Of a DNA stretch of 58,905 nucleotides, positions 1 through 58,905 are shown piece after piece (positions within the stretch are counted from its first letter, which is position 1; each line of letters opens with the position of its first letter). The stretch is from positions 1 to 58,905 of the forward strand of contig CAYVMP010000002.1 in NCBI GenBank assembly GCA_964452635.1, given 5' to 3'. The notes below the pieces were generated by a model, which was not told the DNA's origin, did not search any database, and worked only from the letters and a program-made list of their open reading frames with translations. A program made the position numbers and the translations under genes. The DNA comes from an uncultured Candidatus Saccharibacteria bacterium. Lineage in GTDB: Bacteria > Patescibacteriota > Minisyncoccia > Phycocordibacterales > DATDWN01.

Positions 1-5
1 AAATC

Positions 6-31
6 AAAATAGCTCCATATGGAGCTATTTT
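6..31 (-). terminator. Intrinsic terminator hairpin downstream of the DUF1059-like gene
   Basis: AAAATAGCTCC-ATAT-GGAGCTATTTT is a perfect inverted repeat flanked by A/T runs. It lies about 22 nt past the stop at 53. Confidence 0.7.
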
Positions 32-52
32 GATAAATCACAGTATTGTGCG

Positions 53-268
53 CTATGCGTCTTGAAGGTTTGGAAATTTTTCTGCAAATTCTGCCATCCA
101 TTTATCGTTTTCTTCTTTCGGATTTGCCATTATTCTCTGTTCGATTTCTGGATGTGCCTCATGGATGTGTTTCCATCCAGTATCTATCATTTCTTTTGCG
201 TCTGAACCTGTAATCACCTCAGAACATGTTTCCGGACCACCCATTTCACTGCATAGTATTTTTTTCAT
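53..268 (-). CDS. DUF1059-like small Cys/His protein (71 aa)
   Basis: ORF 53..382 trimmed to the internal ATG at 268 (MKKILCSEMGGPETC...HIHEAHPE). The upstream part of the ORF is AT-rich junk. Confidence 0.6.
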   Translation of the reverse strand: MKKILCSEMGGPETCSEVITGSDAKEMIDTGWKHIHEAHPEIEQRIMANPKEENDKWMAEFAEKFPNLQDA

Positions 269-369
269 ATGTATTTTTATATAAATAACATTAATAATTA
301 TAAGACTAAGTGTATCACAAATAATCGATTTATTTTCTTTTATATAAAAATGGATTACTATGTACCAAT

Positions 370-690
370 ATGTCATCAACATTTCAACGAAAGATTGAGA
401 ATTTTATATGTGAGAAATGTGGTTTCTCTGTAGAAGGGAATGGCTACACAAATCATTGCCCAGAATGTCTGTGGTCAAAACATGTCGATATTCATCCTGG
501 GGACAGATTGGCAGAGTGTGGCGGAATGATGGAACCTGTGCGTGTTGAAGTAAAAGGCGGGGAATACACAATCATTCACATCTGTACTGCGTGTGGACTT
601 GAAAGGCCAAATAAAGCAGTTGCAGAAGATAATTTTCATATGCTTGTCCAGATATCCGCAGAGCATTCAAAGAAGTTTCAATCTTCCTAA
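370..690 (+). CDS. RNHCP-domain zinc-ribbon protein
   Basis: Motifs CEKCG...YTNHCPECLWSKHVD...GDR..CGG.M.P...CTACG match the RNHCP domain pattern. Confidence 0.7.
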   Translation: MSSTFQRKIENFICEKCGFSVEGNGYTNHCPECLWSKHVDIHPGDRLAECGGMMEPVRVEVKGGEYTIIHICTACGLERPNKAVAEDNFHMLVQISAEHSKKFQSS

Positions 691-691
691 A

Positions 692-1879
692 CTAATTTTT
701 TGTTAACTCATCCGTAATGAGCTTAGTCAATGTCGGTGCCCAGCTTTTTTGGAAGTTGTGGGCTACGGTGGCTATATCTGTTGCGAGGAATTGAGACAAA
801 TCCTTACCTGTCTCTGTTTTGAGTGCTCTACTGATGTATGCAAGAGTAATAGCTCGAAGATCCCGTGTGTCCGTTGTATCACCGTCCGATGATGTAGAAA
901 TAATCCCTATGAGCGTGCCACGAGCATCAAACACTCCTCCACCCGATGCACCCTTTTGTGATATGACTGTCCCCGGAACAGAAATGAGGTCAACAGTATC
1001 CGCTTTAAATGTAAATATGTCTGCAATCTTCGTAATGGCACTTGTGAGGTATAAATCTTTGAGGATTGAAATTCCTCCAAGAAATCCAGCAGGGTAGGAG
1101 ACAAGTGCAGTGTACTCACCACGGTCTATATCCTCTCGAGTATTCGGTGGTATGAAAGGGAATACAGATGGGAGGGGGGTACCATCGGTGCTTTCGGTGA
1201 TGTGTAGGAGCGCAAAGTCGTTTTCACCTGTTCCTTTAGGATCGGTTTGCTTGAGGATGCCTTTATTTGCCTGTACCCATGTTGGCGATACATACACAAG
1301 CTCTGCTTTATATCGAGGATAGGCAGGACTTCCGGTGCGAATCGTACATTCGACAAAGTTCTGTGCAGAAAAATTTTCAAGAAGCCAGTACTCTGCTACA
1401 TGCGCATTGGTAAGGATGACTCCGCGTGAGTCAATAATCACACCGCTCGCAGTGATCGGGTAGAGTGTGCCTGCTGTTTGGGTGGTACAGAGAATATTTA
1501 CAAGAGCGAGTCGTGCGGATGTGTTAACCGCATTTAAATCCGGTGGGGTAGTGGACGCTGGTTTAAGAGGAATTGTTGGTGTTGACGTTGCTACAGTGGA
1601 ATTTTTGATAGTGATTTGTTTTACTTTCTTTGTTGATTTTGATGTAGTAGGTGTGGTCGTTGCTGTTTTTGGTGTAGTTGTTGCGAGAGCACTGGATTGA
1701 GAAGTGGTTTCGGTTTGCGTGCGGGTTTGTGCTACCGGTAATTGGTACCCCATAGTTTTTCTCCATGCATTCTGTGTAAATGTGTAGACAGAGAGGGGAA
1801 TCGGTCGAAATGATGCAAATACAAGGAGAGACGAGAGTGAAAGAAGTGCAATGATGAGAATTATTTTCAATCGAAGCAT
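692..1879 (-). CDS. Membrane-anchored trypsin-like (S1/HtrA-like) serine protease without PDZ domain
   Basis: N-terminal TM segment and a Thr/Ser-rich linker. Triad-like motifs TNAHVA, NDFALL and GASGGGVF. Confidence 0.75.
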   Translation of the reverse strand: MLRLKIILIIALLSLSSLLVFASFRPIPLSVYTFTQNAWRKTMGYQLPVAQTRTQTETTSQSSALATTTPKTATTTPTTSKSTKKVKQITIKNSTVATSTPTIPLKPASTTPPDLNAVNTSARLALVNILCTTQTAGTLYPITASGVIIDSRGVILTNAHVAEYWLLENFSAQNFVECTIRTGSPAYPRYKAELVYVSPTWVQANKGILKQTDPKGTGENDFALLHITESTDGTPLPSVFPFIPPNTREDIDRGEYTALVSYPAGFLGGISILKDLYLTSAITKIADIFTFKADTVDLISVPGTVISQKGASGGGVFDARGTLIGIISTSSDGDTTDTRDLRAITLAYISRALKTETGKDLSQFLATDIATVAHNFQKSWAPTLTKLITDELTKN

Positions 1880-1964
1880 GTGTATAGTATAGCATATTGG
1901 TTTCGTTGCGAATCTAATTGATTTTTGGTACTATCATGTACGTGCATTAAGTAGTTTCTTTCAT

Positions 1965-2035
1965 GCGGGACTAGTTAATCGGTATAACAACAGTTTTCCA
2001 AACTGTGGTGGGGAGTTCGACTCTCCCGTCCCGCA
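1965..2035 (+). tRNA. tRNA-Gly (anticodon UCC), 71 nt, CCA not encoded
   Basis: Manual cloverleaf: acceptor GCGGGAC/GTCCCGC, D stem GTTA/TAAC, anticodon stem ACAGT/ACTGT with loop TTTCCAA, T arm GGGAG-TTCGACT-CTCCC, discriminator A. Confidence 0.9.
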
Positions 2036-2042
2036 CAAAGCT

Positions 2043-2717
2043 GTGAATAAAAATGTTTCAATTCTAGTAATAATAATTGTACTAATCACGACTGGTTTTT
2101 TCTATTTAAACAAAAATAAAATTACTACATTATCTCCGCTTGCAACCAGTACGCCAATTATAATAACAAATAAAAACACTGAATTAGTAGACGGGAAAGT
2201 TAGTTGGCTTAGATATGAAAACAATGAGCTTGGTGTAAGTTTTGACTATTATGGATATCCAGAAAATAATTTTAGAATGATGAAAGGTGATACTGGCAGA
2301 CAATTCAATGCCAGCTTCGTTTTGCCTTCAAAAACTCAAGTTTTTATGACTTCGAGAACAACAGATTATTCTATTGGAAAAGGTGAGACAACGGTCGGAT
2401 CTTGGGGTTACGGAACGATTGGAGGTAAGTATTATTTAAAAAATCACGATAAATTATCAGATTTTGAAATCCATCCAGACGAAACATGGCTTCTTGGGAA
2501 TGGTGACACCTCCCTAGTTTTTATAGGTAAAAATTTTGGTCCAGAGTATGAATATGATGATTTACCTATTTGGGTAACTCTAAATACAAAAAATAAAGAA
2601 TTTCCCGGCATCGGCCTACAAGTTTATTATGAAGGAGGTAACCACAAAATAACTGATGAAGATATCGAATATATAAAAAGGATTATATCTTCTATCAAAT
2701 TTTCTAATTCTAATTAA
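2043..2717 (+). CDS. Hypothetical N-terminally anchored protein (224 aa)
   Basis: GTG start 8 nt after the tRNA. TM segment NVSILVIIIVLITTGFFYL. Visibly AT-richer than neighbours. No recognisable motif. Confidence 0.55.
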   Translation: MNKNVSILVIIIVLITTGFFYLNKNKITTLSPLATSTPIIITNKNTELVDGKVSWLRYENNELGVSFDYYGYPENNFRMMKGDTGRQFNASFVLPSKTQVFMTSRTTDYSIGKGETTVGSWGYGTIGGKYYLKNHDKLSDFEIHPDETWLLGNGDTSLVFIGKNFGPEYEYDDLPIWVTLNTKNKEFPGIGLQVYYEGGNHKITDEDIEYIKRIISSIKFSNSN

Positions 2718-2782
2718 TATAATAAATCAGTTATATATTATCTGCATACATTCGGTTCTAACTTCGTGCAATAACCTGCACA

Positions 2783-2813
2783 AAAATATCCGCCACGTGT
2801 TTAGGGTGGCGGA
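2783..2813 (-). terminator. Intrinsic terminator of the histidine phosphatase gene
   Basis: TCCGCCAC/GTGGCGGA stem with a T-run on the minus strand, just below the stop at 2825. Confidence 0.65.
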
Positions 2814-2824
2814 ATGACCTATCT

Positions 2825-3511
2825 CTACCAGTATTTTTGGTTATACGTGTGCAAAGAAGGTTTCAGGTCTTTGTTAAAAGTGTAGACAGTCACACCACAA
2901 TTGACAGGACTTTGGGATGAGTCCTCCAGAAACTGTTCAAGTGTATCCAGTGACCATTTTTCCAAGATAAACCTGATGAGAGTGATGACTCTGCCGTGGG
3001 TGACGAGAAGTGTGTTCTTCTCTCTCTGTGAAGAAAGGAGATGAGTAATAGCGGGCTTCAATCTATCACAGACATCCATCAAGCTTTCTCCTCCAATCGG
3101 TCTTGCAAATATTTGGCCGACAGTTTCCCAATACTGTTTGTTCCATGGGAAGCACTTTTCGATTTCTGCCCCTGTCATCACGTACCCATACCCACTCTCA
3201 CGTTCACGGAATGATGTGTCTTCGATAACTTCTTCTACCGAGACATCGAGTAGTAGTTGCTCGAGTGTTTGCTTTGTTCTTGTGTACCCACTATGTACCG
3301 CAGTGTGATAGCGTACTCCGTGTGCACTGAGAGCGTGTCCAGTACGGTTTGCTTGGGTAAATCCATGTTCAGTAATGGAAACTCGATGATCGGGTATGTT
3401 TCTAAAACGATCTCGTGTTTCATCTGTGTTAAAAAATACAGGTGCGTGTGCCCGTACTCTGTTTAATAGCGACTCCGCATGTCGAACAATGGTGAGACTC
3501 GTTGTATTCAT
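2825..3511 (-). CDS. Histidine phosphatase family protein (phosphoglycerate mutase-like)
   Basis: N-terminal LTIVRHAES (RHG-type motif) and a distal LVTHGRVI histidine motif. Confidence 0.75.
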   Translation of the reverse strand: MNTTSLTIVRHAESLLNRVRAHAPVFFNTDETRDRFRNIPDHRVSITEHGFTQANRTGHALSAHGVRYHTAVHSGYTRTKQTLEQLLLDVSVEEVIEDTSFRERESGYGYVMTGAEIEKCFPWNKQYWETVGQIFARPIGGESLMDVCDRLKPAITHLLSSQREKNTLLVTHGRVITLIRFILEKWSLDTLEQFLEDSSQSPVNCGVTVYTFNKDLKPSLHTYNQKYW

Positions 3512-3669
3512 TTTTCAGAGAACCTTTCTGTTTTGAGTATATAATAGTTTAAAAAATGTGAACTGATTGTAATGCGTATTTGTATATAAAATATAATTAA
3601 TTATAAAAATACATTGTAAAATAAAAATCTTTTGTTATAATATTTATGTACTATAGATAATACACAAAT

Positions 3670-4410
3670 ATGGAAATACAACATGTTTTGGAAAATTTAG
3701 GCCTATCTTTGCTCGAAGCACGAGTATATCTCTCGCTTTTAACACACGGAAGAATGACCGTTTCTCTCGTATCACAAGATACTGGGGTGTATAGACCAAC
3801 AATATATCGAATACTCCCAACACTTATAGAAAATGGTTTGGTTTCAAGTGTTATTGTAAAAAAGAGAAAATTCTATGTTGCAGAGGATCCACATCGTTTA
3901 TCACGATTGATTACAAATAAAAAAAGTGATCTCGAATCAATTTTGCCTGATTTGTCTCGAATTTTTGGTGGAGTGCAGGCAAAGCCAGTAGTTTCTTTCT
4001 ATGAGGGCAAGAAAGCAATTCAGCATATTTATGAGATTATGACGGAGAGATTGAAGAAAGGAGAGGCTTTTTACAGGTATGAATCACCTCGAGATCACAA
4101 AATTTTAAAAAACTATTACCCTGATTTATATCGGAGAAGAACAGGGGGATCAAATAGTGAGATTGAGAAGTATGTTATAACGAATGAAGTCACAGAAAAA
4201 GATAGATTAAAAAGACTTACTCGTCATACGCGGTATATACCAGAAACCATAGATACATTTGATTACAATATATCTCAGATTATCTATAAAGATACAGTTA
4301 TGTTTGTTGACTATGATACTGAGACAGCAACAGTTATTCAAAATAAACGCTTTGCAGATTTTCATTATAGATTGTTTCAAATATTGTTTTCGAAATTACC
4401 TCATTCGTAG
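3670..4410 (+). CDS. TrmB-like winged-helix transcriptional regulator
   Basis: N-terminal LGLSLLEARVYLSLL..G..TVSLVSQDTGVYRPTIYRILPTLIENGLV is typical of the TrmB HTH. Confidence 0.65.
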   Translation: MEIQHVLENLGLSLLEARVYLSLLTHGRMTVSLVSQDTGVYRPTIYRILPTLIENGLVSSVIVKKRKFYVAEDPHRLSRLITNKKSDLESILPDLSRIFGGVQAKPVVSFYEGKKAIQHIYEIMTERLKKGEAFYRYESPRDHKILKNYYPDLYRRRTGGSNSEIEKYVITNEVTEKDRLKRLTRHTRYIPETIDTFDYNISQIIYKDTVMFVDYDTETATVIQNKRFADFHYRLFQILFSKLPHS

Positions 4411-4416
4411 AGACAT

Positions 4417-4446
4417 TCAAAAAGCGCTCGTGTGAGCGCTTTTTGA
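4417..4446. terminator. Bidirectional intrinsic terminator between convergent genes
   Basis: AAAAAGCGCTC-GTGT-GAGCGCTTTTT with A and T runs on both sides. Confidence 0.75.
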
Positions 4447-4466
4447 ATGATAGAAAGGGGAGAGGA

Positions 4467-4739
4467 TTATTTTACTGCATCCTTCAATCCCTTTGCTGCA
4501 CGGAACTTTGGAACTTTCATTGCAGGAACAGAGATTGATTCACCTGTTCGAGGATTTCGTGCCTGACGAGCTGCACGAGTCTTGGTTGAAAAGATACCAA
4601 GACCTGCGATAGATACCTCACCACCCTTTTTGAGTGTGCCTACAATAGAATCAATAATCATATCTACGATTTCTTCTGCTTGAACCTTTGTACCACCGAG
4701 CTTCTGGTGGACTGCGTCTACAATAGATGCTTTATTCAT
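4467..4739 (-). CDS. hup: HU family DNA-binding protein
   Basis: 90 aa. GLGIFSTKTRAARQARNPRTGESISVPA arm motif. Confidence 0.92.
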   Translation of the reverse strand: MNKASIVDAVHQKLGGTKVQAEEIVDMIIDSIVGTLKKGGEVSIAGLGIFSTKTRAARQARNPRTGESISVPAMKVPKFRAAKGLKDAVK

Positions 4740-4866
4740 ATAATTTCTTAAATAAATTACGGATAATGACGAACTAAATCGACGGCTACTACGCTATACA
4801 TTATATAGTAAGGGTTTTTTAGTGCAACATATTGAAAATATATCAAAAATGTTGTGTAGATCTGGT

Positions 4867-6396
4867 CTATCGTGCAAACTCAATGCTTCGTGATTCACGA
4901 ATCACATTCACTTTTATCTCTCCTGGGTATTTGAGTTCGTTTTCAATACGGATTGCTATGTCTCGTGCCATTTTATGTGCCTCAAGATCTGTGACTTCTG
5001 TTGGTGTTACGAATATTCTGATTTCACGGCCAGCTTGGAGAGCATATGCTTTCTCAACACCGGTAAATGATGTTGCGACTGCTTCCAAATCACCAAGACG
5101 TTTGAGATAGTTTTCAATACTATCACTTCGGGCACCCGGTCTGCTTCCGGAAATAGCATCAACTGCCTGAACAATCATTGATTCGAGTGTTTCGTACGGG
5201 TATTCCTCGTGATGTGCCTGCATCGCCTTAATGATTGCTTCGTCAGTTCCAAATTTCTGGAGGATTCTGCGTCCGATTTCTACATGTGATCCAGCAACTT
5301 CGTGGTCGAGCGCTTTGCCGATGTCGTGTACGAGTGCACCTGCTTTGGCAACTGCTACGTTTGCACCGATTTCTTCAGCAATCATTCCTGCAAGGTGGGT
5401 CATCTCGACTGAGTGTGCGAGTACATTCTGTCCATAGCTGGTTCGGAAATGTAGTCGTCCGAGAATAGAGATAACACGAGGATCCAGTCCGAGTACACCT
5501 GTCTCGTACACAGCTTCCTCGCCTTTTTGTTTTATAATTTTATTAATTTCCTCCTCAGATTTCTTTACAATCTCTTCGATTTTTGCAGGTTGAATGCGTC
5601 CATCGGCAATGAGTTTCTCTAGAGCGGTCTTTGCAACCTGACGTCGAACAGGATCAAATGACGATATAGTAATTGATCCCGGTGTGTCATCAACAATCAC
5701 CTCAACACCAGTCACACGTTCGAATGCTTTTATATTTCTACCTTCTTTTCCAATAATTTTGCCTTTAATATCATCATTCGGAATGCTTACGTGTGTCGTG
5801 AGCATGTCAGATGTAACTGAATTTGCGAGTCTTTGGATTGATGTTGCAAGAATGGATTTTGCTTTCTGCTCAAATCTTTCCTCGCCTCCTATTTCTAGTT
5901 TGTGAATGCGGGCAAGAATATCTTCCTCCGATTCCCGCTCAACTTTCTGTAGAATTTCTTTTCGAGCTTCTTCTTGTGTGAGTTGTCCAATCTTCTGCAA
6001 CTCTTCTTTTTTCTGACGTTCAAGTTTTTCTGTGTTTTCTCGAATAGCTTTTATTTCCTCGATTCTCTGTTTAATCTGTTCAACTTCTCTATCAATGTCT
6101 GTCTGTCGGTTATCGAGCAACTCTTCCTTTTTAATCAATCGATCTTCTGTTTTCTTTTGTTTTTCTTCTTTTTCTTTGATTTCTGCACGAGCTTCTCGCA
6201 GAATCTCTTCTGCTTTTTTCTCTGCTTCGTCTATGATTGTTTTGTGTTTCTGCTCAGCTTCAAGTTGCATCTCCTTCAACTCAAGCTCCATAGAGCCCTT
6301 TTTACCGAGTGAGATGATGAGACGCAAATAATAGCCGAGCCCAATGCTGACCACTGATGTTCCTGCAAGGAGGAACAGTACTAATTTTAATGTCAT
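4867..6396 (-). CDS. rny: Ribonuclease Y
   Basis: N-terminal TM, long coiled coil, KH motif GKIIGKEGRNIKAFE, HD domain HDIGKA. Confidence 0.93.
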   Translation of the reverse strand: MTLKLVLFLLAGTSVVSIGLGYYLRLIISLGKKGSMELELKEMQLEAEQKHKTIIDEAEKKAEEILREARAEIKEKEEKQKKTEDRLIKKEELLDNRQTDIDREVEQIKQRIEEIKAIRENTEKLERQKKEELQKIGQLTQEEARKEILQKVERESEEDILARIHKLEIGGEERFEQKAKSILATSIQRLANSVTSDMLTTHVSIPNDDIKGKIIGKEGRNIKAFERVTGVEVIVDDTPGSITISSFDPVRRQVAKTALEKLIADGRIQPAKIEEIVKKSEEEINKIIKQKGEEAVYETGVLGLDPRVISILGRLHFRTSYGQNVLAHSVEMTHLAGMIAEEIGANVAVAKAGALVHDIGKALDHEVAGSHVEIGRRILQKFGTDEAIIKAMQAHHEEYPYETLESMIVQAVDAISGSRPGARSDSIENYLKRLGDLEAVATSFTGVEKAYALQAGREIRIFVTPTEVTDLEAHKMARDIAIRIENELKYPGEIKVNVIRESRSIEFAR

Positions 6397-6594
6397 GGAA
6401 TGTAATATTCCTCTTCAGGCAATAATAAACCTATGGAAGGCGAGATGTTCGTATATTCTGTCTAATCTGTATAGTCATAAGTGTTATGAATTGTTGGAAT
6501 TCTCTGATACCAATGGGGTTGTCTGTACTGAATGAAAAGAAACGGAATTTAAAATGGTAATACCACAACTATAATAGATATAGAGCATAAAGTC

Positions 6595-6621
6595 AAAAAA
6601 CCACCTGACCGGTGGTTTTTT
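6595..6621. terminator. Intrinsic terminator after clpP
   Basis: AAAAAACCACC-TGACC-GGTGGTTTTTT. Confidence 0.7.
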
Positions 6622-6645
6622 CAGATCTTCTTCAGTAGTACTTTA

Positions 6646-7215
6646 TTATAGTACCTTGTCTATTATTCCGTATTTCTTTGCTTCCTCTGCTGACATGAAG
6701 AAGTCACGATCAATATCCTTTTCTATCTTTGAGATTGATTGACCAGTGTTTTTTGCCATGATTTTAGCAAGATTTTCTCGAAGTTTGATGATTTGCTTTG
6801 CGCGGATTTCGATGTCTGATGCCTGACCTTCTGCTCCTCCAAGTGGCTGGTGTATCATCACTTCTGAGTTTGGAAGAGCCATGCGTTTACCCTTTGTCCC
6901 TGCAGAAAGCAACCATGCACCTCCTGATGCTGCCATTCCTATGCAGATGGTTGATACATCATTTTTAATATGGTTTATGGTGTCAATCATTGCAAGTGTT
7001 GCAGATGCAGATCCTCCGGGAGAATTAATGTAGAGCGAAATGTCTTTCTTCGAGTCCTCTGACTGGAGGAAGAGAAGTTGGGCAATAACAATATTTGCAA
7101 CATGGTCATCGATTGGTCCATCGAGGAAAATAATGTTGTCACGCAATAGTCGCGAATAAATATCATACGCTCGCTCTCCAAACTGTGATTTTTCTATAAC
7201 GGTTGGTATTAACAT
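6646..7215 (-). CDS. clpP: ATP-dependent Clp protease proteolytic subunit
   Basis: Full-length ClpP pattern ([22 protein letters not shown] active-site Ser, MIHQP His). Confidence 0.95.
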
Positions 7216-7243
7216 GGTGTGGGTTGGTTATGTGTAAAATATC

Positions 7244-7266
7244 AAATCTCTTTCTCGACGAGATTT
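7244..7266 (-). promoter_or_regulatory. Small 5'-leader hairpin with loop GTCGAGAAA, about 29 nt upstream of the clpP ATG (apparently unoccupied target motif of the foldback repeats)
   Basis: Minus strand reads AAAATCTC-GTCGAGAAA-GAGATTT. The same CTC-GTCGAG...CGAGAAA-GAG halves bracket the repeats at 28471-28660, 50024-50145 and, degenerately, 54597-54720. Confidence 0.5.
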
Positions 7267-7337
7267 TGTTACTAAAAACGTTACGTAAATATACCAGAAA
7301 TTAAAAATAAGACAAAATCGACAAAATGTAGTACAGT

Positions 7338-8048
7338 ATGAGTACTATGAGAATCCATCGATTCTACGTTAAAACTCCAATCACTGACTCAACATATGAG
7401 ATTTCTGATCGTGACCTCGTTCATCAGTGGAAGAAAGTGTTTCGGTATAATGTTGGAAGTCAGGTGATTGTGTTTGATGGATCGGGGACTGATCACCTCT
7501 GTATGATTTCTTCTCTCAGAAATCTTGGCGCGACGCTTGTGGTGATACGCAAGACTCGAACAGTGAGTACGGTGCATCGGAGTGTATGGATGTGTGTATC
7601 ACTTATCAAGAAAGATAATTTTGAGATGGTGGTGCAGAAGGTAACTGAACTCGGAGTCACTCACATTGTTCCGATTCTCGCTGAACGAAGTGAAAAGAAA
7701 AAAATAAATATGGAGCGACTTGAGAAAATAAGTATCGAAGCATCAGAACAGTCGGGGAGAGGGGATGTGCCTCAGATCATGCCACTTACAACACTCTCTG
7801 ATCTGTTTGCTCGAGGAGTGTTACCTCAGGAAAAAATAGTCCTGCACCCAGACGGTATGGATTTTCGCCTTCATATTTCAAATGGCAACCCTTCAACACT
7901 TGCAGTATTCATTGGTTCAGAGGGTGGATGGAGTGACAAGGAAATACAAATGTTTCAATCGTACAATATTCCTGTGCTCAGTCTTGGTTCACAGATACTC
8001 CGTGCAGAAACAAGCGCCATTGCAGTCGCAAGTGCACTCCTCATTTAA
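7338..8048 (+). CDS. rsmE: 16S rRNA (uracil1498-N3)-methyltransferase
   Basis: RFY start, K.D..E..VQKVTELGV..IVPI..ERS, FIGSEGGWS..E, LGSQILRAETS. Confidence 0.85.
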   Translation: MSTMRIHRFYVKTPITDSTYEISDRDLVHQWKKVFRYNVGSQVIVFDGSGTDHLCMISSLRNLGATLVVIRKTRTVSTVHRSVWMCVSLIKKDNFEMVVQKVTELGVTHIVPILAERSEKKKINMERLEKISIEASEQSGRGDVPQIMPLTTLSDLFARGVLPQEKIVLHPDGMDFRLHISNGNPSTLAVFIGSEGGWSDKEIQMFQSYNIPVLSLGSQILRAETSAIAVASALLI

Positions 8049-8079
8049 GAGCCTGTTTAGAATTTAGACACGGTTTGAC

Positions 8080-9162
8080 CTACTTATTTTGACTTTCGAG
8101 GAATGAAAGTACGAGCTCGTTTGTCATGAATGTCTCAACATACATTCGTACTCGGAAACGCTCCGCATCTTTGTAGTGTTCGATAATGTGCTCCATCTCC
8201 TTTTTCACATCCTCCTCTGCTGGTTCGAGTTTTTCAGCGCGAGCAATTTCATTAAGTACTACCTGAGACTTTGCTCGTTTGAGTGCAGTTTCCTTCCATT
8301 CGTTTTTCAAATCCTCCTCTGTTTTTTTGATGTGTTTTAAATAATCTTCATATGATACTCCAGAACGAGTAAGATCGTCTTTGAATTGTGCAAGCATTTT
8401 TTCCATTTCTCCGTCAACGATGATTTGCGGTAGTTCGATTGTTGATTTCTCGATAATCTCTTCGAGAAGATGTGTACGATGTTTGTCACGATCCTTAAGA
8501 GTTTTCTCAGACGCAATATTTTCTTTGATTTTCTCTTTGAGTTCGACCACAGTTTTGAATCCTCCTATTTTTTGAGCAAACTCATCGGTGACTTCTGGCA
8601 AATCTGCGTCAGTAATCTCTGGGTGGTCATGGGTATGTTCGTCCGATGAGTGTTTTGCATGTATTTCCTGATGCGCAATGTTTTTTCGGATATTGAGGAG
8701 CACCTCATCTATTTCGGCATCTGTGACATCTGGTGTTTTTGTAGAAACTTTCTTATTTTCAGTCTGTGCTATTTTTTTGTATTCAGCAAGTGTGATGAGT
8801 GGTGCAAGGTATGTTTTGATTTTGAATGATAGTTCATTCCCCGGTGCCATCTTTGTGATACTGATTTCAGGTCTACCTATGGCATCAATAGAGTGTTCAT
8901 CGAGTATGTTTGGGTACTCCTCCGAGAGCGCCATCTCAGCTGTTTCTTCAAGAACGCTCATTTCTCCAACTTTCTGTACGATGAGTGCATCAGGAGCATT
9001 TCCCTTACGAAATCCCGCAATCTCAATGTTTTCTTTGATTTTCGCTACTGCCTTTGAACGAAGTTCATTCATTCTCTCTGCGGTAATAGAACCAACAATC
9101 TCCATCTCTCTTTGAGGGAGTGAGTTGAGCACAATATCTGTATAGTTTTTTTTGTTTGGCAT
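8080..9162 (-). CDS. tig: Trigger factor lacking the PPIase domain (360 aa)
   Basis: The ribosome-binding N domain (AGFRKGNAP signature) joins the C-terminal arm domain through a short His-rich linker. Confidence 0.8.
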   Translation of the reverse strand: MPNKKNYTDIVLNSLPQREMEIVGSITAERMNELRSKAVAKIKENIEIAGFRKGNAPDALIVQKVGEMSVLEETAEMALSEEYPNILDEHSIDAIGRPEISITKMAPGNELSFKIKTYLAPLITLAEYKKIAQTENKKVSTKTPDVTDAEIDEVLLNIRKNIAHQEIHAKHSSDEHTHDHPEITDADLPEVTDEFAQKIGGFKTVVELKEKIKENIASEKTLKDRDKHRTHLLEEIIEKSTIELPQIIVDGEMEKMLAQFKDDLTRSGVSYEDYLKHIKKTEEDLKNEWKETALKRAKSQVVLNEIARAEKLEPAEEDVKKEMEHIIEHYKDAERFRVRMYVETFMTNELVLSFLESQNK

Positions 9163-9203
9163 AGTTTTCCCAGTCTACAATGTACTTTTAATTTTGGCAA
9201 ATG

Positions 9204-9233
9204 AAAACACATACGCGGGTACGTATGTGTTTT
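9204..9233. terminator. Intrinsic terminator hairpin
   Basis: AAAACACATACG/CGTATGTGTTTT is a 12-bp perfect stem below the stop of the 9254..9511 gene. Confidence 0.7.
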
Positions 9234-9253
9234 GATGGTCGTGAGAGAGAATG

Positions 9254-9511
9254 TTACTGGAGTTCAGGGGTCAAATTGGTTGTGTTTGTCGCTTTGAGAT
9301 CTGCATCAATTGAACTCGGTTCATCAGAAGAGCTCATACTTTTTATTGCTGCCGCCTCATTCATTGTAGTACCTGTATCTTCTGTTTTGAGAGCTTGCTC
9401 ATTGCGTGATTCCTCGACTCTCTTTCCCCAGAAGTATAGACCTCCAAGAATGATAACTGCAATAATGATGATTGTCGCAATAATACTTCCTATTGATGAT
9501 TTATTTTCCAT
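9254..9511 (-). CDS. Small single-pass membrane protein (85 aa)
   Basis: TM segment IGSIIATIIIIAVIILGGLYFWG followed by an acidic Ser/Thr tail. Tightly spaced behind the upstream gene. Confidence 0.55.
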   Translation of the reverse strand: MENKSSIGSIIATIIIIAVIILGGLYFWGKRVEESRNEQALKTEDTGTTMNEAAAIKSMSSSDEPSSIDADLKATNTTNLTPELQ

Positions 9512-9525
9512 ATATTTAATAATAA

Positions 9526-10293
9526 TTAGTTAGTAGTATTAGTTGTTGTTGCTGTCTTGCCATTCCATCCTTTGAGGTTACCGAGTGCTTTCTCAAGTGA
9601 CTTACGAGCCTCTTCTATGTGTTTCTGTGTCTCGTTGGCTACTTTTCGTAACTCAATCATTGCTCCTAGTGTTGTTGATGCTGTTGTAGAGTTTGCTTCG
9701 ATACTTGCTGTTGTACTTGCAAGAGCAGTCATTTTAGTGAGACTGACACGTGCTTCACTAAGGTGTACCTTCGCCTCTGCGTCGAATTTTTCACTGACTG
9801 TTGTGTCTACTCCAGCGTTTTTTACTTTAGTAATTCGTGATTCAAGTCGTACAGCAATAGCACTTAATCGAGAGATGGTCGCATCAAATCTCTCAATCAT
9901 AGGATCGAAGCGGTTTCGAAGTTTGATACCCATGATTTCACGACGACCTTCTTCTCGTCTGTCTTTGATATCCTCACGCATATCTTTGCGAGCTTCTGTT
10001 GTACTTGCACGAAGATTTCGCATATCCTGCATTGTTGTACTTGCATTACCTCGCATGTCTTTTCGTATATCTTTGATATCCTCACGAGTTTCTGTTCGGA
10101 TATTTTTGACATCTACTCGAATACCCATACGAGCCTTTATTGCTTCGAGTACACCCTTTTTAGGTGCTGGTGTTCCTACAGATGCACTGCTGTTTACTTC
10201 TACATTTGTGCCTTCTTCTGCGTACACAGCTCCAGCACAGACGAGTATTGCCACTGCACAGATTGGAATTAGTTTTTTATAGTATGGTGTCAT
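9526..10293 (-). CDS. Secreted repeat/coiled-coil protein (255 aa)
   Basis: Signal-peptide-like N terminus (IPICAVAILVCAGAVYA). Reiterated DIKDIRKDMR / RKDMREDIKDRRE motifs. The antisense 241-aa ORF is Ser/Arg-rich and looks like an artefact. Confidence 0.65.
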   Translation of the reverse strand: MTPYYKKLIPICAVAILVCAGAVYAEEGTNVEVNSSASVGTPAPKKGVLEAIKARMGIRVDVKNIRTETREDIKDIRKDMRGNASTTMQDMRNLRASTTEARKDMREDIKDRREEGRREIMGIKLRNRFDPMIERFDATISRLSAIAVRLESRITKVKNAGVDTTVSEKFDAEAKVHLSEARVSLTKMTALASTTASIEANSTTASTTLGAMIELRKVANETQKHIEEARKSLEKALGNLKGWNGKTATTTNTTN

Positions 10294-10434
10294 GAGTGTT
10301 GTGAAAATTATTATGATTAAACCGAACTTGTCTATTATACACCGAATGTTTTTTCACGCATAGGCAAAAATACCATCCGCTGTGCATATGGAGACGAGGA
10401 GGAGGGGATAGTATTACATGGTTTTGTATTTTTA

Positions 10435-10606
10435 AAAATCGATTAACTAAGTTTATTTTGGAACATCGCGCAGTTGTTTAGAAAACAACTGCGGGCGAGT
10501 GATGGGAACACGAGATCCGCATATTGTTTTCTTGAACGACGAGCGTGAGGAAAATTTTCACCAGAAAATTATTCTGTTTCCAAAATAAACTTAGTTAATC
10601 GATTTT
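10435..10606 (+). repeat. Foldback repeat copy A (long core, about 30-bp unique arms)
   Basis: Arms AAAATCGATTAACTAAGTTTATTTTGGAAC / GTTTCCAAAATAAACTTAGTTAATCGATTTT. Core 10456-10586 is 129/131 identical to 28501-28631. Confidence 0.85.
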
Positions 10607-10616
10607 AACGAACATT

Positions 10617-11138
10617 CTAGCTTTTCTTTGTTTTATACAGCTCGATTGCCTTGTGAAATGCTTCAACTGCCTCCTTTTTATCACCAATGCCTTCAATCGT
10701 TACTTCTTTTTTCTGAATCTGTTTGTATGTTTTGAAATAGTGCTCAATTTCCTTGAGTGTGTGTTTGTTTATGTCTCCTATATCCTGCACATCTGCCCAT
10801 CGTGGATCTGTTACTGGTACTGCGATGATTTTTGCATCACTTTCTCCTGAGTCAATCATGTGCATGATTGCGACAGGTCGTACACGTACGAGAATACCGG
10901 GGAATAGTGGGTACGTGGTGAGGACGACGACATCGAGCGCATCTCCATCATCCCAGAGTGTCTGGGGAACGAATCCGTAGTCGAATGGACAATCCTGTGA
11001 TGTATGAAATACACGATCGAGGGCTATAATCCCTGTTTCTTTATCAATTTCGTACTTATTTTTCGATCCCTTATTGATCTCGATGATAGTTGTAATCTCA
11101 TTCTCTGTTCCGGGGGCAATGTCGTGTAATAGGTTCAT
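10617..11138 (-). CDS. ppa: Inorganic pyrophosphatase (family I)
   Basis: 173 aa. YEIDKETG, DGDALDVVVL, DSGESDAKIIAV signatures. Confidence 0.93.
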   Translation of the reverse strand: MNLLHDIAPGTENEITTIIEINKGSKNKYEIDKETGIIALDRVFHTSQDCPFDYGFVPQTLWDDGDALDVVVLTTYPLFPGILVRVRPVAIMHMIDSGESDAKIIAVPVTDPRWADVQDIGDINKHTLKEIEHYFKTYKQIQKKEVTIEGIGDKKEAVEAFHKAIELYKTKKS

Positions 11139-11202
11139 AGTGTGGCTCTAATTAAGGATAATTATAGGCTCATAATACCAGAGGATAGGGGAGTAAATCT
11201 AC

Positions 11203-11231
11203 TTGACAATAAACTTAAAAGCGTGTATAAT
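11203..11231 (+). promoter_or_regulatory. Near-consensus sigma70-type promoter
   Basis: TTGACA (11203-11208), 17-nt spacer, TATAAT (11226-11231), about 200 nt upstream of the ATG at 11436. Confidence 0.6.
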
Positions 11232-11435
11232 ATATGCCAGAAAGTGAGGTTTATAACACAGATTGAAAGCTGGGCGGAGTCTGCGGACTTTGCTAGTATC
11301 GAAGAGCTCTGCGCACGACGCATCTCTCAATCTTTAGAGAATGTAAATCATTATTTTTTCTAAAGACAACTCAATCACGTAAAACTAATTGAGTTGAGAT
11401 TGAAATGTTCTTTGAAGCCTCTGGGAGGGGGTAGT

Positions 11436-11672
11436 ATGCGAAATAGACTACAGCATGGGATCATCCTTTTCATGATCCTTTCGTTGGTTTTTCTTTGGGT
11501 TGTTACGACAGCCCAAAGCCACTGGGAGTCAAAACAGACGAAGTGGTTCGTCTGTGGCACGTCCGTCGAGATGGTCGACGGGCGGACCAAACTCAGCCGT
11601 GACGGCTGGGTTGTGTATCCACTGGGACGTAAGTCGTACCAGACGAACCAACCCTGTCGTCTGGACAATTAA
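11436..11672 (+). CDS. Small secreted two-cysteine peptide precursor (78 aa), hypothetical
   Basis: Strong RBS GGGAGGGGG 6 nt upstream of the ATG. Signal-like MRNRLQHGIILFMILSLVFLWVVTTAQS, then a 50-aa Trp-rich part with two Cys. The region is GC-richer and hairpin-rich, so an RNA gene cannot be excluded. Confidence 0.45.
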   Translation: MRNRLQHGIILFMILSLVFLWVVTTAQSHWESKQTKWFVCGTSVEMVDGRTKLSRDGWVVYPLGRKSYQTNQPCRLDN

Positions 11673-11700
11673 TTTTCCCAGTGGTTAATAGCAATATTCG

Positions 11701-11728
11701 GGCGGGGTCTACGGACCTCGCCTCTTTT
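11701..11728 (+). terminator. Intrinsic terminator
   Basis: GGCGGGGTC-TACG-GACCTCGCC followed by TCTTTT. Confidence 0.65.
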
Positions 11729-11807
11729 CGTATATAAAATTGCGGAGGGTTTCTGAATTGACTTATTTATTTTAAAAACATATTCTGGTTGTAGAAAGTG
11801 AGAAAAA

Positions 11808-12377
11808 ATGAGAATCATTCTCGTCCGGCACGGAGAGAGCGAAAACAATAAGAACCATATCATAGGAGGAAATTCTTCTTTGACTAAAGAAGGGAGAGAG
11901 CAGGCTCGTAAGTTGGCAACCGATTTAAGTCGGCATTCTTCTATATCCATCGAGCGCATCTTTTGTGGACTTTCTTTGAGGAGCAACCAGACGGCAGATG
12001 AAATCAGTAATATTTTGCAAAAATCTGTCCATTTCCTATCTTCTATCAAAGAGAGACATCATGGTGTTTTGGAAGGTCGTCCGTATTCAGAGATCAAAAG
12101 TCGGGCAAAAGCATACAAAGAAGTGAATGGAAAGATATATGTTATTGATGTGAAGGATGGTGAGAATTACCAACTTTTGTATCAGAGGGCAAAAATTTTA
12201 CTCGCCACTCTGCAAGAACTTGCTCGTGATTTTGGTGTTCAGAGGGATGTTCTCGTGATTGGTCACGGAGCTTTAAATAAAGCTATCAATGCCGTCCATC
12301 ACGATTTGGGGTGGGAGAATCTTCTCCAGAAAGAATCACTGGATAACTGTCAGTACTACATCCTCGACTGTAAATAG
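11808..12377 (+). CDS. Histidine phosphatase family protein
   Basis: MRIILVRHGESENN and IGHGALNK motifs. Second paralog in the window. Confidence 0.8.
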   Translation: MRIILVRHGESENNKNHIIGGNSSLTKEGREQARKLATDLSRHSSISIERIFCGLSLRSNQTADEISNILQKSVHFLSSIKERHHGVLEGRPYSEIKSRAKAYKEVNGKIYVIDVKDGENYQLLYQRAKILLATLQELARDFGVQRDVLVIGHGALNKAINAVHHDLGWENLLQKESLDNCQYYILDCK

Positions 12378-12387
12378 GATTTTCTGT

Positions 12388-12427
12388 AAACCCCACAGTG
12401 ATCGTCGTCGCTGTAGGGGTTTTCTTT
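12388..12427 (+). terminator. Intrinsic terminator after the phosphatase gene
   Basis: CCCCACAG/CTGT(A)GGGG stem followed by a T-run. A second weaker hairpin plus T-run lies at 12434-12461. Confidence 0.55.
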
Positions 12428-12476
12428 TAACAAAAAACCTCTCAACGAAGAGAGATTTTTTGTTTTTTATTACTAT

Positions 12477-12635
12477 GTTGGTTATTGGGAGCCGATAATA
12501 CCTCGTGGGCTTGCCCCGAGGATGGAAGGCGTTGAGTAGTGACGGCGGAGCCGTCTCCTCTACCAACAAAACAGCCCTGATGTTGCCGCCAAATACCCCG
12601 AGCTCTGCTACGGGGATTGGACGGCAACCTGTTTT
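12477..12635 (+). ncRNA. Candidate structured small RNA (family not recognised)
   Basis: GC-rich island between convergent genes. Closing helix GTTGGT...ACCAAC, hairpins CCTCG(T)GGGC-TT-GCCCCGAGG and GACGGC-GGA-GCCGTC. A long 3' hairpin GTTGCCGCCAA...TTGGACGGCAAC plus TGTTTT also serves as the nusA terminator. Confidence 0.35.
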
Positions 12636-13818
12636 ATTCCGCGGAAGTTTCTTCGTTTACTTCTTCTTTTTCTACAGCTTCCTTGGGTGCTACCTGTGTA
12701 GACTGTATATCGATTTTCCATCCAGTGAGTTTGGCTGCGAGGCGTACGTTTTGACCACCTTTGCCGATAGCGAGCGACTGCTGGTCTTCAGAGACGAGTA
12801 CCTTTGCTGATTTGTCTGACTCGTGTGTGTCGATTGAGATGATTTTTGCAGGGGAGAGAGCTTCCTCGATGAATTTCTTTGGATCTTCTGACCATTCGAT
12901 AATGTCGATTTTCTCACCACCGAGCTCTGACATGACGGTTGATACACGCACTCCACGCTGACCTACCATCGATCCAACTGGGTCAATGTGTGAGTCTATC
13001 GATGCAACAGCGATTTTGGTACGTGAACCTGCTTCTCGAGCGATTGATTTGACGATTACTGTTCCGTTTGCGATTTCTGGAGCCTCTGTTTCAAAGAGTT
13101 TCTCAAGGAATTTAGGATGTGATCGTGAGAGACGGAGAAAGACGCCCTTGCCTGAATCCTCTACGCGATACATATATGCACGGATGCGCTCTCCCTGACC
13201 AAATCGCTCTCCGGGGATTTGTTCCTCGTATGGGAGGAGACCTGTTGCACGACCCATATCAACGAATATATTGCCTCTCTCCATTCGTTGAACAGTTCCA
13301 GTGACGATTTCACCTTCACGTTTGCCGTACTCACCGAGTACAGATACCTTCTCTGCTTCGCGGATTTTCTGCATAATTACTTGTTTTGCGGTTTGAGCTG
13401 CGATGCGACCGTAGTCTTCCTGTCCCTCGAGAGGGAAGATCATTTCGTCTCCAAGCTCGACACCCTTTTTGATTCTTCGAGCATCACTCAAGAGGATGTG
13501 TTTCTCAGGGTTGTAGAGTTCCTTTTCAATCACTGGAGTACCGTCTGGGTTTTCTGTCGGAGAGCTTTCCTGAGCAAGGAGTTCGTCCTCATCCATAACA
13601 ACAGTTGACTCATCCACAACGATTTTGACCTGTGACATCTCAGTTTTACCTGTCTGTATATCAAATGTAGCACGAATAATCTGGCCTTTTTTGCCGTATT
13701 CTTTTTTGTATGCTGTTGCGAGTGCGAGTTCTATTGCCTCGATTATTTTTTCTTTTGGGATACCTCGTTCCTCTTCAAGTTGAGTGAGAACTGAGTTAAC
13801 TATTTTTAGATCAATCAT
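12634..13818 (-). CDS. nusA: Transcription termination/antitermination factor NusA
   Basis: N-terminal domain, S1 and two KH domains (GQRGVRV, GKGGQNVRLA). Start moved to the ATG at 13818 (MIDLKIVNSVL...) by comparison with typical NusA N termini. Confidence 0.9.
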   Translation of the reverse strand: MIDLKIVNSVLTQLEEERGIPKEKIIEAIELALATAYKKEYGKKGQIIRATFDIQTGKTEMSQVKIVVDESTVVMDEDELLAQESSPTENPDGTPVIEKELYNPEKHILLSDARRIKKGVELGDEMIFPLEGQEDYGRIAAQTAKQVIMQKIREAEKVSVLGEYGKREGEIVTGTVQRMERGNIFVDMGRATGLLPYEEQIPGERFGQGERIRAYMYRVEDSGKGVFLRLSRSHPKFLEKLFETEAPEIANGTVIVKSIAREAGSRTKIAVASIDSHIDPVGSMVGQRGVRVSTVMSELGGEKIDIIEWSEDPKKFIEEALSPAKIISIDTHESDKSAKVLVSEDQQSLAIGKGGQNVRLAAKLTGWKIDIQSTQVAPKEAVEKEEVNEETSAE

Positions 13819-14051
13819 TGTGTTTGTTGCTATTTTGGGTAAAAAATTAGCCCGCCGTGAGGCGAACCTGAACATGTATATTGTATATCATTGGTTCGTT
13901 TGTGTCAACATGGTGTGTATAGTCAGTGAAAACATATTCTTATACACAGATTTTTGTGTGTGTGATGTAAAATATTTTGATATACTAAAGGTAATTGAGA
14001 GCGGACACATACGAGTAGTCGTAGTGTCATTCGTTCACATCACTGTAACAT

Positions 14052-15812
14052 TTGGCTATGCACATCGAAGAAACACAACTTAAAGATTTCATTCTTGACT
14101 CAGGGCTTGTGTCTCGGGCTGATGTGACGAGTGCCGAAAAGGAAGCGCATGAGTCGGGTGATAGTATTGGGAAAATTCTCGTAAATAAAGGCAAATTAAC
14201 AGAGGATGATTTGCGCCGTATGCAGGCGTATATTCTCGGTATCCCGTTTGTTGATTTGAAAGGGGAGAAACTGCCGTTTGAGATTCTCTCACTTATACCA
14301 GAGCCAATCGCACGAAACCATAACGTCGTTGCTTTCAAGAAAACAGACACCGCACTCGAAGTGGCCATGCTCGATACAGAGGATTTGACTGCGATTGATT
14401 TCATAAAGAAAAAAGTCGGATTGAAAATTCTCCCACGAATGACGGATGGTGATTCAATGAAGTCTGCTATTTTGCAATACCAGAAGTCACTCAAGGCGGA
14501 TTTCGGTGATTTGATTCAGAAGGACGCCATGGCGCTCAAAAATATTCCGGATGCAAATGGTGATGAAAATGTAAAGGAGGAAGATTTAAAGAAATTAGCA
14601 GATGATGTGCCCGTGGTGCGTATTGTAGATACGCTACTCAAACATGCGATACTTCAAAATGCCTCAGATATTCACATTGAGCCTCAAGAAATGGAGCTTT
14701 TGGTGAGATATCGTATTGACGGCCTGCTTCACGATGCGATGATTCTACCTAAAAATGTTGCACCGTCTATCACTGCTCGCCTCAAAGTTCTTTCATCTCT
14801 CAAACTCGACGAGAAACGTCTTCCGCAGGATGGTCGATTTAAAATAGATATGAATGGTGAAAAGGTGTCATTTCGTGTATCAACACTTCCTACATATTAT
14901 GGTGAGAAAACAGTAATGCGACTTTTGAGAGAGACTGTATCGGGTTTTACGCTCGAAAAACTTTGTTTTCATGGAGAGGGGCTTGAGCGTATTCATGCCG
15001 CGCTCAAATCTACAACAGGTCTTATTCTTGCAACAGGTCCGACCGGATCAGGAAAAACTACTACTCTGTATACAGTTCTCGATATTCTCAATACTCCAGA
15101 TGTAAATATTTCTACTATTGAGGATCCGATTGAATACCAAATGAAACGAATCAATCAGACGCAGGTGCGACCTGAAATTGGCTTTACATTTTCATCGGGA
15201 CTTCGAACTCTCGTTCGTCAGGACCCGGATATCATCATGGTTGGAGAAATTCGTGATAATGAAACTGCATCACTTGCAGTCAATGCATCACTTACTGGTC
15301 ACGTTGTGCTCTCTACTCTTCACACCAACTCTGCTGCAGGTGCAGTTCCTCGACTCATGGATATGAAAGTTGAGCCATTCCTCATTGTGTCAACTGTAAA
15401 TATTATTATTGCACAGCGTTTAGTGAGACGACTCCTTGATCAGAAAGAAAAATATTTTCTGACTAAGACAGAGCTCGCGACTCTCGGGAAGTCTGTAAAT
15501 CTAGACAAGGTTCTCGAGGCACTTAAGGAAGAGAAGGTGGTCAATAAAGGGGATACATGGGAGAAAATAGCATTCTACCGTCCTAAAAAGGGAACTGCTT
15601 CAGAAGATGGATATGGCGGACGAGTTGGTATTCACGAAATACTCAAGGTCTCTCCTGCAATCAAAGAAATTATTTTGAAAAATGGAACAGCAGATGCAAT
15701 TCAGAAACAGGCTGAGGCTGAGGGGATGCTCACTATGATTGAGGATGGTATCTTCCAATGCGTTCAAGGTTTGACGACAATTGAGGAGGTGCTTCGTGTA
15801 ATTTCAGAATAA
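14052..15812 (+). CDS. pilB: Type IV pilus assembly ATPase (GspE/PilB family)
   Basis: T2SSE N-terminal domain, Walker A GPTGSGKTTT, Asp/His boxes, 586 aa. Confidence 0.9.
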   Translation: MAMHIEETQLKDFILDSGLVSRADVTSAEKEAHESGDSIGKILVNKGKLTEDDLRRMQAYILGIPFVDLKGEKLPFEILSLIPEPIARNHNVVAFKKTDTALEVAMLDTEDLTAIDFIKKKVGLKILPRMTDGDSMKSAILQYQKSLKADFGDLIQKDAMALKNIPDANGDENVKEEDLKKLADDVPVVRIVDTLLKHAILQNASDIHIEPQEMELLVRYRIDGLLHDAMILPKNVAPSITARLKVLSSLKLDEKRLPQDGRFKIDMNGEKVSFRVSTLPTYYGEKTVMRLLRETVSGFTLEKLCFHGEGLERIHAALKSTTGLILATGPTGSGKTTTLYTVLDILNTPDVNISTIEDPIEYQMKRINQTQVRPEIGFTFSSGLRTLVRQDPDIIMVGEIRDNETASLAVNASLTGHVVLSTLHTNSAAGAVPRLMDMKVEPFLIVSTVNIIIAQRLVRRLLDQKEKYFLTKTELATLGKSVNLDKVLEALKEEKVVNKGDTWEKIAFYRPKKGTASEDGYGGRVGIHEILKVSPAIKEIILKNGTADAIQKQAEAEGMLTMIEDGIFQCVQGLTTIEEVLRVISE

Positions 15813-15871
15813 TTTATGCACATCATGGATATGTGCTCACGGTAAACTTTTGGTACACTTATACATATCAT

Positions 15872-17077
15872 ATGCCACTATTTCATTACAAAACAATTGA
15901 TGTAGAAGGGAAGACGGTAGAGGGAACAATGGATGCAAAAGATAAATTTGCTCTCTACCATAATATAAAAAAAGACGGAATAACTATTGTGTCTGCTGAG
16001 GAGGTCAAAAAATCATCTTTCTCCTTCTCACTCCCATTTATGGGTGGTGTGAAAATGCATGATAAAATCACATTTGCTCGAAACTTATCATCTATGATTG
16101 ATGCGGGTCTGCCGATCACACGAGGTATATCAATTATGGAGCGTCAGTCAAAGGGAATGTTTAAAAAGATTCTCGGTAGTATCAACGAATCAATCTCAAA
16201 AGGGCAGACACTATCGGATTCAATGAAGGTATATCCAAATGTATTTTCAACACTATTTATCTCGATGGTTCGAGCGGGAGAGGAGTCGGGAAATCTATCA
16301 CTTGCACTTCGAAACATAGGACAGCAGATGGAGAAGTCGTATCAACTCACACGAAAAATCCGTGGAGCACTTATGTATCCTGCAGTTATATTTTCACTCA
16401 TGATTGTCATCGGTGTGCTCATGATGGTGTACATGGTTCCGACACTAACCGCTACATTTACAGGTCTCGGTATAAAGCTTCCGCTATCGACTCGAATGAT
16501 TATTTATACGAGTAATTTCCTAAAAGATTATTTCCTTTTTGTTATTGTAGGAGTTGCACTGTGTATTGTTGGTTTTATTCTTGCCCTTCGAACCGTAAAG
16601 GGTCAACGGGTCCTTGATGCTGTTACTCTCCGACTTCCGGTGATTGGTGAGATTGTTAAACAAATCAATTCTGCTCGTACAGCTCGAACACTCTCATCAC
16701 TTCTGTCATCCGGAGTAGATATTGTCGTTGCTATTGGAGTTACCGCAGATGTGATTCAAAATTCATATTACAAGGAAGTGTTGCAGGAAATACAAAATAC
16801 AATTCAAAAAGGTGATCAAATATCAAGTATTTTTTTACTGCACGATAAATTATATCCACTGTTCGTTGGTGAGATGGTATCCGTAGGTGAAGAAACGGGG
16901 AAAATAGGGGATATGTTGCTTTCAGTCGCTACATTCTACGAAGAAGAAGTGGATCAAAAAACAAAAGATATGTCATCTGTGATTGAACCTGTGCTCATGA
17001 TTTTTATAGGTGCTGCGGTAGGATTCTTTGCGATATCAATGCTCGCACCAACATATTCACTTGCTGACTCTCTGTAA
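15872..17077 (+). CDS. pilC: Type IV pilus platform protein (GspF/PilC family)
   Basis: Two GspF-type repeats with three TM segments. Start set at the ATG at 15872 (MPLFHYKTID). Confidence 0.88.
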   Translation: MPLFHYKTIDVEGKTVEGTMDAKDKFALYHNIKKDGITIVSAEEVKKSSFSFSLPFMGGVKMHDKITFARNLSSMIDAGLPITRGISIMERQSKGMFKKILGSINESISKGQTLSDSMKVYPNVFSTLFISMVRAGEESGNLSLALRNIGQQMEKSYQLTRKIRGALMYPAVIFSLMIVIGVLMMVYMVPTLTATFTGLGIKLPLSTRMIIYTSNFLKDYFLFVIVGVALCIVGFILALRTVKGQRVLDAVTLRLPVIGEIVKQINSARTARTLSSLLSSGVDIVVAIGVTADVIQNSYYKEVLQEIQNTIQKGDQISSIFLLHDKLYPLFVGEMVSVGEETGKIGDMLLSVATFYEEEVDQKTKDMSSVIEPVLMIFIGAAVGFFAISMLAPTYSLADSL

Positions 17078-17107
17078 TCGAGCGTTCGGTTTATTGACGA
17101 GGGTATT

Positions 17108-18904
17108 ATGAATACACAACCCATACATTTTAAAAAAGGTTTTTCTCTCGTCGAACTACTTGTCGGGGTGTCTGTATTTTTGGTGATTATTGTATCTGTG
17201 TATGGGGCATATACATCTATATTTAATATTGTATTTACAAGTCGTGCAAAAATTGATGCAGTTGATTTGGTAAACGAACAACTTGAGATTATCAGAAATC
17301 TACCTTACTCAGATGTTGGAATTGTGAGTGGTATTCCTGTGGGGAGAATAACTCATGTACAGAATTTGGTGAGAGATGGGAGTACATTTACCGTAACTAC
17401 AACGATTCGTAATATAGACGACCCATTTGACGGGACACTTGGTGGAACACCTAACGACACTTCGCCATCTGATTTTAAGCTTGTTGAAATAGAGATTGGA
17501 TGTGTATTGTGTAAAAATTTTAAACCAATCATAGTCACCACACGTGTCGCTCCAAAAAATCTTGAAACTGCATCGACAAATGGTGCATTGTTTGTAAAAG
17601 TATTTGATGCTAATGGAAATCCTGTTTCAGATGCTTCGGTCCATATTGAAAATAACCAAGTTGTACCGAAAATCACTATTGATGATACGACGAATGTACA
17701 GGGAATGTTGCAGATTGTCGATGTTCCTCCCGGTGTTAATGCATATGAAATTACAGTTACCAAGACTGGTTTTTCAACTGATAAAACGTATTCATCATCC
17801 GTTTCTAATCCAAATCCTACGAAACCTCATGCCACAGTTGCACTTCAGCAAGTAACTCAAGTTAGTTTTTCAATTGATGCATTGAGTACTATTTCATTTA
17901 CATCGCAAACTCCACTGTGTACCGCAGTTCCTTCAATTGATTTTTCTCTTACGGGAAGTAAGACTATTGGTTCGAGTCCTGTTGTGTATAAATATTCTCA
18001 ATCAAAAATCACAAATGGTTCAGGGACGCTCTCTCTCGGTAGTATTGAGTGGGACTCCTACACAATTAATGCGATCGATGGAAGCTATGATTTGATTGGT
18101 ATTAACCCACTCTCACCAATGAATGTGTCTCCGGGGAGTACTCAAGCTGTGCAACTTATTGTTGCACCAAAGGATCCAGATACAATTTTGGTTGTAGTGA
18201 AAGATAGCACCACAGGACTTCCATTGTCTGGTGTTGATGTAACGCTTTCAAAATCAGGATTTAGTGCAACCAAAACCACAGGTCAGGGTTTCATCGGTCA
18301 GACTGATTGGTCAGGTGGTTCTGGAGTTGCAACATCTACAGGTGGGGCACAGTATCTTTCTTCTGATGGGAATATTGATACCACACATCCTGCGGGGGAT
18401 ATTGTGCTCAGGAATGTTTTCGGAGACTATATTCCAAGTGCACAGATGATTTCCTCTACGTACGATACTGGATCACAGAGTAATTTTCAAAAAATTATAT
18501 GGACACCTACAGATGTTCCTGTTCAGGTCGGTAGTCCAAGTGTTCGGTTTCAAATCGCCACAAACAATGACGGGGGAACATGGAATTTCACTGGTCCAGA
18601 CGGAACAAGTGCAACATACTATACTATTGCAAATCAAAACATTAATTCAATCAATAACAATACTCAGTATATTAGGTATAAATTGTTTTTAGATACAGCA
18701 TCAACAACATATACACCGACCGTATCTGACATATCATTTACGTTTACATCTGCATGTACTCCACCCGGACAAGTATATTTTTCAGACCTCTCTTCAGGAT
18801 CATACACTCTTCATTTATCAAAGACCGGATATGCTGATCAGGATGTGCCTGTGAGTGTTACGTCAAGCTGGCAGAGTCAGGAAGTAATCATGGTTTCAAA
18901 TTAA
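17108..18904 (+). CDS. Giant prepilin-type N-terminal methylation-motif protein (598 aa)
   Basis: KKG-FSLVELLVGVSVFLVIIV class III signal. Body has repeated beta-sandwich-like segments (VKVFDANGNPVSDASV..., VVVKDSTTGLPLSGVDV...). Confidence 0.8.
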   Translation: MNTQPIHFKKGFSLVELLVGVSVFLVIIVSVYGAYTSIFNIVFTSRAKIDAVDLVNEQLEIIRNLPYSDVGIVSGIPVGRITHVQNLVRDGSTFTVTTTIRNIDDPFDGTLGGTPNDTSPSDFKLVEIEIGCVLCKNFKPIIVTTRVAPKNLETASTNGALFVKVFDANGNPVSDASVHIENNQVVPKITIDDTTNVQGMLQIVDVPPGVNAYEITVTKTGFSTDKTYSSSVSNPNPTKPHATVALQQVTQVSFSIDALSTISFTSQTPLCTAVPSIDFSLTGSKTIGSSPVVYKYSQSKITNGSGTLSLGSIEWDSYTINAIDGSYDLIGINPLSPMNVSPGSTQAVQLIVAPKDPDTILVVVKDSTTGLPLSGVDVTLSKSGFSATKTTGQGFIGQTDWSGGSGVATSTGGAQYLSSDGNIDTTHPAGDIVLRNVFGDYIPSAQMISSTYDTGSQSNFQKIIWTPTDVPVQVGSPSVRFQIATNNDGGTWNFTGPDGTSATYYTIANQNINSINNNTQYIRYKLFLDTASTTYTPTVSDISFTFTSACTPPGQVYFSDLSSGSYTLHLSKTGYADQDVPVSVTSSWQSQEVIMVSN

Positions 18905-18905
18905 T

Positions 18906-19520
18906 ATGAAGTATACTCATACACAAAAAGGTTTTACTATCATCGAGTTACTCATTAGTATCGCAATCATCACCGCACTCACGGTTAGTGTCACAAGTTT
19001 TCAGCGAGATGTGTTTTATTTGAATAACACACTTCAATCGAGTCTCAACGCTCAACTTGATGCTCGTCATGTGGTTAAAATCGCTGTTGCTGAATTGAGA
19101 AAGGCATCACCATCAAGTTTGGGTGCATATCCAATAGAACTTGCATCTTCAACAGGTATTACATTTTACAGTGATATAGACAGTGACGGACAAAAGGAGA
19201 AAGTCAGATATTATTTAAGTGGCACGACAATCAAAAAGGGTGTGATTGCTCCTTCGGGAAACCCACTTACGTATTCAAGTGCAAATGAAAAAACAACCAC
19301 ATTGATAAACTCTGTGGTTGCAAGTACAACTGTGCCACTATTTCAATACTATTCATCAACATATACAGGTACGACATCTCCACTATCAATACCTGTGGAT
19401 GTTTCAACTGTGCGTTTGATCAAGATAACTGTTATTATTGATAATAACCCAGCACATTCTCCTGCACCGATCATTATTACATCTCAGGTGACGCTTCGAA
19501 ATGTAAAAGACAACTTATAA
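18906..19520 (+). CDS. Type IV pilin / pseudopilin (204 aa)
   Basis: QKG-FTIIELLISIAIITALTV prepilin motif. Starts 2 nt after the previous stop. Confidence 0.8.
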   Translation: MKYTHTQKGFTIIELLISIAIITALTVSVTSFQRDVFYLNNTLQSSLNAQLDARHVVKIAVAELRKASPSSLGAYPIELASSTGITFYSDIDSDGQKEKVRYYLSGTTIKKGVIAPSGNPLTYSSANEKTTTLINSVVASTTVPLFQYYSSTYTGTTSPLSIPVDVSTVRLIKITVIIDNNPAHSPAPIIITSQVTLRNVKDNL

Positions 19521-20989
19521 TGAGTACTGTATACAAAAAAAATATATCTGGTTCCATTCTCATTCAAGCTGTTGTGTTTGGATCAATCTCTGTTGTTATT
19601 ATAGGAGCACTCATTAGTTGGGCTGGTGTGAATATAAAGGCTTCACGTGTAGCGGGATATCGAGAACAAGCATTACAGATAGCAGAGGCAGGAATTGATT
19701 ACTATAGATGGCATCTTGCACATGCACCGACGGATTATAAGGATGGTAATGCGACATCAACAGGTCCGTATGTCCATCATTTTTACGATAAAGACGGAGT
19801 AAAAATTGGCTCATTTACATTGGAGATTACTCCGCCGGCAACAGGTTTTACATTGGTGAAAGTTAAATCAACAGGTCGCATAGATAGTGATTTAACAGTG
19901 TATCGGAGCATTCAAGCTCAACTCGCGATTCCATCTTTTGCAAAATATGCAGTGGTTGCAAATGATAATATGCGATTTGGTGAAGGAACAGAAGTGTACG
20001 GGCCAATACATTCAAACGGAGGTATTAGATTTGATGGTATCGCACATAATGTTATTTCAAGTGCGCGTACATCATATGACGACCCCGATCATTCAGGAGG
20101 ACAGGAATTCGGTGTGCATACCCATGTTAATGTTCCTCCAAGTACTGGTGTTAATGATGCTTTTCGATCCACAGAGGCTCCTTCGTCAGTAGTTGCGAAT
20201 AGATCAGATGTTTTTCTTGCAGGAAGAGTGTTTCCTGCACCTGCGGTTGATTTTGCTGGTATGACTACTGATTTGGCACAGATTAAGAGCGGAGCACAGT
20301 CAGCAGGAAGGTATTTCTCTAGTTCAGGTGCACAAGGATATCATATTATATTTAAAACGAATGATACATTTGATGTGTATAGAGTAACAAATCTTGCGAC
20401 TCAAAATGGTTGTAGTAACACACAGTCTCAGGCAGGGTGGGGTATTTGGAGTATTAAAGCAAGTAACGGTCAAACATTTGTTGCAAACTATGCAATACCT
20501 GCAAATGGACTGATTTTTGTTGAAGACAATGTCTGGGTTGATGGACAGATTCAGACTGCACGAGTCACACTTGCTGCTGGACGTTTTCCCGATAGCCCTT
20601 CTACTCGTCCAAGCATTACAATCAATAGCAATATGTTGTATACAACATATGATGGACAAGACGTCCTATCACTCATATCGCAGGGAGATATCAATACAGG
20701 CCTCAATAGTGCGGATACGCTTCGTATAGACGGAGCACTTGTAGCTCAGAATGGACGTATTGGAAGATACTATTACTCATCTTCGTGTGGTTCAAACTAT
20801 GTACGTTCAAGTCTGACGCTCTATGGAATGATTGCAAGCAATATTCGATACGGTTTTGCATATACAGACGGCACTGGGTACGACGTGCGAAACATTATAT
20901 ATGATGCAAACTTACTCTACGGTCCACCGCCAAGTTTCCCTCTGACATCCGATCAGTACCAGACTGTTTCTTGGGAGGAGGTGAGGTAA
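19520..20989 (+). CDS. PilX-like pilus-associated protein (489 aa)
   Basis: Hydrophobic N terminus GSILIQAVVFGSISVVIIGALISW without Glu+5. TAATG overlap with the upstream pilin gene. Confidence 0.6.
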   Translation: MSTVYKKNISGSILIQAVVFGSISVVIIGALISWAGVNIKASRVAGYREQALQIAEAGIDYYRWHLAHAPTDYKDGNATSTGPYVHHFYDKDGVKIGSFTLEITPPATGFTLVKVKSTGRIDSDLTVYRSIQAQLAIPSFAKYAVVANDNMRFGEGTEVYGPIHSNGGIRFDGIAHNVISSARTSYDDPDHSGGQEFGVHTHVNVPPSTGVNDAFRSTEAPSSVVANRSDVFLAGRVFPAPAVDFAGMTTDLAQIKSGAQSAGRYFSSSGAQGYHIIFKTNDTFDVYRVTNLATQNGCSNTQSQAGWGIWSIKASNGQTFVANYAIPANGLIFVEDNVWVDGQIQTARVTLAAGRFPDSPSTRPSITINSNMLYTTYDGQDVLSLISQGDINTGLNSADTLRIDGALVAQNGRIGRYYYSSSCGSNYVRSSLTLYGMIASNIRYGFAYTDGTGYDVRNIIYDANLLYGPPPSFPLTSDQYQTVSWEEVR

Positions 20990-21015
20990 TGTGTTTTTTG
21001 TGCTAGAATTGGCGT

Positions 21016-21777
21016 ATGAAAAAAGTCAAAAAACTTATTGTCGGTAATTGGAAAATGAATCCAATTGATGTTTCTTCTGCAAAGAAAATAGCGGGTGATA
21101 TAAAACGCGGTGTTAAATCTATTAAAAAAATTCACACAGTTGTGTGCCCTCCGTCCGTATTTTTAGGGAGTTTGGCAACAATACCAACACATTCATTGTT
21201 TCTCGGTGTACAAGATGCCTTCTATGAACCATTTGGATCATACACAGGGTATGTCAGTGTCAATCAACTTCTCGATTTTAAAGTAAGTCACGTTATCATT
21301 GGTCACTCAGAGAGACGTGCTCGTGGAGAGACTGATGAAATGGTACAGAAAAAGGTCAACGCAGTACTCGGAGAAGGTCTTACTGCCATTGTCTGTATTG
21401 GTGAAGAAGTTCGGGATAAAGAAGGCAACTATTTACTTCATCTCAAAAACCAGATTACACGTGCTACTGCTGATATTTCTAAAAAAAATCTTGAACGCAT
21501 TGTGATTGCATACGAACCGGTATTTTCGATCGGTGCATCTCATCCGATGAATGTTCGTGAGATACACGAGACGACGATTTATATTAGAAAGGTACTACAT
21601 GATATATTTGGTTCGATTTCCGATTCCGTGCGAGTACTCTACGGAGGAGCCGTGGATACTGTGAGTGCACGGAGTATTGTTCTCGAGGGATTTGTAGACG
21701 GATTGTTGATTGGTCGTGCAAGTATAAAACCAAAGGATTTCGTTACTATTATTAAAGATATCGAGGCACATATATAG
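21016..21777 (+). CDS. tpiA: Triosephosphate isomerase
   Basis: VGNWKMN, IGHSERR, AYEPVFSIG, GGA motifs. Confidence 0.93.
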   Translation: MKKVKKLIVGNWKMNPIDVSSAKKIAGDIKRGVKSIKKIHTVVCPPSVFLGSLATIPTHSLFLGVQDAFYEPFGSYTGYVSVNQLLDFKVSHVIIGHSERRARGETDEMVQKKVNAVLGEGLTAIVCIGEEVRDKEGNYLLHLKNQITRATADISKKNLERIVIAYEPVFSIGASHPMNVREIHETTIYIRKVLHDIFGSISDSVRVLYGGAVDTVSARSIVLEGFVDGLLIGRASIKPKDFVTIIKDIEAHI

Positions 21778-21780
21778 AAT

Positions 21781-22917
21781 ATGATTACATATATTGATGA
21801 ACAGGTTGATGTGGCGGGTAAGTATGTATTATTACGAGCCGATCTCAATGTTCCTATTGTTGATGGTCAAGTTCGAGATACGTTTCGACTTGAACGCATC
21901 ATTGAAACAATAGATTTTTTGAGATTGCATAAAGCTCGAGTTGTTATTATTGCTCATTGTGAGGGTGCAGAATCGAAGACATTGCTCCCAATGTGGAAGT
22001 ATCTGAACGGATTTTTTCCAGTTCATTTTTCTGAAACATACTTTACTCCAGAGGCATATCATATTGTTTCTGAGTTAAAAGATTCAGACGTTGTATTGTT
22101 TGAAAATGTGAGAATAAATAGTGGAGAAAAAGATAATGATCCAGAATTTTCAAAGAAATTAGCATCATTAGCAGAAATATATGTTAACGATGCTTTTTCT
22201 GTCTCGCATAGATCACATGCGTCAATCGTTGGTGTCCCAGCATTTCTTCCACATTATGGTGGCTTGTTGATGCGTCAGGAAATTGAAAATATATCTAAAG
22301 CATTCAACCCAGAACATCCATTTCTCTTCATACTTGGTGGTGCAAAATTTGAAACCAAATTGTCACTTATAAAAAAATACATTGATCGCGCAGATCATGT
22401 ATTGATTGCGGGGGCGCTCGCTAATAATTTCTTTGTAGAGATGGGGTATGAAGTCGGAACATCTCTCGTATCTTCTGGTGATTTTGGTATACGTCAGATG
22501 TTAGAAGATAATATACAGACAAATAAACTCATCATTCCCACAGATGTTACCGTCCAAAAACCTGATGGATCTATCGTATTTAAAAAAAGTAATGAAGTAT
22601 TGCCCGATGAATATATAGGTGATGTGGGTACAGAAACAATAGAATGCATACGAAAAATTATTGAACAATCAAAAACTATTGTCTGGAACGGTCCACTAGG
22701 AAACTACGAAAAGGGATTTTCTGATAAAACAGAAACATTAGCAGAGATTATCGCAGACAGTGGTGCAACATCAATCGTTGGGGGAGGTGATACATTGGCC
22801 GCGATTGCAAAACTAAATAACTACGAAAAGTTTACTTTCGTTTCTACTGGAGGAGGAGCAATGCTTGATTTCCTAGTCAACGAAACTCTGCCGGGGATAC
22901 AGGCGCTTGAAAAATAG
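21781..22917 (+). CDS. pgk: Phosphoglycerate kinase
   Basis: RADLNVP, AHCEG, FENVR, STGGGA motifs. 378 aa. Confidence 0.93.
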   Translation: MITYIDEQVDVAGKYVLLRADLNVPIVDGQVRDTFRLERIIETIDFLRLHKARVVIIAHCEGAESKTLLPMWKYLNGFFPVHFSETYFTPEAYHIVSELKDSDVVLFENVRINSGEKDNDPEFSKKLASLAEIYVNDAFSVSHRSHASIVGVPAFLPHYGGLLMRQEIENISKAFNPEHPFLFILGGAKFETKLSLIKKYIDRADHVLIAGALANNFFVEMGYEVGTSLVSSGDFGIRQMLEDNIQTNKLIIPTDVTVQKPDGSIVFKKSNEVLPDEYIGDVGTETIECIRKIIEQSKTIVWNGPLGNYEKGFSDKTETLAEIIADSGATSIVGGGDTLAAIAKLNNYEKFTFVSTGGGAMLDFLVNETLPGIQALEK

Positions 22918-22930
22918 ATTTTAAGTTTGG

Positions 22931-23296
22931 TTATCGAATCTCTTTCTTTATCTTCTCAGCGTTTGCTTGGAAGTCTTTTTTGTCCCCATGTACAAAAGAA
23001 TTTGGAAATACCCACACATGAGCGTGTTGAACTTCATCACCTACGATTTTTGACATAATCCAGTTAGTGTTGAACGCACTTCTCTGTGCAATAGCTATCT
23101 TTTTTACAATTTCGAAATACTGACCGATATTAGGAACATCCCATACCCACTGAGTGTGTTGTTTTGGTATGACCTGTACGTGTCCGGGGGATTGAGGGTT
23201 GATATCAAGAAAGGCAATATATGTATCGTCTTCATACACAATATATGCAGCGACATCACGAGAAACTATTTTACAAAAAATACAATTATCATCCAT
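22931..23296 (-). CDS. HIT family protein
   Basis: CIFCKI start and histidine triad QHAHVWVFP. Confidence 0.85.
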   Translation of the reverse strand: MDDNCIFCKIVSRDVAAYIVYEDDTYIAFLDINPQSPGHVQVIPKQHTQWVWDVPNIGQYFEIVKKIAIAQRSAFNTNWIMSKIVGDEVQHAHVWVFPNSFVHGDKKDFQANAEKIKKEIR

Positions 23297-23368
23297 GCCT
23301 GTATTCTACCATATATATTGTCATGTCAAAACTAAGAACCCACCATTTTCTGTGGTACACTTGCCTGT

Positions 23369-25111
23369 ATGAAAAACTATGTAGTACGAGATGGTATGCC
23401 AGATGATGTGAGACAGAGTCTCGCACAGTATGAACCACTTGTTCAGGAACTGTTGTATGTACGTGGTGTTCAGACAGTCGAGGATGCATACTCATTTCTT
23501 AACCCAGTGTATGATATCGGTCTGTATAATCCGTTTCTACTTAAGGATATGGATAGTGTGTGTGCTCGAATACTGAGTGCAATCACACAGAATGAAAAGA
23601 TTGCAATCTATAGTGACTACGATGCTGATGGTATTCCCGGGGCTGTAGTGTTACATGATCTTTCTAAAAAAATTGGATTTGAAAATGTTGTAAATTATAT
23701 CCCACTTCGTAATGAGGAAGGATTTGGTCTCAATGAAAAGGCGATTACAGATTTACAGTCACAGTCAGTGACACTACTCATCACTATCGACTGTGGTATT
23801 ACTGATGTTGATGAGGTCGCTCATGCCACGCGTTGTGGTATAGACGTTATCATCACAGACCATCATATTCCTAGTGCAATACTTCCATCTGCATTCGGGA
23901 TCATCAATCCAAAGCAAGACGGGTGTATGTATCCCGAGAAAATGCTTTGTGGATCCGGTGTAATTTTTAAAGTTGTGCAGGCACTTATCATCCGAGGTCG
24001 GGAAGAAGGTGTATATACGGTGCCGGAAGGATTTGAGAAATGGCTTCTTGATATGGTTGGATTGGCAACACTGTCTGATATGGTGCCATTGGTCGGGGAG
24101 AACCGTGTGTTTGCATATTATGGGATGACTGTATTGCGAAAATCTCCACGTGCAGGACTGAGATCGCTTTTTTCACTTTTGAAAATAAATCAACACTCGG
24201 TCACTGAAGATGATATTGCATTCATGATTACACCGCGTATAAATGCAGCTTCTCGAATGGGTATTCCACATGATGCATTTTTATTACTATCAACTAAAAA
24301 TGATAGTGAGGCACAGACACTCGCACATCACTTGAATGAAAAAAATGATGAACGAAAAGGTGTTGTTGCACACATGGTTAAAGAAATTAAAAAAAGGATG
24401 CATGAACGGGGAGATGGAATTTCGGAGAATATAAAAAAAGTGATTGTGATCGGTAATCCAGAGTGGAAGCCGTCTCTCCTTGGATTAGTTGCAAATAGTT
24501 TTTCTGATGAACATAACCGACCGGTGTTTCTGTGGGGTCGAGAAGGTGGTGAGGAAACAGAAACTATTATTAAGGGTTCGTGTCGTGCGGGTGGAGATAC
24601 AGATATTGTGGCACTGATGGAGAGGGCGAAAGATGTCTTTCTGGACTATGGTGGGCATAAGGGTGCGGGAGGTTTTTCTGTATCACATGAAAATATTCAT
24701 ACACTCGAGGAAAGACTTAATCGTGCATACGATGAGTTGTATACGGGCGAGGCTTCTCCGGTCGATGTTTTAATTGACCGCAGATTGACGCTTGATGATG
24801 TGCAGTGGAATACATACACATATATAGAAAAATTCGCTCCGTTTGGGCACACCAATCCTAAACCACTATTTTTATTTGAACAGGTGCGAGTGAGTTCATG
24901 TAAATTGTTTGGAAAAGAAAAAAATCATTTAGAAATAAAATTTAAAAATTCATACGGCAAAGATATCGTAGCGATTGCATTCTTTTCTACACTCGATAGT
25001 TTTGGGATTCCTCTCAGTGAGGGTGTTACTCTCAATCTTATTGCAACGTTGGAAAAATCAACATTCAGAAATTTTCCTGAATTGCGGTTGCGTATCGTGG
25101 ATATATATTAG
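23369..25111 (+). CDS. recJ: Single-stranded-DNA-specific exonuclease RecJ
   Basis: DHH motifs (YSDYDADG, ITDHH) and a DHHA1 region with GGHKGAGG. Confidence 0.9.
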   Translation: MKNYVVRDGMPDDVRQSLAQYEPLVQELLYVRGVQTVEDAYSFLNPVYDIGLYNPFLLKDMDSVCARILSAITQNEKIAIYSDYDADGIPGAVVLHDLSKKIGFENVVNYIPLRNEEGFGLNEKAITDLQSQSVTLLITIDCGITDVDEVAHATRCGIDVIITDHHIPSAILPSAFGIINPKQDGCMYPEKMLCGSGVIFKVVQALIIRGREEGVYTVPEGFEKWLLDMVGLATLSDMVPLVGENRVFAYYGMTVLRKSPRAGLRSLFSLLKINQHSVTEDDIAFMITPRINAASRMGIPHDAFLLLSTKNDSEAQTLAHHLNEKNDERKGVVAHMVKEIKKRMHERGDGISENIKKVIVIGNPEWKPSLLGLVANSFSDEHNRPVFLWGREGGEETETIIKGSCRAGGDTDIVALMERAKDVFLDYGGHKGAGGFSVSHENIHTLEERLNRAYDELYTGEASPVDVLIDRRLTLDDVQWNTYTYIEKFAPFGHTNPKPLFLFEQVRVSSCKLFGKEKNHLEIKFKNSYGKDIVAIAFFSTLDSFGIPLSEGVTLNLIATLEKSTFRNFPELRLRIVDIY

Positions 25112-25134
25112 CCAACTTTGATATACTATATCGT

Positions 25135-25818
25135 ATGAATATTATTTTTACTGACGGATCATCACGTGGGAATCCTGGGCCGGGTGGATGGGCAACGATT
25201 GTGGCGACATCTGACACTGTACATGAATACGGTGGCAGGGAAGATCTTACAACCAACAACAGAATGGAACTCATGGCTGTGATTGTTGGATTTGAAAAAA
25301 CAACTCCAGATATGCCTGTCACTGTGTACACAGACTCAGCGTATGTTGTATCTGGTATGACACGATGGATACATGGATGGAGAAAAAATAATTGGAAAAC
25401 ATCAACTAATCAAGATGTTCTTAATATTGATTTGTGGCAGTGGTTGGTGCGTGTGACGACACGTCGAACAATCGAGTGGAGACTTCTCAAAGGGCACAGT
25501 GGTGTACCGGGGAATGAACGGTGCGATGTGATTGCTACGTCATACGCAGACAGTAAACCAATCGTGCTCTATGGTGGTTCACGGTCTCGGTATGGTGTTG
25601 ACCTCACTGTTTCTCACATTCCAACTCTAAAAGCAAAAAGTAAAAATCGTGCTAAACCATACTCATATGTGTCTAAAGTTGGCGGTATTATTAAGATTCA
25701 TACAACGTGGGATGAATGCCTTTCCTATGTAAAAGGGGTCTCGGGTGCTTTGTATAGGAAGGCCGTTTCACAAGGCGATGAAGACGATATCGTCGCTGAA
25801 TTTAAAGAAAAAAAATAA
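25135..25818 (+). CDS. rnhA: Ribonuclease HI with a C-terminal hybrid-binding-like domain
   Basis: RNase H core (FTDGSSRGNPGPGGW, NNRMEL, YTDS, GNERCD). The tail PYSYVSKVGG.IKIHTTWDECLSYVKGVSGALYRKA resembles an RNase H1/viroplasmin HBD. Confidence 0.85.
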   Translation: MNIIFTDGSSRGNPGPGGWATIVATSDTVHEYGGREDLTTNNRMELMAVIVGFEKTTPDMPVTVYTDSAYVVSGMTRWIHGWRKNNWKTSTNQDVLNIDLWQWLVRVTTRRTIEWRLLKGHSGVPGNERCDVIATSYADSKPIVLYGGSRSRYGVDLTVSHIPTLKAKSKNRAKPYSYVSKVGGIIKIHTTWDECLSYVKGVSGALYRKAVSQGDEDDIVAEFKEKK

Positions 25819-25861
25819 ATTCCCACAGCATGTGTAGGAATTTATTTTTTTTATACACATT

Positions 25862-27340
25862 ATGATGTCACTCCTCCTTTCGGGATTCATATCTGGAATA
25901 CTCATAGGTTCTGTTTTTCCAATCACTGTGTACGTAATTGTGGCCTTTTTGTTTCTCTGTTTGATGCTGTGGGTGAGTTCTCTCTATCGGAGTGATACAG
26001 AAAAAATAATATATAAAAAATATGCACTGTTCACTTTATTTTTTGTTGTTGGATTGAGTCGTATATATGTATCATATATATACAGAGAATCAGAATTAAA
26101 AAATTTCACGAATCACAAAATTTTTGCACATGGAATTATTGTCGCTGAACCAGATGTTCGTGAAAAAAATACCCAACTAACAATCAGTGTAAGAGAAATA
26201 GGTGGTGATACGGGAACAACCACGGTACGTGAAAATATTATTGTTCGTGTTCCATTGTATCCAGAATTTAAATATGGTGACATGGTGTCTCTGACCACCA
26301 CACTTGTTCCTCCAGAAAATATAGATGCAGGAGATGGACGTCAATTCGACTACGTTCATTATTTAGAAGCACGAGAGGTGTGGTATGTCGGACAGTCACC
26401 ACATATGAAGGTGATCTCGCATAACCATGGGAACAGAGTGAAGTCGTGGCTCTTTGCTCTCAAAAATATTTTTACAGAAAGTATTAGTCGTGCCATACCT
26501 CCACCAGAATCCAGTCTTCTTGCTGGTCTTCTTATTGGTAGCAAGCAAGCACTTGGAAAAGAATTACTTGCAGAATTTTCTCGTGCGGGTGTGTCGCATG
26601 TGGTTGTGTTGTCGGGATATAACATTGCGATTGTTGCAGAAAGTATTATGGCGATACTTGTATTTTTGCCAGCAACAGTTTCATTTGGTATCGGATGCGT
26701 AAGCATTATTCTTTTCACGCTTCTTGCGGGTGGGGGAGCGTCGGGTGTGCGTGCTGCTATCATGGTGCTTGTGGCACTCTGTGCACGAAAACTTGGGAGA
26801 GAGTACCACGTGCCTCGTGCTTTTGGGTTTGCTGTTGTGCTCATGCTCGTCCACAACCCAACACTTCTCGTGTTTGATCCCTCGTTCCAACTTTCTGTTC
26901 TCGCGACTATCGGTATTATTTTTGTCTCGCCGTATCTCACTCCATATTTTTCGAAGGTGACAGAGAAGTTTGGTTTGCGTGAAATTGTATCATCGACTGT
27001 GGCAACTCAGATAACTGTATTACCTTTTCTCATTTACACAACAGGTCTACTTTCTTTCGTTTCACTTCTTATAAATATTTTAATTCTCGGAACTATTCCA
27101 CTGACTATGTTTCTTGGATTTGTAACAGGTGTTGCTGGGTTGTTCTCCCTCTATCTTTCATTCATACCTGCATTACCGACATATTTACTTCTGTGGTATC
27201 AACTCACTATCGTCCACATTGGTGCAACGCTACCGTTTGGCGTTGTTCATATTCCAGTATTTTCATTTTGGATTTTGATTGTTGTATACGTAATTCTATT
27301 CATCGGACTATTTTTATTGAAAAACAAAACCGCTCGATAG
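25862..27340 (+). CDS. comEC: ComEC/Rec2 competence channel (membrane part only, no MBL domain)
   Basis: Polytopic membrane protein with the competence-domain motif LLAGLLIGSK...GVSHVVVLSGYNI. Ends before any beta-lactamase domain. Confidence 0.8.
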   Translation: MMSLLLSGFISGILIGSVFPITVYVIVAFLFLCLMLWVSSLYRSDTEKIIYKKYALFTLFFVVGLSRIYVSYIYRESELKNFTNHKIFAHGIIVAEPDVREKNTQLTISVREIGGDTGTTTVRENIIVRVPLYPEFKYGDMVSLTTTLVPPENIDAGDGRQFDYVHYLEAREVWYVGQSPHMKVISHNHGNRVKSWLFALKNIFTESISRAIPPPESSLLAGLLIGSKQALGKELLAEFSRAGVSHVVVLSGYNIAIVAESIMAILVFLPATVSFGIGCVSIILFTLLAGGGASGVRAAIMVLVALCARKLGREYHVPRAFGFAVVLMLVHNPTLLVFDPSFQLSVLATIGIIFVSPYLTPYFSKVTEKFGLREIVSSTVATQITVLPFLIYTTGLLSFVSLLINILILGTIPLTMFLGFVTGVAGLFSLYLSFIPALPTYLLLWYQLTIVHIGATLPFGVVHIPVFSFWILIVVYVILFIGLFLLKNKTAR

Positions 27341-27367
27341 TTTTCACTTCGAACGGTTCACCAACCT

Positions 27368-27778
27368 TTATTTTGCTAGCATCTGTGCATTTGCTAGCAT
27401 GCACACCGCTAGATCTTCAGAGCGTATTCCGTTGTAACTTCTGTATATGTGCACCCCCTTGGCGTCCATATACGCAACTGATCCATCAATCAGACCGTTA
27501 ATCTTACTTTTCACTTTTGTTGCAAACACAATCCGGATGTTTGGGTTGTGTTGAATGAGTGTTCCTGCCCCTAACATAAATTCTAGGGGTATGTATTCCG
27601 TAACGTAGTGCATTATGCACAGGACCCCAATATTTTTCTTCGTAATTACTTTGTCGAGGTCATCAATGAACTCATCAAATTTTGCATCACTCATTAGTGG
27701 GTACGTGTGAACTGGGTAACTTTCTTCCAGAGATGTAACATCTCTGTGTGCACAGGTCACCAACACATTATTTTTCAT
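27368..27778 (-). CDS. Hypothetical protein (136 aa)
   Basis: Clean ORF, no motif recognised. Lies between the two ComEC parts. Confidence 0.5.
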   Translation of the reverse strand: MKNNVLVTCAHRDVTSLEESYPVHTYPLMSDAKFDEFIDDLDKVITKKNIGVLCIMHYVTEYIPLEFMLGAGTLIQHNPNIRIVFATKVKSKINGLIDGSVAYMDAKGVHIYRSYNGIRSEDLAVCMLANAQMLAK

Positions 27779-27844
27779 AAAATCCTTTCTATGAAAAATA
27801 TAAACTACTTTTTTAATTTTGTCAAAAAATGGTCACTCTCAAGA

Positions 27845-28438
27845 TTATTGTCCTTTTAAGAAATTTCCTTCAACTTTTGTCCAGTTGAGGTTTTCGAAGA
27901 AATCTTCCACATACTGTTTCTTGCCACTTGGGTGGTAGTCTGCAACGAATGAGTGCTCCCACATGTCGAGCGCGAGAACGAGAGTGCAGTTTTGCAATTG
28001 TCCGAGGTGTTGTTCATCTACCCACGCATGCACAAGTCTCTTCTCGTCTCTGTCCCAGTAGAGCATTGCCCATCCAATACCACGAGTCATAGCAATCGCT
28101 TTGAATCGTGCAAGCCATGCATCAAATGATCCCCATTCCTCAGCAAGTGCTCCTCGAAGCATACTATCTTTACTCAATGGAGTTGCTCCATCAGACAGTG
28201 AATCAAAATACACTTCGTGGTTTCTCATGCCGTTGTATTCAAACCCAAATCGTCTCTGTACTTCTCCGAGAGCATACGCATTTTTCTCGCTGTCAGTCGA
28301 GAGCTCTTCGATTTTCTGTAAAATTAAATTCGAATGCTTCACATATCCCGCATATAGTTTCAAATGCTCCTCAATACTTTTAGCAGACAATCTCTTTAAC
28401 TCCGGAATATTAAATTTTTTCTCTTCAAATGTTTTCAT
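27845..28438 (-). CDS. sod: Fe/Mn superoxide dismutase
   Basis: Metal ligands in IEEHLKLY, GMRNHEVYF and DMWEHSF. Start set at the ATG at 28438, because the longer ORF runs into repeat copy B. Confidence 0.85.
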   Translation of the reverse strand: MKTFEEKKFNIPELKRLSAKSIEEHLKLYAGYVKHSNLILQKIEELSTDSEKNAYALGEVQRRFGFEYNGMRNHEVYFDSLSDGATPLSKDSMLRGALAEEWGSFDAWLARFKAIAMTRGIGWAMLYWDRDEKRLVHAWVDEQHLGQLQNCTLVLALDMWEHSFVADYHPSGKKQYVEDFFENLNWTKVEGNFLKGQ

Positions 28439-28470
28439 ATTTTTTTGGTTAATCACTAAAATTTTGGTAT

Positions 28471-28660
28471 CGGCTATAATCTCGTCGAGCACATATCTCA
28501 TTTTGGAACATTGCGCAGTTGTTTAGAAAACAACTGCGGGCGAGTGATGGGAACACGAGATCCGCATATTGTTTTCTTGAACGACGAGCGTGAGGAAAAT
28601 TTTCACCAGAAAATTATTCCGTTTCCAAAATGGGATATGTCGAGAAAGAGATTATAGCCG
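28471..28660 (+). repeat. Foldback repeat copy B (long core) nested in the GTCGAGAAA-loop hairpin
   Basis: Outer stem CGGCTATAATCTC/GAGATTATAGCCG. TCGAG at 28485-28489 and 28640-28644. Arms ACATATCTCATTTTGGAAC / GTTTCCAAAATGGGATATGT with one T-G pair. Confidence 0.85.
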
Positions 28661-28688
28661 AACATCCAATTACTGTATACTATACCAC

Positions 28689-29612
28689 ATGGACAGCTTT
28701 CTCTCTCACGTTCGTACATATATTCGTTGGTATAGTATTGCGTTTCTTGTATTGGTGTCTGGTATCGTGTGGTACGTGTATTATCGCGAAAGTCGACATG
28801 GGCTACTCACCGTAGCATTTCTCAGTGTCGGTCAGGGCGATGCCATTTATATTGAATCACCGACTGGTACTCAGGTGATTGTGGATGGAGGTCCTGCTCA
28901 AAATCTCATGGGAGCGCTTTCTCATGTGATGCCGTGGTACGATCGACATGTCGACATGATTGTTGTGACAAACCCAGACCTCGATCACTACTCTGGATTC
29001 ATCTCGTTTCTTAATAGATACAGAGTCGATTCAGTTCTTGAATCCGGAACGAAATCAAAAACAGAAACGTATGCACTTTTGGAAAAAGAAATAAGTAATA
29101 AAAAAATTCAGAAAATTGTTGGTACGCGCGGTCAGGTTATTGATATTGGTGGGGGAGCATACCTCTCCGTACTTTTCCCCGACAGGGATGTATCCGATGT
29201 ATCAAGTAATGACGGATCACTTGTCATGAGACTTGTGTACGGTGACACGTCTGTGATGTTGCAGGGTGACTCAACTGCGCGGATTGAGGAGTATTTGATT
29301 TCTCTGGATATGAAAAACGCAACGAGTACTCTCACAAGCACAATTCTCAAGGCGGGTCATCATGGTTCTCGAACATCAACAACGGAATCGTATGTGGCAC
29401 GAGTTCATCCGCAGTGGGCAGTCATATCATCGGGCACAAACAATGACTATGGGCACCCACACATCGAAACACTCAAAACTCTTGAAAAGTTTTCTGTACC
29501 AACACTTGATACATGTGTCATGGGAACAGTTGTGTTTACGTCAGACGGAATCAATCTTCAATTGAAAAATAAAAAAATAATTCCAGTATCCGCGGGGTGT
29601 TTACGGAAGTAG
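28689..29612 (+). CDS. ComEC-type metallo-beta-lactamase domain protein with its own TM anchor
   Basis: VGQGDAIYIESPTGTQVIVDGG, NPDLDHYSG, KAGHHGS motifs. Start set at the ATG at 28689. The upstream ORF extension is read-through of repeat B. Confidence 0.8.
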   Translation: MDSFLSHVRTYIRWYSIAFLVLVSGIVWYVYYRESRHGLLTVAFLSVGQGDAIYIESPTGTQVIVDGGPAQNLMGALSHVMPWYDRHVDMIVVTNPDLDHYSGFISFLNRYRVDSVLESGTKSKTETYALLEKEISNKKIQKIVGTRGQVIDIGGGAYLSVLFPDRDVSDVSSNDGSLVMRLVYGDTSVMLQGDSTARIEEYLISLDMKNATSTLTSTILKAGHHGSRTSTTESYVARVHPQWAVISSGTNNDYGHPHIETLKTLEKFSVPTLDTCVMGTVVFTSDGINLQLKNKKIIPVSAGCLRK

Positions 29613-29631
29613 ATGGGAGGTTGCAGTGTGG

Positions 29632-29874
29632 CTATATCAACCCTGCTTTTTTGAGTGTCACAAACGCACCATTTTTTTGAATAGTTTTGATGCCTTTTGT
29701 AGAAAGGAGAAGAGTCATTGATTTCTTGAGTTCAGGTATGTATACACGCTTTTTCTGGAGATTTGCGTATTTTCGTACCATGCCTGTTGGGTTGAACTGG
29801 GTTGCACGAGTGCGGTTTGAATACCCACCTCCAACGAGTGAACTTTTGTTATTGATTGGACATGCTTTTGCCAT
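29632..29874 (-). CDS. rpmB: 50S ribosomal protein L28
   Basis: MAKACPINNKSSLVGGGYSNRTRAT... has L28-like length and pattern. Confidence 0.8.
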   Translation of the reverse strand: MAKACPINNKSSLVGGGYSNRTRATQFNPTGMVRKYANLQKKRVYIPELKKSMTLLLSTKGIKTIQKNGAFVTLKKAGLI

Positions 29875-29965
29875 AGTGACTCACATCCTATCATACAATC
29901 AATATTTTGCAAATTGAAATTCAGTTTTGTTTGCCTTTCTTTCGAAATAACATACTATATATAGT

Positions 29966-30583
29966 ATGAATATTGATTTTATTTTTTCTATACTTGTGTT
30001 GATTATATCAGTTGTTGTTCATGAGGTATCTCATGGGTATTCTGCGTATCTTCTCGGTGATAATACAGCGTATTATCAGGGTCGATTGACACTCAACCCA
30101 CTCAAACATCTCGAGTGGTTCGGTTCATTTTTTCTACCCATCTTTTCATATTTTTCAGCAGGATTGATTATTGGATGGGCAAAACCTGTGCCGTATAATC
30201 CATATAATTTAAGAAACCAACGGTGGGGAGAGGCTCTCGTTGCCTTTGCTGGTCCACTTTCAAATATTGTAATCGCTAGTATTTTTGGTATGGTATTGCG
30301 TTTTGCTATTCCTGTGGGTATTCTCAGCCCGTCATTTGTTGGGATTTTGACTATTATTGTTTTTATAAACTTAATTTTGGCCACATTTAATATGATTCCG
30401 ATCCCACCACTCGATGGATCAAAAATTCTTTTTTCTATATTACCTTCACAGATGCAGGGGATTCGAGCATTTCTTGAGCAGTATGGCTTTATTTTGCTTA
30501 TGTTTTTCGTTTTCTTCCTTTGGGGATCGGTTCTTCCTCTTGTTAAACTTGAGTTTCATTTAATAACAGGTTTTGGTATATAA
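29966..30583 (+). CDS. Site-2 protease family (M50-like) membrane metalloprotease
   Basis: HEVSHG zinc motif in TM1, polytopic, distal [10 protein letters not shown] motif. Confidence 0.8.
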
Positions 30584-30630
30584 CCAAGTGTGCTTGCGTT
30601 TTTCAGCTAGATATATTAGAGTACTATCCA

Positions 30631-31047
30631 ATGTCAACGATAAATCAATTGGTTCGCCGAAAGCGAAGTAAAATCAAAACAAAACCTAAAGCAGTTGCAC
30701 TAACTCGAGGGTTTAATACATTGGAAAACCGTCCAGTGTTTTATTCTGCACCATTTAAACGAGGTGTGTGTACTAAAGTAACTACAAAGACTCCAAAGAA
30801 ACCAAACTCAGCTATTCGTAAAATCGCCCGAGTTCGATTGAGTAATGGTATGGAAGTTACTGCATACATTCCGGGAATGGGACACAATCTTCAGGAGCAC
30901 TCAGTGGTTCTTCTCCGAGGTGGAAAAGTAAAAGACGTCGGTATTCGATATACTATTGTGCGAGGTATCTTGGATGCAACAGGTGTAGACAAACGAATGA
31001 AAGGCCGATCACGATATGGTGTAAAGCGTCCAAAAGCAAAGAAATAA
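30631..31047 (+). CDS. rpsL: 30S ribosomal protein S12
   Basis: PTINQL-like start, [15 protein letters not shown] motifs. Confidence 0.97.
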
Positions 31048-31064
31048 TATTTATTTAAACTATA

Positions 31065-31535
31065 ATGCGAAGAAAAGTTACAAATCGAAATATTGCAAAG
31101 GCAGATCACGTATTCAACTCAGAAAAAGTTGGTAAATTTATCAACTACATGATGCTTCGAGGACAGAAGGCGACTGCTCGAAAGATCGTCTATGATGCAT
31201 TCGAGGATATTAAAGAAAAGGCAAAAGTTGAAGATGTAATGGAGGTTTTTGATACAGCACTCAAGAACACAGGGCCTCTTACAGAAGTTCGATCACGTCG
31301 AGTGGGAGGTGCGAACTACCAGATTCCACGAGAAGTTCGACCAGAGAGACGATCATACCTTTCAATGAAATGGATTATCGAAGCAGCACGTGCTAAAAAG
31401 GGTAAACCAATGCATGAGAAACTTTCAGATGAGATTCTCCTTGCAGCTCGAAACGAAGGTGAAGCAGTCAAGAAACGAGAAAACACTCACAAAATGGCAG
31501 AAGCCAACAAAGCATTTGCACACTTTGCATGGTAA
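31065..31535 (+). CDS. rpsG: 30S ribosomal protein S7
   Basis: 156 aa. RRVGGANYQIP motif. Follows rpsL. Confidence 0.97.
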   Translation: MRRKVTNRNIAKADHVFNSEKVGKFINYMMLRGQKATARKIVYDAFEDIKEKAKVEDVMEVFDTALKNTGPLTEVRSRRVGGANYQIPREVRPERRSYLSMKWIIEAARAKKGKPMHEKLSDEILLAARNEGEAVKKRENTHKMAEANKAFAHFAW

Positions 31536-31543
31536 AGTAAAAG

Positions 31544-31567
31544 AAAAAGAGCCGAAAGGCTCTTTTT
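31544..31567. terminator. Intrinsic terminator after rpsG
   Basis: AAAAAGAGCC-GAAA-GGCTCTTTTT. Confidence 0.75.
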
Positions 31568-31637
31568 CTTTTACTGGTAAAATATTTTGATAATGAAAAC
31601 TCCCCCTATGTGGGGGAGGTATGTTTGGAGATTGTGT

Positions 31638-31853
31638 TCAAACAACAAAAGGTGACCATGCACCCTTTTTTGTTGAATACACTTCGACTTCACTTTCTGG
31701 TGCTGTCTTTTGTCCACGTGCACCAGAAATAAAAAACCTTCTTTCCCCTGTTTTTTTGTCAGGGGCGGCCTCGAACGAGACCGTGTACAGTGCACCGTTA
31801 TGTTTGACGGTGTCACCTGCATTAATTTTTTGAGAAAGAACTGGCATGCGCAT
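31638..31853 (-). CDS. Hypothetical small protein (about 69-71 aa), antisense to the str operon
   Basis: ORF 31638..31883 begins at the TTG of a TTGACA box, so I trimmed it to the ATG at 31853 (or 31847). It has its own terminator hairpin ACCTCCCCCACATAGGGGGAGTTTT on the minus strand at about 31594-31620. Confidence 0.35.
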   Translation of the reverse strand: MRMPVLSQKINAGDTVKHNGALYTVSFEAAPDKKTGERRFFISGARGQKTAPESEVEVYSTKKGAWSPFVV

Positions 31854-31891
31854 TATCGTATGATAGTAAACTCTGGTTGTCAATGGCAGGT

Positions 31892-32011
31892 TCAGATCTG
31901 CACAACATATCTTTTTTAGAACATGTCGGAACTCGTGAAGAAGTGAGATTGAGGAAAAATCGTAGCAACGATTTATTCCGTTTCTAAAAAAGATATGTTG
32001 TGCGGATCTGA
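31892..32011 (+). repeat. Foldback repeat copy D (short core)
   Basis: Arms TCAGATCTGCACAACATATCTTTTTTAGAAC / GTTTCTAAAAAAGATATGTTGTGCGGATCTGA with one T-G pair. The core aligns with copy C. Confidence 0.8.
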
Positions 32012-32042
32012 GGGAGTGCCTTTCTTTAGATAAAGGTGCCCT

Positions 32043-32071
32043 TTGCAGAAAAAGTGCTTTTGGTATATAGT
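32043..32071 (+). promoter_or_regulatory. Putative fusA promoter
   Basis: TTGCAG, 17-nt spacer, TATAGT, about 50 nt upstream of the fusA ATG. Confidence 0.45.
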
Positions 32072-32121
32072 TTTTGCATTACTAACCCCAGCGGTTTTTT
32101 TATTGTATTAAACACATTTTT

Positions 32122-34263
32122 ATGAACAGAGATTATCCACTTGAGCGAGTACGAAACTTCGGAATCATTGCACACATTGATGCCGGTAAAACAACGACAT
32201 CAGAGCGTGTACTCTATTACACAGGTATGTCACACAAAATCGGTGAAGTGCACGATGGTGCTGCAACGACTGACTGGATGGAACAGGAAAAGGAGCGCGG
32301 TATCACAATCACTGCGGCTGCGATTACGTGTTTCTGGAATCCAACATACATGGGTACAGATGCGTCTCTCAAACATCGATTCAACATCATCGATACTCCC
32401 GGACACGTGGATTTCACTGTAGAGGTGGAGCGATCACTCAAAGTACTCGACGGAGGTGTAGTTGTGTTTGATGGTGTTGCTGGGGTGGAGCCTCAATCTG
32501 AAACTGTGTGGCGTCAGGCTGATAAATATCATGTACCTCGACTCTGTTTCATAAATAAACTCGATCGAACAGGTGGATCATTTGAACGATCATTCCAGTC
32601 TATTATCGATCGTTTGAATAAAAACGCAGTTCGAATGCAAATCCCGATTGGTGAGGAAGGTAACTTCGAAGCAGTGATTGATTTGCTCAAAATGAAAGCG
32701 TATTACTTTGAAGGTGAAATGGGTATTAAAATCCGTGAAGCTGAAATTCCTGCTGAGTATCTCGAGCAGGCAAAGAAATATCGTGCAGAACTTGTCGAAA
32801 AGGCAGTGGAGCATGATGACGCGATGATGTCTGCGTACCTTGAGGGTACAGAACCATCTGTTGATGATTTAAAAAAGGTGATACGAAAGGCAACAATCGC
32901 AAACCACTTTTTCCCTGTGTTTACAGGATCAGCATTGAAAAATAAGGGAGTTCAACTCGTACTCGATGCAGTGGTAGATTTCCTCCCATCTCCACTTGAT
33001 ATTCCCCCAGTAAAGGGAACAGATCCAGCAACAGGCGAGGAGATTGAGCGAAAGGCGTCTGATGCAGAGCCATTCTCAGCACTTGCATTCAAACTCCAAA
33101 CAGATCCATTCGTTGGACAGCTCACATTCTTCCGAGTGTACTCTGGTACAATCGAAGCTGGTTCATATATCTATAACTCAACAACAGGCGAGAAAGAGCG
33201 TCTCGGCCGTATCGTGCGACTTCAAGCAAATGATCGTGAAGAAGTGAAAAAAGTATATGCAGGTGAAATCGCAGCTGCGGTAGGACTCAAAAATGCAAAG
33301 ACATCTCACACATTTTGTGACGAAACACATCCTATCGTACTCGACCCAATCAAGTTTGCTGAACCAGTGGTGTCTCTTCGTGTTGAACCAAAGACAAAGG
33401 CTGATCAGGAGAAAATGGGTATGGCACTCAAGAAACTCGGTGATGAGGATCCAACATTCCGAATCTCATCAAATAGTGAGACAGGGGAGACTATTATTTC
33501 TGGTATGGGAGAGCTTCACCTAGAAATCATGGTGGATCGAATGAAACGAGAATTTTCTGTTGAGGTAAATGTCGGTAAACCTCAGGTAGCATATCGAGAA
33601 ACGATTCTTGGATCTGCTGAAGCTGAACACAAATACATCAAGCAGACAGGAGGTAAGGGTCAATACGGTCACGTCAAGATTACATTGAAACCACTCGAAG
33701 CACTTGTGGAGGGAGCGAAGATTCCTAAAAACGTCCACCGATATGATGACTTTGAATTTATCGACTCTATTAAGGGAGGTGTTATCCCACAGGAATTCAT
33801 TCCTGCAGTAGAAAAGGGTGTACACGAGGCAATGGATCGCGGAATTGTTGCTGGTTTCAAAATGGTAAATGTATCGTGTGAACTCACATTCGGTTCGTAC
33901 CACGATGTTGACTCATCTGAAATCGCATACAAAATCGCTGCATCTCAAGCATTTCAGGATGCTGCAAAGCGTTCTCGACCGGTGATTCTCGAACCGATTA
34001 TGAAAGTAGAAGCAATCATGCCAGAGCAGTTCATGGGTGACGTCACTGGATCACTCTCTGGTAAACGAGGACAGATTGAAGGTATGGATGAACGAGGTAT
34101 GTTGCGTGTGATCCGAGCAAAGGTGCCACTTTCTGAGATGTTTGGATACACAACAGACATCCGATCGATGACTCAGGGACGAGGATCAATGACAATGGAG
34201 TTCGATCACTACGAAGTAGTACCTCCAAATGTTGAGAAGACTATCGTTGAGTCTCGAAAGTAA
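32122..34263 (+). CDS. fusA: Elongation factor G
   Basis: [19 protein letters not shown]-motifs. 713 aa. Confidence 0.97.
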
Positions 34264-34284
34264 TAGAAAAATAAAATAAATAAA

Positions 34285-34325
34285 TTAACAAAACATCTTG
34301 TGCACACCACAAGATGTTTTGTTAA
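34285..34325 (+). terminator. Intrinsic terminator after fusA
   Basis: 18-bp perfect stem TTAACAAAACATCTTGTG/CACAAGATGTTTTGTTAA. Confidence 0.75.
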
Positions 34326-34362
34326 TTGTGTGTTGTTCGTGGAGGTACTATAATGTAATTCA

Positions 34363-36861
34363 ATGAACGAGACATTTATACAAGATCTTGGTCTATACTC
34401 AAAACCAAAAGAATTTGATGTGTTGGATGAACAAAAAGGTTCTTTTGTGCCCGAAATATCTGAAAAAAGCTTAGAAGAAAAGAAGAAAGAGGCTGTTGAA
34501 TATCTACAAATTCTATCTGAGGGATCAAAGAAAAATTTAACAATGCCTATTGTTTTTATAGAATCTCTGAAAGAACGTTACACCAACGAATATATTAGAT
34601 TACATATTCAGGATAGATTTTTGGAAAGATATTTAACCTTGGATCAGGCAAATGATTTGTGTGATTTACTTGGAGTTGAACATGTAAATGTTGCAGTTTC
34701 ATCTGACGCAAATGATATAACAGCTCCAGCATCTCAAGAAAATCTTTCCGATGATTATTTAAACCAAAGCACTTTTGCCGAACCAGATCAAAAACCTGAA
34801 TCTGTTGACGCTCAAGTTCCTGCTGAATTAGAAGGTCAAGAAGAAATAAAAAATAAAGGTTTTAGGGATATTTGCTATGAATATGCAAAAGAGCAGGCAA
34901 AGTGGAAGAAAGAGCAGGGCGAGTTGAAAGTTAAGTTTAATCGAATTATGGAAGACCTTTTTAGAAAGGCCGATTCTATTGGTGAAAAAATAGTCGAGAA
35001 AGTGTCTGGTAAGGAAATAGATCCTGAAAAGAGTTCTCAAACATGGAATCCACCGCAGAGAGAAATTCAAGAAGATCTTAAACGGGCAAAAAAAGATTAT
35101 ATTGATGCAAAAAAAGAAAAATTAAAAGAAAAACTCCAAAGTGTTCCTGACGATGAGAGAATGGAAGCAATTCTTGAATTTGAACAGAAGGAATTTGATG
35201 TAATGCAAAAGTTGATACAAGAAGAACTTGCGGACACAGAGCAGTCTTTGCATAAGAAAGTGTTCTACGGTGGTCTCAAAAAGTGGAGAAAACTCAGTCC
35301 TGCAGGAAGAATTGCAGTCAGCTCGACTCTCATGGGTGTTGGTGGTGCAGTTGCATTTGGAAGCGCGGGTATTATTCCAATAGCAGGAGCGGTCGCATAC
35401 CGAGCAGCGCGAGGAGTAACAGGTGCTTTGGCGTCGTACGGTACTGCTAGGAGTGTCGATGCAATTTATGGCAAATATATGAAAGAAAGAGATGCACAAC
35501 GTAAAAATGAAGTTTTGAAAAATAATAAGCAGGAATACACTGTTGATCTTGATAAATATGAAGAAATAGAAAAAAAGTCTCGTGAATATTTTGAAAATGA
35601 ACAAAAAAGACTTAAATATAAGAATATCGCAAAAGCAAGTGCTGCTGTTCTGGTAGGTGGAGGTGTTAACTATGGCATGAATTTGGGAGTTGGTTCGTAC
35701 AATCATGTGGACGGTACCGTCTCTAAACCTTCTGTATCAGATACTGGTGTTCGAGTAAGACCAGTGACGGGAGGTAACCCAACACCTCAAGGATCTTCCA
35801 TCGAAACTCCTACACCAAAAAACATAGAAATACAAACAGAATTAAATAGCAAAGGTTTTATAAAAACATTCGACGATTTGAAGGAGAAAATTTTAAAGGA
35901 TTATGGAAATGACAAAACCAAACTTCCTCCAAATCTCAAGACATTTGTAGATACATCATCTACCAAACTCGCCATAGACAATGGTCTCTATGATCCATCA
36001 CATAATGCAAGTGCAATGGGTCTTAAAGGTGAGCATCTTTCTGTAGATAAGGATGGTCATCTTACTCTGAAACACCTCGGTGACAAACCTGCAGAGGTAA
36101 TAGACACAGGCAATCACAAATTTAATGTACTTCATAAAGATAAAATGTTTACACCGAAGGAGTCTCCGGTAGATTCTGTGGTTGCTCCAGAACCACCGAA
36201 AGTTGCATCTGCTCCTGTTGAGGCTGGAGTAGCTGGTTCATTGACTGAACCTGTTACTGATACTCCATCTTCTTATCCTGAACAGGGTATTTCTAATAAT
36301 GAAAATGATCAAATTGTTCGTGAAAATTCATCTAAATATCAAACATTAACAAATGAAGCACCAACTGGCGTTGACCATGTTGCACCAATAGAAGCAACAT
36401 CAGAAATTAAGGTAAATGCAGGTGGGTTTAAAGAATGGATTCCGAAAAGAACTGATACTCCTTTTGCTACAGAACATGTCTTTGAAGGTAAAAAAATATT
36501 TCAACTGGCTGATTTCTTACAAGAGGATAGTTTGTCTAAATCATTCCGCGAAGACTTTGTAAAAATATTCGAGCGAACAGTTGATATCAAAACACTTGGC
36601 AAAGTGGTCAAACCTATTCCGTTTGAGGGAGGTATCGCTCATGTCGTACAGGGAGCGAATGATAAAGTTCATGTGTTGCTTAACGGCAAACCTATAGCCG
36701 AAGGGCTCGTAGATGCACAAGGTGCACATGTAAAACTTCTACCAGGCATGCAACATGGAGGAGCGCTCAGACTTTTCTTTGCAGACAATGCGTTCGAGCG
36801 AGTATTTAAATCCAAAGCAATGACAAATGCCATCAAGACATTAACAATAGCTCAAAAATAA
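34363..36861 (+). CDS. Large orphan protein (832 aa) with coiled-coil regions and glycine-zipper hydrophobic segments
   Basis: Lys/Glu-rich heptad-like stretches. GVGGAVAFGSAGIIPIAGAVAYRAARGVTGALASYG and AAVLVGGGVNYGMNLGVG segments. No catalytic motif recognised. Confidence 0.7.
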   Translation: MNETFIQDLGLYSKPKEFDVLDEQKGSFVPEISEKSLEEKKKEAVEYLQILSEGSKKNLTMPIVFIESLKERYTNEYIRLHIQDRFLERYLTLDQANDLCDLLGVEHVNVAVSSDANDITAPASQENLSDDYLNQSTFAEPDQKPESVDAQVPAELEGQEEIKNKGFRDICYEYAKEQAKWKKEQGELKVKFNRIMEDLFRKADSIGEKIVEKVSGKEIDPEKSSQTWNPPQREIQEDLKRAKKDYIDAKKEKLKEKLQSVPDDERMEAILEFEQKEFDVMQKLIQEELADTEQSLHKKVFYGGLKKWRKLSPAGRIAVSSTLMGVGGAVAFGSAGIIPIAGAVAYRAARGVTGALASYGTARSVDAIYGKYMKERDAQRKNEVLKNNKQEYTVDLDKYEEIEKKSREYFENEQKRLKYKNIAKASAAVLVGGGVNYGMNLGVGSYNHVDGTVSKPSVSDTGVRVRPVTGGNPTPQGSSIETPTPKNIEIQTELNSKGFIKTFDDLKEKILKDYGNDKTKLPPNLKTFVDTSSTKLAIDNGLYDPSHNASAMGLKGEHLSVDKDGHLTLKHLGDKPAEVIDTGNHKFNVLHKDKMFTPKESPVDSVVAPEPPKVASAPVEAGVAGSLTEPVTDTPSSYPEQGISNNENDQIVRENSSKYQTLTNEAPTGVDHVAPIEATSEIKVNAGGFKEWIPKRTDTPFATEHVFEGKKIFQLADFLQEDSLSKSFREDFVKIFERTVDIKTLGKVVKPIPFEGGIAHVVQGANDKVHVLLNGKPIAEGLVDAQGAHVKLLPGMQHGGALRLFFADNAFERVFKSKAMTNAIKTLTIAQK

Positions 36862-36866
36862 TTATC

Positions 36867-37163
36867 ATGAACATTGTATCAAAAGAAATCATACAGGAGT
36901 GGGGACTCGGCAACCTCTCCGAAATAAAGCAAGTTGAGATGGTGGAGCGTATTGGACTGCTCATCTACCAAGCTGTGTTGGTGCAATCTCTTGATATACT
37001 CTCTGATGCCGAGCAAACAGAGCTCGATACTCTCATGGGGGAGGATTCTACTACCACAGAGGATGTTCTCGCATTTCTTAACTCAAAAATCCCCACATTT
37101 AAGGAATTAGTAAAAGAAGAGCAAGATCGACTGAAGGAAAGTATATTGGTAGCGAGTGAGTAG
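36867..37163 (+). CDS. Small acidic helical protein (98 aa), hypothetical
   Basis: Starts 6 nt after the 832-aa gene, so probably co-transcribed. No motif recognised. Confidence 0.6.
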   Translation: MNIVSKEIIQEWGLGNLSEIKQVEMVERIGLLIYQAVLVQSLDILSDAEQTELDTLMGEDSTTTEDVLAFLNSKIPTFKELVKEEQDRLKESILVASE

Positions 37164-37187
37164 GGTTCACAGTTTTTTTCTAACATA

Positions 37188-37215
37188 TTGACTATTGGCT
37201 CTCTTTTGCTAATAT
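37188..37215 (+). promoter_or_regulatory. Putative tuf promoter (extended -10)
   Basis: TTGACT, 16-nt spacer, TGcTAATAT. Confidence 0.5.
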
Positions 37216-37349
37216 AGAGTTCATCGCATGTTTTTGGCATGCTTGGTGCTCGTTTTCGGGTACCGTGATAGTTATCAGGGGTTGGTTGAATTCTCGAAGA
37301 TCATCTCCTTATAATTAGTAATTTTAATAATAATTTAACAATAAATATT

Positions 37350-38546
37350 ATGGCAGATTTTGATCGATCAAAACCACACGTAAACGTGGGAACAATTGGA
37401 CACGTTGACCACGGTAAGACTACTCTTACTGCGGCAATTTTGAGTGTGCTTGGACGTGCAGGTGCAGGATATTCATCTAAAATCAAGGGTGTTGACCAAA
37501 TTGACTCAGCTCCTGAGGAAAAAGCACGAGGTATTACTATTGCGCTCTCTCACAACGAATACGAGACACCAACTCGTCACTACGCACACATTGACGCACC
37601 GGGTCACGCTGACTACATCAAAAACATGATTACTGGTGCAGCACAGATGGACGGTGCAGTACTCGTGGTTGCAGCTACAGACGGTGCGATGCCACAGACA
37701 CGTGAGCACGTACTTCTCGCAAAGCAGGTTGGAGTTCCAAAGATTATCGTATTTCTAAACAAATGCGACATGGTTCCTGATAAGGATCTTATTGACCTCG
37801 TTGAGGAAGAAGTTCGAGAGCTCCTCACAAAGAATGGTTTCGATGGTGCTGGTGCTCCAGTTATCCGCGGATCAGGTCTTAAGGCTCTTGAGGCAACATC
37901 AAATGATGATGAGTGGGCACAGAAGGTTCTTGAGCTTGCAAATGCGCTTGATACATACATTCCAGTTCCACAGCGAGATACAGCAAAGCCATTCCTTATG
38001 CCAGTTGAAGACATCTTCTCTATTGAAGGAAGAGGAACAGTGGTTACAGGACGTATTGAACGAGGTATTGTAAAGGTGGGTGAAGAAATCGAATGTGTCG
38101 GTCTTCACGATACACAGAAATACACTGTGACTGGTATCGAAATGTTCAATAAATCATTGAACGAAGGTATCGCAGGAGACAACGCAGGTATTCTCCTCCG
38201 AGGTGCAAAGAAAGAAGATATTCACCGAGGTCAGGTACTCGCAGCAAAGGGTTCAGTTACTCCACACACAGAATTTGAAGCAGAGGTATACGTACTCTCA
38301 AAGGATGAGGGAGGACGACACACACCATTCTTCTCAGGGTATAAACCACAGTTCTACATCCGAACTACAGACGTTACAGGTGATGTGACTCTTAACGAAG
38401 GTGTTGAGATGGTAATGCCAGGAGATACAGTTACATTCAAAGTTAAGCTCGTTGCTCCAGTTGCGCTCGAGGATAACACTCGATTTGCGATTCGAGAGGG
38501 GGGAAAGACCGTCGGCGCAGGAGTCGTAACCAAAGTCATCGCATAA
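37350..38546 (+). CDS. tuf: Elongation factor Tu
   Basis: [18 protein letters not shown] motifs. 398 aa. Confidence 0.98.
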
Positions 38547-38555
38547 AAATTCCAT

Positions 38556-38658
38556 ATTTTGCCAATCTCATCGTCTATAATCTTTAAATAATTCTCACCT
38601 ACGCACTCAAGGCAGGCTCGAATTATTTAAAAATTCTATACGCGACCTTGGCTAAAAT
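38556..38658 (+). repeat. Second-family foldback element, copy G (conserved apex TCACCTACGCACTCAAGGCAGGCTC)
   Basis: Imperfect long hairpin containing the perfect 12-bp helix TTTAAATAATTC/GAATTATTTAAA. The apex 38595-38619 matches 45305-45328. Confidence 0.7.
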
Positions 38659-38685
38659 CTGAAATTTTTCAAAAACTAAAACATA

Positions 38686-39066
38686 ATGACAACAAAAGAA
38701 GCTACAAAAAAATCAGCCCCCAAGAAAGCATCCGCAAAGACTGCAGTGAAAGGCGATGTGATTTCAAAGCTCCGAATTCGCGTTCAGGCGTATGAGTACA
38801 AAATCCTTGATTTGTCTGTAAAGCAGATCATCGATACTGCACTCCGATATGATGCAAAGGTAGAGGGACCAATTCCACTTCCAACATCTATCAAGAAATA
38901 CACTGTAAACCGAGCAGCGTTTGTGTACAAAAACGCTCGAGAGCAGTTTGAAATGCGCATCCATAAACGACTTATTGATATTTTGAATCCTACTCCTAAA
39001 ATCATGGAAGCACTGACAAATCTGTCGCTTCCAAGTGGAGTGAATATTGACGTCAAGATAATCTAA
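38686..39066 (+). CDS. rpsJ: 30S ribosomal protein S10 with a Lys/Ala-rich N-terminal extension
   Basis: KLRIRVQAYEYKILD... S10 core preceded by about 25 extra residues. Confidence 0.93.
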   Translation: MTTKEATKKSAPKKASAKTAVKGDVISKLRIRVQAYEYKILDLSVKQIIDTALRYDAKVEGPIPLPTSIKKYTVNRAAFVYKNAREQFEMRIHKRLIDILNPTPKIMEALTNLSLPSGVNIDVKII

Positions 39067-39067
39067 T

Positions 39068-39101
39068 TAAATCAAAAACCACCTTCGGGTGGTTTTTGAT
39101 T
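39068..39101 (+). terminator. Intrinsic terminator between rpsJ and rplC
   Basis: AAATCAAAAACCACC-TTCG-GGTGGTTTTTGATTT. Confidence 0.75.
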
Positions 39102-39152
39102 TTCACGATATTCACGATATTTTCTAGTTCACGTTGTTTGTGTCTGTGGGGC

Positions 39153-39181
39153 TTGAATTAAAAAACGATATCTGCTAGTAT
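39153..39181 (+). promoter_or_regulatory. Putative rplC promoter (extended -10)
   Basis: TTGAAT, 17-nt spacer, TGcTAGTAT. Confidence 0.5.
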
Positions 39182-39208
39182 GTGCAAATCGCCAATACGG
39201 CTTTTTTT

Positions 39209-39820
39209 ATGAAATTCATTCTCGGTACAAAAGTAAATATGACTCAGATCTTCGATGAGAAGGGGGCAGTTCACCCTGTGACTGTTCTTAAGGTTGGTCC
39301 AATGACTGTGACTCAGGTAAAAACGACTGCAACAGATGGCTACAATGCTGTGCAGTTTGGATACGGCACTCGTCGAGCAAAGAATATCAACAAACCACTC
39401 ACTGGTCACATGAAGGGTGGTGCATTCATGCACCTTCGTGAACAGCGTCTTGAAACTGAACCAACACTCGCTCTCGGGGATACTGTAGATGCTTCTGTAT
39501 TTACTGCTGGAGAGACAGTTACTGTGTCTGGAACATCAAAAGGTAAAGGATTCCAAGGTGTCGTAAAGCGACATGGATTCAAAGGAGGTCCTCGATCACA
39601 CGGACAGAAACACTCAGAACGTGAACCGGGATCTCTTGGAGGAGGAGGACGAGATGGAGGTCGTGTTGCAAAAAACAAACGAATGGCAGGACGTACTGGT
39701 GGAGATCGCATCACTACAGGAGGATTAACTGTGGTTGCTGTTAAACCAGAGACAGGTGAAATGTTCATTCGAGGTGCTATCGCAGGACGCCGAGGTTCTC
39801 TTGTTGAAATTACTGCATAA
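39209..39820 (+). CDS. rplC: 50S ribosomal protein L3
   Basis: MKFILGTKVNMTQIFDEKG start. The longer ORF start lies inside the promoter. Confidence 0.95.
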   Translation: MKFILGTKVNMTQIFDEKGAVHPVTVLKVGPMTVTQVKTTATDGYNAVQFGYGTRRAKNINKPLTGHMKGGAFMHLREQRLETEPTLALGDTVDASVFTAGETVTVSGTSKGKGFQGVVKRHGFKGGPRSHGQKHSEREPGSLGGGGRDGGRVAKNKRMAGRTGGDRITTGGLTVVAVKPETGEMFIRGAIAGRRGSLVEITA

Positions 39821-39836
39821 CCCGTCTGTAACTACT

Positions 39837-40520
39837 ATGGAAACAACACTCTACACACAAAAAGGTACTGAATCAAAGAAAATCACTCTTCCTGAAAGTG
39901 TCTTTGGTTTGCCGTGGAATGCCGATCTTGTACATCAGGTCGTGACATCAATGGAATCAACTGCACGTACTCCTGTGGCTCATACTAAAAACCGTGGAGA
40001 AGTATCTGGAGGTGGAAAGAAACCATGGAAGCAAAAGGGAACAGGTCGCGCTCGACACGGATCAACTCGATCACCGATTTGGGTTGGTGGAGGTGTGACG
40101 CACGGTCCTCGCAATGAAAAGATTTTCCTTCGAAAAGTGAACAAGAAAATGAAGGCAAAGGCACTCTACACGATTCTTTCTGCTAAATTCAAAAAAGGTC
40201 AGATTCTTTTCGTAGATGATTTTAAAATCACTGATGCAAAGACAAAGGAGGCAAAGGGTATTTTGAGCTCACTCTCAAAAGTATCTGGATTCTCTGATCT
40301 TCTCCTCAAGCGCAAAAACTCAGCATATATTGCAACATCTATTAAAAGTCCTGTGGTAGAGCGAAGTTTTGGTAACTTTGGAAACCTTGTGGTAGATGAA
40401 ATTCGAAACATGAGTCCTCTTGATTTGATGAAATACAAGTATGTTGTTATCGCAAATCCTGAGGCAGGACTCGGACAGATTTCAGAAAAACTTGCACCAA
40501 AGAAAGCATCGGTGAAATAA
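39837..40520 (+). CDS. rplD: 50S ribosomal protein L4
   Basis: Start at the ATG at 39837 (METTLYTQKG). GGGKKPWKQKGTGRAR motif. Confidence 0.95.
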   Translation: METTLYTQKGTESKKITLPESVFGLPWNADLVHQVVTSMESTARTPVAHTKNRGEVSGGGKKPWKQKGTGRARHGSTRSPIWVGGGVTHGPRNEKIFLRKVNKKMKAKALYTILSAKFKKGQILFVDDFKITDAKTKEAKGILSSLSKVSGFSDLLLKRKNSAYIATSIKSPVVERSFGNFGNLVVDEIRNMSPLDLMKYKYVVIANPEAGLGQISEKLAPKKASVK

Positions 40521-40538
40521 ATATTTTAATACACACAC

Positions 40539-40814
40539 ATGAACACTTCAGCTACACTCATCCGCCCACATATTACAGAAAAAGCGACTCGGTCTGCTGA
40601 GTCAGATGTGTATGTGTTTCAAGTGCTCGGGACATCAACAAAGAAAACTATTACTCGAGCTATTGTTGAGCAATACAAAGTAACTCCAGTAAAAGTATCT
40701 GTCGTTACGATTCCAGCAAAGGAAACATTTGTTCGTGGTAAACGAGGTATGAAAGCTGGGTATAAAAAAGCCTATATTTACTTAAAGAAAGGAGACAAAA
40801 TAGAGATTATATAA
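40539..40814 (+). CDS. rplW: 50S ribosomal protein L23
   Basis: 91 aa, conserved position, IRPHITEKA start. Confidence 0.93.
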   Translation: MNTSATLIRPHITEKATRSAESDVYVFQVLGTSTKKTITRAIVEQYKVTPVKVSVVTIPAKETFVRGKRGMKAGYKKAYIYLKKGDKIEII

Positions 40815-40824
40815 TATATACACC

Positions 40825-41667
40825 ATGAAGAGATTTAAACCTACATCACCATCACGCCGAAACATGACATCCATTGAGTATGGAAAGATGTTGACTGCTG
40901 GAGAGCCTGTAAAGTCTCTCACACATGGATTCAAACGATCTGTTGGACGCAACCACCATGGAGAGATTACAACTCGTCACAAGGGAGGTGGACACAAACG
41001 ACTCTTCCGAGAGATTGATTTTACATATGATAAAGTAGATGTTCCATATACTATCAAAACAGTAGAGTACGATCCAAACCGATCTGGATTCATAGGTCTT
41101 GCTCAGTATGCTGACGGTGCAAAGCGATACATTCTCCTTCCAAAGGGTGCACGTATTGGGGATGTATTTCTCACAAGTGAAACTGCAGAGGTCAAGTCAG
41201 GCAATCGTCTTCCACTTAAAAACATTACCGTCGGTACATTTGTATACAATGTTGAGGTTAAACCACGTGGAGGCGCAAAGCTCGGACGTTCAGGAGGTAA
41301 CTTCATTGAGGTTATCGCAAAGGACGGTGGAATGGTTGATTTGAAAATGCCGTCAACTGAAGTTCGTAAGGTCAAGGATACTGCATGGGCTACAGTCGGT
41401 GAGGTTTCAAACGATGAAAACCGACTTGTAAATCTCGGTAAGGCAGGACGCTCACGATGGCTCGGTATTCGTCCAACTGTTCGTGGTACTGCGATGAACC
41501 CAGTTGACCACCCACACGGAGGAGGTGAGGGAAGGCAAGGTAGAGGACGTCGCAAGGCGATATCTGCATGGGGACGACCAACAGGCAAGGGTCAGAAATC
41601 TCGAACTCCAAAGAAATACTCAAATAAATTCATTGTCTCTCGTCGAAAAGTTGGTAAGAGAAAATAA
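40825..41667 (+). CDS. rplB: 50S ribosomal protein L2
   Basis: 280 aa. RGTAMNPVDHPHGGGEG motif. Confidence 0.97.
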   Translation: MKRFKPTSPSRRNMTSIEYGKMLTAGEPVKSLTHGFKRSVGRNHHGEITTRHKGGGHKRLFREIDFTYDKVDVPYTIKTVEYDPNRSGFIGLAQYADGAKRYILLPKGARIGDVFLTSETAEVKSGNRLPLKNITVGTFVYNVEVKPRGGAKLGRSGGNFIEVIAKDGGMVDLKMPSTEVRKVKDTAWATVGEVSNDENRLVNLGKAGRSRWLGIRPTVRGTAMNPVDHPHGGGEGRQGRGRRKAISAWGRPTGKGQKSRTPKKYSNKFIVSRRKVGKRK

Positions 41668-41681
41668 GAAAGAAAGTAAAC

Positions 41682-41710
41682 AAAATACCGCTCAACAGAG
41701 CGGTATTTTT
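41682..41710 (+). terminator. Intrinsic terminator after rplB
   Basis: AAAATACCGCTC-AACA-GAGCGGTATTTTT. Confidence 0.75.
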
Positions 41711-41736
41711 GTACATGCAATTCATATGGGAAGCTA

Positions 41737-41765
41737 TTGACTTTTACATTGAAAAGTAGTATAAT
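41737..41765 (+). promoter_or_regulatory. Near-consensus promoter inside the S10 operon
   Basis: TTGACT (41737-41742), 17-nt spacer, TATAAT (41760-41765). Confidence 0.6.
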
Positions 41766-41771
41766 ATATGA

Positions 41772-42005
41772 AGAATTATGGAACAGTTATTTTTTTCTTG
41801 GGCAGATGCACTCGTGCGTCTGCCGTACGACTTGTTCGGGGTCACGATGACTCCGGAGCAGGTCGTAATGGGGATGTGTGTTGTCGTTGGGGGGAGCTTC
41901 TTGCGAAGTTCGTTCCAGCGACTGTAGTTTTTCGTGGTCAGTAGGAGATATGAGCCCTACTGACCACCCAACAAGGCGTCGTGAGGATTTCCTCTGACGC
42001 TTTTT
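41772..42005 (+). ncRNA. Candidate highly structured sRNA, or structured mRNA of a 49-aa hydrophobic peptide
   Basis: GC-rich segment with consecutive hairpins at 41801-41824, 41826-41867 (18 bp), 41883-41922 and 41934-41967 (12 bp perfect), plus terminator 41976-42005. Several T-G pairs fit only plus-strand RNA. ORF 41778-41927 reads MEQLFFSWADALVRLPYDLFGVTMTPEQVVMGMCVVVGGSFLRSSFQRL. Confidence 0.4.
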
Positions 42006-42053
42006 CGTTTACAAAAAGTGTATCTGTGATATTGTGAAATCGGAGGTGTGGCT

Positions 42054-42299
42054 ATGTTGGAGAGAAAAGAGTTGGAGAGAAAAGAAAAAATGAGGATAGC
42101 TGTGGTAGTAGCTTTTTGGCATGCACTCATTGTTGCATTATTACTGACTTTAACAGTTTTTATGAGTGTGCTTATGATAGGAAGCACATTCAAAGATTTC
42201 TACTTACTCTTTGTTTGTATTTTTTTAGTGGTGTTCATATCGTTGTTTTTCTACCACACAAAAAACTTCGATGAGACGTATACCCGTGATGAAGATTAG
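42054..42299 (+). CDS. Small two-TM membrane protein (81 aa), hypothetical
   Basis: GGAGG at 42042-42046, 7 nt before the ATG. Possible own promoter TTTACA, 16-nt spacer, TGaTATTGT at 42008-42035. Two hydrophobic helices. Confidence 0.6.
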   Translation: MLERKELERKEKMRIAVVVAFWHALIVALLLTLTVFMSVLMIGSTFKDFYLLFVCIFLVVFISLFFYHTKNFDETYTRDED

Positions 42300-42310
42300 G
42301 GTTGGGTCGG

Positions 42311-42349
42311 TCGCTCAAGGGGAAATACTCCCTTGGGCGATTTGTTTTT
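42311..42349 (+). terminator. Intrinsic terminator
   Basis: TCGCTCAAGGGG-AAATAC-TCCCTTGGGCGA followed by TTTGTTTTT. Confidence 0.7.
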
Positions 42350-42433
42350 GTATAAAGGGGTGGTAGTAAAGGTTAACTCTGACTCAGAAAGTACCCATTT
42401 TCATCGATTCTGCTTCTATTAGAAAATACAGTA

Positions 42434-42462
42434 TTGACATTCGACACTGATTTGTATAGTAT
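42434..42462 (+). promoter_or_regulatory. Putative rpsS promoter
   Basis: TTGACA, 17-nt spacer, TAGTAT. Confidence 0.5.
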
Positions 42463-42555
42463 GTGCCTATCGTAAATTGTGCTTGAGTCGGATGTAAAAC
42501 CGCTCTACACAGAGTGGTTTTGCTTTGTTACAGAAAACATTTTCAAAATAATTAC

Positions 42556-42897
42556 ATGACACGGTCATCTAAAAAAGGTCCATACGTTGATCCACGAGTT
42601 CTCAAGAAAATTGAGGGCAAGAAACCTATCGAAACTGGGGTTATTAAAACATGGTCACGTGCATGTGTTATTTCTCCAGAAATGGTTGGATTTAACTTTG
42701 GTGTACACAATGGCAAAACTCACATTGAAGTACTCGTGACAGAGGACATGGTTGGTCACAGACTCGGTGAGTTCTCTCCTACAAAGAAATTCTTGAAACA
42801 CGGAGGTAAAATGCAAAAGGATTTGGAGCAGAAGAAAAAGGAGGGTGAGATTGCAGCAGCACAGGCAGCAAAGGCACCTGCTGGAGCGAAAAAATAA
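42556..42897 (+). CDS. rpsS: 30S ribosomal protein S19 (C-terminal Lys/Ala-rich extension)
   Basis: Start at the ATG at 42556 ([12 protein letters not shown]). [10 protein letters not shown] motif. Confidence 0.95.
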
Positions 42898-42909
42898 TAA
42901 TACACTATC

Positions 42910-43323
42910 ATGGCAACAGCACACGCAACATTATCAAATTTCCGACAGTCTCCTCGCAAAATGCGATTGGTGGCAAATTTGGTGCGTGGCAAAGCCGTTG
43001 CACAGGCGCTTGTAAACCTCCAGTTTACTGATAAACGAGCAGCAAAGCCGATTTCAACACTTATTGCATCTGCACTTGCAAACGCAAAGGCACTTGATAT
43101 TCCTACAGATAAACTCGTTGTTCAGAAAATCACAGTTAATGCTGGCAAGACAATGTATCGTCGCCGACCAGCAGCACAGGGAAGTGCACACCCGATTCGA
43201 AAGCGAACGAGTGCGATCTTTGTGGAACTTGGTGAAAGTACACAGGTGAATAAAGTAAAGATTGCAAAGGAAGAAAAGGTGGTGAGTGAACCAAAAAAAG
43301 TATCTAAAAAGAATAAAAAATAA
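42910..43323 (+). CDS. rplV: 50S ribosomal protein L22
   Basis: Conserved order. SPRKMRLVANLVRG motif. Confidence 0.95.
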   Translation: MATAHATLSNFRQSPRKMRLVANLVRGKAVAQALVNLQFTDKRAAKPISTLIASALANAKALDIPTDKLVVQKITVNAGKTMYRRRPAAQGSAHPIRKRTSAIFVELGESTQVNKVKIAKEEKVVSEPKKVSKKNKK

Positions 43324-43324
43324 G

Positions 43325-43978
43325 ATGACACATACCGTACACCCATATTCACATAGACTTGGCATCATCAGAGATTGGAAATCTCGTTGGTTTGGTGTAA
43401 AAAACAAATACAAGGATTTCCTCAAGAGTGATGTGCTCATTCGTGAGCACTTGGAGAAAAAGCTTCGTGGCAACTATGTTGCAAATATTGAAATGGAGAG
43501 AGGTGAAAAAGTACTCCGTGTTATCATCGAGACATCACGACCGGGTATGATCATCGGTCGTTCTGGAGATGGTGCTACTAAACTTCGCAACGATGTTCTT
43601 GCGTTTATCTCTAAACACAAACTCGCACTTGGAGGGGAGCTCAAAATCGACATCAAGGAGGTTCGATCACCAGAATCAAATTCAACCATTGTTGCGCAGA
43701 TGATTGCAGAAGGTTTGGAAAAACGAATGCCATTTAGACGAGTGGTGAAGCAGATGCTCGAAAAGGTTATGGCAAACAGAGATGTCCTTGGTGTGAAGAT
43801 TGTCCTCTCTGGAATTCTTGGAGGTAACTCAATGGCACGTACAGAAATGTACAAAAAAGGCCGAATCCCACTTCAGACATTCCGAGCTGATATCGACTAT
43901 GCACACTATGCTGCACGTTTGCCACTCGGAAGTGTTGGTGTGAAGGTGTGGATATATAAGGGAGAAATATTTAATTAA
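43325..43978 (+). CDS. rpsC: 30S ribosomal protein S3
   Basis: Start at the ATG at 43325 (MTHTVHPYSHRLGI). KH domain. Confidence 0.95.
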   Translation: MTHTVHPYSHRLGIIRDWKSRWFGVKNKYKDFLKSDVLIREHLEKKLRGNYVANIEMERGEKVLRVIIETSRPGMIIGRSGDGATKLRNDVLAFISKHKLALGGELKIDIKEVRSPESNSTIVAQMIAEGLEKRMPFRRVVKQMLEKVMANRDVLGVKIVLSGILGGNSMARTEMYKKGRIPLQTFRADIDYAHYAARLPLGSVGVKVWIYKGEIFN

Positions 43979-43984
43979 AATACC

Positions 43985-44401
43985 ATGTTAGTCCCAAAAA
44001 AAGTTAAATATCGAAAATGGCATACTATGCGAAAGAATCCACTCAAAGTGGGGCCTGCAACACGCGGTATTACCGTTGCTTTCGGTTCATACGGTATTAA
44101 GGCTATGGAGCCAAAACGTATCAAATCAAACCAAATCGAAGCTGCTCGAAAAGTGCTTTCTCGTACAATCGGTAAAACAGGAAAATTGTGGATTCGCATT
44201 TTCCCTGACATGCCATATACATCAAAGCCTGCTGAAGTGAAGCTTGGTAAGGGTAAGGGTGATTTGGCAGGATATGTTGCACCAGTACGTATCGGTAGTG
44301 TATTGTTCGAAGTTGATGGGGTAACTGAGGCTGTCGCACGAGAAGCACTCCGAAAGGCGGGAACCAAGTTGCCTTTGAAAACTAAGATCATCGCACGCTA
44401 A
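43985..44401 (+). CDS. rplP: 50S ribosomal protein L16
   Basis: MLVPKKVKYRK start, 138 aa. Confidence 0.97.
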   Translation: MLVPKKVKYRKWHTMRKNPLKVGPATRGITVAFGSYGIKAMEPKRIKSNQIEAARKVLSRTIGKTGKLWIRIFPDMPYTSKPAEVKLGKGKGDLAGYVAPVRIGSVLFEVDGVTEAVAREALRKAGTKLPLKTKIIAR

Positions 44402-44412
44402 ATTTAAACGAC

Positions 44413-44598
44413 ATGAAAAAGAAAGACATACAAAAGAAAAGTGCAAAGGAACTCGCTACACTCATCACTGAAAAGCAGGTAGCTTTGCGTGCATTCAGAT
44501 TTGGAATCGCAGGTAGTAATGTTCGAAACGTGCGCGAGGGACGAATGATTAAGAAGGACATTGCTCGAGCAAAAACACTTTTACATACACAAAAATAA
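44413..44598 (+). CDS. rpmC: 50S ribosomal protein L29
   Basis: 61 aa, conserved position. Confidence 0.9.
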   Translation: MKKKDIQKKSAKELATLITEKQVALRAFRFGIAGSNVRNVREGRMIKKDIARAKTLLHTQK

Positions 44599-44616
44599 TT
44601 TTTCTCACATACACAG

Positions 44617-44874
44617 ATGAAAAAAGAAACAGTACAAAAGAATACAGCAAAGCGACAATTCACCGGTCTCGTCACTTCAGATAAAATGAAGGACACTGTC
44701 GTGGTGCAGATAGAACGCTTTGTAAAACACCCAAAGTATGGTAAATATGTATCCATCCACAAAAAGTTTAAGGCACACGATGCTGGTAACACAAAGAAGA
44801 TGGGGGATATCGTAACCATAGAAGAGTGCGCACCTATCTCAAAGGATAAACGCTTTCGACTTGTGACGGCATAA
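44617..44874 (+). CDS. rpsQ: 30S ribosomal protein S17
   Basis: 85 aa. GLVTSDKMKDTVVV motif. Confidence 0.93.
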   Translation: MKKETVQKNTAKRQFTGLVTSDKMKDTVVVQIERFVKHPKYGKYVSIHKKFKAHDAGNTKKMGDIVTIEECAPISKDKRFRLVTA

Positions 44875-44884
44875 CATAACTACC

Positions 44885-45256
44885 ATGATACAACCACGAT
44901 CAATTGTAAAAATAACTGACAACACTGGTGCTAAAATCGGACGTATATTCAAAGTGCTTGGAAGTTCAAAGAAACGATACGCAAGTATCGGTGAGATGGT
45001 TGTGCTTTCAGTTCAGAAAGCAGAACCACGAAAGGGTGCAAAAAAGAAAGACGTGTTGTATGCAGTGGTTGTTCGTCAAAAAGCTCCATTCCGACGCAAG
45101 GATGGTTCATACATACGATTTGATGAGAATGCAGTGGTAATCGTACAGAAAGAAAAGAAAGAACCAGTTGCAGGACGTGTGTTCGGACCGATTCCACGAG
45201 AGATTGGTGAGGTGGGGTATCAGAAAATAATCAGTTTGGCCCCTGAGGTTGTATAG
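44885..45256 (+). CDS. rplN: 50S ribosomal protein L14
   Basis: MIQPRS...DNTGAK start, 123 aa. Confidence 0.97.
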   Translation: MIQPRSIVKITDNTGAKIGRIFKVLGSSKKRYASIGEMVVLSVQKAEPRKGAKKKDVLYAVVVRQKAPFRRKDGSYIRFDENAVVIVQKEKKEPVAGRVFGPIPREIGEVGYQKIISLAPEVV

Positions 45257-45379
45257 AACCTTCACATTGAGCGCATTTCGTTGTTGGAATGTTAAAAATA
45301 ATGTTCACCTGCGCACTCAGGCAGGCTCACATTCTTTTCAACATTCCGCCTAGAACTGCATCTCAATGAGAAGGTTCTG
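45254..45379 (+). repeat. Second-family foldback element, copy H (apex TCACCTGCGCACTCAGGCAGGCTC)
   Basis: Arms TAGAACCTTCACATTGAG / CTCAATGAGAAGGTTCTG and TTGGAATGTT / AACATTCC. Begins at the rplN stop codon. Confidence 0.7.
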
Positions 45380-45420
45380 TATTGCCAAAATCGGAAATTA
45401 GTGTATATTCAATTCTAATC

Positions 45421-45636
45421 ATGAAAATAAAAAAAGGCGACAAAGTAAAAATTCTAGCAGGCAAAGACCGAGGTAAAACTGGGACTGTTGCTAAGGCGAT
45501 GCCAAAGGAGGACAAGATTATTGTCACTGGTATCAATATGACAAAGATCCACAGACGAGCTCGAAAGAGTGGTGAAAAGGGTCAAATCATCGAGCAGGCA
45601 ATGCCTCTTCATGTCTCGAATGCAGTAAAGATATAA
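45421..45636 (+). CDS. rplX: 50S ribosomal protein L24
   Basis: Start at the ATG at 45421 (MKIKKGDKVKILAGKDRGKTG). KOW motif. Confidence 0.95.
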   Translation: MKIKKGDKVKILAGKDRGKTGTVAKAMPKEDKIIVTGINMTKIHRRARKSGEKGQIIEQAMPLHVSNAVKI

Positions 45637-45646
45637 TACGAAATAT

Positions 45647-46213
45647 ATGGCGACTCACATCAAAACAACAAAAGAAAACGTAGAAACAGCTTTTGAGGCT
45701 CTCAAGAAGGATTTTGGATATACAAACAAAATGCAGGCACCACGTCTACAGAAAGTTGTTATATCTGCCGGTGTTGGATCATTTAAAGATAAAAAGAAAA
45801 TCGATCTCGTAGAGGATCGTCTCACTAAAATCACTGGACAGAAACCCGTTCGAAAGGGTGCAAAACAGTCAGTGGCAGCTTTCAAAGTTCGTCAGGGTGA
45901 TCCTGTCGGTATGATGGTTACACTTCGCGGTGCACGAATGTATGATTTCCTTGATCGTCTCATTCACATTGCATTTCCTCGAACCAAGGACTTTCGAGGT
46001 ATCTCAAGTACAGGTATAGATGACATGGGCAACTACACAGTTGGAATTCGTGAGAATACTATTTTCCCTGAATCCTCAGATGAGGATTTGAAAGACGTGT
46101 TCGGTCTTGCGGTTACAGTAGTTACAAATGTAAAAGATAAAAAGGAAACAAAAGCATTTCTTACTCACCTCGGATTTCCGTTTGCAGTTACAACACTTAA
46201 GAAGGGAAGATAG
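45647..46213 (+). CDS. rplE: 50S ribosomal protein L5
   Basis: 188 aa, conserved order and pattern. Confidence 0.96.
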   Translation: MATHIKTTKENVETAFEALKKDFGYTNKMQAPRLQKVVISAGVGSFKDKKKIDLVEDRLTKITGQKPVRKGAKQSVAAFKVRQGDPVGMMVTLRGARMYDFLDRLIHIAFPRTKDFRGISSTGIDDMGNYTVGIRENTIFPESSDEDLKDVFGLAVTVVTNVKDKKETKAFLTHLGFPFAVTTLKKGR

Positions 46214-46320
46214 GTCCCTAGTTTTCATAGGATTGAGCATGATACTCCCCGAAAGGGGATTTTGTGTTCTAATTGACGAAAATTTATTATAATGGTATTA
46301 ATAGGTCGGAGGTTCTCACA

Positions 46321-46797
46321 ATGAGTAGTTTTGAATGTTGGGTGACTGCGGTCATCCTGATCGTTATCTGTGCTTTTTTGATTTGGTTTCTGGTTGTGAG
46401 GAAGATTAATGAGGAAAACCAGAGGCTGAAAGAAGAAAATGAAAGTCTCAGACATAAAACTACCACAGAGTCATTTTTGTGGAATATTTTTTCTGGGTTA
46501 AACCTATTCTTGGACTATATTGACAGGGAAATACCCGTGTCTGTATATTGTACACTTTCTCTTTCGCATGATTCTATAGAGGTATACTGGCAACCTCGCT
46601 TGTCAAAATCTAAAAATCCAGCATCAAAGAATACTATTGTATTGGTGTCTGTGATTAATGATGGGAGTGTTGTACTATCCAGGGGTGAGGTGCAAGAAAA
46701 TTTTTTTGCAATGTCTAATGCTTGGGATATACAACATAGAGTTATGGGAATTATAGATGAATTTTTGAAAGACTATAAAGTATCATGTAGCAGTTAG
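46321..46797 (+). CDS. N-terminally anchored orphan protein, cassette 1 (158 aa)
   Basis: GGAGG 8 nt upstream of the ATG at 46321. TM segment WVTAVILIVICAFLIWFLVV. Distant similarity to the cassette 2 protein. Confidence 0.6.
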   Translation: MSSFECWVTAVILIVICAFLIWFLVVRKINEENQRLKEENESLRHKTTTESFLWNIFSGLNLFLDYIDREIPVSVYCTLSLSHDSIEVYWQPRLSKSKNPASKNTIVLVSVINDGSVVLSRGEVQENFFAMSNAWDIQHRVMGIIDEFLKDYKVSCSS

Positions 46798-46805
46798 GAT
46801 GACGA

Positions 46806-46838
46806 CCAGTGTGCCCCCGAGGGGAGCCCACTGGTTTT
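46806..46838 (+). terminator. Repeated terminator hairpin, copy 1
   Basis: ACCAGTGTGCCCCCGAGGGGAGCCCACTGGTTTT is identical to 47299-47332. Confidence 0.7.
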
Positions 46839-46893
46839 ATTTTATATTGACTCGTATTTTGAATAATGGTAGTAATAGTTCGGAGGTGAGTAT

Positions 46894-47292
46894 ATGTTTT
46901 TTCTCGTGGTTGTCGGTATGTTTACTTTTGTGTTGGGTGTCGTTGTATTGGTACAGGGTATTCATCACAGAAGAAAATTTGTTGTTTTCAACGAGAGACT
47001 AGGTCTCCTATCAACAAGAGATTTAGGTGAACTTTACAAAAGCATTAAAAATTTTGTTGATTCAAACAATCTAACTTCTCAATTGGCAGTCTCGTGTGGT
47101 TTTGAAAGTAACTCAATTGATGTTTGTACTGCTGATTCGGGTAGCAGATTATTTTCTGTGATAATAAATTACTCTAACGGTCATCATATTAAAATTGATG
47201 ATGGTCAGGTAACCGCGTGGGAGATATTCGGAGTAATGGAAGTTTTAGAGATGTGTAAAAGAAAGATTGTTAGTCATCGTGTGCAGGTCTAG
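46894..47292 (+). CDS. N-terminally anchored orphan protein, cassette 2 (132 aa)
   Basis: GGAGG 7 nt upstream. TM segment FFLVVVGMFTFVLGVVVLV. The upstream 45 nt are paralogous to cassette 1. Confidence 0.6.
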   Translation: MFFLVVVGMFTFVLGVVVLVQGIHHRRKFVVFNERLGLLSTRDLGELYKSIKNFVDSNNLTSQLAVSCGFESNSIDVCTADSGSRLFSVIINYSNGHHIKIDDGQVTAWEIFGVMEVLEMCKRKIVSHRVQV

Positions 47293-47299
47293 CAGATAA

Positions 47300-47332
47300 C
47301 CAGTGTGCCCCCGAGGGGAGCCCACTGGTTTT
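47300..47332 (+). terminator. Repeated terminator hairpin, copy 2
   Basis: Same sequence as 46806-46838. Confidence 0.7.
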
Positions 47333-47345
47333 GTTTATTCATTTA

Positions 47346-47374
47346 TTGACTTTTTAGACCCAGTTTGCTATCTT
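47346..47374 (+). promoter_or_regulatory. Putative rpsZ promoter (extended -10)
   Basis: TTGACT, 17-nt spacer, TGcTATCTT. Confidence 0.45.
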
Positions 47375-47415
47375 TATGCGAGCTTGAAAGAGCTAATTTA
47401 TTCTTCATTTATTGC

Positions 47416-47601
47416 ATGGCAAAAACATCAGTTAAAGCACGAGCGGCAAAAACGCCAAAATTTGAGACACGAGCAGTCAATCGGTGCTTTCGATGTGGAC
47501 GAAAACATGGATTTATGCGAGACTTCGGTCTCTGCCGAATCTGTTTTCGGGAGCTTGCCAATGAGGGGAAAATCCCAGGAGTCAAAAAATCATCCTGGTA
47601 A
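47416..47601 (+). CDS. rpsZ: 30S ribosomal protein S14 type Z (zinc-binding, 61 aa)
   Basis: Start at the ATG at 47416 ([10 protein letters not shown]). CFRCGRKHG...CRICFRE four-Cys motif. Confidence 0.95.
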
Positions 47602-47669
47602 ATCACAAAACGTCACGGAGAGTCAGAATTCTCTCGAAATCTGATACTTCCGCGATATAATACACACAC

Positions 47670-48059
47670 ATGACAGATCCAATCGCAGATATGATTATCC
47701 GAATAAAGAATGCTTCAGATTCAAAGAAAGAATCTGTTGTTTTCCCATATTCTAAACTCAAAATAGCTATTCTTGATGTACTTTTGAAAGAAGGATTCAT
47801 CAAGTCTTTTGGTAAAAAGGGTAAGAAAGTAGTGAAATTCATCGAAGTTGGTTTGGTATACGCTGATGGTGAGCCAAAGATCAAGGGTGTTGACCGAGTA
47901 TCGAAGTCATCAAAGAGAATCTACTACCACGCAAAAGATATTCGTCCAGTCAAGAGTGGTTTTGGAGCACTCATCCTTTCTACACCAAAGGGCATTATGA
48001 CTGATAAAACTGCACGAACAGAAAAGGTTGGTGGTGAGGCACTCTTCAAAATTTGGTAA
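47670..48059 (+). CDS. rpsH: 30S ribosomal protein S8
   Basis: MTDPIADMIIRIKNA start. Confidence 0.97.
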   Translation: MTDPIADMIIRIKNASDSKKESVVFPYSKLKIAILDVLLKEGFIKSFGKKGKKVVKFIEVGLVYADGEPKIKGVDRVSKSSKRIYYHAKDIRPVKSGFGALILSTPKGIMTDKTARTEKVGGEALFKIW

Positions 48060-48070
48060 TTAAAAAATAT

Positions 48071-48604
48071 ATGTCACGAATCGGAAAAAAAGTAATAGCA
48101 ATTCCTGCAAAGACTACAGTTACATACAGTAACGGTATGTTGACTGTTGTAGGACCACTCGGAACTCTTTCTCGAAACTTCAAGTCAGACATTGATATTA
48201 CTATTGCAGATGGGAACATTACACTCAGTCCACGAAGTACTTCAGGGGATACGACTGCATTGTGGGGGACATACGGATCACATATCATCAATATGATTAC
48301 TGGTGTAACGACTCCATACTCAAAGAAAATGATTCTTGAAGGTATTGGATACAAATCAGAAGTAAAGGGAAGTTCTCTCGTTATGGCACTTGGTTTCTCT
48401 CATCCAGTAAATATTGCAATCCCATCTGGTATTACTGTTACAGCAGAGAAAAACGTAATCACAGTGAGTGGTATTGATAAGGAGGCAGTGGGTGCGTTTG
48501 CTGCTCATGTTCGATCACACAAACTCCCTGAACCATACAAAGGCAAAGGGATTCGATATGAGAAGGAGGTTGTTAAGCGTAAACAAGGTAAGAAATCTGC
48601 ATAA
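48071..48604 (+). CDS. rplF: 50S ribosomal protein L6
   Basis: Start at the ATG at 48071 (MSRIGKKVIAIP). Confidence 0.95.
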   Translation: MSRIGKKVIAIPAKTTVTYSNGMLTVVGPLGTLSRNFKSDIDITIADGNITLSPRSTSGDTTALWGTYGSHIINMITGVTTPYSKKMILEGIGYKSEVKGSSLVMALGFSHPVNIAIPSGITVTAEKNVITVSGIDKEAVGAFAAHVRSHKLPEPYKGKGIRYEKEVVKRKQGKKSA

Positions 48605-48609
48605 ACACC

Positions 48610-48957
48610 ATGAAAAAGCTCACAAACAAATCACAAAGAATACGACGTCACGTACGAATTCGATCACGTGTTTCTGGTACTCCAGAAATGCCACGACTTT
48701 CTGTATTCAAGTCAAACAAATACATTTCTGCTCAGCTTATTGATGATACACAGGCAATAACACTTGCATCTGCCCACTCACGTGATATAAAAAAGGGAAC
48801 ACTCCTTGAGAAATCAAAAGTGGTTGGTGAGACGATTGCATCTCTTGCACAAGCAAAGAAAGTCACACATGTTGTATTTGACCGAGGAGGATTTATGTAT
48901 ACAGGATGTGTGAAGGCTGTTGCGGATGGTGCACGTGCTGGAGGGTTGAAATTTTAA
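48610..48957 (+). CDS. rplR: 50S ribosomal protein L18
   Basis: 115 aa. RLSVFKSNKYISAQLIDD motif. Confidence 0.95.
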   Translation: MKKLTNKSQRIRRHVRIRSRVSGTPEMPRLSVFKSNKYISAQLIDDTQAITLASAHSRDIKKGTLLEKSKVVGETIASLAQAKKVTHVVFDRGGFMYTGCVKAVADGARAGGLKF

Positions 48958-48966
48958 ACAATACAC

Positions 48967-49539
48967 ATGGAAACAGAAGAAACTAAAATTGAACAGACAG
49001 CAACACAGCCAACAGCAACACCTGTCGGTGCTACAACAGGTGCAGATTCACAGCGTGAATTTCGAAAGAATACACGAAAATCTGCTCCTCGACGTGAAGC
49101 ACGTGTGAAGCCAGAATTTGATCAGAAAATCATCAGTATTCGCCGTGTAACACGTGTGGTAACTGGAGGACGACGATTTAGTTTTTCAGTTGCTATTGTT
49201 ATCGGTGACCGAAAGGGACGAGTTGGTGCTGGTCTTGGAAAGGCAGGAGATACTCCCGTTGCAATCGACAAGGCAGTTCGAGATGCACGCAAAAATATGA
49301 TTAAGGTCGTAACGACAAAGAAAGGATCAATTCCACATGATGTAGATGCGAAGTTTGGAAGTTCTCGAGTTCTCATCATGCATGCACCGGGTAAGGGTAT
49401 TCTCGCAGGTAGTTCAGTTCGAACAGTGCTCGAGTTCGCTGGCCTCAAAGAGGTGAGTGCAAAGCTATTTTCTCGAAGTAAAAATAAAATCAACAACGCT
49501 AAGGCTGCAATAAAGGCACTTGCGCAGTTGAAGAAATAA
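48967..49539 (+). CDS. rpsE: 30S ribosomal protein S5 (N-terminal extension)
   Basis: IRRVTRVVTGGRRFSF motif. Confidence 0.95.
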   Translation: METEETKIEQTATQPTATPVGATTGADSQREFRKNTRKSAPRREARVKPEFDQKIISIRRVTRVVTGGRRFSFSVAIVIGDRKGRVGAGLGKAGDTPVAIDKAVRDARKNMIKVVTTKKGSIPHDVDAKFGSSRVLIMHAPGKGILAGSSVRTVLEFAGLKEVSAKLFSRSKNKINNAKAAIKALAQLKK

Positions 49540-49549
49540 TATAAAAAAC

Positions 49550-49993
49550 ATGCAAAGTCATACGCTCAAAAGAAAACACGCAAACAAAAAGTCTAAAACA
49601 GTTGGACGCGGGGGAACTCGTGGTAAAACAGCAGGACGAGGTACAAAGGGTCAGAATGCTCGTGCAGGTCACAAGAAGCGACCAGAAATACGAGATTTCA
49701 TCAAGCGTCTCCCAAAACTCCGAGGACGAGGTAAAAATATTAACACAAGTATCCAGAGTGCTTTTGCAGTAGTTAATATTTCAAAGCTCAATACACTATT
49801 CAAAAATGGTGAACAAGTAACACCGCTGACACTTGTTGCACACGATCTCGTCTCACAGGTGTCAGGAACTATTCCTCGTGTTAAAATACTTGGAACAGGT
49901 ACACTTGATAAAAAATTGACTGTATCTGGATGCGCTGTCTCAGCTACAGCAAAGACAGCAATCGAAAAAGCAGGAGGTACAGTTACAGTGTAA
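49550..49993 (+). CDS. rplO: 50S ribosomal protein L15
   Basis: GRGGTRGKTAGRGTKGQ motif. Follows rpsE directly, with no L30 gene between them. Confidence 0.95.
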   Translation: MQSHTLKRKHANKKSKTVGRGGTRGKTAGRGTKGQNARAGHKKRPEIRDFIKRLPKLRGRGKNINTSIQSAFAVVNISKLNTLFKNGEQVTPLTLVAHDLVSQVSGTIPRVKILGTGTLDKKLTVSGCAVSATAKTAIEKAGGTVTV

Positions 49994-50023
49994 TCTGTGA
50001 GGTGTAAATAAAAAGTCGTTTGA

Positions 50024-50145
50024 CATTCTCGTCGAGCACATACTATTTTGGAACATCCCGGAAGGCGTGAAGACCTGAGGGCGAGGAAAATTTTCAGCAG
50101 AAAATTATTCCGTTTCCAAAATGGTATGTGTCGAGAAAGAGAATG
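50024..50145 (+). repeat. Foldback repeat copy C (short core) nested in the GTCGAGAAA-loop hairpin, between rplO and secY
   Basis: Outer stem CATTCTC/GAGAATG. TCGAG at 50032-50036 and 50131-50135. Arms CACATACTATTTTGGAAC / GTTTCCAAAATGGTATGTG with one T-G pair. Confidence 0.85.
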
Positions 50146-50164
50146 GAAAACAGCGATACATATC

Positions 50165-51436
50165 ATGACAAATTTTTTTAATAAACTATCACTCATATTT
50201 CAAGACAAAATTCTCCGCGGACGAGTGTTCTTTACACTTGGTGCACTCATCGTGTTTCGACTTCTTGCAACAATCCCAATCCCAGGTATTGATACAGGCA
50301 GACTTGCACAGTTTCTCTCAGGTAATGAATTTTTTGGATTGCTCAACCTATTCTCTGGAGGAGGTCTCTCTCAGCTATCCATTGTGATGCTCGGTGTTGG
50401 TCCATACATTACATCATCGATTATCATGCAACTCATGACAATCATTTCTCCACGACTCAAGGAGATGTATCAGGAAGAAGGGAACATCGGTCGTCAGAGA
50501 TTTGCTCAATACGGAAGAATACTCGCTGTTCCTATGGCGCTTGTTCAGTCATTTAGTTTTATCAAACTTCTCCAGAGTCAGCAGATTCTCGGTCAGATTT
50601 CACCAACACTTCTTGGTATTAACTTACTTATTATTACTGCGGGATCACTTCTTCTTATGTGGATTGGTGAGTTGATTTCTGAGTATGGTATTGGAAACGG
50701 TGTATCACTTATCATTTTCTCAGGTATCGTTGCAGCTATCCCAACTGAGGTTGGACAGCTTTTGTTTGCCTTTGATAAAGCACAACTTCCTCTCTACCTC
50801 GCATTCGTGGTTGTTGCAGCACTTGTGATCATCGGTGTAGTCATCATCACTGAGGCAGAACGTCCGATTCCTGTTACATATGCAAAACAGGTTCGTGGTA
50901 CTCGTGTGTACGGAGGAACATCAACATATCTTCCACTCCGTATTAACCAAGCAGGTGTGATTCCAATCATTTTTGCACTCTCTATTCTCGTATTCCCACA
51001 GCTCATCTTGCGTTACTTGCAGAACAATAGCATTGTGTTTATTAAAACAGCATCAACAACCATCCTAGCACTGCTCAACAACAGTTGGTTCTACGCTATT
51101 ATGTACTTCCTATTGGTGTTTATCATCACATACTTCTATACAGCAGTGACGTTTGACCCAGATGGTATTTCTAAAAATTTGCAGAAAAATGGTGCGTTCA
51201 TACCCGGAGTACGACCAGGAGTTTCTACATCAGAACACATTGCTCGTATTCTCACTCGTCTCACACTCGTCGGAGCACTTTTCCTCGGTGTTATCGCGGT
51301 GTTGCCCCTCATTATCAAGGGCCTCACAGGTATCACAGCAGTGTCAGTCGGTGGAACAGCTCTCCTCATTGTAGTGTCAGTAGTCATTGACCTCATCAAG
51401 AAAATCGACGCACAAGTATCTATTCGGGAGTATTAG
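50165..51436 (+). CDS. secY: Preprotein translocase subunit SecY
   Basis: Start at the ATG at 50165 (MTNFFNKLSLIF). Ten-TM SecY pattern. The upstream ORF extension is repeat read-through. Confidence 0.95.
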   Translation: MTNFFNKLSLIFQDKILRGRVFFTLGALIVFRLLATIPIPGIDTGRLAQFLSGNEFFGLLNLFSGGGLSQLSIVMLGVGPYITSSIIMQLMTIISPRLKEMYQEEGNIGRQRFAQYGRILAVPMALVQSFSFIKLLQSQQILGQISPTLLGINLLIITAGSLLLMWIGELISEYGIGNGVSLIIFSGIVAAIPTEVGQLLFAFDKAQLPLYLAFVVVAALVIIGVVIITEAERPIPVTYAKQVRGTRVYGGTSTYLPLRINQAGVIPIIFALSILVFPQLILRYLQNNSIVFIKTASTTILALLNNSWFYAIMYFLLVFIITYFYTAVTFDPDGISKNLQKNGAFIPGVRPGVSTSEHIARILTRLTLVGALFLGVIAVLPLIIKGLTGITAVSVGGTALLIVVSVVIDLIKKIDAQVSIREY

Positions 51437-51451
51437 GAAGTAGGGAGAAAT

Positions 51452-51655
51452 AAAAAATCTTTGAACCAATATCTTTCTGGCACATCGCACATAAGGGTAC
51501 ACTTACATCTGATGTACTCATCAGATGAGAATTTAAAAAAATTTTCGAGTGGTGTGGATTGGAGAGGCCCCGGAGCCGACGGGCGAGGACCTGAGGGAAT
51601 TTCGCACCAGCGAAAACCCGTACTCTCCAAGACATACCACGAGAAAATTTTTTTT
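51452..51655 (+). repeat. Composite/degenerate foldback repeat copy E between secY and adk
   Basis: Left end CCAATATCTTTCTGGCACATCGC matches copy F. 3' module CCTGAGGGAATTTCGC-ACCA-GCGAAAACCC matches the family hairpin. Outer AAAAAAT/ATTTTTT pairing. Confidence 0.6.
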
Positions 51656-51676
51656 AAATTTGCTATCATATTACCT

Positions 51677-52276
51677 ATGAATCCTCAAACATTTGTTTTC
51701 ATTGGGCGGTCAGGATGTGGGAAGGGAACACAAGCAGATTTACTCATTAAGTATCTCGAAGGAAAGGATAAAGAAAACCAGATATTTTATCTCGAAACTG
51801 GTCAGCGGTTTCGTGATTTTATTGCTGGGTCTGGATATTCAAACGAACTCGCACGCACTATTCAAAACAGTGGTGGGCTCCAACCATCATTCCTTGCTGT
51901 GTGGATTTGGTCATCAATCATGATTGAGAAGGTATTGCCAAATCAACATATGGTGATTGATGGTACACCACGTAAACTTGGAGAGGCAATTATTTTCACA
52001 GAAGCAATGAAGTTTTATAACAGAAAGCCATTCATTGTATACATGGATGTGTCGCGTTCGTGGTCAGAGAATAGGTTGTCAGAGCGTCATCGGTCTGATG
52101 ATGTGCTCGCTGTCGTGAAGAAACGCCTCGATTGGTTTGATACCGATGTGATCCCAGCAATCGAATATTTCAGAACTCATCCCGATGTAAGTTTCCTAGA
52201 TATAAACGGTGAGCGGGGTATCGAGGAAATTCACGCTGATATCGTTTCTCGTATTTCGGGGTATATTACTCCATAA
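51677..52276 (+). CDS. adk: Adenylate kinase-like nucleoside monophosphate kinase
   Basis: Start at the ATG at 51677. P-loop GRSGCGKGTQ. Conserved position after secY. Confidence 0.85.
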   Translation: MNPQTFVFIGRSGCGKGTQADLLIKYLEGKDKENQIFYLETGQRFRDFIAGSGYSNELARTIQNSGGLQPSFLAVWIWSSIMIEKVLPNQHMVIDGTPRKLGEAIIFTEAMKFYNRKPFIVYMDVSRSWSENRLSERHRSDDVLAVVKKRLDWFDTDVIPAIEYFRTHPDVSFLDINGERGIEEIHADIVSRISGYITP

Positions 52277-52284
52277 CTTTACAC

Positions 52285-53052
52285 ATGATTCGTCTTAAAA
52301 CAAAAGAAGAAATAGAGATTATGAAAGAAGGTGGCAAAAGGCACGCTTTTATTTTGGCTACACTTGCACAGATGGTTCGTCCGGGTATTTCAACACAGGC
52401 ACTCGAAGATAGAGCGCGAGAAATGATTACGGAGGGAGGGGATAGTGCATCATTTCTTAACTACACACCCAAGGGTGCACGTCGACCGTATCCCGCAGCA
52501 CTCTGTGTTTCTATCAATGACAGTATTGTTCATGGAATTCCAAACGAAGAAAGTGTGGTGCTCGAAGAGGGGGATGTGGTAACACTTGATCTCGGACTTA
52601 CTCACGAAGGGCTCATCACCGACAGTGCTATCACAGTACCTGTGGGTGATGTGGGGGACAGGGAGCGCAAACTTATTGCTCACTGTCACGAGGCACTCAT
52701 GATTGGTATTAAAGCAGCTCGTGGTGGGGGGCACGTAGGGGATATTGGGCACGCAATCGAGTCGTTCGTTCGACCTCTTGGGTATGGCATTGCAGAGGGG
52801 CTTGCAGGGCATGGAGTGGGCTATATGGTCCATGAAGACCCCTTTGTTCCTAATGAGGGTAGAAAGGGTGGTGGGGAGCTTCTACGACCGGGAATGGTCA
52901 TTGCTATTGAGCCAATGCTTACTCTCGGTACCTCTCGGACTATCCTTGCTCGAGACGGCTATACATACAAAACAGCAGATGGTTCTACGTCTGCGCACGC
53001 AGAGCATACAATAGCAATTACAGATGGGGATCCTATAATTCTGACAAAATAA
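52285..53052 (+). CDS. map: Type I methionine aminopeptidase
   Basis: Pita-bread metal ligands (DVVTLDLG, GHGVG, IEPM, EHT). Confidence 0.95.
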   Translation: MIRLKTKEEIEIMKEGGKRHAFILATLAQMVRPGISTQALEDRAREMITEGGDSASFLNYTPKGARRPYPAALCVSINDSIVHGIPNEESVVLEEGDVVTLDLGLTHEGLITDSAITVPVGDVGDRERKLIAHCHEALMIGIKAARGGGHVGDIGHAIESFVRPLGYGIAEGLAGHGVGYMVHEDPFVPNEGRKGGGELLRPGMVIAIEPMLTLGTSRTILARDGYTYKTADGSTSAHAEHTIAITDGDPIILTK

Positions 53053-53213
53053 TGGAAGCAATTTTTGCATTACTTCATGGACTGTGGGGAATTATCAGCT
53101 TTGTAATCAAGGTGTGTATTTATGTTTCCTATTTCTTCCCTCTAATCGGTGCACGCCTGCTTCAGTGGGCACACCTATGGCCAACACTGTGGCCTTTTGG
53201 AAATATCTATTAA
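53052..53213 (+). CDS. Possible small Trp-rich membrane peptide (53 aa)
   Basis: ATG overlaps the map stop (TAATG). MEAIFALLHGLWGIISFVIKVCIYVSYFFPLIGARLLQWAHLWPTLWPFGNIY. Below the ORF-track cutoff and unverified. Confidence 0.3.
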   Translation: MEAIFALLHGLWGIISFVIKVCIYVSYFFPLIGARLLQWAHLWPTLWPFGNIY

Positions 53214-53272
53214 ATTACTTAATCTGTTTGGGGTGGGTTGTATCTGTACAATATAATTTGTATTATACAGGC

Positions 53273-53878
53273 ATGAACCATCCAAAGAATGAACGAACAT
53301 TGGTGATTATTAAACCTGATGGGGTACAGAGAACACTCATCGGAGAAATTATTAAACGCTACGAGCGTATGGGTTTGAAACTTGTTGGTATTAAAATGGT
53401 AGTGCCAACACAGGAATACATCGAGAAACACTACACTCTTGATCCAGAGTGGCGTCGGGTAACGGGTGAGAAAACAATCAAAGGGTATCTCGACAAAGGA
53501 TTAACTCCACCCACAACCGATCCACTTGAAGTGACAAACCGTCTGCTCTCTCGACTGTCTGCGTATATGACATCTGGTCCAGTAATTGCGATGGTGTGGG
53601 AGGGTGCACATGCGGTGGCTATTGTTCGGAAAATAACAGGAGGTACAGAACCACTGACGTCGGACATCGGAACAATTCGTGGAGATTTCGTCCTTGACTC
53701 GTACCAGATGTCAGATGCGGATGGTCGTTCTGTTCGTAACCTCGTGCACGCATCCGGCTCTGTGAGTGAAGCAGAAAATGAAATCAAACACTGGTTTGCA
53801 GATGGTGAACTCATTGACTACCGTCTCGTTCAGGAACAAATCATATACGATGTAAACATTGATGGAGTTTTTGAATAA
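53273..53878 (+). CDS. ndk: Nucleoside diphosphate kinase with an internal insertion (201 aa)
   Basis: Start at the ATG at 53273. ERTLVIIKPDGVQR, GTIRGDF, NLVHASGS motifs. Confidence 0.88.
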   Translation: MNHPKNERTLVIIKPDGVQRTLIGEIIKRYERMGLKLVGIKMVVPTQEYIEKHYTLDPEWRRVTGEKTIKGYLDKGLTPPTTDPLEVTNRLLSRLSAYMTSGPVIAMVWEGAHAVAIVRKITGGTEPLTSDIGTIRGDFVLDSYQMSDADGRSVRNLVHASGSVSEAENEIKHWFADGELIDYRLVQEQIIYDVNIDGVFE

Positions 53879-54182
53879 TATCGGAATACAAGAAATAAAT
53901 TTTGTATATTGTAGTACCTCGGACATCGGAGTATACTAAGAGAAGGATAGTGTGTATATTTTCTTTCTAACCATCTATCAGGGAGTTCAATATTTATGTC
54001 GCATGATGAGTGTAAGCTTGCTTGCGTTCAGAGCGTGACATGTGAGGACACCCACCTTAGTTTTTACTAGGGGAATATGCCACTATCCTATATGAATCAC
54101 TCATACATCCGTATGGGTGTTTTATGTTTCCGCAGACTCTTAGGCTTTCGCTTTTTGGTACATTACACGGTATGATTAATAT

Positions 54183-54596
54183 ATGACACGTCCACATTTA
54201 TTTAAACACGCATTCATCACACTCATACTCGTTGGTGTTTTGAATTTCATCGCAACTCGACTGTATTTGTACTGGACTACTCAATACTTTGATAGTCTCG
54301 TACACTTTACTGCGGGTATATCAGTTGGATTTGCGACACTTTGGATTGTGTCACGGAGTCAGCCATCATGGACGACCATCGAGATATTCCGAGTGGCATT
54401 TTTCGGTACACTAGCCATCGGTCTTCTGTGGGAGGCATACGAACTCATGTTTGGCATCACATCAATCCTCGACGGTGTTCACTATGTCACCGATACACTA
54501 TTTGATTTGGTGATGGATGTGCTTGGGTCAGTTGTGGCGGCATTCTATTCGATGGGACTTGCAACCACGACACCTTCAACAGAACAAATTAAATAG
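54183..54596 (+). CDS. Four-TM membrane protein, hypothetical (137 aa)
   Basis: Four hydrophobic helices. No motif recognised. Confidence 0.6.
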   Translation: MTRPHLFKHAFITLILVGVLNFIATRLYLYWTTQYFDSLVHFTAGISVGFATLWIVSRSQPSWTTIEIFRVAFFGTLAIGLLWEAYELMFGITSILDGVHYVTDTLFDLVMDVLGSVVAAFYSMGLATTTPSTEQIK

Positions 54597-54720
54597 AAAA
54601 CTCGTCGAGCCAATACATTTCTGGCACATCGCGGAACGAGTGAATACACGTGAGCGTGAAGTAAGTGTTCACTTCGTTCCCTTATCCGGTGACAGAAAGG
54701 TATTGGAGAGAAAGAGTTTT
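54597..54720 (+). repeat. Foldback repeat copy F (variant ends TTTCTGGCAC/GTGACAGAAA)
   Basis: Outer stem AAAACTC/GAGTTTT with GTCGAG...GAGAGAAA halves. Arms CCAATACATTTCTGGCAC / GTGACAGAAAGGTATTGG. Inner hairpin GGAACGAGTGAA...TTCACTTCGTTCC. Confidence 0.7.
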
Positions 54721-54740
54721 CTATTTAATTCAATTATATC

Positions 54741-56111
54741 ATGCATAAACTACAAATTACATTTTGGGGAGGAGTTGGAACAGTGACGGGAGCAAATTTC
54801 CTGCTCGAAAGTTTGAATACTCGAATTCTTGTGGATTGCGGACTGCTTCAGGGTGTCAGTGGGGCAACAGAGGAGAATCTTAAGCCATTTCCATACGATC
54901 CAAAAACTATTGATTTCCTCTGTATCACACATGCACACATGGATCATATTGGACGAATTCCAAAACTTGTTCGTGATGGATTTCGAGGAACTATTTATTC
55001 AACCGGCGAAACTCGTGAGATTGCATACCTCATGCTTCTCGACGCAGTAAAGGTGATGAAGATGAATGCGCAGGAACATCAGGATACAAGTAGGGAATCA
55101 ATGTATGAAATAGCAGATTTGGAGCAAGCATTTAACCAATGGAAAGTCATTCCGTATCACACCGAGACATCGATTGGTTCAGATTTTACGGTGTACCTAA
55201 AAGACGCTGGGCACATCCTTGGCTCATCGATGTATGAGTTTCGATATGAAGGAAAGAAAATACTTTTTACAGGGGATTCTGGGAATTCACCGACCCCATT
55301 ACTCAAAGATACGGAGTCTATTGAAGGAGCGGATTACTTGATTATGGATAGTGTGTACGGTGATAGAAATCATGAGCCAAAGGATGAACGCGATGAGAAG
55401 TTTAGACGTATTGTAACAGAAACCATACAGGCAGGTGGGGCGCTCGTGATACCTGCTTTTTCTCTTGAACGTACACAGGTGATCCTCTATGAGCTTAATA
55501 ATTTGGTAGAGGAAGGAAAAATTCCGTCTGTGCCAGTGTTTCTTGACTCTCCGCTTGGTAGCAAGGTAACTGCAATCTACAAGCGAAGTTGGCGAGATTT
55601 TAATATGGGAGTGCAAGGCGAGATTAAAAAAGGCGATGATATTTTTAATTTCCCGAAACTTCGAATCACTCAGAATTCTCTTGAATCACGAGAGATCGAG
55701 AGTGTTTCCAATCCAAAAATTATTATTGCAGGATCGGGCATGTCTTCCGGTGGGCGAGTGCTTGGGCACGAGATTAATTTCCTGCCAGATCCGAAGAGCA
55801 CACTCCTTCTCATGGGGTATCAGGCCATAGGGACGCTTGGTCGTGAGATTCAGGATAAACCACGAGAGGTAGTGATTAATGATACGACCGTATCTGTACA
55901 AGCACGAATTGAAATGATATCGGGATACTCGTCCCATAAGGACTCGGATCATCTTCTCGAAATGGCAGAACAGGCAAAGGCAACACTCAAAAAGGTCTTT
56001 GTGGTGATGGGTGAGCCAAAGGCATCAGCTTTTCTTGTTCAGCGACTTCGAGACTATATTGATGTCGATGCTGTATACCCAGAGAGAGGGAAGGCGTATC
56101 CGCTTGAGTAA
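54741..56111 (+). CDS. Beta-CASP family MBL-fold ribonuclease (CPSF/RNase J-like)
   Basis: ITHAHMDHIGRIP (HxHxDH), beta-CASP region, C-terminal SGYSSHKD motif. Confidence 0.85.
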   Translation: MHKLQITFWGGVGTVTGANFLLESLNTRILVDCGLLQGVSGATEENLKPFPYDPKTIDFLCITHAHMDHIGRIPKLVRDGFRGTIYSTGETREIAYLMLLDAVKVMKMNAQEHQDTSRESMYEIADLEQAFNQWKVIPYHTETSIGSDFTVYLKDAGHILGSSMYEFRYEGKKILFTGDSGNSPTPLLKDTESIEGADYLIMDSVYGDRNHEPKDERDEKFRRIVTETIQAGGALVIPAFSLERTQVILYELNNLVEEGKIPSVPVFLDSPLGSKVTAIYKRSWRDFNMGVQGEIKKGDDIFNFPKLRITQNSLESREIESVSNPKIIIAGSGMSSGGRVLGHEINFLPDPKSTLLLMGYQAIGTLGREIQDKPREVVINDTTVSVQARIEMISGYSSHKDSDHLLEMAEQAKATLKKVFVVMGEPKASAFLVQRLRDYIDVDAVYPERGKAYPLE

Positions 56112-56116
56112 CAATA

Positions 56117-56150
56117 AGAAAAAACACCACTTGATTGTGGTGTTTTTTCT
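56117..56150. terminator. Bidirectional terminator between convergent genes
   Basis: AGAAAAAACACCAC-TTGATT-GTGGTGTTTTTTCT. Confidence 0.75.
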
Positions 56151-56506
56151 TATTGTGCGAGTGCAACTATTTTCTTGAATGTGTCTGGATTTTCGGATGA
56201 GAGTGTCGCGAGGATTTTGCGGTCGATGAGGACGTTTTTCTTTTTCAATCCACCCATAACTTTACTGTATGAAAGTTTAGTCTCACCACTCATTGCTTTG
56301 AGAGCGTATGAAATGTTTACATTCCACATGTTTCGAGCATCACCCTTTTTGTCTCGTCGGTGAGCAAATGCGTATGCACCAGCATGGAAGATTGCCTCAG
56401 TCGCTTGTCGCTCCTTAGTACTTCGTCCATATCGGTATCCCTTTACTTTTCGGAGGATATTTTTTCTTGATTTGAGCGCATTAACGCCTTTTTTTACTCG
56501 TGTCAT
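56150..56506 (-). CDS. rplT: 50S ribosomal protein L20
   Basis: MTRVKKGVNALKSRKNILRKVKGYRYGRS start. Confidence 0.96.
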   Translation of the reverse strand: MTRVKKGVNALKSRKNILRKVKGYRYGRSTKERQATEAIFHAGAYAFAHRRDKKGDARNMWNVNISYALKAMSGETKLSYSKVMGGLKKKNVLIDRKILATLSSENPDTFKKIVALAQ

Positions 56507-56523
56507 GGTGGTGTGTTAAATGA

Positions 56524-56712
56524 TTATTTTGATATAAAGTGAGCGATGTCTTTATTGCTCATAGGGAAGTTTACACCCCGATTTTTCTTTTGGTTTGCTC
56601 GGCCTGATTCCTTGGCATTAAAATGGTTTTGACCAGTTGCTCGTGCCAAAATCTTGCCATTTTTAGTGACTTTAAGACGTTTTGAAAATGATTTGTTTGT
56701 TTTTGTAGACAT
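56524..56712 (-). CDS. rpmI: 50S ribosomal protein L35
   Basis: 62 aa, basic, lies between infC and rplT. Confidence 0.9.
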   Translation of the reverse strand: MSTKTNKSFSKRLKVTKNGKILARATGQNHFNAKESGRANQKKNRGVNFPMSNKDIAHFISK

Positions 56713-56717
56713 GATAG

Positions 56718-57227
56718 TTATGCTTTTTCGATGATGATTGAGAGTCCTTTGAGGCTTTTTTTGGCTTCTTCGGCTATTTTGTATTCTGCTGTAATGAGTT
56801 TGAGTACTCGGTCCATTCTCTCCCGAAGGAATTTAACGTCCATGTACTTGGTTCTGCCGGGGAGGAATAGGTCAATTTTGATTCTATTGCCTTCACTGAG
56901 CCATTCTGAGGCTTTTTTGGCCTTAAGCTCGAGGTCGTGGTCGCCCGTGCCCACCTTTACTTGAATGTTCTTTACTTCTACTGTGTGAGCCTTTGCCTTA
57001 GCCACCTTTTGCTTTTTGTTTTCAGCATACTGAAATTTACCATAATCCATGATTTTTGCAACTGGTGGATTGGCTTTCGGTGAAATCTCGATGAGATCCT
57101 GTCCAAGTTCTCGAGCCTTGTCGAGCGCATCTTTGAATGAGAGGACTCCGAGGTTATCACCGTCTTCGAGGATTACTCGTAGTTCAGGTGCCTGTATTTG
57201 GTTGTTTATTTTAACGTGTGTACTCAA
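56718..57227 (-). CDS. infC: Translation initiation factor IF-3 (apparent TTG start)
   Basis: INNQIQAPELRVI, PPVAKIMDYGKFQY motifs. The only in-frame start near the N terminus is TTG at 57227. Confidence 0.92.
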   Translation of the reverse strand: MSTHVKINNQIQAPELRVILEDGDNLGVLSFKDALDKARELGQDLIEISPKANPPVAKIMDYGKFQYAENKKQKVAKAKAHTVEVKNIQVKVGTGDHDLELKAKKASEWLSEGNRIKIDLFLPGRTKYMDVKFLRERMDRVLKLITAEYKIAEEAKKSLKGLSIIIEKA

Positions 57228-57293
57228 ATGGAAATAAATAAATTAATAAAATGTGAATATGAGGCATGTTTATAGATGTAAACAAGCTCACAA

Positions 57294-57322
57294 AATATAT
57301 CATTGTTTCGATTGAAAGGCAA
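57294..57322 (-). promoter_or_regulatory. Putative infC-rpmI-rplT promoter
   Basis: Minus strand reads TTGCCT, 17-nt spacer, TATATT. Confidence 0.4.
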
Positions 57323-57334
57323 TTGTTTGAGGCA

Positions 57335-57979
57335 CTAGTTGACCGAGAGTGATTCTAAGATATCTTTCAGTATTTCACTTTCCTTTTCTTTTGAAATTAC
57401 TCCCGGAACTTTGAGAGCTTCAACACCTTGGTCAACGTCAATCGCTCCAGAGAAAATAGTAATAAATTGTTGCTTCACTACGAGAGTCTTTTTATTTGTA
57501 ATAGGGAAGTAGTATGTTGTTTGTCCGCACCCTTCTGCGCCCTCAAATATTTTGAAACCAGAGAGTGTTCCGACAGTAATAGTGTCAATAAATCCGGGGG
57601 AAGGAACAACCTCACTATTAACGAAGTTTTCTTGGGGAATGTATGGACTTTCTGTTTTCATGACAGTAACGTAGTTTTCATTTCGTGTGTACATGTTTAG
57701 ATTGAAATCTGTCAGTGTCGGTATTGTTGTGGTTGATTCACCTTTGAAATCACAGTAGTCGTGGTGAACAAAGGGTATTTCGTGGTGTACGGTGGTTTGG
57801 TCATCTTTTTGGGTAACAGTGAGAATCTGTGGATAGGTGAATGATATGCCACTTGTTCGGTTCGTACTTACTTTGGTTGTTGGGGGTTTTTGCTCAGTAG
57901 GTTTTTTAGTTTTCCCCCAATAGATAAAGCCTCCTAAGAGCACAACACATATGGTGATGAAAATGAATAATTTTTTCAT
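57335..57979 (-). CDS. N-terminally anchored hypothetical protein (214 aa)
   Basis: TM segment LFIFITICVVLLGGFIYW. ATGA overlap with the upstream gene. Confidence 0.6.
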   Translation of the reverse strand: MKKLFIFITICVVLLGGFIYWGKTKKPTEQKPPTTKVSTNRTSGISFTYPQILTVTQKDDQTTVHHEIPFVHHDYCDFKGESTTTIPTLTDFNLNMYTRNENYVTVMKTESPYIPQENFVNSEVVPSPGFIDTITVGTLSGFKIFEGAEGCGQTTYYFPITNKKTLVVKQQFITIFSGAIDVDQGVEALKVPGVISKEKESEILKDILESLSVN

Positions 57980-58527
57980 TGGGATTGTTTATTTCGAAAT
58001 ATGAATTCTCCAGTGATAATAGTAATGAGCACGATGATTCCAAACGGCACGATGAACAGAAGTGGATTATCGATGACAGGTATGTTTGTTTTAACTTTTG
58101 TGTTAAGAAATCCAATAATAATTGCCCCCCACCATCCAATCTGTGAGAGTGTTGATGCGATTGTGATTCGAAATTTAAGAATTGACGGGATTGATATTGT
58201 GTCTGGTGATGTAGGGAAGGATTGTTTTGTGATATGCAGGTAGAGACCGTTGAGTCCAAGGAGTGCGACGAAGAAAAGTTTGATTGCTGTGAGACCACTG
58301 ACACTGCCTTTCATGATGAGGAGTGCCGATCCAGATAGTACCAACCCAGACCACCCAATCCAAATGAGTGGTTGGGTTACCTCTGCAACTGATTGGACGA
58401 AGGACAGGGATCTTTTTTTGAGAATCCAGAGTAGCCCCGATGTGTCGATGACAAGTACAGCACCAAATCCAATAATCAGTGAGATGAGATGAATAAAGGT
58501 GAGTACGTGGTATGGCGAAATAGTCAT
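57976..58527 (-). CDS. Polytopic membrane protein, hypothetical (183 aa)
   Basis: About 5-6 hydrophobic helices. No motif recognised. Confidence 0.6.
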   Translation of the reverse strand: MTISPYHVLTFIHLISLIIGFGAVLVIDTSGLLWILKKRSLSFVQSVAEVTQPLIWIGWSGLVLSGSALLIMKGSVSGLTAIKLFFVALLGLNGLYLHITKQSFPTSPDTISIPSILKFRITIASTLSQIGWWGAIIIGFLNTKVKTNIPVIDNPLLFIVPFGIIVLITIITGEFIFRNKQSQ

Positions 58528-58652
58528 ATGGAAATTATAGCAGATTTTTTGATGGGTAGGGGGAATTTTGAAAAATAAAATCTGCCACCTACGGATTTAA
58601 TCCCGTGGGGCAGATGAGGGTTAGGTTTGTTTTTTCTACCTGTTGGCGATAT

Positions 58653-58901
58653 TTACCCATTTTCTTCTTGACGTTGGTATTCCACACCCACTTCTGCGTT
58701 TTCATGGAAAAATACCACATCTCCCACCTCAGTACTTTTAATACCAGGTAAATTCATTGGATATCCATAGGTAGCGACAGCATTTCTTTTTTTTGTCGAC
58801 CTGTTGCCACTGACTACTACAATCTCTTTTATTTTCATATAAACGAATCTTCCATGTCTGAAAACATCACCTATTTTAAGGTTTTTGAAAATTTCTATCA
58901 T
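58653..58901 (-). CDS. Hypothetical small protein (82 aa)
   Basis: Clean ORF at the window edge. No motif recognised. Confidence 0.4.
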   Translation of the reverse strand: MIEIFKNLKIGDVFRHGRFVYMKIKEIVVVSGNRSTKKRNAVATYGYPMNLPGIKSTEVGDVVFFHENAEVGVEYQRQEENG

Positions 58902-58905
58902 TGTG

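Follow-up and report, generated by a model that had tools for sequence, protein, structure and literature searches.

A foldback repeat family of Parcubacteria defined by its structure, with a conserved three-way junction at the centre and variable arms derived in part from the host

The window, a 59 kb stretch (58,905 nucleotides) analysed here at its full length, comes from an organism of the Parcubacteria group whose nearest SecY relatives are Zambryskibacteria-like (77-83% identity). The genes that could be identified in it are all housekeeping genes, and a Pfam scan of its 40 ORFs revealed no transposase, integrase or reverse transcriptase. Between ppa and a hypothetical gene at 9526-10293, both on the minus strand, lies a long plus-strand foldback sequence at 10435-10606 (copy A), antisense to both neighbors. 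A second one (copy B) occupies 28470-28661 of the plus strand, between sodA on the minus strand and a gene of the metallo-beta-lactamase fold on the plus strand. A repeat search of the window aligned 10455-10586 with 28500-28631 as a direct repeat of 132 nt, 98% identical (130 of 132 positions). The two differences are C at 10467 versus T at 28512, and T at 10575 versus C at 28620; at both, copy A carries the family consensus base, as does the copy in the sister strain L081 described below.

The shared stretch, delimited by ATTTTGGAAC...GTTTCCAAAAT, ends abruptly, and even with gaps permitted the 24 nt beyond TTTTGGAAC...GTTTCCAAAA agree at 12/24 on each side, which is chance level. Identity stops exactly at the innermost 9-10 bp of the closing helix P1 (ATTTTGGAA/TTCCAAAAT), the conserved termini of the unit that A and B have in common. 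Each pair of arms nevertheless closes a helix of about 30 bp within its own copy. In A complementarity is perfect (14/14 in the scored stretch, zero mismatches between 10435-10463 and 10578-10606), and in B it is 82% over 39 nt (28470-28508 with 28623-28661). Copy A folds as one hairpin, 10435-10606, with a minimum free energy of -79.2 kcal/mol (z = -12.3), and the B hairpin, 28470-28661, reaches -92.0 kcal/mol (z = -12.5); none of 200 shuffles equaled either value.

An earlier note on this DNA had described the same combination, a near-identical core between arms that are unrelated yet self-pairing, and had argued that neither a MITE nor a structured RNA explains it. The combination is real, and it recurs: L098 and L099 have cores 97% identical and arms matching at 7/14, and elsewhere in the family cores of 97-100% identity are coupled with differing arms. 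The argument, however, treated A and B as an isolated pair, whereas they belong to a family of at least six copies with covariation in every helix. The shared unit does have conserved termini, in the innermost 9-10 bp of P1; it is the outermost 11-30 bp that are copy-specific. Chance or an assembly artefact, the latter a concern raised in the same note, can be set aside with near certainty: both copies have unique flanks and z below -12, and the family occurs in many independent assemblies, including a JGI assembly (L081) with a member at the same ppa site as A. A template/variable repeat pair of a diversity-generating retroelement was also rejected, as the A/B differences (C/T and T/C) are not confined to template adenines; no reverse transcriptase for such a reading was found in the ORFs scanned.

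Starting from sites that share TTTTGGAACAT and from the repeat table, we recognised six long hairpins in the window, designated A to F. All six intact copies lie on the plus strand, so that A shares the orientation of the other copies, as had been noted, even though ppa and the 9526-10293 gene are on the minus strand. They measure 120-190 nt, are all intergenic, occur about once per 8-10 kb, some of them within the runs of ribosomal-protein and secY-adk genes, and fold better than shuffled sequences (z from -6.3 to -12.5). A covariance model, R1, built on an architecture derived by hand and seeded on C and D, recovered exactly these six plus-strand copies with filters off, and otherwise plain hairpins only.

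Copies A and B represent a long form, scoring 73.1 bits each with R1 and 84.3 bits (over 10446-10595) and 82.4 bits, respectively, with the second model, R2. The short form is seen in copy C (31892-32011, between rpsG and fusA), an R1 seed with a 30-bp P1 containing one G-U pair (R2 99.1 bits), and in copy D (50024-50145, between rplO and secY), which has the canonical arms of the family and an inner unit, CACATAC...GTATGTG, bracketed by TCGAG direct repeats. Copy E (51532-51657, between secY and adk) is divergent and GC-richer (R1 26 bits, R2 37.8 bits), with a tandem G-A loop (CGAG/CGAG) in P1. Copy F (54597-54722) is also divergent, with a canonical outer arm; it lies between a DUF2238-like ORF (54183-54596), whose stop codon it overlaps, and an RNase J-like gene, upstream of the latter. 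We asked whether the palindrome of F had grown by copying a conserved coding end into its outer arm, but the comparison was uninformative, as the DUF2238-like protein shows no conservation in its C-terminal tail.

Three remnants accompany the intact copies. The first, a stump at 7240-7270 on the minus strand (AAAATCTCGTCGAGAAAGAGATTT), consists of canonical outer arms joined directly, the whole inner element being gone at the TCGAG repeat; an exact CTCGTCGAGAAAGAG occurs nowhere in the window but in its 7248-7262 segment, and in none of 103 loci. The second, also on the minus strand at about 4823-4866, is a hairpin directly after the RNase Y stop codon with arms resembling those of C (CCAGATCTACACAACAT...ATATGTTGCAC). 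The third, at 51446-51527 on the plus strand, is the truncated 5' half of a long-form copy with an F-like arm and a P2a like that of L090; it abuts E. Both the stump and the direct TCGAG repeats that surround the inner unit in B and D are in keeping with deletion by slippage across the hairpin, and they also suggest an old nested insertion. The 16-mers of each arm match only the partner arm, other family members and two remnants, and a reading of the arms as guides to other sites was rejected.

The same layout recurs in every copy. A long P1 opens into a three-way junction, from which a P2/P2a arm with G-A loops and a P3 hairpin emerge. The core of 74-130 nt is closed by the inner part of P1 (TTTTGGAA/TTCCAAAA) and then by 20-40 further base pairs. 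Following the 5' strand, P1 leads through a CAU junction into a P2 of 3 bp (for example CCC/GGG, GUC/GAU or CGC/GCG), above which GGA or GCA faces GA in an internal loop, capped by a P2a hairpin of variable length. A YGA junction precedes P3, which has 11 bp, a bulged A and an AGCA or ACCA loop, and a GU junction then leads to the closure of P1. In copy A, the strands of P1 enclose CAU at 10464-10466, P2 at 10467-10469/10543-10545, GCA at 10470-10472 opposite GA at 10541-10542, the expanded P2a at 10473-10540, UGA at 10546-10548, P3 at 10549-10575 with its ACCA loop at 10560-10563, and GU at 10576-10577. This expanded P2a, about 68 nt long, is the sole difference between A and B, on one side, and C and D, on the other. 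Most copies outside the window also conserve an asymmetric purine-rich loop in mid-P1 (5' CUC-GUCGAG/3' NGAG-AAA-GAG); within the window it is present in B, D and F and reduced in E. A, C and the L081 copy have perfect or near-perfect arms in its place.

Copy A is thus a member of a multi-copy, structure-defined foldback family in some Parcubacteria (Paceibacteria/Zambryskibacteria-like) genomes. Our search covered 80 SecY loci, 21 metagenome loci retrieved with a degenerate P3/P1 pattern, and further syntenic contigs, and it brought the total for the window and public Parcubacteria contigs to 36 copies, 35 of them by model R2 plus L118. The covariance modeling proposed in the earlier note, done here with R1 and R2, shows that the structure covaries, with about 95% of cells paired. 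In a model-fitted alignment of 29 sequences, 95.1% of pair cells are standard, against 40-59% with the partners slid, and 34 of 35 pairs have changed on both sides. An ungapped MAFFT alignment of 11 short-form copies, which is not fitted to the structure, gives 94.5% pairing against 41-55% when slid, with both sides changed in 21 of the 35 pairs, and RNAalifold predicts P1, P2 and P3 unaided. On the sense strand G-U pairs outnumber A-C pairs by 32:13, and this excess, together with the conserved asymmetric loop, indicates strand-specific folding. The unpaired nucleotides CAU, GSA, GA, YGA, the A(G/C)CA loop and GU are conserved across genera.

The element matches no Rfam 15 family, either in the window (at gathering thresholds and at E-values up to 10) or at 11 other loci (at gathering thresholds). 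Only tRNA reached gathering, and the one match of the element itself was to mir-5014, a generic long hairpin, at 37 bits versus a threshold of 101. ARAGORN reports only tRNA-Gly at 1965-2036, so that a tRNA- or tmRNA-like identity was rejected. Self-cleaving ribozymes (hammerhead, twister, pistol, hatchet, hairpin and HDV-like) gave no Rfam match at E-values up to 10, and the CAU, YGA and GU junction strands are incompatible with a hammerhead core. Judged by eye only, neither the strands at the junction nor the sizes of the loops suit hammerhead, hairpin-ribozyme or K-turn readings of the G-A motifs; in P2 the loop is 3x2 (GGA/GA) rather than the 3-nt bulge of a K-turn. A scan for intrinsic terminators, defined by a short GC-rich stem, a small loop and a U tract, found none at A or B. 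A terminator stem with A and T tracts does, however, surround the copies in L081, L027, L052 and L059.

The copies are always intergenic, often 10-30 nt from the end of a neighboring gene, and their orientation relative to the neighboring genes is mixed: about 16 oppose both, against some 8 that are co-oriented. In the window, GC skew is positive throughout, and the six copies all lie on that strand. Beyond the window, orientation and skew show no consistent relation, and a replication-strand bias was therefore rejected. The family is patchily distributed: of the 75 SecY loci to which R2 was applied, about 10 have a copy. The viral contigs scanned gave no match.

Sites occupied in the window are empty in relatives, as the search for empty sites suggested in the earlier note has revealed. 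The syntenic genome L113 (82% SecY identity) has no copy in 17 kb, and its sodA|MBL and rplO|secY spacers, which hold B and D in the window, are 45 and 17 nt long. At the ppa site, L107/L109, L110/L111 and L112 (Ppa 74-76% identical, spacer 110-116 nt) have a terminator only and no element; the terminator reads AAAAAATACCTGC-AAACA-GCAGGTATTTTT in L110 and AAAAACACCC-TGTA-GGGTGTTTTTT in L112. No exact record was found for the window's own Ppa protein. The sister strain L081 (Ppa 95% identical) carries a short-form copy at this site in the same antisense orientation as A, and the outer P1 of this copy, GAAAATACCCCAG...CTGGGGTATTTTC, is the ppa terminator stem itself, so that the copy is nested inside a host terminator hairpin. 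The sister-strain comparison covers the ppa site; for sites B to F, the best SecY relative is just 83% identical.

A second informative site is adk|map, where the two genes abut or overlap in most genomes; in L005 the adk stop lies inside the map start (GGATGGTAACAAT). In L001 and L093 this junction holds a copy flanked by (A)TGGTAA direct repeats, a 6-7 bp target duplication that preserved both gene ends and marks an old insertion. These two genomes share only 72% nucleotide identity in the flanks, and their copies have diverged in a compensated manner. No target duplication is evident at the outer palindrome boundary of the other copies, and the TCGAG repeats of B and D lie within the hairpin.

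Such retention brings in a first rival explanation, that the family is a functional structured RNA, either a small RNA gene or a cis-acting element for mRNA processing or stability, as a substrate of RNase III, Y or J or as the site of a protein that reads the G-A motifs. P1 would then be free to covary, which would account for the differing arms of paralogues, and the A/B core identity would reflect a recent duplication or conversion. The strong covariation of all four helices, the unpaired purine-rich nucleotides conserved across genera and the G-U excess all point this way, and occupancy of adk|map in L001 and L093 despite 72% flank identity implies long retention, now seen at two sites. 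C, D, E and F are moreover sense-oriented within the ribosomal-protein and secY-adk runs. About two-thirds of the copies outside the window, however, are antisense to both flanking genes, and the element strand has no promoter-like site immediately before A or B. The family is also absent from most related genomes and from the syntenic sites of close relatives, truncated copies and the stump exist, and the perfect 30-bp arms of A, C and L081 look mechanical rather than selected. We regard a functional RNA as a live rival, though on balance unlikely.

The arms themselves differ in history. Those of B are the canonical family arms, AATCTC-GTCGAG...(T)CGAG-AAA-GAGATT, with a copy-specific outer extension TCGGCTAT/ATAGCCGA; they match D at 21/24 (5') and 20/24 (3'), and the motif is present in most copies elsewhere. 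Those of A are locus-specific. The refuting condition set in the earlier note, that the arms have the same sequence in most copies, thus applies in part, through B. In C, the 5' arm resembles the canonical one, and the 3' arm, instead of the canonical 3' sequence, has the exact complement of that 5' arm.

One way to obtain such arms would be for the mobile unit to be the 132-nt core alone, bounded by ATTTTGGAA/TTCCAAAAT, which would have inserted separately into two pre-existing palindromes, leaving hairpins of the host or of older elements as arms. Insertion into palindromes, as proposed in the earlier note, is directly supported by the L081 copy, located in a terminator stem that L110 and L112 keep without the element. 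The exact halt of A/B identity at inner P1 agrees with a core-sized unit, as do the 11-30 copy-specific base pairs beyond the modeled stem of every copy, the TCGAG direct repeats around the inner unit of D and B, and the nested layering of outer stem, CTCGTCGAG...GAGAAAGAG, inner arms, core and P2a expansion. The nested unit of L081, on the other hand, is larger than the core, since it extends beyond ATTTTGGAA by about 9 nt of inner arm resembling that of the family (ACATAGGCA). A loopless, perfect, AT-rich palindrome of 20 bp would be an unnatural pre-existing hairpin, and copy D, with the arms and P3 of B around another P2 region, is a better fit to module exchange. Movement of the core alone accordingly seems to us rather improbable.

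Alternatively, the arms may have been rebuilt in place, one being resynthesised from the other by intrastrand template switching or hairpin-primed repair, so that they diverged fast while remaining complementary. This process would leave behind what is seen in A, C and L081, where the arms are perfect or near-perfect and the canonical asymmetric loop is missing, and in C, whose 3' arm complements its own canonical-like 5' arm. At the ppa site, furthermore, the arms of A and L081 are unalike and the flanks align, with AAATCGA part of the flank in L081 and of the palindrome in A. Seven nucleotides of flank homology are thin, however, no intermediate states were seen, and an independent insertion or whole-element replacement at the ppa site would explain the same data. 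Hairpin-primed copying of one arm, a suggestion of the earlier note, thus finds hints in C and in the AAATCGA of A, and as a general account of the arms we consider it doubtful.

The pattern of similarity among copies is informative about the exchange of parts. A and B match at 12/24 in each arm, at 79/80 in the P2 region and at 24/24 in P3. B and D match at 21/24 and 20/24 in the arms and 23/24 in P3, with unrelated P2 regions, and D and the L081 copy match at 23/26 in the P2 region, against 15/24 and 12/24 in the arms and 17/24 in P3. Modules have therefore been shuffled between copies, and deletion derivatives exist. The sharp edge between an interior of 98% identity and arms at chance level excludes a single recent duplication of the whole element followed by drift, and leaves transfer of the interior between existing copies or movement of the core alone into another palindrome. 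As B and D combine the same arms and P3 with different P2 regions, module exchange is favored, and gene conversion of the core, another proposal of the earlier note, fits the mosaic in which A and B share P2 region and P3, B and D arms and P3, and D and L081 the P2 region. The basal stem of the long-form P2a (YUUAGAAAAYAA/UURUUUUCYUGARC) is found in A, B, L084, L083 and L118, copies in other genera among them, with differing tips, so that the long form is an old subfamily and not private to A and B.

Our preferred explanation, held at slightly better than even confidence, sees the family as a mobile foldback element that is non-autonomous and whose copies trade modules through gene conversion. 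It would spread as mobile DNA moved in trans by some enzyme, which may read the folded single strand, with its junction and asymmetric purine-rich loop, instead of conserved termini, and the element would tend to land in, or become enclosed by, palindromes. Mobility is supported by the empty syntenic sites, the ppa series, the adk|map duplication, and the stump and fragments. A and B would have acquired their common long-form interior by a recent copy-to-copy transfer, most likely through ectopic gene conversion bounded by the conserved inner P1, with inner P1 and P3 supplying the homology. The arms would have separate histories, being canonical in B, and locus-specific and probably re-templated in A. 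Transcribed along with neighboring genes, a copy would form a long double-stranded RNA hairpin.

Several observations run against a mobile foldback element. A target duplication is seen at one site only, and conserved unpaired purines with cross-genus covariation typify functional RNAs rather than a typical MITE. That ppa and adk|map stay occupied in diverged genomes could be a sign of functional selection. For gene conversion, A and B would have had short homology to work with, 12-13 nt on the 5' side; as 59 kb of the source genome was examined, a donor copy with the arms of A may lie elsewhere in that genome. The 40 ORFs scanned include no transposase, and no autonomous parent element was found in the 59 kb window. 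A bolder account, which we offer tentatively and think unlikely, is that a fold-reading enzyme of these ultra-small bacteria copies the three-way-junction module, in the form of single-stranded DNA or RNA, into hairpin loops that are already there (terminators or older copies), so that copies gain new self-complementary arms and nest, or else that the module is a widespread undescribed functional RNA of Parcubacteria.

What defines this foldback repeat of Parcubacteria is its structure, a conserved centre built on a three-way junction, between arms that vary and derive in part from the host. Its nearest known kinds are ERIC, Correia, BOX/SPRITE, bcr and REPIN, which it resembles in where it lies, in copy number, in the hairpins that its transcripts would form and in having internal size variants. 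In the Bacillus cereus group, the bcr repeats are modular, structured interspersed repeats with conserved predicted RNA folds. The same description holds for the BOX/SPRITE repeats of Streptococcus pneumoniae (PMC3049150). Like the Parcubacteria family, they include terminator-like members and have modules that vary among copies, but the sequences are unrelated and they are not known to have a long closing helix with a conserved asymmetric G-A-rich loop together with a three-way junction.

The ERIC/IRU elements of Enterobacteriaceae are imperfect palindromes of about 127 bp, intergenic in either orientation and co-transcribed into hairpin RNA, with size variants created by internal insertions at fixed points, a lineage-dependent copy number and no known transposase (see also PMC10969869). 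Palindromic form, intergenic location in either orientation, internal size variants, a copy number that varies by lineage and the absence of a known transposase are shared, and transcripts would likewise form hairpins; the sequence is unrelated and the phylum another one, and ERIC conserves its ends, whereas the Parcubacteria family conserves its centre, has copy-specific distal arms, and includes a copy nested in a host terminator stem. Correia elements (CREE) of Neisseria are short, non-coding, gene-adjacent foldback repeats of high copy number, with conserved 26-bp terminal inverted repeats, a TA duplication and a transcript hairpin that is an RNase III substrate (PMC10969869). The Parcubacteria family is likewise a short, non-coding foldback repeat beside genes, but it has neither conserved outer termini nor a regular duplication. 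It is MITE-like in being small, non-coding, multi-copy and located in AT-rich intergenic regions, but it lacks sequence-conserved terminal inverted repeats, as nothing recurs among copies beyond the inner 9-10 bp of P1 (TTTTGGAA) and the motif CTCGTCGAG/GAGAAAGAG in mid-stem. A MITE would have a target-site duplication at each copy; (A)TGGTAA is duplicated at adk|map in L001 and L093, with none evident at the other copies. No parent insertion sequence with a transposase was seen among the ORFs scanned in the 59 kb.

REP/REPIN repeats are hairpin-forming and intergenic, as the present family is, and are thought to be mobilised in trans by RAYT transposases that read folded single-stranded DNA; REPs are 20-40 nt long, carry a GTAG motif and have arms as their conserved parts. 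For the Parcubacteria family, a comparable trans-mobilisation by an enzyme reading single-stranded DNA is an inference only, and no RAYT-like gene was seen in the window ORFs scanned. Integron attC sites, finally, conserve structure above sequence; they have unpaired bases in the spacer, vary in their terminal structure and fold in a strand-specific way. The family, with imperfect hairpins, a conserved asymmetric unpaired spacer, variable terminal structure and strand-specific folding, could on these grounds be read as attC-like sites at which an integron-type system recombines single strands. It has no R and L boxes of the consensus RYYYAAC/GTTRRRY, however, the copies are dispersed at core genes (secY, adk, fusA and ppa) rather than arrayed as cassettes, and no integrase occurs in the ORFs scanned, which makes this reading highly improbable. 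The TIGR-Tas arrays of the same bacteria were rejected as relatives, being tandem arrays of unrelated layout. We found no description of this repeat family in the literature, nor of such interspersed repeats or structured RNA families in the Candidate Phyla Radiation.

The family reverses the usual rule for small mobile repeats, in that the centre is conserved and the ends vary. Few known genomes are as streamlined as those of the Candidate Phyla Radiation, and the copy density in the window is a sizeable load for such a genome, implying either active mobilising machinery or a useful function. The 36 aligned copies, two covariance models, occupied and empty orthologous sites, and terminator-nested copy provide material for further study, usable both for seeking the enzyme or an RNA-binding partner and for following the effects of hairpin-rich repeats on transcription and mRNA processing in bacteria that cannot yet be grown alone. 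The elements also create spurious ORF extensions in the window; the secY and adk ORFs that begin with TTG are examples, and so is the tail of ORF 54183-54596.

The secY-adk spacer holds the truncated 5' half of a further long-form copy of the foldback family, that is, a copy with an expanded P2a, the hairpin arm inside the core. This fragment (51446-51527, plus strand) directly adjoins the intact copy E. Its arm is 83% identical to that of the intact copy F, and its P2a insert resembles that of a locus used for comparison (L090, 8707-8837).

Elements in this region also inflate ORF calls. The mechanically called secY and adk ORFs open at TTG codons within the intact copies D and E or the fragment (50048-50164 and 51461-51679), with the true starts likely to be the downstream ATG codons at 50165 for secY and 51680 for adk.

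Two minus-strand features carry family-like arms with no core between them. The first, a hairpin at 4823-4866, lies just 3' of the RNase Y stop codon and has arms similar to those of the intact copy C (approximately 16 of 19 positions alike). The second, a stump between clpP and rsmE (7240-7270, AAAATCTCGTCGAGAAAGAGATTT), consists of the family's canonical outer arms, directly joined, with the inner element missing. Either a deletion across the TCGAG repeats produced this stump, or the site is a target that no element occupies.

Spacers in other genomes contain different palindromic repeats. In L115, a relative with 81% SecY identity, a different AT-rich foldback repeat (TTTTCAATTTAAAATTTTCA...) lies in the rplO-secY and secY-adk spacers (5052-5155 and 6428-6582), and neither copy is matched by R2, the second covariance model of the family. 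The adk-map spacers of L006 (approximately 11070-11153), L010 (approximately 8106-8190) and L012 (approximately 8681-8727) hold short palindromic repeats (for example, ACGAATTAACGAAT...), unrelated to the family.

Within the window, a distinct GC-rich hairpin repeat, ACCAGTGTGCCCCCGAGGGGAGCCCACTGGTTTT, occurs twice in the ribosomal-protein gene run (46751-46842 and 47245-47336), which is preceded by two gaps without ORFs (41668-42047, 380 nucleotides; 42300-42513, 214 nucleotides). At 11203-11231 and 41737-41770 lie promoter-like sites that match TTGACA-17-TATAAT perfectly or nearly so, in surroundings of similar sequence. The hypothetical minus-strand ORF at 9526-10293, for which Pfam gave no match, contains 41-nucleotide internal repeats (9950-9990, 10058-10098 and 10091-10131) and is shadowed by a long antisense ORF (9557-10282).

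Follow-up and report, generated by a model that had tools for sequence, protein, structure and literature searches.

The window, by which we mean the whole stretch of 58,905 nucleotides that was analysed, carries the sod gene and a ComEC-type MBL gene in divergent orientation, and the spacer between them holds a complete foldback, here called copy B. A preliminary description of this DNA had recognized the foldback and its divergent location, which stands, and had let it end 29 nt before the ATG of the MBL gene; the gap that we measured between the end of B and this ATG (at 28689) is 28 nt. The outermost part of B is a stem of 13 perfect base pairs between CGGCTATAATCTC and GAGATTATAGCCG (28648-28660), with TATAAT present on both of its strands, and inside it lie two TCGAG pentamers at 28485-28489 and 28640-28644; stem and pentamers are in the sequence as had been reported. 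The arms that follow (ACATATCTCATTTTGGAAC, 28491-28509 with 28622-28640) had been described as complementary apart from a single T-G pair. One U.G pair is indeed present, and there is an additional offset at the apical end. What had been called a 131-nt core corresponds to a 132-nt block (28500-28631), and the spacing between the arms is 111-114 nt.

When the plus strand of 28460-28690 was folded as RNA, it reached -94.6 kcal/mol versus -48.9 +/- 4.2 kcal/mol for 200 shuffles (z = -10.8), so that the stability of the foldback is far above chance. The minus strand of the foldback gave a weaker fold of -79.7 kcal/mol. The sequence on the 3' side of the stem is AACAUCC and contains no U-tract, the scan found no terminator-like site, and the flanking genes diverge; an intrinsic terminator was rejected for B on these grounds. 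The exact 15-mer CTCGTCGAGAAAGAG of B has one further occurrence in the window, at 7248-7262 on the minus strand. The parts of B and the related features of the window are listed in Table 1.

Table 1 Parts of foldback B and related elements in the window, in order of position.
Feature	Position	Strand	Remarks
Bare stem base, AAAUCUC-GUCGAGAAA-GAGAUUU	7244-7266	-	7-bp hairpin, 28 nt upstream of clpP
Copy A	10435-10606	+	Core ~98% identical to that of B; unrelated perfect 29-bp stem; without the CGAG frame
Copy B, complete foldback, long-P2 form	28471-28660	+	MFE -94.6 kcal/mol, z = -10.8
B, copy-specific outer stem, 5' arm CGGCTATAATCTC	28471-28483	+	Pairs with 28648-28660
B, basal internal loop, 5' half, GU-CGAG (first TCGAG)	28484-28489	+	YGAR kept in 22/39 aligned copies, covarying closing pairs
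B, P1 5' strand (CACATATCTCATTTTGGAAC and junction AU)	28490-28511	+	Pairs with 28621-28639
B, P2, long form: P2a UGC/GCG, internal loop GCA/GA, long arm, apical motif CGAGUGAUGGGAACACGAGA	28512-28590	+	Family alignment A2
B, P3 hairpin, UG-A-GGAAAAUUUUC-ACCA-GAAAAUU-A-UUCCG	28591-28621	+	Conserved G.U pair, ASCA loop
B, basal internal loop, 3' half, U-CGAG-AAA (second TCGAG)	28640-28647	+	Aligned copies
Copy D, rpsG-fusA spacer	31892-32011	+	95 bits
Copy C, short-P2 form, rplO-secY spacer	about 50024-50145	+	127 bits
5' half of an F-like copy, truncated	51453-51488	+	Repeat finding; directly upstream of E
Copy E, divergent member, secY-adk spacer	51532-51657	+	35 bits (R1), 58.5 bits (R2)
Copy F, upstream of the beta-CASP RNase gene	54587-54730	+	83 bits

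Repeat finding and a covariance model (R1, built from alignment A1 of six short copies) showed that B is no lone insertion: the window contains six full copies, B among them and every one on the plus strand, together with one half copy and one bare stem base. Copy B itself matched the model over 28480-28654 with 90.6 bits, and with 98 bits after refinement (R2). Copy A lies directly after the ppa stop codon in a convergent context, with the outer arm AAAATCGATTAAC, and copy C has the same base as B (CTC-GTCGAG/TCGAG-AAA-GAG). The base of copy E is fully symmetric (UUUU-CGAG...CGAG-AAAA) and has no flanking loop. The outer stem of copy F is a perfect 17 bp (AATTAAATAGAAAACTC) and reaches into the upstream gene, covering its last codons and stop codon. 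For the half copy next to E, a matching 3' arm was not found anywhere in the window; it is a nested or decayed copy, older than the adjoining E.

The similarities among these copies run across their parts. The base and P3 of B are 95% identical to those of C over 60 nt, and its interior (28500-28631) is ~98% (98-98.5%) identical to 10455-10586 of copy A. Copies thus recombine among themselves, with B joining a C-like base and P3 to an A-like long P2. Both A and B are long-P2 forms, and the long P2 marks an old subfamily and no nested insert, because the arm is homologous in three other contigs (L250, L262 and L003, 8469-8643).

Outside the window we found more than 60 further members in Parcubacteria genomes and metagenomes. 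The related contig L003 (12.5 kb) carries three strong copies and one weak copy, further copies lie in L006, L032, L039, L057, L059, L064, L080, L297 and L005, and a metagenome scan with the P3 pattern gave 54 loci with 58 members by the covariance model. At the secY locus, the refined model R2 found a copy in 8 of the 80 related species (~10%), and in carrier genomes the density is about one copy per 3-10 kb. B is therefore a member of a widely scattered family of structured intergenic repeats, 110-190 nt long, in Parcubacteria (Paceibacterota), the group in which homologue names place the window as well. The family is undescribed: a literature search for intergenic hairpins, MITEs and RNA motifs of CPR bacteria and Parcubacteria found no description, the only paper recovered being that on TIGR-Tas, which concerns arrays and not dispersed elements (PMC12045711). 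A scan of the window with Rfam 15 at the gathering threshold returned only a tRNA, and known riboswitch, ribozyme, leader and sRNA families did not reach threshold; permissive scans of B and C (E <= 10) gave nothing, or chance miRNA-type matches of at most 17 bits. Pattern scans of viral contigs gave 36 and at least 120 matches, numbers close to a rough chance estimate and all judged to be chance, and the covariance model found no member among the 36 loci of the first scan.

From outside to inside, the consensus starts with a copy-specific outer stem of 0-25 bp and the base CUC-GU-CGAG ... CGAG-AAA-GAG, continues through a long P1 and a junction AU, and divides into two side hairpins. P2 comprises P2a of 3 bp, an internal loop GSA/GA, and P2b, which in the short form ends in a loop such as NGUGAAGA or GACGG and in the long form is an arm of ~55 nt with the apical motif CGAG-YG-NGGG-MACACGAGA. 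P3 reads CG-A-GGAAAAUUUUC-ASCA-GAAAAUU-A-UUCCG. The architecture is that of a three-way junction with P2 and P3 as side hairpins, in which P1 is interrupted by a symmetric tandem G.A motif. On the 3' side of the base, many copies have a U-rich run, GAG(A)UUUU, which is mirrored by an A-run on the 5' side.

The fold was evaluated on a family alignment (A2) fitted to the covariance model. In 61 distinct sequences, 91.1% of the cells at paired positions were paired, versus 63.6% after shuffling, and double-sided changes were seen in 36 of the 39 pairs, with compensatory changes in all pairs of P1. The covariation score was 0.616, versus 0.18 for shuffles and 0.07-0.13 when the partners were slid by 1-3 columns. 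The P3 pair at columns 148/174 was G.U in 51 of the 61 sequences, in a hairpin whose conservation is inflated by the choice of the metagenome copies with a P3 pattern. Strand asymmetry was equally plain: paired cells held 146 G.U/U.G versus 30 A.C/C.A combinations, and when copies were folded singly the sense strand was the more stable one in 50 of 54 (mean 6.25 kcal/mol, p = 4e-11), as it was in all six copies of the window. The fold is conserved through compensatory change and selected on one strand; with compensatory changes above the controls and this strand asymmetry, the family behaves as a structured single-strand element. Covariation and conserved loop nucleotides are also expected of a host-beneficial RNA.

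The TCGAG pentamers belong to this fold. When CGAG faces CGAG, the pairs are C-G, G.A, A.G and G-C, a symmetric tandem G.A motif that reads alike on both helix strands. Among 39 aligned copies, GA was kept on both sides in 22, and the pentamers were identical in five, including B, C and two copies of L003; in 17 of the 22 copies keeping the motif they differ. The closing pairs covary (CGAG/CGAG, UGAG/CGAG, CGAA/UGAG, UGAG/UGAA and CGAC/GGAG), and the whole base CTC-GTCGAG...TCGAG-(A/T)AA-GAG recurs in L003 at 1264-1384 and 9637-9756 and in many metagenome copies. Because identity is so much rarer than retention of GA on both sides, and because the closing pairs covary, the pentamers are a conserved YGAR/YGAR structural motif carried by the element itself and no target duplication.

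We then compared the insertion sites with those of relatives. Four relatives have sod-MBL spacers of 47-149 nt without an element (L296, the closest, 47 nt; L005, 67 nt; L001, 123 nt; L298, 149 nt), which bears out the proposal that B was gained at this site, although presence and absence are compared here across species, since the databases contain no close strain of the window (best homologue of its MBL, 69% identical); exact-protein look-ups of the SOD and MBL of the window returned nothing on record. In L003 and L297 the same spacer contains a family member on the strand opposite to B, so that it is occupied in 3 of 7 genomes and in both orientations. In the window, where copy C lies between them, rplO and secY are 171 nt apart, versus 1-27 nt in the majority of the nearest relatives, and the genes flanking F (a membrane-protein gene and the beta-CASP RNase gene) overlap (ATGA) or abut in relatives; across relatives the gap at the C and F junctions is 0-27 nt. 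Conversely, L006 carries a copy in its adk-map spacer; the corresponding gap in the window is 8 nt. Family insertions were also found at secY-adk and dnaK-grpE, the flanking genes being housekeeping genes (rplO, secY, adk, dnaK, grpE), and one of the metagenome copies (L242) occupies, in antisense orientation, the 5' end of a group I intron inserted after GGAUUAGAU of a 16S rRNA gene. These comparisons show that copies were gained at sites that are empty in relatives, including junctions of overlapping or abutting genes and the 16S group I intron.

According to crude ORF calls, 13 copies between tandem genes are co-oriented with the genes and 15 anti-oriented, eight (including B) lie in divergent spacers and six in convergent ones. 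Stop codons typically lie 0-15 nt and start codons 10-110 nt from the base of the hairpin, distances that are expected of anything filling a short spacer. The sense strand was G-rich in 14 cases and C-rich in 21, giving no link between copy orientation and GC skew; in the window itself, all six copies lie on the plus strand and the skew is positive throughout. Since there is no orientation bias relative to genes or GC skew, neither a simple "element of the mRNA" model nor an equally simple one of "lagging-strand ssDNA" is supported. Neither a transposase nor a reverse transcriptase nor a nuclease partner was found among the 20 ORFs scanned in the window (59 kb), and outside the hairpin base the copies showed no consistent direct repeat or conserved terminal sequence.

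Several known classes of short repeats are worth comparing. ERIC sequences (IRU) of enterobacteria are imperfect palindromes of ~127 bp, which lie between genes in either orientation, are often transcribed, and have a patchy copy number. The Parcubacteria family shares with them the intergenic palindromes, the two orientations, the patchiness, size variants arising from internal segments, and a conservation of structure that suggests action as a single strand. It differs in that there is no sequence similarity, in the three-way junction with two side hairpins and tandem G.A motifs, and in its far higher density (~1 per 3-10 kb) and its extended outer stems, which differ from copy to copy. Correia elements (NEMIS) of Neisseria and other MITEs are hairpin repeats of 100-160 bp with long and short forms, whose RNA is an RNase III substrate; like them, the present elements are short, non-coding hairpin repeats beside genes, with possible promoter boxes and long and short forms. 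However, those elements have conserved terminal inverted repeats and a TA duplication, whereas here the arms vary and no flanking duplication is seen. A classical MITE was rejected for the same reasons: every copy has outermost arms of its own (CGGCTATAATCTC in B, AATTAAATAGAAAACTC in F and AAAATCGATTAAC in A), only the inner frame and core being shared, and TCGAG is a covarying motif and not a target-site duplication.

REP/REPIN elements with their RAYT (Y1 HUH) enzymes and the PATEs of IS200/IS605 are recognised as folded ssDNA. They resemble the family in being structure-dependent, with compensatory changes in stems, in lacking classical inverted repeats and duplications, and in their intergenic position, often after genes. 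The family differs in having no conserved GTAG-type tetranucleotide or REP sequence (none was seen in alignment A2), a larger branched core and no consistent orientation to GC skew, and no RAYT, TnpA or Y1 transposase gene was seen in the window. Intervening sequences (IVS) of rRNA are sporadic stem-loops of 100-200 nt within transcribed RNA genes, tolerated because they are removed. The family likewise consists of sporadic stem-loops, one of them in a 16S rRNA gene, but that member is antisense and in a group I intron, and all other copies examined are outside rRNA genes, nearly all between protein-coding genes. The MIRUs of mycobacteria are short repeats in operons, placed between otherwise adjacent stop and start codons as tandem direct repeats with small ORFs; insertion at otherwise adjacent stop and start codons is common to both, but MIRUs are tandem, contain small ORFs and are not foldbacks. 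In its way of working, the family is most like ERIC/IRU, Correia/MITE, REPIN and rRNA intervening sequences. Several structural motifs were rejected. For a kink-turn or box C/D motif, the basal GU/AAA loop is on the wrong side and P2 GSA/GA has a single extra base, as judged by inspection; an integron attC site would have R boxes (RYYYAAC / GTTRRRY), which are missing, and here the centre is conserved and the flanks are housekeeping genes; and the consensus cores of the hammerhead, hairpin and twister-sister ribozymes misfit by inspection, with no match to the Rfam models.

The family is probably a non-autonomous, structure-dependent mobile (selfish) repeat. Its unit comprises the entire foldback, to which the CTC-GU-CGAG / CGAG-AAA-GAG base belongs. 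Mobility itself we infer from the strand-specific fold, the gain at empty sites, the occurrence in both orientations, the mosaicism and the patchiness. The active form would be single-stranded and folded, be it ssDNA or an RNA intermediate, and its fold would be recognized by a factor or enzyme encoded elsewhere. The copy-specific perfect outer stems may be made after insertion by fold-back or template-switch copying of one flank; alternatively, such stems, for instance the 17 bp of F with the upstream stop codon, may be carried along with the copy. A more daring version, which we regard as possible though doubtful, is that the branched, tandem-G.A-rich fold spreads as a single strand (as RNA with reverse transcription, or as ssDNA with a structure-specific enzyme) and builds its own copy-specific inverted flanks by fold-back copying, which would make the family a novel type of mobile element among bacteria. 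If true, this would mean that a fold-back element could land between overlapping essential genes and in rRNA introns of streamlined CPR genomes. As a variant, the three-way junction may be a catalytic or protein-recruiting RNA, for example a self-processing one, which would render insertions harmless.

The main rival to the mobile-repeat reading is a host-beneficial RNA acting in cis, with the foldbacks serving as bidirectional terminators, as RNase III processing or stability sites ("operon punctuation", comparable to rRNA intervening sequences), or as protein-binding G.A motifs that aid neighbouring genes. The strong covariation, the conserved loop nucleotides and the strand-biased fold are what such an RNA should show; the base of the hairpin is usually 0-15 nt from a stop codon, U-rich 3' tails with a 5' A-run as their mirror are seen in many copies, and stems 25-45 bp long could plausibly be cut by RNase III. 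However, the asymmetric core occurs antisense about as often as sense, and for eight copies, B included, the neighbouring genes diverge and require no terminator; B moreover has neither a U-tract nor a terminator-like site. The family is also missing from ~90% of the sampled relatives, whose genes overlap at these places, and one copy sits within an intron. We consider a host function unlikely for these reasons.

A second alternative keeps mobility and reduces the moving part to the core alone, which would target the loops of AT-rich palindromic terminators, so that the outer stems would be the split arms of a terminator. The window is rich in perfect palindromes of 16-20 bp with loops of 4-6 nt located after genes (e.g., 31536-31575, 34283-34327, 56111-56156 and 4414-4449), and the outer stem of copy A is such a palindrome after the ppa stop codon, holding a core ~98% identical to that of B. 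At the C and F sites, however, the genes of relatives overlap or abut and leave no terminator to be split, and the outer arm of F overlaps the end of the upstream gene, its last codons and stop codon included. In addition, the CGAG frame and the lower part of P1 are conserved across genomes, which argues that they are element-borne. Movement of the core alone is quite improbable in this light.

The preliminary description had proposed that a mobile foldback bounded by the TCGAG pentamers had entered, in a site-specific manner, the loop of a leader hairpin that was already present (CTC-GTCGAGAAA-GAG), TCGAG being a 5-bp target-site duplication and 7244-7266 the undisrupted target. B, C and in part F do show the frame expected of the 7244-7266 hairpin with an insert, and in B, C and two copies of L003 both pentamers are the same. 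This model is largely refuted, and we rate it as very improbable. Copy A shares ~98% of the B core and lacks both frame and pentamers, and the A/B identity breaks at ATTTTGGAAC/GTTTCCAAAAT, ~10 nt inside the arms of B and not at TCGAG. TCGAG or another 5-bp repeat had been expected to flank every copy, with other copies lacking one counting against the model, and it is A, the closest relative of B, that has none. In the remaining copies, the differing pentamers and covarying closing pairs described above speak against a duplication. In relatives, the C and F sites leave no room for a hairpin; since none can have pre-existed there, the frame must have arrived with the element and travels with it. 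As for the supposed leader, a TATAAT-like box occurs 7-10 nt before the MBL ATG in the window and in L001, L003 and L005, and the MBL genes of this group look leaderless, which would place B upstream of the -10 box of the MBL promoter and not in a 5' leader.

The bare stem base at 7244-7266 deserves a separate comment. In 1.31 Mb, comprising the window and related loci, it was the single bare frame hairpin, versus at least 14 frames that are occupied. Exactly this "empty" sequence would result if a full copy underwent deletion between its two TCGAG repeats, so that the bare base is either a deletion remnant or a minimal form; given the 1:14 ratio of bare to occupied frames, deletion would be the more economical reading. 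Finally, the elements could be independently transcribed small RNAs, trans-acting or guide-like, an idea suggested by the strand-specific structure, the GA-rich motifs and the TIGR units reported from CPR bacteria and phages, stem-loops with box C/D-like motifs and palindromic stem flanks (PMC12045711), but we find it scarcely credible because neither promoter nor flank is conserved, the copies occur singly and scattered and form no arrays, no gene for Tas or a Nop domain was seen in the vicinity, the variable segments pair together and leave no free guides, and the GA motifs misfit the k-turn and box C/D consensus by inspection.

The family has several implications. A repeat every 3-10 kb in carriers, missing from most sampled relatives, would be a notable genome component. 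Parcubacteria genomes are roughly 1 Mb or smaller, and their genes often overlap. The large, covarying, strand-specific three-way-junction fold, being outside Rfam, is a candidate for structural and functional study (RNase III, G.A protein binding, self-cleavage), and the lack of terminal repeats and duplications, combined with self-complementary copy-specific outer stems, points beyond the usual MITE scheme. For annotation it is relevant that in CPR genomes such elements can displace promoters and interrupt operons.

At the sod/MBL locus, each arm of the B outer stem has a TATAAT that points into the element. The minus strand has a promoter-like site consisting of TATACA (28679-28674), 17 nt, and TATAAT (28656-28651), with 10/12 matches, although the sod-directed match was not above shuffle expectation. 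B probably just occupies the divergent promoter region of sod and MBL, and the -10 box of a promoter directed at sod may come from its right arm, in which case the antisense element would be the leader.

Members of the foldback family, structured hairpin repeats composed of a stem P1, a three-way junction, P2 and P3, recur at gene junctions in relatives. In two of them (loci L297 and L003) a sense copy lies directly 3' of the stop codon of the ComEC-type MBL gene, in the same spacer in both, and the corresponding MBL/rpmB spacer of the window is only 19 nt long. The rplO-secY junction, occupied in the window by foldback copy C, holds a different repeat of 116-124 nt in two other relatives (L015 and L017, about 5877-6000); this repeat consists of ACGAAT/ATTCGT units and has no relationship to the foldback family. 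In the metagenome locus L258, two foldback-family copies stand head to head, which suggests clustering, or insertion beside pre-existing copies. A parallel is found in the window, where the divergent copy E (51532-51657, +) lies beside a half copy (51453-51488, +).

Repeats, palindromes and promoters in the window and in related loci
Feature	Locus	Positions	Remarks
Foldback-family sense copies	L297; L003	2936-3052; 9637-9756	convergent MBL/rpmB (L28) spacer
Head-to-head foldback-family copies	L258	662-758 (-); 785-901 (+)	27 nt between
16S rRNA gene with several insertions	L242	977-3406 (-)	2430 nt
Hairpin	window	38572-38642	S10 ribosomal operon immediately downstream
Perfect AT-rich palindromes	window	31536-31575; 34283-34327; 56111-56156; 4414-4449	16-20 bp, loops 4-6 nt; immediately 3' of genes
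G+C-rich hairpin repeat D3	window	46751-46842; 47245-47336	ribosomal-protein gene cluster; distinct from foldback family
Nested foldback	window	45252-45381	type other than foldback family
TTGACA-17 nt-TATAAT canonical promoters (family D17)	window	11203-11236; 41737-41770	

Another foldback-family copy was observed within the 16S rRNA gene of the metagenome locus L242, at the 5' end of a group I intron that follows ~E. coli position 793. The gene is further interrupted by 127 nt in helix 6, by 77 nt near position 190 and by a group II intron fragment at 580-693.

The hairpin upstream of the S10 operon has a 5' arm beginning CGTCTATAATCTT, similar to the outer arm CGGCTATAATCTC of copy B, the foldback-family member between sod and MBL; this hairpin may be a promoter-bearing palindrome. 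The AT-rich palindromes that follow genes are similar to the outer stems of some foldback-family copies and look like ordinary bidirectional terminators of the genome. The two D3 copies in the window (ACCAGTGTGCCCCCGAGGGGAGCCCACTGGTTTT, then a T-run) also contain CGAG, and this repeat is terminator-like because the T-run comes after the hairpin. The nested foldback has outer arms TATAGAACCTTCACATTGAG/CTCAATGAGAAGGTTCTGTA and encloses a 27-nt inverted repeat at 45286-45347.

Both D17 promoters are immediately followed by ATATG; this arrangement and the MBL genes together suggest frequent use of leaderless mRNAs in the window's organism. Gene orientation switches strand near nusA/pilB, and most genes to the left of ~14 kb lie on the minus strand; since GC skew is positive throughout the window (1-58905) despite these minus-strand genes, the orientation switch occurs without a skew switch.

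Follow-up and report, generated by a model that had tools for sequence, protein, structure and literature searches.

A foldback element with a covarying three-way-junction core in intergenic spacers of Paceibacterota

The spacer between rpsG and fusA in the window analysed here (the whole stretch of DNA, 58,905 nucleotides) contains a foldback, designated copy D, which belongs to a set of exactly six copies of the same element detected in the entire window, all on the plus strand, by a covariance-model scan with the filters off (Table 1). Pfam matches confirmed the identities of the neighbouring genes given in the initial annotation, namely fusA, secY, adk, the MBL-domain gene and the beta-CASP RNase gene, and added ppa and SOD to the genes that flank the copies. 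The rest of the window is occupied by housekeeping genes, including those for RNase Y, ClpP, trigger factor, NusA and TIM and type IV pilus genes; PGK, RecJ, RNase H, a ComEC domain, NDK, L20 and IF3 are encoded as well. Copy A is antisense to both of its neighbours, ppa and the ORF at 9526-10293, and its right end lies 11 nt from the ppa stop codon. ComEC is apparently split: the Competence/DUF4131 part (25862-27340, plus strand) is separated from the MBL-domain part (about 28689-29612, plus strand) by the minus-strand genes at 27368-27778 and 27845-28501 (SOD) and by copy B. An 832-aa ORF (34363-36861), located between fusA and a 98-aa ORF (36867-37163), has no Pfam match.

Table 1. Positions of the six copies, of the parts of copy D and of the orphan half-arm in the window
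Feature	Position	Strand	Context and basis
Copy A	10435..10606	+	P2a arm enlarged; hairpin loop at 10560
Copy B	28470..28661	+	between SOD (-) and MBL-domain gene (+); loop at 28605
Copy D, whole foldback	31892..32011	+	rpsG-fusA spacer; inverted repeat, fold, covariance model
Copy D, closing stem P1, 5' arm	31892..31921	+	partner 31982-32011; 30 bp, single T·G
Copy D, arm P2/P2a	31925..31949	+	fold; helices 2 and 3 paired 97-99%, compensated
Copy D, hairpin P3 (described in the initial annotation)	31953..31979	+	pattern scan and family comparison
Copy D, closing stem P1, 3' arm	31982..32011	+	
Copy C	50024..50146	+	rplO-secY spacer; loop at 50096
Orphan 5' half-arm	51453..51488	+	resembles 5' arm of copy F
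Copy E	51529..51661	+	secY-adk spacer; divergent member, 28 bits; loop at 51606
Copy F	54587..54730	+	upstream of beta-CASP RNase gene

In copy D, the 5' arm of the closing stem P1 is followed by an unpaired CAT and a small arm in which P2 (GTC/GAT) closes an internal loop with GGA in the 5' strand and GA in the 3' strand, and P2a is a 3-bp stem (ACT/AGT) capped by CGTGAAGA. An unpaired TGA precedes the hairpin P3 and an unpaired GT follows it. P3 itself consists of four basal pairs (GGAA/TTCC), a bulged A at 31975 and a 7-bp distal stem (AAATCGT/ACGATTT) that carries the loop AGCA at 31964-31967. The five hairpins of this type that had been quoted for copies A to E were all found on the plus strand, with the sequences as written, and a scan of the window for A[C/G]CA-loop hairpins after TGAG/GAGG yielded these five and nothing else comparable. 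In agreement with the initial annotation, copies A to D share the 3'-side bulged A, which lies between the 7-bp distal stem and four more pairs, and the swaps TTTTC/GAAAA, ATCGT/ACGAT and TTCGC/GCGAA are fully compensated. The hairpin of copy E, unlike the 7-bp type of copies A to D, has a 6-bp distal stem and a 2x1 internal loop; copy F is devoid of the ASCA hairpin, and another hairpin stands in place of P3. The orphan half-arm beside copy E looks like a remnant of a decayed copy. On the 3' side of this half-arm, within the stretch 51453-51525, there is a separate perfect hairpin, CATCTGATG-TACT-CATCAGATG.

A first covariance model was built from copies C and D with a hand-drawn structure, and was rebuilt from the 17 best matches. 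The related-genome set comprised the window and 80 SecY-centred loci, 1.41 Mb altogether with at most 22 kb per related locus; the best SecY relatives, 77-79% identical, come from Candidatus Zambryskibacteria and other Parcubacteria/Paceibacterota MAGs, which assigns the window to a Zambryskibacteria-like member of the CPR bacteria. This set contains 23 copies, six in the window and 17 in 14 other genomes, and the core is conserved across genomes in which SecY is 62-79% identical to that of the window. The pattern used to scan metagenomes fixed the inner 5' strand of P1, the first junction and only the 5' half of the small arm, and left P3 unconstrained. The scan retrieved 65 loci (related and metagenomic loci are both designated below by L numbers), in which the covariance model identified 60 copies, 50 of them distinct, so that the two sets together include 73 distinct copies; the metagenomic sample represents one subfamily only, the one with a GAC(U)G-capped P2a.

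The copies share a core of about 85 nt, a three-way junction that is closed by a long stem of about 18-30 bp. The order of the components is P1, the junction (C/A)CU(U/C), P2 (3 bp), the internal loop G(G/C)A versus GA, P2a (3-5 bp, with a cap that is mostly GACG or GACUG), the junction NGA, P3, the junction GU(G) and P1'. P3 is made up of 3-4 bp, the 3'-side bulged A, a 7-bp distal stem and the loop. The distal stem is exactly 7 bp long in 60 of 68 copies, and an A directly follows it in 60 of 68; the loop is AGCA in 44 of the 68 and conforms to A-N-Y-A (AGCA, ACCA, AACA, AUCA or AGUA) in 56. Many copies have, outside P1, a purine-rich symmetric loop (…CGA, P1, GAG…) beyond which pairing resumes; this loop potentially forms tandem G·A pairs. 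The length of P1 varies between about 12 and 40 bp by direct extension. Its inner 9-10 bp (ATTTTGGAA/TTCCAAAAT) are common to copies A, B and C and coincide with the limits of the identity between A and B. Other genomes have UUGAAAAG/CUUUUCAA in common, and the outer ends vary.

Pairing is maintained in this family to a much greater extent than in shuffled alignments. Among the 23 genome-derived copies, 94.4% of the pair cells are paired versus 60.5% in column shuffles, double changes are found at all 29 of the 29 pairs, and the covariation score is 0.81 versus 0.22, a value reached by none of the 500 shuffles; when the partners are slid by 1-3 columns, pairing falls to 36-54%. The 50 distinct metagenomic copies are paired at 93.7%, versus 67.3% in shuffles, with double changes at 27 of the 29 pairs. 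An alignment made with a covariance model leans to the modelled structure, but two results obtained independently of this constraint agree with it. In particular, P3, which was free in the search pattern, is 97.3% paired in the metagenomic set, with all 11 pairs compensated, and an alignment of 28 copies by MAFFT and RNAalifold, with no model fitting, recovered P2a and P3 including the bulged A, with compensatory changes at all 13 predicted pairs. Comparison of close copies (85-99% identical) gave, among the changes that keep a pair, 81 double compensated ones and 39 single ones via G·U, against only 28 that break a pair and 27 in unpaired positions, these counts being taken over sequence pairs, so that the events are not independent. 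Together, the covariation and the close-pair counts indicate that the stems drift while pairing is kept, whereas the loops, the bulge and the junctions are fixed. The proposal that the structure is kept by compensatory change is thus borne out by the larger alignments, in which covariation is well above that in shuffles; covariation in every helix is combined with conserved unpaired nucleotides.

Several features show that the fold belongs to one strand. Copy D scores 90 bits with the covariance model on the plus strand and 12 bits on the minus strand, and for all six copies of the window the plus strand is predicted to fold better than the minus strand, by 5-16 kcal/mol. Across the annotated pairs of the 73 distinct copies, G·U pairs outnumber A·C pairs 81 to 19 (binomial p = 1.4e-10), and for P3 alone the ratio is 26 to 3; in the outer arms, outside the model alignment, inspection revealed about 16 G·T versus 5 A·C. 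Conservation extends to the asymmetric loops, the bulge and the nucleotides of the junction. Given the excess of G·U over A·C, it is one specific strand, here called the motif strand, that folds. The initial annotation had argued for the plus strand on the grounds that the mismatches in the closing arms of copies B, C and D are T-G only. This argument was sound in kind and is correct for copy D, with its one T·G, but it was incomplete for copies B and C, where it overlooked a 7x7 purine-rich internal loop, GTCGAGC / CGAGAAA.

Covariation as such cannot tell single-stranded DNA from RNA (Weinberg et al. 2017, PMC5737381). Selection at the RNA level, as originally proposed, is therefore unproven because G·T wobble and covariation fit RNA and folded single-stranded DNA alike. 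We lean slightly towards RNA: a three-way junction, tandem G·A pairs, a loop of the ANYA type and a constant 7 bp between this loop and the bulged A would all be RNA-like features. A link to the replication strand was considered and rejected, there being no consistent relation to GC skew: of 48 loci, 16 have the motif on the G-rich strand and 29 on the C-rich strand. The six copies of the window are all on the G-rich strand.

The orientation of the copies relative to their neighbours was counted with ORFs called mechanically around every copy. Both neighbours are on the strand opposite to the motif in 27 copies, and both are on the motif strand in 14; a further nine copies are convergent (upstream gene on the motif strand, downstream gene opposite) and four are divergent (upstream gene opposite, downstream gene on the motif strand). 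In the copies that are antisense to both neighbours, the ratio of G·U to A·C is 38:6, which argues that the fold is not selected as part of a sense mRNA. The distance between a copy and a stop codon ranges from a few nucleotides to about 30 nt; the stop codon belongs either to an opposite-strand gene at the 3' side of the motif or to a same-strand gene at its 5' side. The distance to the next start codon is more variable. Next to the metagenomic copies there are 63 flanking genes, none of them a mobile-element gene; they are housekeeping genes unrelated to one another and include those for Mur ligases, SSB, ATP synthase, EF-G, GyrB, enolase, DnaB, UvrD, RNR, FtsH and S7. No transposase, reverse transcriptase or integrase was found in the window or beside the 50 distinct metagenomic copies.

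These observations bear on the possibility that the element is a sense-mRNA leader that regulates in cis the downstream gene, be it fusA, secY, adk or another. That the structure is selected in the sense orientation of the downstream genes had been claimed from the window, in which five of the six copies indeed have this orientation; the claim fails for the family of 73 distinct copies, where double antisense placement prevails over sense placement and the antisense copies show no weaker a structural bias. Copy C has a promoter-like match (10 of 12 positions) at its 5' edge, as might be expected of a leader. Conversely, the downstream genes are unrelated, the preceding stop codon is nearer to the copies than the following start codon, and in L096, L052 and L067 the copies in the rpsG-fusA and secY-adk spacers have the opposite orientation. 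The orientation statistics thus largely refute a sense leader as a property of the family, a reading that we consider very improbable, and a cis-regulatory leader or riboswitch was rejected on the same counts and on the lack of coherence among the neighbours.

The distribution of the element is that of a sequence that is gained and lost. The density is about one copy per 10 kb in the window (six copies and the remnant in 59 kb) versus about one per 80 kb in the related loci (17 in 1.36 Mb), where any copy at all is present in only 14 of the 80 loci and absent from 66; copy number per genome is in each case an extrapolation from partial genomes. Three copies lie within 5.5 kb in L086, some metagenomic contigs contain two or three copies within a few kb, and inverted doublets, with copies 40-80 nt apart, are found in L136 (6394-6596) and L144 (2982-3217). 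The rplO-secY spacer, which is 171 nt long in the window and is filled by copy C, is only 10-25 nt long and lacks the element in 9 of the 11 closest relatives inspected; in the remaining two it contains short repeats unrelated to the element. At the same time, the secY-adk spacer, the spacer between map and the next gene, and the rpsG-fusA spacer are occupied in several genomes. The called secY ORF of the window begins at TTG 50048, inside copy C, and comparison with relatives places the true start at ATG 50165, so that the stretch 50048-50164 is an example of how the element inflates ORF calls. About 120 nt upstream of secY, the rplO-secY spacer of L010 and L012 is filled with short tandem repeats of the type TTCGCATA/TTCGTATA. 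A different long foldback is located right after secY in the closest relatives (L003, L008, L010 and L012; for instance, L003 4078-4200), with arms such as GACGCTCACATTTAGGCAA…TTGCCAAAATCTGAGCGTC and a CTCACC-containing core, and looks like a second foldback family in these genomes. Within the ribosomal-protein cluster of the window, the related stretches 46751-46842 and 47245-47336 share a G+C-rich, terminator-like hairpin, ACCAGTGTGCCCCCGAGGGGAGCCCACTGGTTTT.

Mosaic composition is also apparent. The cores of copies A and B are 98% identical over the 132 nt bounded by ATTTTGGAA…TTCCAAAAT, and their outer arms are unrelated; conversely, B and C have similar arms and different cores, and copy F shares arm sequence with the orphan half-arm. 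Near-identical P1 stems with different flanks occur in L104 and L075, and in L136 and L109. A search for guide-like stems found no second match in the window for the unique arms of copies A, D and E. In copy F, the outer 17-bp stem (54587-54603 with 54714-54730) takes in the last 10 nt of the ORF 54183-54596, so that the stop codon of this ORF is buried in the stem; here, as in L102, L085, L104 and L027, the outermost stem repeats the final codons and the stop codon of the adjacent gene exactly, in inverted form. Such stems suggest that extension occurred by copying and not by compensation point by point. Target-site duplications were not recognised, the flanks showing …CGA, stem, GAG… and not exact direct repeats, and no related insertion sequence was found in the window or beside the metagenomic copies.

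A search of the whole window against Rfam 15 at the gathering thresholds matched only a tRNA, and E-value searches with copy D, copies C/E and nine metagenomic loci of the majority type returned only generic hairpin matches, namely miRNA precursors of the long-hairpin type far below threshold. Full-text searches of the literature yielded no description of such repeats in CPR bacteria. The element, absent from Rfam and from the literature searched, is previously undescribed. A sigma-70 promoter of its own was rejected since promoter-like sites are not enriched at the copies, and what looks like a TTGACA upstream of some copies is, on the complementary strand, the ATG TCA A start of the neighbouring gene. 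An origin from phages or plasmids was rejected after two pattern scans of viral contigs without a match.

We put at about even the chances that the element is a dispersed structured repeat of Paceibacterota (Parcubacteria, CPR), similar to REP/BIME or MITEs, that is recognised in a single-stranded form. Such a repeat would be non-autonomous, gained and lost between relatives with a highly variable copy number; it would recombine into mosaics, decay into remnants and settle right behind stop codons in either orientation. The fold of one strand might be preserved because the single-stranded form is recognised by a trans-acting protein, and recognition of this kind would fit the fixed 7-bp 'ruler' that separates the ANYA loop from the bulged A, as well as the G(G/C)A/GA loop and the purines conserved at the junctions. 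The strand signature is equal whatever the direction of transcription or replication, which suggests that selection acts on the propagation of the element. The consequence for the host would be secondary: the upstream cistron would end in a long stable hairpin, no matter which strand is transcribed. Against a repeat, a three-way junction with conserved unpaired purines exceeds the known REP and MITE structures in elaborateness, and neither the enzymes nor the target-site duplications sought were seen near the copies. Furthermore, the occupation of the same spacers together with the conserved core could instead reflect long-term retention in place under host-level selection.

The main rival is accordingly a host-functional RNA selected in place, that is, a family of non-coding RNAs with transcription of their own, often antisense and convergent to the 3' end of the adjacent gene, which might act as protein-binding RNAs, RNase III substrates or antisense regulators of that 3' end. 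We regard it as a minor but serious possibility. It would account well for the greater conservation of the unpaired junction and loop nucleotides compared to the stems, for the persistence of the G·U bias in copies antisense to both neighbours, for the RNA-like look of the three-way junction, the tandem G·A and the loop, and for the same spacers being filled in several genomes with diverged flanking proteins. However, there is no conserved promoter or terminator, A/T tracts being as frequent as in controls; operon spacers of 15-50 nt are too tight to hold a promoter as well; a stem that varies so widely in length and absorbs gene ends would not be found in a discrete RNA gene; and most of the related loci, including those of the closest relatives at the position of copy C, have no copy. 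A more specific and rather unlikely version is a new functional RNA class of Paceibacterota in which the junction module would dock a CPR protein that processes or uses the adjoining stem. The copies would then be hairpin precursors or antisense clamps on the 3' ends of neighbouring genes, with the stem (18-30 bp) differing in each copy, and the whole would be a host-level RNP system rather than a selfish repeat.

The structure might alternatively exist at the DNA level only, the arms being kept by template switching or gene conversion, or serving as cruciform or duplex binding sites, with no selection on the single-strand fold as such. The long perfect outer stems of 29-39 bp in copy A, L008 and L027 are in line with this, as are the arms that are exact inverted copies of gene ends, which copying explains more easily than compensation. 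Template switching would, however, remove features that are conserved, namely the bulged A, the asymmetric loop G(G/C)A/GA and the G·T pairs, and a strandless process would not yield the 81:19 asymmetry, which is independent of the direction of transcription and of GC skew; we consider this explanation improbable. An unusual bidirectional intrinsic terminator with a decorated apical part is very improbable. The placement of the element right after stop codons in either orientation, and the A-tract/stem/T-tract outer arms of a few copies (L052, L118, L098 and copy E), are what a terminator would show, but of 64 copies only 5 have a T-rich 3' end and control positions gave as many, and insertion into terminator loops was rejected on this count too. 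Besides, canonical terminators without the core occur in these genomes, and the conserved asymmetric core is not needed for termination.

To our knowledge, non-coding elements are almost undescribed in CPR bacteria, which have tiny streamlined genomes. The element described here is well supported, with 73 distinct examples and compensatory changes in every helix, and it takes up a noticeable share of the intergenic sequence, including positions in the ribosomal-protein and secY-adk-map cluster. If it is a mobile repeat, streamlined genomes tolerate the proliferation of a structured element, and a mobilising activity is implied; as a functional RNA, it would define a new RNP. In practical terms, the element inflates intergenic spacers and lengthens ORF calls, and the covariance model would improve the annotation of CPR genomes.

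Compared with known systems, the element shows partial similarities to several. Tandem G·A pairs and CPR hosts recall the K-turn and box C/D RNAs and the TIGR-Tas arrays (PMC12045711), although the TIGR-Tas paper does not concern this element. Copies C and D, and only these two, carry GUGAAGA...UGA, which resembles the C and D boxes. In contrast to TIGR-like arrays, there is no 3-nt bulge, the copies are dispersed rather than arranged in tandem, and no Nop-domain gene is adjacent; a K-turn was rejected since the internal loop is 3x2 (GSA/GA) and other members have a GACG-capped stem instead. The prevalence of structure over sequence, the folding of one strand, and extrahelical bases and G·T pairs as recognition features are shared with attC sites and the ends of IS200/IS605 elements such as IS608. 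These sites, however, reside in cassettes or on a transposon that carries the enzyme and show a strong lagging-strand bias, whereas the copies of the present element are found in housekeeping operons with no integrase or TnpA nearby and without a link to GC skew. An integron attC site was rejected on these grounds, namely the location in ribosomal-protein and housekeeping operons, the lack of an integrase and the skew distribution of 16 versus 29 loci.

The A-N-Y-A tetraloop with a bulged A at a fixed distance from the loop is, by analogy, reminiscent of the MS2-type coat-protein operator. The MS2 operator has its bulge 2 bp below the loop in the 5' strand, whereas that of the element lies 7 bp below the loop in the 3' strand. 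Among bacterial MITE-like repeats with an RNA fold, the Correia elements of Neisseria, the enterobacterial ERIC/IRU and the pneumococcal BOX and RUP are comparable as intergenic foldbacks of 100-200 nt, with mosaic composition (as in BOX), differences in presence or absence between relatives and, likely, co-transcription with the neighbouring genes as long hairpins. The Correia, ERIC, BOX and RUP repeats are, however, defined by conserved terminal inverted repeats and target-site duplications, without covariation, whereas in the element the sequence drifts, the pairing is kept and the internal core is the most conserved part.

Finally, REP/BIME are the repetitive extragenic palindromes of proteobacteria that are mobilised by RAYT (Y1 HUH) transposases. 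Like them, the element is extragenic and multi-copy, occurs in both orientations after stop codons or between cistrons, sometimes forms inverted doublets, is built on an asymmetric palindrome that defines the strand, and varies in copy number by lineage; the doublets of L136 and L144, with their 5' ends face to face, resemble REP doublets. No RAYT gene was seen in the 59-kb window or beside the metagenomic copies, the genomes covered being partial throughout. REPs are simple hairpins of 20-40 nt with a species-conserved sequence and a GTAG-type 5' motif, whereas the element is 100-200 nt long, combines a conserved three-way-junction core with stems of variable sequence, and is spread over many genera.
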